Assembly (NCBI GenBank): GCA_033442325.1
Contig: JAWQFM010000002.1
Coordinates: 2,824,354 to 2,840,306, forward strand
Direction: 5' to 3'
Length of the DNA stretch: 15,953 nucleotides
From: Salpingoeca rosetta
Taxonomy: Eukaryota > Protista > Choanoflagellata
Shown: positions 1 to 15,953 of the stretch, piece after piece
Layout: each line of letters opens with the position of its first letter
Numbering within the stretch: position 1 is the stretch's first letter
Made by a program: the position numbers and the translations under genes
Notes under the pieces: generated by a model
Database searches by the model: none
What the model was told of the DNA's origin: nothing
Seen by the model: the letters and a program-made list of their open reading frames with translations, nothing else

Positions 1-113
1 ATGTACACATGCACGCCAACACATCAGAGCAGACATTGGCTGTGGGGTGGTTGCACTGACGTGTGTCTCACATGAATCAATCACACAACCCAATGTGTGT
101 GTGTGTGTGTGCA

Positions 114-2431
114 GGCGGACGTTGTGTGGGTTTCCCCAACCGAATCCCCTTCCTTCTTTTCCCAACCAATCGCCTCTGCTCTGTGTCATCATCTTCATCA
201 GCCTTCCCCATGTGATGTGGAGCTGTTGAGGCGTGATCGAGACAGCGGCCAACACAGGTATTGCAGCAGTGGTGGATATGGTGGATGTGGTGATGTTTTG
301 TGCCTGCCTGCTTGCTTGCTTGTTGGATGCTTGCTTCGTTGTTCTTGTGTGTAGGTGATGCACCCCGCCCACAACATGCTGCATATTCCCATGCGTGGTC
401 CCTTGTGTCCCTCCTTTCGTGTTCTCACCATCACCGGTCGTTGTTGTTCGTCTCTGGTTGGTTTCTCCTTGCCTCACAGGCACGCAGGCAGACATGCAAG
501 CTTGTGCTGGTGCTGCTGGTGCTGCTGTGATGATGGCCGTGCGTGTGCATGTGCGCTGTGCGCCGTGTTTGGGGCTGCACCGATGAAGACAAGGAAGGAC
601 ACGGCCCGTGCCCACCACTCTTCCCCCTTCATCTCCTCTTTCTGCTCCATCAGCGATGACGATGGTGGCCGTGGCATGTGATTGCGGTTCCCTTTTGTTC
701 TGGCTTCGCTGTGGCACGTTGTCTGGCTGGCTGGCTGCATCAAGCACAGGTGAGGATGATCGTTGATGGTTGGTTGGTTGGTGGTGGGCTGAGTTGTGTT
801 GAGTGGTGGGAACCAGGGGGAGGAGGGAAGTGACACGGTGATGGTGGTGGTGGTGCGACGTGGGAGTGCAGAGCGAGAGGGAGATGGAAGGGAAGTGATG
901 GAGGGTGATGATGTTGGTCGGGGGATGGGGGTGCGTGTACACATACATGCACGTGATATCGTGTGGTGGTAATATCACATGACAATGACGCACACATCAG
1001 TGGCTCATTCCTTTTGCTTGTACCTGTGATTGTGATTGCGTGTGATTGTGATGATGACTGCAGCAGGCAACACACGGCGGTGATGCTGGATTGGATTGGC
1101 TGGGGTTGACTGGCCGTTGTGTCGTGTCGCCCATTTCTCTCTCCCTCCGTTACTCAGCTCAACTGGGAACACGGCAATGTGTGCGTTTGTGCGTGTACAT
1201 GTGTGTGCATCGCCATCAACCACGCCGACAGCGATACGATGCACGAGGTGAGGGCACGCAATGCTGTGCGTGTTTGGTGGAAGGGGGTTGAGGGAAGTGG
1301 TGGGAAGGCGTTCATCATGGCCATCATCACCACCACGGCTGTGTATCTGGCCATGTGACCGTGCATTTGGGAGGATGGAGATGGGGAGAGGGATGTTGTC
1401 GTTGGTTGTCGTTGTGGTGGTTGTGTATGCATTGCTGTGCATGCGTGTGCATGGTGCACCGTCTCACTCTACAATGCCATGTGTGACTGTGTGTGTGTGA
1501 CTGCAGATGTGCGTGCGCGTGTGCGCATATATCAGGCAGATGTGTTGATCGACGACGAGGTGAGTGTGTGTGTGTGTGATTGTGGTTGACCTTTGTGTGC
1601 TTGTGCCATCACAACTACACAAAACAACAAGCACATCATCATCATCATTCCACCCCATATGTTGTTGTGTTGTCGACTCACGCATGGCATGCTCACATCA
1701 CCCCTTCCCCTTGCTTCTCTCTCTCTCTCTCTGCTGCTGCACCCNNNNNNNNNNNNNNNNNNNNNNNNNNNNNNNNNNNNNNNNNNNNNNNNNNNNNNNN
1801 NNNNNNNNNNNNNNNNNNNNNNNNNNNNNNNNNNNNNNNNNNNNCTGCAAGGCCTGTGGAGCCTGCGTTGCATTCACACACACAGTGCTGTTCCCCTCTC
1901 CTCTTCTCCCCCTTCTTCTTGTCTCATGAAAACCAACCAACCAAGCAACCAAGCAACCAAGCAAGTCCGCCCTTCAACAAGCAAACGCAAAAAAGCAAAC
2001 AGCAGTTGCCGCAGCAGTGGGCGATTATTTGTGGCATCTTCCACAAATCGCCCAAACACGAACCAACAAGACCAACACACACAAACAAGCAACAGGCGAA
2101 ACGCGAAACGCGAATCAAGGTGCGTGTGTTTGAGTGGGTGGTGGGTTGCGTTGTTTGTGTGCGCGGCTGGCGCAGGGTTGGTGGAGAGGAGGGAGAGGGT
2201 GCGCGTTGTGACGGGCACTCATTGGCGGTCCTGTTGTGGGTGGTCTCGTTTGGTTCCATGGATTGTGTGGGGTGTGGTGGGTGATGGTGTGATGGTGCAC
2301 AGGTGCAAGCAGAGAACACGCACAGCAGCGCCCACACCATGGATGTGTGCAGCGCCAAAGGCATGCAAGGCGTTGCCCACGGTCGGTGAGGCTGACATAT
2401 GTGCTGCACAGGCCCATGGCACGCTGGCACC
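114..2431 (+). pseudogene. Scattered exon-like segments with AG/GT boundaries; possible degenerate gene or unresolved spliced gene
   Basis: Segments flanked by polypyrimidine-AG and GT: 201-258, 355-436 plus 480-586 (..PSFRVLTITG/TQADMQAC..), 1158-1247 (LNWEHGN..INHADSDTMHE), 1507 or 1536-1559 (..ADVLIDDE|GTGAGT) and about 2303-2431. Splice phases do not join into one clean ORF, a gap lies at 1745-1844, and no family is confidently recognised. Confidence 0.2.
1745..1844. other. Assembly gap (100 N)
   Basis: Run of exactly 100 N, a typical placeholder of unknown true size. Confidence 0.99.
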
Positions 2432-5047
2432 GTGAGTTTGGGTGAGTTCTGTCGGTTGGTTTGACTGCTGTGTTGGTGCGTGTGTTTGTGTGTGAAGGAG
2501 AGAGAGGTGGGACGTGGCTGTGGTGGGTGTTGTGATCTCACACGCACTCCTGCTGCCGTGGATGCATTTGGCTCACGCACGCACAGAGAAGGATGATGGG
2601 CTGCATCGACCCACACACACGTTTGTGAACACACACACGCGTGAACACGCATGCTGACAGGCAGTCTGATGCCACCTCACGGTGCGTTGCACTTGCATGT
2701 GCGTGACTGTGCATGTCGTTCATGCTGTTTCTGCTTGTGATTCACACTGTGTATGTGTGTGATGGCTGCTTGCTTCCCTCTGTCTCACACGCCTGTGTGT
2801 GTATTGATGGTGACACACACGCAGACACACACACAGTGGGTGTGCGTGCAGACACACATGCCCACACAGACAAGACAGGCAGGCACAGCAGGGCATTCTC
2901 TTCCTTCTCTCCTTTGCCGCCATCACCGCTGGTGCATGAATGGACCAGTGGATGCAAGGGGTGTTGGATGATGCTGGATGGCTGGCTGATGTCCTTCCCT
3001 TGGTGCGTGTGTGTGTGTGTGTTGCACCCCTGCTGCTCGCTCTTGTTTCCCCCCTTGTTTGTGTCTGCTTGTGTTTGTTGTGGGTTGCTGCTTCGCTGTG
3101 TGCTTGTGTGTGTGTGTGTGTGTGTGTTCACCACAACCACGTCGTGTGCGCCCATCACCATCGTCTGTGCTCACGCACCTTCCATCTCTCCCTTTCTTCT
3201 TCTTCTTCTGCTCCCTTCCCTCTTCCCTCTTTGTCATCCCCTAACATGCACACGCATGCGCACATACGGACTCTTGTGCAGGGGGGAGTGCAGGCTGTTT
3301 GTTGGAACACATGGCAAGGCACGCACAACCAAGCAAGGACACGAGCAAGAAAGGGCACAGGACAAGCAAGCAAGACGTGGGGCTGCCATAGACCACGCAC
3401 CTCGTTGGAGAAGGAGGAGAGCGTGAGCGGGTGGCGTTGCATTGTGTTGTTGTGTTGTTGTGTTGTGTTGTTGTTGACAGCGTGCACGTCTCTCCCCTTG
3501 TGTCCTTCTGCCTTCCTCCCTCCTTTTCCTTTCCCTTTCTTTCTCTGTTCTCTCTTGCCACAGCATACACACTGCTGCTGCTGCTGTTGTTGTTGTTGGC
3601 TGAAGGTGATGATGGCGGCTGATGGGGGGAGTGAAGCGGCGTGGCGTAGCATGGAGCTGTCGCTTGTTGTGTGTGTGTGTGTGTTGATTGCAGTTGATAT
3701 GGTGATGCTTTCTCGCCTGTTCTTGCCACGTGTGTGTGTGCGTGTATGTGCTTGCTTGCTGTCGTGTTGCTGACATGTAGTGGAAACATACAATGCAACA
3801 CGCATGCGCAGCTGTGTGTATCGTGTGATGCTGGTGGTGGTGGTGTGGATGGGTGTTGATGGTTGCAGTGAAGTAAACACAGTGTGTGTTGTTGTGTTGT
3901 GGATTGGGTTGGTGGTGAGCTGGGCATGTGGCTGTGGGGTGGGTGTTGCATGCAGGTGAGGACAGCAGCAGCAGCTGTGTGCGTGGGGATGGGGGAAAGG
4001 ATGAAGCGAGTGATGATGGCAGCGACTGGTGGTGGATGTGAACAGGGCTGATGGTGAAGAAGGCGGCAGTGTGGGCTTGATGGGTTTATGATGTGTTGCA
4101 ACACATGCAGCATGAAACATGAACGAGGCAGGGAAGGGAAGTGAAGGGGAAGGAGTGGCGGCACAAAGTAGTGAACAGGGACAAGGGAAGGTACGCAAGC
4201 ACATGGAAACAACAGCAGCAGTGGCAAGAATTGAAACAAGACAGGAGGGGTGGTGGAACGCAGGTGAAATAGACAAACAAGGCTTGTGGTGACAAGGTGG
4301 TGAAAGAAAGGGACGAAGGGAAGCACAAATGCACACAGTGGGTTGGTTGTGGCGCTGTGCTGTGATGAAGTGAAGGACGAGTGATGTTGTGTGCAGAGGT
4401 GCTGTGTGGTGGTGAGTGGATGGAAGAGAGGGAGAGACGAGGATCTGGGTGAAGCATGTGGCCACAAGTGCAAAGCAACAATGCAACACATGGAAAGTGG
4501 AAAAGCGAAGGGAAGAGAGAAGGAAGCAAGTGTGAGTGAAGGGTGAGACAAAGGGACGAAGCGGCACATGCATGGATGTGTTGTGTTCTGTTGTATTGTG
4601 ATTGTGGAGGTGGAGCAAAGGAAGCAGAAGCACAAACATTGCAAGCAGTAGCAAGCGTGCACGTAGAGAGAAGGTAAAGTGGGAAGAGGAGAAGGCGATT
4701 GCAGCGAGCTCCTTACGCACCTGACCATATCGCTGCTGGAGGCGAGAGAGGAAGCGCAGGTGATGTTGGAGAGTGAATCCAAGAGCAAGAGGGAGCGAGG
4801 CGATGCTGCTGAGTGAAGTGGCGTGGAGTGGAGTGGAGTAAAGGGGGTAACAGAGCGGTGTCTCGGTGTGTGAGTGATGGTGTGGATTGATAAAGGGTCG
4901 ATTGCACATGCGTGCAGGCATGGTGGGTGATGCTGTGACACAGTGGGGAGTGAGTGGAGGAGTGTTGTGAAGTGAACAGGGTGGAAGCAAGGGCAGTTGC
5001 GGGTACTTGCAAGCAACACGCACAGAGCAAGCAAGCGTACGCACGAG

Positions 5048-5775
5048 GTGTCTGCAGCGAGTAGACGGATTGTAGTGGAGTGGATTCAATGCAAGTAGGA
5101 GAGGTCGTGAGTGCTTGCGCGTGGGTAGAGGGATGTCGTGGAGTGAATCCCATGCAAGTAGGGGAAGTTGTGAGTGCTTGCGAGTGAGTAGACGGATGTA
5201 GTGGAGTGAATCCAATGCAAGTAGGAGAAGTTGTGAGTGATTGCAGCCGGATTGTAGTAGAGTGAATCCAAAGCAAGCAGGATGAGTTGTGAGTGCTTGC
5301 GAGTGAGTAGACGGATGTGGTGGAGTGAATCCAGTCGAAGCAGGAGAAGTTGTGAGTGTCTGCAGTGAGCAGAGGGATGTCGTGGAGTGAATCCAATGCA
5401 AGCAGGGTATGTTGGAAGTGTCTGCGAGTAACACAACAGTGAGTAGACGGATGTAGTGGAGTGAATTCAATGCATGTAGGAGAAGTTGTGAGTGTTTGCG
5501 AGTGAGTAGAGGGATGTTGTAGAGTGAATCCAATGCAAGCAGAAGAAGTTGTGAGTGTTTGCAAGCAACACAACAGTGAGTAGAGGGATGTAGTGGAGTG
5601 AATCCAATGCAAGCACGAGATGGTGTGAGTGTTTGCAGACGGATGTAGTGGAGTGAATCCAATGCGAGCAGAAGAAGTTGTGAGTGTTTGCAAGCAACAC
5701 AACAGTGAGCAGAGGAATTGTTGTGGAGTGAATCCAATGCAAGTAGGGGAAGTTGTGAGTGCTTGCGAGCAACAC
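5048..5775. repeat. Tandem minisatellite, 11 units of 55-75 bp, consensus core GGATGTAGTGGAGTGAATCCAATGCAAGYAGRAGAAGTTGTGAGTGYTTGC
   Basis: The GAGTGAATCC-like core starts at 5078, 5141, 5204, 5260, 5323, 5385, 5459, 5522, 5596, 5651 and 5726 (spacings 63,63,56,63,62,74,63,74,55,75). Degenerate copies lie near 4762-4790, 4958-5018 and 5802-5825. Confidence 0.93.
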
Positions 5776-7431
5776 AGCGGCACTGCACAATCGCATGCCA
5801 GTGTGTTTGCAGTGAGCAGAGGATTGCTACTCATCCATTCCGCTTCAATCAGAAACACGTTCCCGTGCCTACAGGCAGTACCTATACACAAACGCACACA
5901 CACACACGTGCACACGTGTCCCTTGCGCTGCTCCTCGTCGTTCTCTGCGTGCTTGCTTGTCTCTTGTGCAATCACATGGAAACGAATCCATCCTCGCTGC
6001 TCTACTCCGCAGTTCCTCTGCTTTGCTCCTTCTTACTTCAGCGCAGCGTGCCTGCAGGCAAGTAGAAGTGCGCACAGTGCAGTGTGCTCGTGCGCACGTG
6101 TGCCTGCAAGCCAGCCACGTGGTCTTGTGCGTGTTGCTGCAGCTCATGGCATGGTGCAGTGACGTTTGCTCACTTGATCATCGGAGTAGGGAGACTGGGG
6201 CGGTGAAGTCAAAAAGGGGGTGCAGAAAAAGTGCGAGCATGTGATGAAAAAAGCCCCCAATACTGTCATGAGTAGTGTCTGAACACTGCGTCGCGATGCA
6301 CCAGTGCAGCTGCAGCTGATGTGCAGCGTACGCAAGCGAAGCAAATTGCATGCATGCAAGCATTGGTTGGTCACGAGCCAGGGGAATCTGGGGTGTGAGC
6401 AATGTGAAGAATCTTGATGCAGTGAAGCTGTGCGCACCAGCTAGATCCAGTCACAAATCTAGATCTAGCAGATTCACTGAATCTAGATTGCGGTGCTTGC
6501 AGGCAAAGTGCACGAGGGCAAAGCAGTGATTCAAACAGCTGCCGCTCGATGGATTGGCATACATGAGAGGAAGGATGCAAATGAGCAAGACAAATAAGGA
6601 AAAGAGAAGGCAAAGGCAAAGAGCCGCTGAGTAGAGGCGCAAGCAAGAGAGCTAAGCGATTGTCGCTGAGCAGGATTGCTTGCGGGCACGAAAAGCCGCG
6701 TCTGCGCCCTTGCAGCTACAACTTCTCTTTCTTCTCGGGTCTTTGTTCTGCTGACCTCTCTCTTCATTTGTATGTGTGTGTGTGCGTGTGAGTGCAGGCA
6801 AAGCGAAGCGACACAAGACTGTGTTGTGAGCACTGCTTGCACGAGCACACATGCGTGCACAGCACATGCAATGAGAACAGCACGGGCGTGTGTGTGTGTG
6901 TGGATGCTTGTGTGTGGGTGATGCGTGAGCATTGTGTGGGTGTGATGAGGCACATGTGGGGAGGCGAGCAAGCGATTGCTCGTGTCTCTGTGTGTGTTCT
7001 TGTGATCACTCGCATGAGTAAACGCATCTCTGCGACACAGAAGCAAAAGCAACACACGACATGCGCTTGTGGCGAGCAACGACTGTGTTTGCGGAAAGAG
7101 GGCGAGCTGATTGTTCAGCTTCCTCTGAGTGTGACAGTGTGAAGCGCTGGACATTTCTCTCACACGAACACGCATTGTTGGCTCTTGATTGTTCTTTTCT
7201 CCTCACGTTCACATACTCTGTGTGATGTGACGCAGCGAGACGCAGGAAGCAAGCCTGCACGCATGGTGCATTGAGACCCGGGCACAGCGATGTGCCTGGC
7301 GCGTAGATGACGTGTGTGCGCATGAAATGGCTTGCATTTTCCTTGTGTGTGTAGCTGTGCGTTGGGAGAAGGGCGATGTGCCAACATGTGTTTGTGTGTG
7401 GGGGAATGGCTGGCAGTTGCTTTGCTGCACA

Positions 7432-7531
7432 NNNNNNNNNNNNNNNNNNNNNNNNNNNNNNNNNNNNNNNNNNNNNNNNNNNNNNNNNNNNNNNNNNNNN
7501 NNNNNNNNNNNNNNNNNNNNNNNNNNNNNNN
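7432..7531. other. Assembly gap (100 N)
   Basis: Run of 100 N next to a long (AC)n tract. Confidence 0.99.
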
Positions 7532-7535
7532 GGAC

Positions 7536-7639
<104 letters not shown>

Positions 7640-7792
7640 TGCAACGAGGGAACAAACGATACGAGCGACGTGATTGATAAGGAGGGCACCTCAGCAAAGC
7701 CAGAGGAGACAAGCAGAGAGACAAACACGCACAGGCAGATTCACAGACACAGAAACACAGCCGGGCACATGGTCTGGGATGGAACGGGGATG

Positions 7793-8157
7793 CTACACCT
7801 CGTCTTCGTTGAGGAGCATGTTCGGGATACCACGCTTGATGGGGAAGGCGCGGCCTGTATCGGGACACTCAAGCTCGCCCTCAATCACCTCAATCTGGAC
7901 AAGGATGCGAGAGGGGAGGGGGAAGATTGAGGATGGGATGGTGGTGAGTGGTGATGAGTGGTGGTGATGGTGGTGGTGAAGGTGGTGGGTGCATGCAAGA
8001 ATGTGGGCGGCAGCGACAATTGCACGCACGCACACACAGACAGACAGACACACACACACAGACACACACAGACACACAGACACAGACACACACACACACA
8101 CACACACACAGACACAGACACAGACACACAGACACAGACACAGACACACAGACACAG

Positions 8158-8189
<32 letters not shown>

Positions 8190-8802
8190 CTCCAACAGCA
8201 GGTGGTGTGCGGCTTTGAGGAACTCTTGATCGCTCTCGGGGTCGTTGGGAACCGTCTGTGGCACCTTATCCTCAGACACCCCAACCTGCCATTTGGCGTG
8301 ATGCAGGGATGTGGACATGAGACACACGAAAAGGTGTGCGAAGAGCGGGTTGGCTAAGGGACGGGGAGGGGAGGGGAGGGAAAGACGACAACTCCAAGAA
8401 TCGAGGTGCATTCGCATGCAACTGGGGTGGCTCACCTGTGAGGCAGCCTGCACGACAACGGGCCATTGTATCCTGTCCAGCATGCGCACAATAAACGTTG
8501 GGTTGAAGTCTGCCTCCTTTGTCTCCACCGTTGTTGCCTGCGCGTACACGAGATGGCGAGAGGGTGGTGGAGCGGGGGAAGCGGAGGGGTGAACACAGGA
8601 CAAAGGGAGAGGCAGAGGGAGCGAAGCACAAAGCCAGCCAGAAAGCCAGCCAAACAGATCCACACACAGACACACACAGACACAGGCACAGACACAGGCA
8701 CAGACACAGACACAGACAGGCACAGACACAGACACAGACACACACACAGACAGACACACAGACACAGGCACAGACACAGACACAGACACAGACAGACAGA
8801 CA

Positions 8803-8875
<73 letters not shown>

Positions 8876-8960
8876 CGCGACTGACGTGGATGGCGAGTGG
8901 GTAGCCCTTTGCAGCGCCCTTGACGCGCGAGCGAAGCAGGTTGTGCGTCAGCAGCTTCAT
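7793..8960 (-). CDS. TRM112: Trm112/TRMT112 methyltransferase activator subunit, 124 aa, 4 exons
   Basis: Exons complement(8886-8960, 8436-8537, 8190-8285, 7793-7894), all GT-AG and phase 0. Spliced protein [25 protein letters not shown]|[34 protein letters not shown]|[32 protein letters not shown]|[33 protein letters not shown] carries the Trm112 hallmarks MKLLTHN, FNPxF, HHLLLE and CPxxGRxFPIxxGIPNMLL. An alternative in-frame ATG lies at 8966. Confidence 0.97.
8030..8187. repeat. Compound (CA)n/(CAGA)/(CACAGA)n microsatellite in TRM112 intron 3
   Basis: Read directly. Confidence 0.9.
8661..8873. repeat. Compound (CACAGA)n/(CA)n microsatellite in TRM112 intron 1
   Basis: Read directly. Confidence 0.9.
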
Positions 8961-8981
8961 CCTCATGCACAATCACAACAA

Positions 8982-9013
<32 letters not shown>

Positions 9014-9179
9014 GCAGCAGCAGCAGCAGCAGCAGCGAGTGTGGATGGCTGTATTGGGTGTCACGTGTTTTGCCCTTTTTTTCTTTCCTCTCGTGTGTGT
9101 GTGTGTGTGCGCAAACGACAGCAACGACGAAACGAAACAAGAGAGAGGAAGACGAGGAACAAGGTCGAGTGGCTGGAAG
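8961..9179. promoter_or_regulatory. Putative bidirectional promoter and 5' UTRs between TRM112 and mitochondrial IF2, with a (CAR)n tract and a CACGTG E-box
   Basis: Only 219 bp separate the divergent ATGs at 8960 (minus) and 9180 (plus). CAA/CAG tract at about 8977-9035; GTCACGTG at 9060-9067. Confidence 0.6.
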
Positions 9180-10279
9180 ATGGTTGGTGGTGCAGTGCGG
9201 GCAACACTGGCTGCCTCGGCAGTGGGCCTGCGATCCTCCATTGCTCTGGCATGGCAGCGCAACACAGGTGCGTACGTGCGTACGTGTGAACGTGTGTGTA
9301 TGAACGTGTGTGTACGTGAATGGGTACACCAATGTGTGCAGATCTGTGCGCGCACTTCACTGCACATGGACGGGTTGCATGCAGTTGCGTTGCAGTCAGA
9401 GACGGTGTTGGCACTCCCGATCTGTCCTTCTTTGCCTCCATCTTCGGTCACTCCCCCCGCCCCCACACACATGTTTGATTTGCTTCTGCACACCAGGCCG
9501 TCATGTCACTGAGCGCGTGTGCACCATGTGCAGGCAGGCGCGCCTGTTCTCCAACGACCAGAGCACAGCCAACACAAGCGAGTTCATGCGCAACATCGTG
9601 CGGCTGGCCAAGGAGAAGCGAAAGCCAAAGCAGGCGCCCTCGGGTGCTGCACGCAACAACAAGCCACGCATCGCAGATCTCGTGCGTCCAAAGGAACAGC
9701 AACAACAGCAGCAACAACAGGCGAAACAACAGGCGAAACAACAGGCGAAACAACAAGTCCCGAAGCAGGCAGCTCAGGCAAAGCAGCAGCGACAACAACA
9801 GCAGCCTGCAAAGGGCAGCAAGCCGGTAGCCCCTGCACCTGCCAAGAAGGTGGCTGGAAGCAAGAAGAAGGAACCAAAGAAGGCCAAGTATCCAACAGCA
9901 CCACGTCCACCCGTCGTCACCATCATGGGTCACGTCGGTGAGTCAGCGTGTGTGTACACATGTGTGTGTGTGCATGTGTGTGCATGTGTGTGTGTGCACA
10001 CATGGGTGTGTGTGCATGTGTGTGTACATGTGTGTGTGTGTACATGTGTGTGCATGCGTGTGTGTGCATATGGGTGTGCGTGTGCATGTGTGGTGATGTG
10101 ATCTCTGGCTCTATTGCGATACCAGTAGCACGTTCAGCCTCTCACTTGCCATGACACACCCACGTTTGTGTGCTGGTGAACAGACCACGGCAAGACGACA
10201 CTGCTTGACGCCTTTCGCGAGTCGTCCGTTGCGGCGCAGGAGGCCGGCGGTATCACCCAGCACATCGGCGCCTTTTCAG
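9180..10279 (+). CDS. MTIF2: Mitochondrial translation initiation factor IF-2, 5' part only (exons 1-3; remainder lost at the gap)
   Basis: Exons 9180-9267, 9497-9937 and 10184-10279, with GT-AG phase-1 joins consistent. Spliced ..[12 protein letters not shown]|[32 protein letters not shown] gives the IF2 G1 (GHVDHGKT) and G2 (GGITQHIGA) motifs. The N-terminus [27 protein letters not shown] is Arg/Ala/Ser-rich and acid-poor with an RxFS cleavage-like site, consistent with a mitochondrial presequence. Confidence 0.93.
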
Positions 10280-10381
10280 GTCAGCTAAGCGAGCGAGGGC
10301 GAGGAGCTTACGTATGAGCGTGCGAGCGCACGCGTGAGTGTAAGGGTGCTTGGCTTGTGGGCGAAGGGTTGCGATGCGATG

Positions 10382-10386
<5 letters not shown>

Positions 10387-10453
<67 letters not shown>

Positions 10454-10558
10454 NNNNNNNNNNNNNNNNNNNNNNNNNNNNNNNNNNNNNNNNNNNNNNN
10501 NNNNNNNNNNNNNNNNNNNNNNNNNNNNNNNNNNNNNNNNNNNNNNNNNNNNNCACTA

Positions 10559-10628
<70 letters not shown>
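10387..10628. repeat. (CA)n tracts flanking an assembly gap (N at 10454-10553)
   Basis: Read directly; the gap is exactly 100 N. Confidence 0.97.
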
Positions 10629-10630
<2 letters not shown>

Positions 10631-10637
10631 CAACATC

Positions 10638-12178
10638 CTATCCCTGATACCACTGCCACTGCTGTTGCTGGGTGTACGGCGTGTGCGAAGCGTGCTGGTA
10701 TTGTTGCTGCATGTGCGGTGGTGGCTGTTGCCGAACGAAGGCTTGCGTGTGGGGATAGTGCGGCTGCTGCTGCATGTGTTGCTGCATGTGTTGCTGTTGT
10801 TGCATCGGCTGTTGCTGTTGCATGTGTTGCTGTTGTTGCATTGGCTGTTGTTGCTGCATGTGTTGCTGTTGTTGCATTGGCTGTTGCTGTTGCATGTGTT
10901 GCTGTTGTTGCATTAGCTGTTGTTGTTGCATGTGCTGTTGCTGTTGCATTGGTTGGTGTTGTTGCATTGGTTGGTGTTGTTGCATTGGCTGTTGTTGTTG
11001 CATTGGCTGTAGTTGTTGCATTGGTTGGTGTTGTTGCATGGGCTGAGGCATGAGTCCTCCACCGCCAAATCCAATTGGTTGCTGCCGTTGCTGCTGCTGT
11101 TGCTGCTGCTGCATGGGATGCGTGGGTATGAGCGCTGGCTTGGCCGCTTGCAGAGCAGGCATGTGCAGTTGCTGCACCTGATGCGGTTGGTGCGATGGCA
11201 CCGGTTGGGTCTGTCGTGGTGGCGGCGGCGTTGCAATGAGAGGCGTTCGCGTCTGCATAAGCGGCCCCCCTGACGGTGCAGGCAGCAGCCCCGATGGCAA
11301 TGACGACGGCGGTTGCGATGGCACCGGTGCAGCGCTGGGTACAGGTGGTCCGAGCAACGACGCACCGCCACCGCCACCGCCACCGCCAGCAATTGCGCCC
11401 ACGGCTTGCTGCATGGGCGCTGCTCCCATTAACCCTTGTCGTGGTCTCCGCTGCTGATGCTGGTGTTGCTGTTGGCGTTGGGGCTGGTTGGTGTACTGTT
11501 GAGAAAAGCGACCAGCAAACGCTGCGAGTTGCGGGGCTGACGACGATGACGACGATGACGACGACGATGGCTGATGGCGGTGGGTTGTTGTCTTCTGTGG
11601 CCGCGATGGTGTGCTCCTCTTGCCCCGCTTGGCTGCGTTTGCTGAGGAGACGCAAGAGAGAAAGGCGATGCAAGAATATGCACACGTGTACGTGCGTGTG
11701 CGTGTGCGTGTGTGTGTGCGTGTGCGTGTGTGTGTGCGTATGTGTGTACGTGTGCGTACGTGTGCGAGTGAGTGCGAGTGAGTGCGAGTGAGTGCGAGTG
11801 AGTGTGCGAGTGAGTGTGCGAGTGAGTGTGTGCGTGTGTGCGAGGGTTCATATCGCGTGTGTGCAACTTGTGTGTTGACAATCATGCGAACAAACAAACA
11901 ACCACACCAAACACAATAGCACACACATCCTTGCGTGTCCTCACATTCGAGCGCGCCATGAGTTGCGTCGGCATCACCGTCGTCATCATCATCGTCATCA
12001 TCATCTGCCTTCTTCTTCTTGCGCGATTTCTTCGCTTCCCGCCGGTGCTTGGCCTCCTCCTCGTCGTCGCTGAAGTCAAGCGCCTGGTTGACACAGAGAA
12101 ACACACGCACGCACACACACACACAGAAAGATACACAGACAGACAGACAGACAGACAGACAGATAGACAGAGACAGTC

Positions 12179-12209
<31 letters not shown>

Positions 12210-13560
12210 TAGACAGAGACAGTCAGACAGACAGAGTAGAGTGTGTGATGTTATTTGTATGTGAGTGTGAGAGAGAGAAAACGTGCAAAGTGATCCACTC
12301 ACGAAATAACAACTCCACCAACCACAACTTCATCAACAAACAACAACAGCAGCAACAACCGCAGCCATGGGCATGTGTGCACGTTTTCTGGCGGCTCTTC
12401 GTCGTGGAACCAGGACGCATCGCTGCCTTTCATCCTGGGATGGAAAGCGAGCAGCAGAGGTGTTGTGCACGTGAGTTCGAAGCATTCTGAGTACAGGCCA
12501 AAGGTGGCAATTTCTGCATGACTGCAAAAATAAGAGTCCGAATACACATTGAGGATTGCCGGGCACGAATCGCACATGTACATGAACGCACGCACACACA
12601 AACAGACACACACAGGCTCTCACAAACAAACAAACAAATAAACAAACAAACAACAAACAAACACACACACACAAACAACAAACAAACAAACACACAAAAC
12701 AAACACACACACACACAAACAACAAACAAACAAACAAACACACAAAACAAACAAACAAACAAACAACAAACAACAAACAAACAAATACACAAACACACAA
12801 CAAACAACAAACAAACAAATACACAAACACACAAAACAAACAAACAAACAAACAAACAAACACACACGCACACACGCATGCTCACTTTCGGAGCTCTTCG
12901 GTTGGAACGGGCTTTGCCAAATCATCGCGTTCCACAGCAGCAAAGATGGGCTGACCCTTGGCAATCTGAACCAACCACAAAGCAGCGTAACATGATCATG
13001 TGCGAATGTGTATGTTTGAGTTTGAGGTGTGTGAGGTGGATTATTATGACGTCATGAGTATGTGCGTGTGTGTACATGTAGTGAGCCCAAACCTTCAAAG
13101 ACCCTGATCGATGTGTGCTTGCAGGCACTTGACTGACCTGCTTCTGCTTGATGGCATCGCTGGAGGGAAAGCGGACGACGTAGTATGGCTCATCCACGCG
13201 TCCAAACACCTCAAACACCTGGCAAATGACGATGTGTTCATGCGCGTGAGTGTTTGGCTGTGTGGGAGTGCGAAGAAAGGGAAGAAGAACAATAACAGCG
13301 CGTGTTTGCGTACAAACCACTGTTCACAGTGTGCACTAACGAAAGCAGAGGTCATTAACACTCACACTCACACTCACACACTCACACACAATCAAACACA
13401 CGCACCCACACTCACACTCACTCACTCACACAATCACACACGCACCCACACTCACACTCACTCACACACAATCACACACATTCACACACACACACAATCA
13501 CACACACACGCACACGCACACGCACGCACACACGCACACACGCACACACACACACACACA

Positions 13561-13629
<69 letters not shown>

Positions 13630-13761
13630 CGCCACCTTGCCCAGCGGAGAGCGGTCTTCGCGCCAGAGAACGGAGCCGACATCAAGCGCTTCAGTGCTGC
13701 CGTTGGAGACGACAACCTTCTCAAAGTGAAAGTAGCACAACAACAGCGCACGCAACACCAT
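10638..13761 (-). CDS. NAF1: H/ACA ribonucleoprotein assembly factor NAF1 (Gar1/Naf1 domain), about 493 aa, 6 exons; start codon uncertain
   Basis: Exons complement(13636-13761, 13138-13218, 12886-12965, 12383-12434, 11945-12083, 10638-11641), GT-AG with phases 0,0,2,0,1 consistent. Spliced ..ALDVGSVLWREDRSPLGK|VFEVFGRVDEPYYVVRFPSSDAIKQKQ|IAKGQPIFAAVERDDLAKPVPTEELRK|MKGSDASWFHDEEPPEN|ALDFSDDEEEAKHRR.. matches NAF1 motifs (G.v.EvFG.V..PyY.vRF; KGSDASW..D.EPP; FSDDE.E), followed by a P/Q-rich tail. The ATG at 13761 is the nearest in-frame start. Confidence 0.92.
10764..11046 (-). repeat. Coding 18-bp tandem repeat, (P/H/L)MQQ(Q/H/L)Q about 14-16 times, in the last NAF1 exon
   Basis: Translation QPMQQHQPMQQLQPMQQQQPMQQHQ..HMQQQQPMQQQQHMQQ; the DNA period is 18 bp. 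Confidence 0.9.
12135..12235. repeat. (GACA)n tetranucleotide microsatellite in a NAF1 intron
   Basis: Read directly. Confidence 0.9.
12621..12873. repeat. Degenerate (CAAA)n low-complexity tract in a NAF1 intron
   Basis: About 250 bp made almost entirely of A and C. Confidence 0.9.
13359..13628. repeat. (CACT)/(CA)n compound microsatellite in NAF1 intron 1
   Basis: Read directly. Confidence 0.9.
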
Positions 13762-13988
13762 CACCACCAGCGCAGGTTGTCCTCTTCGTCCGGTCCACTG
13801 CTGAAAATCAGCCGGAAACTTTAACAAATCGCCAATACTTGCACCCACCAAAACACACACGACACTGCGCACACACAACACTCACTGCACACACAACACT
13901 CACTTACACACACCCACACACACACACACACACTCTCTCTCTCACTACACACAGCACTCACACACTCACTGCACACACACACACACTC

Positions 13989-15839
13989 ATGAAAAGGCTC
14001 AGGATAGCGCTGATTGGGAGCTCTGGTGGTGGGGTGGGCAACGTTGGACGCGAAGCGCAGGATGTGGTGCAATGTGTCGAACAGGAGCTGCGACGATGCG
14101 ACATGCACCTTGTCTCGCTCCTCCTCGTTATGACAGACCAGCCCTTTGACTCTGTCGCCAAAGCAACGCCGCCAACGGCCGGTACACATGCCGTGATGAC
14201 AAACCACTGCGAAGAAGACATGCCACAGCAGCAAGCAGCAGATGCCCTGCATGCAGCCCTGCTGTGGGAACTGGAGACCGACGCCAAACATCCTTCTTCC
14301 GCCGCTACTGTTCCACCCCCACTGCCTTCGACAAACCCCACCGCCGTTTGTACATACAGAGGCGCCCTCGCGCAAGCGAATGAGCGCGCTCGCCAGGCCG
14401 ACGCCGCCCTTGCGCGGCACATTGCAGCAGGCCACATTGATGCGGTCATCACGCTGTCCAGCGACCCCCTCAACGTCAACAGTCGCACAATCAAGGCATG
14501 CATCCAGGCACGCGTCCCTGTTGTCGGCACCGGCGGCACATCTGTGAGCGAGATCACGCTTGCAGGTGCGCGTGTCATCGGCATGTCCGGTGGTTCCGTG
14601 GCCACCACGCCACTCACTCTCGCGGCCTCCAATACTTCGGCGCTGGCAGCCCACTTTGGTCGCGTGTACACGCCGCCCGTTCGCGTGCGCCTGGCCGCGT
14701 ACCACTCCGTGCTGGACGCCACCCTCCCAATTGTCTTGGGAATCTCGCTCGTCTGCGTGCTCGTGACAACACCAGCTCTCCTCCAGCCACACCAAGAGCA
14801 CCAGCACCAACACCAACACCAACAGCCGCAGCAGGACAACTCCGGCTTTGAAGCAGCCCACGGCCTTGATGATATCATGCCTGCCATCGCTCACATCAAT
14901 TTCCAGCAGGTGATGGCATTGATAGCACGTGCGACCAACAGTGCAGCGGCAGCGCTGACCATGGCCCCCACGGTCGCTGCGGGTGTGCTCACGGCCACCC
15001 AGCACCGTTACGTGGGTGTGGAGGCAATCCTTGCTTGCATTGTCGCGTGCGCGTGCGGACCAGACAACCTTGCCGCCGGCGTTGTGTCTGCTGCACTCGT
15101 GTGTGCACTGCTCCCTCGCGTCTCGGCCGTCCTGGCCCGGCTGGGCTGCCCCGCCACCGCCACCGCCATCACCGCGTGTCCCATCACGGGGGTTGCGGCC
15201 GGCACCACAGCTGCGTTCATATCCGCAATCACTGCGGCTGTTGTTCTGCAGTGGCCATTGGGGGCGACGCTGGCGTTTGCACGCGGACCAACAGCACAGG
15301 CGCTGCTTTTCTCGCCACTTGCTGCTGCCGGCATTGTGGGCGCAGCCGTGGGCGTGTTCACCCGCTACGCGGCAAATGTTGGATGGTATCACTACTTTAT
15401 TTTGCCTCTCATCCTCTTGGAGATGCAAGGGCGACAGCAGCTGCTCCTGAGAGGCATTGGTGATGGTGGTGGTGGTGCTGCTGCTGCCAGCGTTGATGGC
15501 GTGGGTGCAGATGCGTTCGTTGTTGCAATCACTCGAATTCTCGATGCCCTGGTCATTCGCAGCAGCGGTGAGCAGGGGGTGGACAGCGCAAGGGACGGCT
15601 ATGATGGTCGTGGTGGCGCTGCTGGTGTTGGCGCTGCGCAGGGAACGCTGTCGTTGTTGGGTGCACATGATCTGTGTGCTTTATGTATGACAAGCGCAGG
15701 CGTGTGTGCAGGGGTGCTGGTGCGAAGCAAGCTGCCATCATGGTCGTCGTGCGTGATGAGGAGACCAACTCACCTCTCCCACAACACCGCCACCAACAAG
15801 GGCAACAACAACAACAAGAGCTGCAACAACAAGGGCTGC

Positions 15840-15922
<83 letters not shown>

Positions 15923-15953
15923 CGGACCGACAACAACAACAACAACAACAACA
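13989..15953 (+). CDS. Bacterial-type 'PTS sugar transporter'-like membrane protein (N-terminal soluble alpha/beta domain plus EIIC-like polytopic domain); 3' end outside the window
   Basis: Manually translated: 655 codons from ATG 13989 with no stop, so it is missing from the ORF track. MKRLRIALIGSSGGGVG..TDQPFDS..YRGALAQANERARQADAALARHIAAGHIDAVITLSSDPLNVNSRTIKACIQARVPVVGTGGTSVSEITLAGARVIGMSGGSVATT..SALAAHFGRVYTP, then several hydrophobic helices, ..GCPATATAI..VGWYHYFILPLILLEM..LSLLGAHDLCALCMTSAG. The motif order matches my recollection of bacterial proteins annotated PTS sugar transporter (IAxLGSSGG, IDGxIxxSxDP, PxVGTGGTS, GxYHxxILPLxLLEM, SFLGAxDxxxLxMxxAG). The ORF is certain; the family call is recalled, not searched. 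Confidence 0.82.
15804..15953 (+). repeat. (AAC)n trinucleotide tract, in frame as poly-Asn (28 consecutive N at 15840-15923), then GP and poly-Thr
   Basis: Read directly in the frame of the 13989 ORF. Confidence 0.9.

What the first reader, a model, noticed from the sequence alone, without database searches (positions are those of the whole stretch)
13989..15953. Hidden uninterrupted ORF encoding a bacterial PTS-permease-like protein in a eukaryotic genome (candidate horizontal transfer)
Seen: a 655-codon open plus-strand frame missed by the ORF track, needing no intron over about 2 kb, whereas its neighbours TRM112, IF2 and the conserved part of NAF1 are split into mostly short exons. The motifs GSSGGG (14016), IDAVITLSSDP (14436), GTGGTS (14526), GWYHYFILPLILLEM (15381) and LSLLGAHDLCALCMTSAG (15648) occur in the order I recall for bacterial proteins annotated 'PTS sugar transporter'. 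Established: the PEP:sugar phosphotransferase system (EI, HPr, EIIA/B/C) is prokaryotic and no canonical system is known in eukaryotes. Inference: a bacterivorous protist acquired an EIIC-like carrier and uses it without the relay, as a facilitator, a sensor, or a food-vacuole sugar or sugar-phosphate transporter. It sits on the same gap-free stretch as NAF1 and carries host-style microsatellite insertions, so contamination is unlikely.
Basis: partly seen in the sequence, partly recalled or inferred. Interest (0 to 1): 0.88.

Follow-up and report, generated by a model that had tools for sequence, protein, structure and literature searches.

The report
EIIC-like transporter gene in a choanoflagellate
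A transcribed, intron-free gene at the end of a Salpingoeca rosetta contig encodes a membrane carrier related to the bacterial PTS sugar permease (EIIC); it belongs to an undescribed two-domain family shared by many protists, so it is not a recent bacterial import.

Summary
Window 13989-15953 (+) is a 655-codon open frame, all five motifs sit at the stated coordinates, and it is the annotated S. rosetta hypothetical protein (GCA_000188695.1). RNA contigs that splice the neighbouring NAF1 gene cover 13955-15794 without a joint.

The EIIC reading is supported at superfamily level, not as Pfam membership.
- There is no PF02378 hit.
- The family profile matches Fru-type EIIC domains (hhalign 94%, E 1.4e-7), with its GD[FY]VEAxYP motif on GITEGAIPF.
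- A pLDDT-94.5 model of a full-length member matches PtsG, MalT and ChbC at Z 15.5-18.8, against 10.5 or less for everything else.

The N-terminal domain is a generic alpha/beta fold, not a detectable EIIB. No HPr, EI or canonical EIIC was found in the genome.

The recent-HGT inference is not supported. The window groups with another choanoflagellate inside a clade whose 13 traceable members (11 in the tree) are all eukaryotic: choanoflagellates, a diplonemid, diatoms and other ochrophytes, a haptophyte. All known bacterial members lie on the other side.

The gene is cut by the contig end. The roughly 118 C-terminal profile positions, including the key Glu motif, are unassembled. The function is inferred: a PTS-independent elevator-type carrier of unknown substrate.

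The parts
13955..13988 (+). 5' leader with a (CA)n-type repeat. RNA and DNA unitigs break here.
   Evidence: Sequence read. The long RNA contigs start at 13955 and short repeat contigs pile up at 13955-13989.
13989..15953 (+). Partial coding sequence (655 codons, no stop) of a two-domain EIIC-like protein. It is cut by the contig end.
   Evidence: profile positions 1-420 of 538, E 2.5e-106; unspliced RNA contig 13955-15794.
13989..14687 (+). N-terminal soluble alpha/beta domain (aa 1-233). It carries the conserved loops GSSGGG (14016), SSDP (within 14436-14468), GTGGTS (14526) and GGSVATT (14589).
   Evidence: AF2 model of this stretch: pLDDT 83.9, pTM 0.83. Flavodoxin/PBP-lobe-like, best Z 10.0 on a flat plateau. 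Invariant S157, G182 and G202 are kept.
14160..14237 (+). Lineage-specific insert in the N-domain (aa 58-83), modelled with low confidence.
   Evidence: columns filled in fewer than 15% of family rows. (pLDDT below 50 at aa 68-78).
14700..15953 (+). EIIC-like membrane domain, incomplete. Hydrophobic segments run from aa 238 to 580.
   Evidence: Homology to the modelled family member, whose residues 186-499 match PtsG, MalT and ChbC at Z 15.5-18.8. hhalign against Fru-type EIIC gives E 1.4e-7. Hydrophobic scan.
14811..14903 (+). Insert (aa 275-305) that begins with a His/Gln microsatellite.
   Evidence: The DNA of this tract matches at least 10 other loci of the same genome at 80-95% identity.
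15381..15425 (+). Core motif GWYHYFILPLILLEM, with family-invariant Y467, H468 (15390-15392) and P473, and near-invariant E478.
   Evidence: By inference it corresponds to the His-bearing hairpin of EIIC (PtsG H211/H212).
15432..15644 (+). 71-aa insert (aa 482-552) between the LLEM and LGAHD motifs. A similar insert occurs at the same place in the closest homologue, P0002.
15840..15953 (+). (AAC)n then (ACA)n microsatellite, read as poly-Asn (aa 618-645) and poly-Thr (aa 648-655). The contig ends here.
   Evidence: All Logan contigs stop at 15794. P0002 has an acidic/Gln low-complexity insert in the same loop and then continues with the conserved C-terminus.
12885..13715 (-). Spliced exons of the upstream NAF1/Gar1-family neighbour. 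They provide context showing that the ORF lies in a eukaryotic chromosome.
   Evidence: Spliced RNA contigs with CT..AC joint ends. PF04410 exon hit at 13138-13230, minus strand. NCBI gene model on the minus strand.

Best explanation
The ORF is the first four fifths or so of a real, single-copy, transcribed and intron-free Salpingoeca rosetta gene.

It encodes a two-domain membrane protein:
- an N-terminal soluble alpha/beta domain (inferred to be cytoplasmic) with four conserved Gly/Ser/Thr-rich loops;
- a membrane domain homologous to the EIIC permease of the bacterial PTS (glucose-fructose-lactose superfamily, closest by sequence to the fructose/mannitol type).

It belongs to a distinct family that Pfam does not capture. 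That family occurs sparsely in bacteria and widely but patchily in protists.

Shown:
- homology and fold of the family;
- retention of all invariant residues in the window copy;
- expression;
- no HPr, EI N-domain or canonical EIIC found in this genome;
- placement in a eukaryotic clade.

Inferred:
- It works as a PTS-independent, elevator-type carrier for a small polar solute.
- The solute is held by the invariant Tyr-His of the GYYH..LPLILLEME segment and by the invariant Glu of the GD[FY]VEAxYP motif, which lies beyond the contig end in this copy.
- The N-domain occupies the place of EIIB in FruA-type permeases. It acts as a ligand- or phosphate-binding regulatory or coupling module.

The substrate is unknown. 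Bacterial operons point weakly to a compound handled together with an NMT1-type ABC importer and histidine/imidazole-type enzymes.
For: Reality and expression.

Family: (206 representatives).

EIIC homology by sequence:
- The family profile hits genuine IIA2-IIB-IIC permeases at E 1.5e-7 to 5.7e-4 per genome.
- The four of these that were fetched and scanned (E 1.5e-7 to 2.7e-4) all carry PF02378 domains.
- hhalign gives 94% probability, E 1.4e-7, over 271 columns, with GDfVEAcYPf aligned on GITEGAIPF.
- TIGR01995 gives a weak hit.
- One of 70 members touches PF02378.

EIIC homology by fold, using the AF2 model with pLDDT 94.5:
- The Foldseek top 8 are all EIIC.
- VIA-align gives PtsG Z 18.8 over 304 aa, V. 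cholerae IIC 17.9, MalT 17.6 and ChbC 15.5; the next hit is 10.5.
- ESM Atlas lists canonical EIIC clusters at TM 0.5-0.6.

Role of Glu and His in EIIC: PtsG E298, H211 and H212 bind glucose OH-6, and transport is elevator-type (PMC11393339).

No relay: no PF00381, PF05524 or PF02378 in G000, while the control genomes ring. No Fru-type IIA or IIB among 180 neighbour ORFs of 13 bacterial loci.

Eukaryotic clade.

Bacterial operons.
Against: - No transport, binding or localisation data exist for any member.
- The window copy lacks the C-terminal ~118 profile positions, which hold the Glu motif. They were not found elsewhere in the assembly, so completeness of the gene is inferred from homologues.
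- In the closest homologue, P0002, the motif reads GDYVEAGIA: Glu is kept but Tyr-Pro is lost.
- The window protein carries a 71-aa insert next to the core His motif.
- The fold was modelled on a bacterial member, not on the window's membrane domain.
- The equivalence of the family His with PtsG H211/H212 was not tested residue by residue.
- Pfam PF02378 is not reached.
- The strand of the RNA cannot be read from contigs.
Confidence: 0.7

Rival explanations
1. Recent, lineage-specific horizontal transfer. S. rosetta or its immediate ancestors took an EIIC-like gene from prey bacteria.
For: - The gene is intronless while its neighbours are split into short exons.
- GC is 0.618 against 0.544 for the window.
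- The EIIC superfamily is otherwise prokaryotic (PMC11393339).
- Bacterial members of the same family exist.
Against: - The window groups with P0002 (SH-aLRT 100), and in the full-length tree with the acanthoecid choanoflagellate Helgoeca nana (81).
- These lie inside a 72-row clade whose 11 traceable rows are all eukaryotic.
- All known bacterial members lie on the other side of a branch with SH-aLRT 97 (full length) or 94 (rooted membrane-domain tree).
- The best bacterial hits are only about 26-31% identical over 60-80% of the query.
- The ORF holds host-type microsatellites.
Confidence: 0.05
2. Group translocator with a built-in chemistry module. The N-terminal domain is a new phosphoryl- or other group-transfer enzyme that modifies the solute at the inward-facing site, in functional replacement of EIIB/EIIA/HPr/EI.
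For: - The N-domain sits N-terminal to the IIC domain, as EIIB does in FruA-type permeases (architecture seen).
- Its most conserved positions are small residues in loops after beta-strands (GSSGGG, SxDP, GTGGTS, GGSVATT; invariant S, G, G). This is typical of phosphate-binding crevices.
- The fusion is conserved in bacteria and eukaryotes.
Against: - There is no relation to EIIB by profile comparison (probability 0.2%).
- No conserved Cys or His appears among the N-domain invariants.
- Fold matches are a flat plateau of sugar-binding PBP/LacI lobes, HemD and flavodoxin-like domains at Z 8.3-10, with no kinase or phosphotransferase standing out.
- Three members weakly hit Peripla_BP_4, which suggests binding rather than catalysis.
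Confidence: 0.15
3. Sensor or transceptor rather than carrier. The EIIC-like domain binds an external solute and the N-domain relays the signal, with little net transport.
For: - The N-domain resembles one lobe of ligand-binding PBP/LacI proteins.
- In bacteria the gene often stands first, next to a complete ABC importer that could do the actual uptake (7 of 13 loci).
- Regulators (RpiR, GntR/UTRA) lie in the same clusters.
Against: - There is no output domain (kinase, cyclase, DNA-binding) in any member.
- The transport-site residues (Glu, His) are invariant.
- The L011 operon couples it translationally between an ABC ATPase and a dehydrogenase, like a metabolic gene.
Confidence: 0.08
4. Decaying or truncated gene. 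The reading frame ends just past the repeat, and the locus is a transcribed pseudogene or an assembly or contamination artefact.
For: - The contig ends in a microsatellite, and the C-terminal segment was not found in the other 67 contigs.
- The NCBI model stops at 539 aa.
- There are several large low-complexity inserts.
Against: - All 6 invariant positions are kept, and of the 21 near-invariant positions that fall before the contig end, 19 are identical and one is conservative.
- There are 655 codons without a stop.
- The RNA contig has depth 14 and 74 in two runs that show no intronic DNA signal.
- The stretch is held by 20 runs from 8 studies.
- P0002 has an insert in the same loop and then the conserved C-terminus.
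- The gene lies on the same gap-free sequence as the spliced NAF1.
Confidence: 0.04

Closest known systems
PTS EIIC permeases of the glucose-fructose-lactose superfamily (Pfam PF02378): E. coli PtsG IIC (8qsr), V. cholerae IIC-Glc (9lgt), B. cereus MalT (6bvg), ChbC (3qnq); by sequence closest to Fru/Mtl-type IIC
   Same: - Same membrane fold: Z 15.5-18.8 over about 305 residues.
- Profile-level sequence homology: E 1.4e-7.
- The invariant Glu motif aligns with GITE.
- There is a conserved His-bearing segment upstream.
- An elevator-type carrier mechanism is expected.
   Different: - It does not reach the PF02378 threshold.
- It has no EIIB or EIIA domain or gene, and no EI or HPr was found in the host.
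- It carries a different N-terminal domain of about 185-230 aa.
- Its own signature is GYYH..LPLILLEME and LGAxD..LC.
- It has a large eukaryotic clade.
Uncharacterised bacterial proteins auto-annotated 'PTS sugar transporter' (e.g. Kroppenstedtia pulmonis P0171, Georgenia sp. P0183, Sporolactobacillus spathodeae locus L017) or 'fructose-specific PTS IIC component' (JGI, P0173)
   Same: - Same family and same two-domain architecture.
- ESM Atlas clusters of this name match the full-length model at TM 0.83-0.89.
   Different: - The bacterial members form the other side of the tree and carry GSSGGN rather than GSSGGG/S in the first loop.
- They are 500-550 aa with no low-complexity inserts.
- They are often the first gene beside an NMT1-type ABC importer.
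- None is characterised.
FruA-type EIIB'BC architecture (a cytoplasmic domain N-terminal to IIC)
   Same: A soluble alpha/beta domain precedes the IIC-like domain, in the same order as IIB-IIC in the permeases of loci L023, L025 and L026.
   Different: - The N-domain shows no EIIB relationship (hhalign probability 0.2%).
- It is twice as long.
- It lacks the phosphorylatable Cys of the C-x-x-G-I-A-H-T loop.
Type-I periplasmic-binding-protein / LacI-family sugar-binding lobes, HemD and flavodoxin-like domains (for the N-domain only)
   Same: - Three-layer alpha/beta sandwich: Z 8.3-10.0 over about 120-130 residues.
- Three of 70 members give weak Peripla_BP_4 hits.
   Different: - It has only one lobe.
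- The scores form a plateau with no outstanding match.
- Foldseek finds nothing below E 1e-3.
- There is no significant PDB sequence match.
- Membership is not claimed.

Membership tests
PTS EIIC, glucose-fructose-lactose superfamily (PF02378) | Sequence match to the Pfam PTS_EIIC model above its gathering score | tested here: not met
   - The window ORF has no PF02378 hit even at E <= 1.
- Only 1 of 70 family members touches it individually, at E 1.9e-5.
- One further cluster carries a precomputed PF02378 hit.
PTS EIIC, glucose-fructose-lactose superfamily (PF02378) | Remote homology at profile level to genuine EIIC domains | tested here: met
   - Profile A1 hits permeases in Bacillota genomes at E 1.5e-7 to 5.7e-4.
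- The four fetched and scanned (E 1.5e-7 to 2.7e-4) carry PF02378 domains.
- hhalign of A1 against A2 gives 94% probability, E 1.4e-7, 271 columns.
- The window row matches A1 at E 2.5e-106.
PTS EIIC, glucose-fructose-lactose superfamily (PF02378) | EIIC membrane fold (scaffold plus transport domain with re-entrant hairpins) | tested here: met
   - Shown for the family representative P0007 (pLDDT 94.5).
- PtsG Z 18.8, V. cholerae IIC 17.9, MalT 17.6, ChbC 15.5; the next hit is 10.5.
- The Foldseek top 8 are all EIIC.
- For the window's own, incomplete membrane domain this is inferred by homology. It was not modelled.
PTS EIIC, glucose-fructose-lactose superfamily (PF02378) | Conserved substrate-site Glu in a G-I-T-E-like motif | tested here: inconclusive
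   - Glu is invariant in 53 C-terminal segments of the family (G16 and E20 of A5) and aligns with the Glu of GITEGAIPF.
- In the window copy the motif lies beyond the contig end and was not found elsewhere.
PTS EIIC, glucose-fructose-lactose superfamily (PF02378) | Conserved His in the first hairpin at the substrate site (PtsG H211/H212) | tested here: inconclusive
   - The family has an invariant Tyr-His (window Y467-H468) upstream of the Glu motif.
- Residue-level structural equivalence could not be checked, because model coordinates are not exposed.
Complete PTS (EI, HPr, EIIA, EIIB, EIIC) | Presence of the phosphorelay partners EI and HPr in the same genome | tested here: not met
   PF00381 (HPr) and PF05524 (EI N-domain) give no match in G000 at E <= 0.1, while 7 of 14 control genomes ring. 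Only this one eukaryote was tested.
Complete PTS (EI, HPr, EIIA, EIIB, EIIC) | EIIB (and EIIA) domain fused to, or encoded beside, the permease | tested here: not met
   - N-domain against Fru-type EIIB: hhalign probability 0.2%.
- No EIIB appears among the 50 best fold matches of the N-domain.
- No Fru-type IIA or IIB was found among 180 neighbour ORFs of 13 bacterial loci. Only Fru-type queries were used.
Unnamed two-domain 'GSSGG - EIIC-like' family (auto-named 'PTS sugar transporter') | N-terminal alpha/beta domain with GSSGG, SxDP, GTGG[TS]S and GGSVATT loops, followed by a membrane domain with GYYH..LPLILLEME and LGAxD..LC | tested here: met
   - All motifs are present at 14016, 14436, 14526, 14589, 15381 and 15648.
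- All six invariant positions are kept, and of the 21 near-invariant positions before the contig end 19 are identical and one is conservative.
- E 2.5e-106 to the family profile.
Unnamed two-domain 'GSSGG - EIIC-like' family (auto-named 'PTS sugar transporter') | C-terminal N-x-L-x-G-D-[FY]-V-E-A-x-Y-P and S-A-Y-L-P-x-P motifs | not testable with these tools
   The contig ends at 15953. All read-derived contigs stop at the repeat. The C-terminal profile A5 finds only a chance hit (E 1.5) in the assembly.

The most novel reading that the evidence does not exclude
Eukaryotes possess a genuine, widely distributed family of EIIC-superfamily carriers. It is found in choanoflagellates, diplonemids, diatoms and other ochrophytes, haptophytes and at least one intron-rich lineage. 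It works without any PTS relay, and its conserved N-terminal domain is a new coupling or gating module. Its substrate would not be a classical PTS sugar but a small nitrogenous or imidazole-type metabolite, as hinted by bacterial operons that pair it with an NMT1-type ABC importer, a histidine-ammonia-lyase-like enzyme, histidinol-dehydrogenase-like and IGPD-like enzymes, M20 amidohydrolases and a HutC-type regulator. That would make it a previously unseen route for exchange of such compounds in marine protists.
Probability: 0.2. Interest if true: 0.8.

Novelty: new variant of a known kind. Interest (0 to 1): 0.62.

Why it matters
The PTS is described as completely absent from eukaryotes (PMC11393339), and its permease fold is treated as a prokaryotic hallmark and drug target.

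This work shows a distinct branch of the EIIC superfamily with these properties:
- It is fused to an uncharacterised soluble domain.
- It is not captured by Pfam.
- It is expressed in the closest unicellular relatives of animals.
- It is shared by ecologically dominant marine protists, apparently without the phosphorelay.

This gives a concrete, testable case of how an elevator-type group-translocation permease can be re-used as a stand-alone carrier. It corrects a misleading automatic annotation ('PTS sugar transporter'). It also warns that 'bacterial-looking and intronless' does not equal recent HGT. S. rosetta is genetically tractable, so localisation and knock-out are feasible.

Tried and rejected
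- Pfam and NCBIfam on the window ORF gave nothing useful.
- The overlapping minus-strand ORF 13821-15668 (615 aa) has no family hit and no support. I treat it as a by-product of GC-rich coding sequence.
- I tried four ways to find the missing C-terminus. Fetching beyond the window hit the contig end. The P0002 C-terminus against G000 found nothing. The whole-family profile covered only positions 1-420. The C-terminal profile A5 gave a chance hit at E 1.5. Read-derived contigs all break at the repeat.
- The PDB sequence search with the family profile placed ChbC at E 0.6, which is not significant. The N-domain profile gave nothing significant.
- The N-domain as a divergent EIIB was rejected.
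- The N-domain in the ESM feature atlas gave no usable hit. Foldseek on the N-domain found nothing below E 1e-3.
- A riboswitch as a functional clue: the only Rfam hit in 7 bacterial loci is a SAM riboswitch that belongs to a divergent metN-type gene.
- Mechanical ORFs of the window's neighbours gave no Pfam hits because those genes are split. NAF1 was confirmed with the family search instead.
- Literature searches for eukaryotic EIIC homologues, for PTS or permease mentions in the Monosiga HGT survey, and for the identity of GCA_054601695.1 found nothing.
Full report
OBSERVATION

Window 13989-15953 (+) translates into 655 codons with no stop. The ORF tool does not list it because it runs off the end of the source. 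The window is G000:C2:2824354-2840306, and the contig ends at the last base of the window.

The last 5.4 kb are identical to NCBI record GL833044.1 of GCA_000188695.1. There the frame is annotated as a 539-aa protein, P0001. That assembly is Salpingoeca rosetta.

ATG 13989 is the only in-frame ATG after the upstream stop. N runs occur only at 1745-1844, 7432-7531 and 10454-10553, so the ORF and its upstream neighbour share uninterrupted sequence.

EXPRESSION AND GENE STRUCTURE

Twenty public runs from eight studies hold the stretch. I laid four of them on 12500-15953.

- X11 and X19 behave as RNA. Their contigs join 12885-12965, 13138-13220 and 13638-13715, with CT..AC ends at the listed joint (a minus-strand GT..AG intron), and they have zero depth in the skipped parts.
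- X17 and X6 are contiguous there, so they are DNA.
- Both RNA runs carry a single contig over 13955-15794 with no joint, at depth 14 and 74. The neighbour has depth 190 and 920.

The gene is therefore transcribed and unspliced over everything that can be assembled. Contigs cannot give the strand.

The spliced neighbour carries a Gar1/Naf1-family exon at 13138-13230, minus strand. This confirms the NAF1 claim and the eukaryotic chromosomal setting. The repeat tracts inside the ORF match many other loci of the genome.

WHAT THE PROTEIN IS

Pfam and NCBIfam give nothing for the ORF. Homologues do exist:
- 10 in the word-indexed search;
- 206 cluster representatives at E <= 1e-3 in the exhaustive search.

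Full-length members are about 500-600 aa and share these motifs: GSSGG, SxDP, GTGG[TS]S, GGSVATT, GYYH..LPLILLEME, LGAxD..LC, N.L.GD[FY]VEAxYP and SAYLPxP.

The window copy matches the family profile at E 2.5e-106, but only over positions 1-420 of 538. It keeps all six invariant positions. Of the 21 near-invariant positions that fall before the contig end, 19 are identical and one is a conservative change.

RELATION TO EIIC

Sequence evidence:
- The family profile picks up other proteins in Bacillota genomes at E 1.5e-7 to 5.7e-4.
- I fetched four of them (E 1.5e-7 to 2.7e-4). Three are IIA2-IIB-IIC permeases and one is a stand-alone IIC, and all have genuine PF02378 domains.
- Profile-profile comparison with these gives 94% probability, E 1.4e-7, over 271 columns.
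- In that alignment GDfVEAcYPf lies on GITEGAIPF, Glu on Glu and Pro on Pro.

Structure evidence:
- An AlphaFold model of the compact member P0007, built with 70 sequences, has pLDDT 94.5 and pTM 0.90.
- The eight best Foldseek hits are all EIIC proteins or models.
- The Foldseek-independent aligner gives, for model residues about 186-499: PtsG Z 18.8 (304 aligned, rmsd 4.2), V. cholerae IIC-Glc 17.9, MalT 17.6 and ChbC 15.5. It then drops to 10.5.
- The ESM Atlas lists canonical EIIC clusters at TM 0.5-0.6.

In PtsG the motif Glu (E298) and H211/H212 hold glucose OH-6, and the protein works as an elevator.

I conclude that the membrane domain is a divergent member of the glucose-fructose-lactose EIIC superfamily. 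It is not a member of Pfam PF02378 as currently defined: only 1 of 70 members touches it individually.

THE N-TERMINAL DOMAIN

The window's own residues 1-233 fold with pLDDT 83.9. Only the lineage-specific insert is poorly modelled.

The best matches form a flat plateau at Z 8.3-10. They are single lobes of sugar-binding PBP/LacI proteins, uroporphyrinogen-III synthase and flavodoxin-like domains. Foldseek finds nothing below 1e-3, and the PDB sequence search finds nothing significant. Three members give weak Peripla_BP_4 hits. There is no relation to Fru-type EIIB.

The domain precedes the IIC-like domain, as EIIB does in FruA-type permeases. By inference it is therefore cytoplasmic. Its function is unknown.

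NO RELAY

No HPr, EI N-domain or canonical EIIC was found in the S. rosetta genome, while the same searches ring in 7 of 14 control genomes. No Fru-type IIA or IIB lies among 180 ORFs around 13 bacterial copies.

ORIGIN

Bacterial members:
- Sporolactobacillus.
- About 10 of 100 of its relatives, but only 2 of 400 genomes drawn evenly from its phylum.
- Kroppenstedtia and Georgenia.
- Pseudomonadota clusters in the Atlas.

Tree of 100 full-length rows:
- It splits at SH-aLRT 97 into 28 rows that hold every known bacterial member and 72 rows that hold the window.
- The window pairs with P0002 from Tara metagenomes (100), and then with P0042 (81).

Members of the 72-row clade that could be traced:
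- P0042: Helgoeca nana, a choanoflagellate.
- P0045: Namystynia karyoxenos, a diplonemid.
- P0092: Phaeothamnion.
- P0012: Mallomonas.
- The P0052 cluster: Proboscia.
- P0057: Attheya.
- The P0117 cluster (member P0193): beside RUN-RhoGAP-TLD and Mpv17/PMP22 genes.
- The P0009 cluster (member P0166): beside WD40 and F-box genes.
- P0047: beside a class-C GPCR.
- P0116: on a gene-sparse contig.

With the window that makes 11 traced rows of 72. Two further eukaryotic members were traced outside that first tree's clade: Emiliania huxleyi EMIHUDRAFT_222267, found later, and P0032 (below). None of the 13 is bacterial.

Rooted tree, using Fru-type EIIC on the membrane domain:
- The 72 clade rows stay together (94).
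- P0032 is their sister (88).
- 26 bacterial rows lie on the other side (65).

P0032 is itself eukaryotic. Its product is spread over at least 18 small exons across 19 kb in a 29.5%-GC genome, beside eIF3m and phosphatidylserine synthase.

Eukaryote-wide (patchy) inheritance is supported and nesting within bacteria is not.

Caveats:
- These are quick trees with SH-aLRT support only.
- Compositional heterogeneity was flagged.
- The outgroup sits on a long branch.
- Only 11 of the 72 rows of the clade were traced.
- Pseudomonadota may be under-sampled.

An ancient bacterial origin of the eukaryotic clade is plausible, because the superfamily is otherwise prokaryotic. Neither the direction nor the number of transfers is shown.

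FUNCTION

Shown: a conserved two-domain EIIC-like protein that is expressed, in a genome where no relay was found.

Inferred: a PTS-independent elevator carrier for a small polar solute.

Bacterial context gives a weak lead:
- In 7 of 13 loci the gene is co-directional with, and next to, an NMT1-type ABC importer (SBP, permease, ATPase). In L011 its start and stop codons overlap the neighbours'.
- The clusters also hold, in three different arrangements:
  - a histidine-ammonia-lyase-family enzyme;
  - two M20 amidohydrolases and an RpiR regulator;
  - an SDR plus a histidinol-dehydrogenase-family enzyme;
  - a Zn-ADH and a 2-hydroxyacid dehydrogenase;
  - an IGPD-like protein with a HutC-type GntR regulator.

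This suggests a histidine- or imidazole-related or polyol-like compound. It proves nothing for the eukaryotic proteins.

STATE OF THE WINDOW COPY

The gene is incomplete because the assembly stops in (AAC)n/(ACA)n, at 15840-15953. The closest homologue has a low-complexity insert in the same loop and then the conserved C-terminus, so I expect the same here.

Three searches of the other contigs failed to find that C-terminus, and read contigs break at the repeat.

The window protein also has inserts at aa 58-83, 106-113, 275-305 and 482-552. The last lies beside the core His motif and is shared in position with P0002.

VERDICT

- 'EIIC-like' is supported at superfamily level.
- 'Canonical PTS permease' is not supported.
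- 'Recent acquisition by a bacterivorous protist' is not supported.

I found no paper describing eukaryotic members of this family. I rate it a new variant of a known kind.

Two earlier notes of the scan cover this same stretch. One is this finding. The other proposes that the N-domain replaces the relay; I could test that only partly.

Noticed in passing
Bacterial loci L011, L017, L030-L040 (family gene at e.g. L030:7995-9515, L033:7980-9518, L039:6614-8242): Across 13 bacterial copies the gene recurs beside an NMT1-type ABC importer (7 of 13 loci). It also recurs with enzymes of histidine/imidazole type: a histidine-ammonia-lyase-family protein (3 loci), a histidinol-dehydrogenase-family protein plus an SDR (2 loci), and an IGPD-like protein plus a HutC-type GntR/UTRA regulator (2 loci). 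Two M20 amidohydrolases and an RpiR regulator also recur. This may be an uncharacterised catabolic cluster.
   Followed up: partly
L042:8001-27412 (NCBI GCA_054601695.1, contig BAAHQB010000030.1): A eukaryotic member of the family (P0032) is split into at least 18 exons of 14-35 codons over 19 kb, in a 29.5%-GC genome, flanked by eIF3m and phosphatidylserine synthase genes. The organism could not be identified here. This copy branches nearest the bacteria/eukaryote split.
   Followed up: partly
window 15432-15644 and the same place in P0002: A 60-70-residue insert sits between the LLEM and LGAHD motifs of the membrane core, only in the window protein and its Tara relative. The two inserts are partly similar at their start (RQQLLL and QQQLLM). 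Its effect on the hairpin that carries the invariant His is unknown.
   Followed up: no
L020:3266-3373 (+): A SAM riboswitch (RF00162, 98.5 bits) lies 200 bp from the family gene, but on the opposite strand. It leads a MetN-type ABC ATPase with a NIL domain, so it is unrelated to the family gene.
   Followed up: yes
window 13821-15668 (-): A 615-codon ORF lies antisense to the gene and has no Pfam or NCBIfam hit. It is most likely a side effect of the GC-rich codon usage of the sense frame.
   Followed up: partly
window 1745-1844, 7432-7531, 10454-10553: There are three runs of exactly 100 N (scaffold gaps). The public protein collection holds the last 5.4 kb after the third gap as a separate record. 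This is why the annotated model (539 aa) is short and partial.
   Followed up: yes
L045:5375-7773 (-): Beside the eukaryotic family member P0047 lie adjacent gene calls for a 7tm_3 domain and a Peripla_BP_4 domain. They are probably one class-C GPCR split by the prokaryotic gene caller.
   Followed up: no
ESM Atlas rows 1-2: Two clusters auto-named 'PTS sugar transporter' (57 and 76 members, mostly Pseudomonadota, no common Pfam) match the whole two-domain model at TM 0.83-0.89. The family therefore reaches a third bacterial phylum, which my trees may not sample.
   Followed up: no
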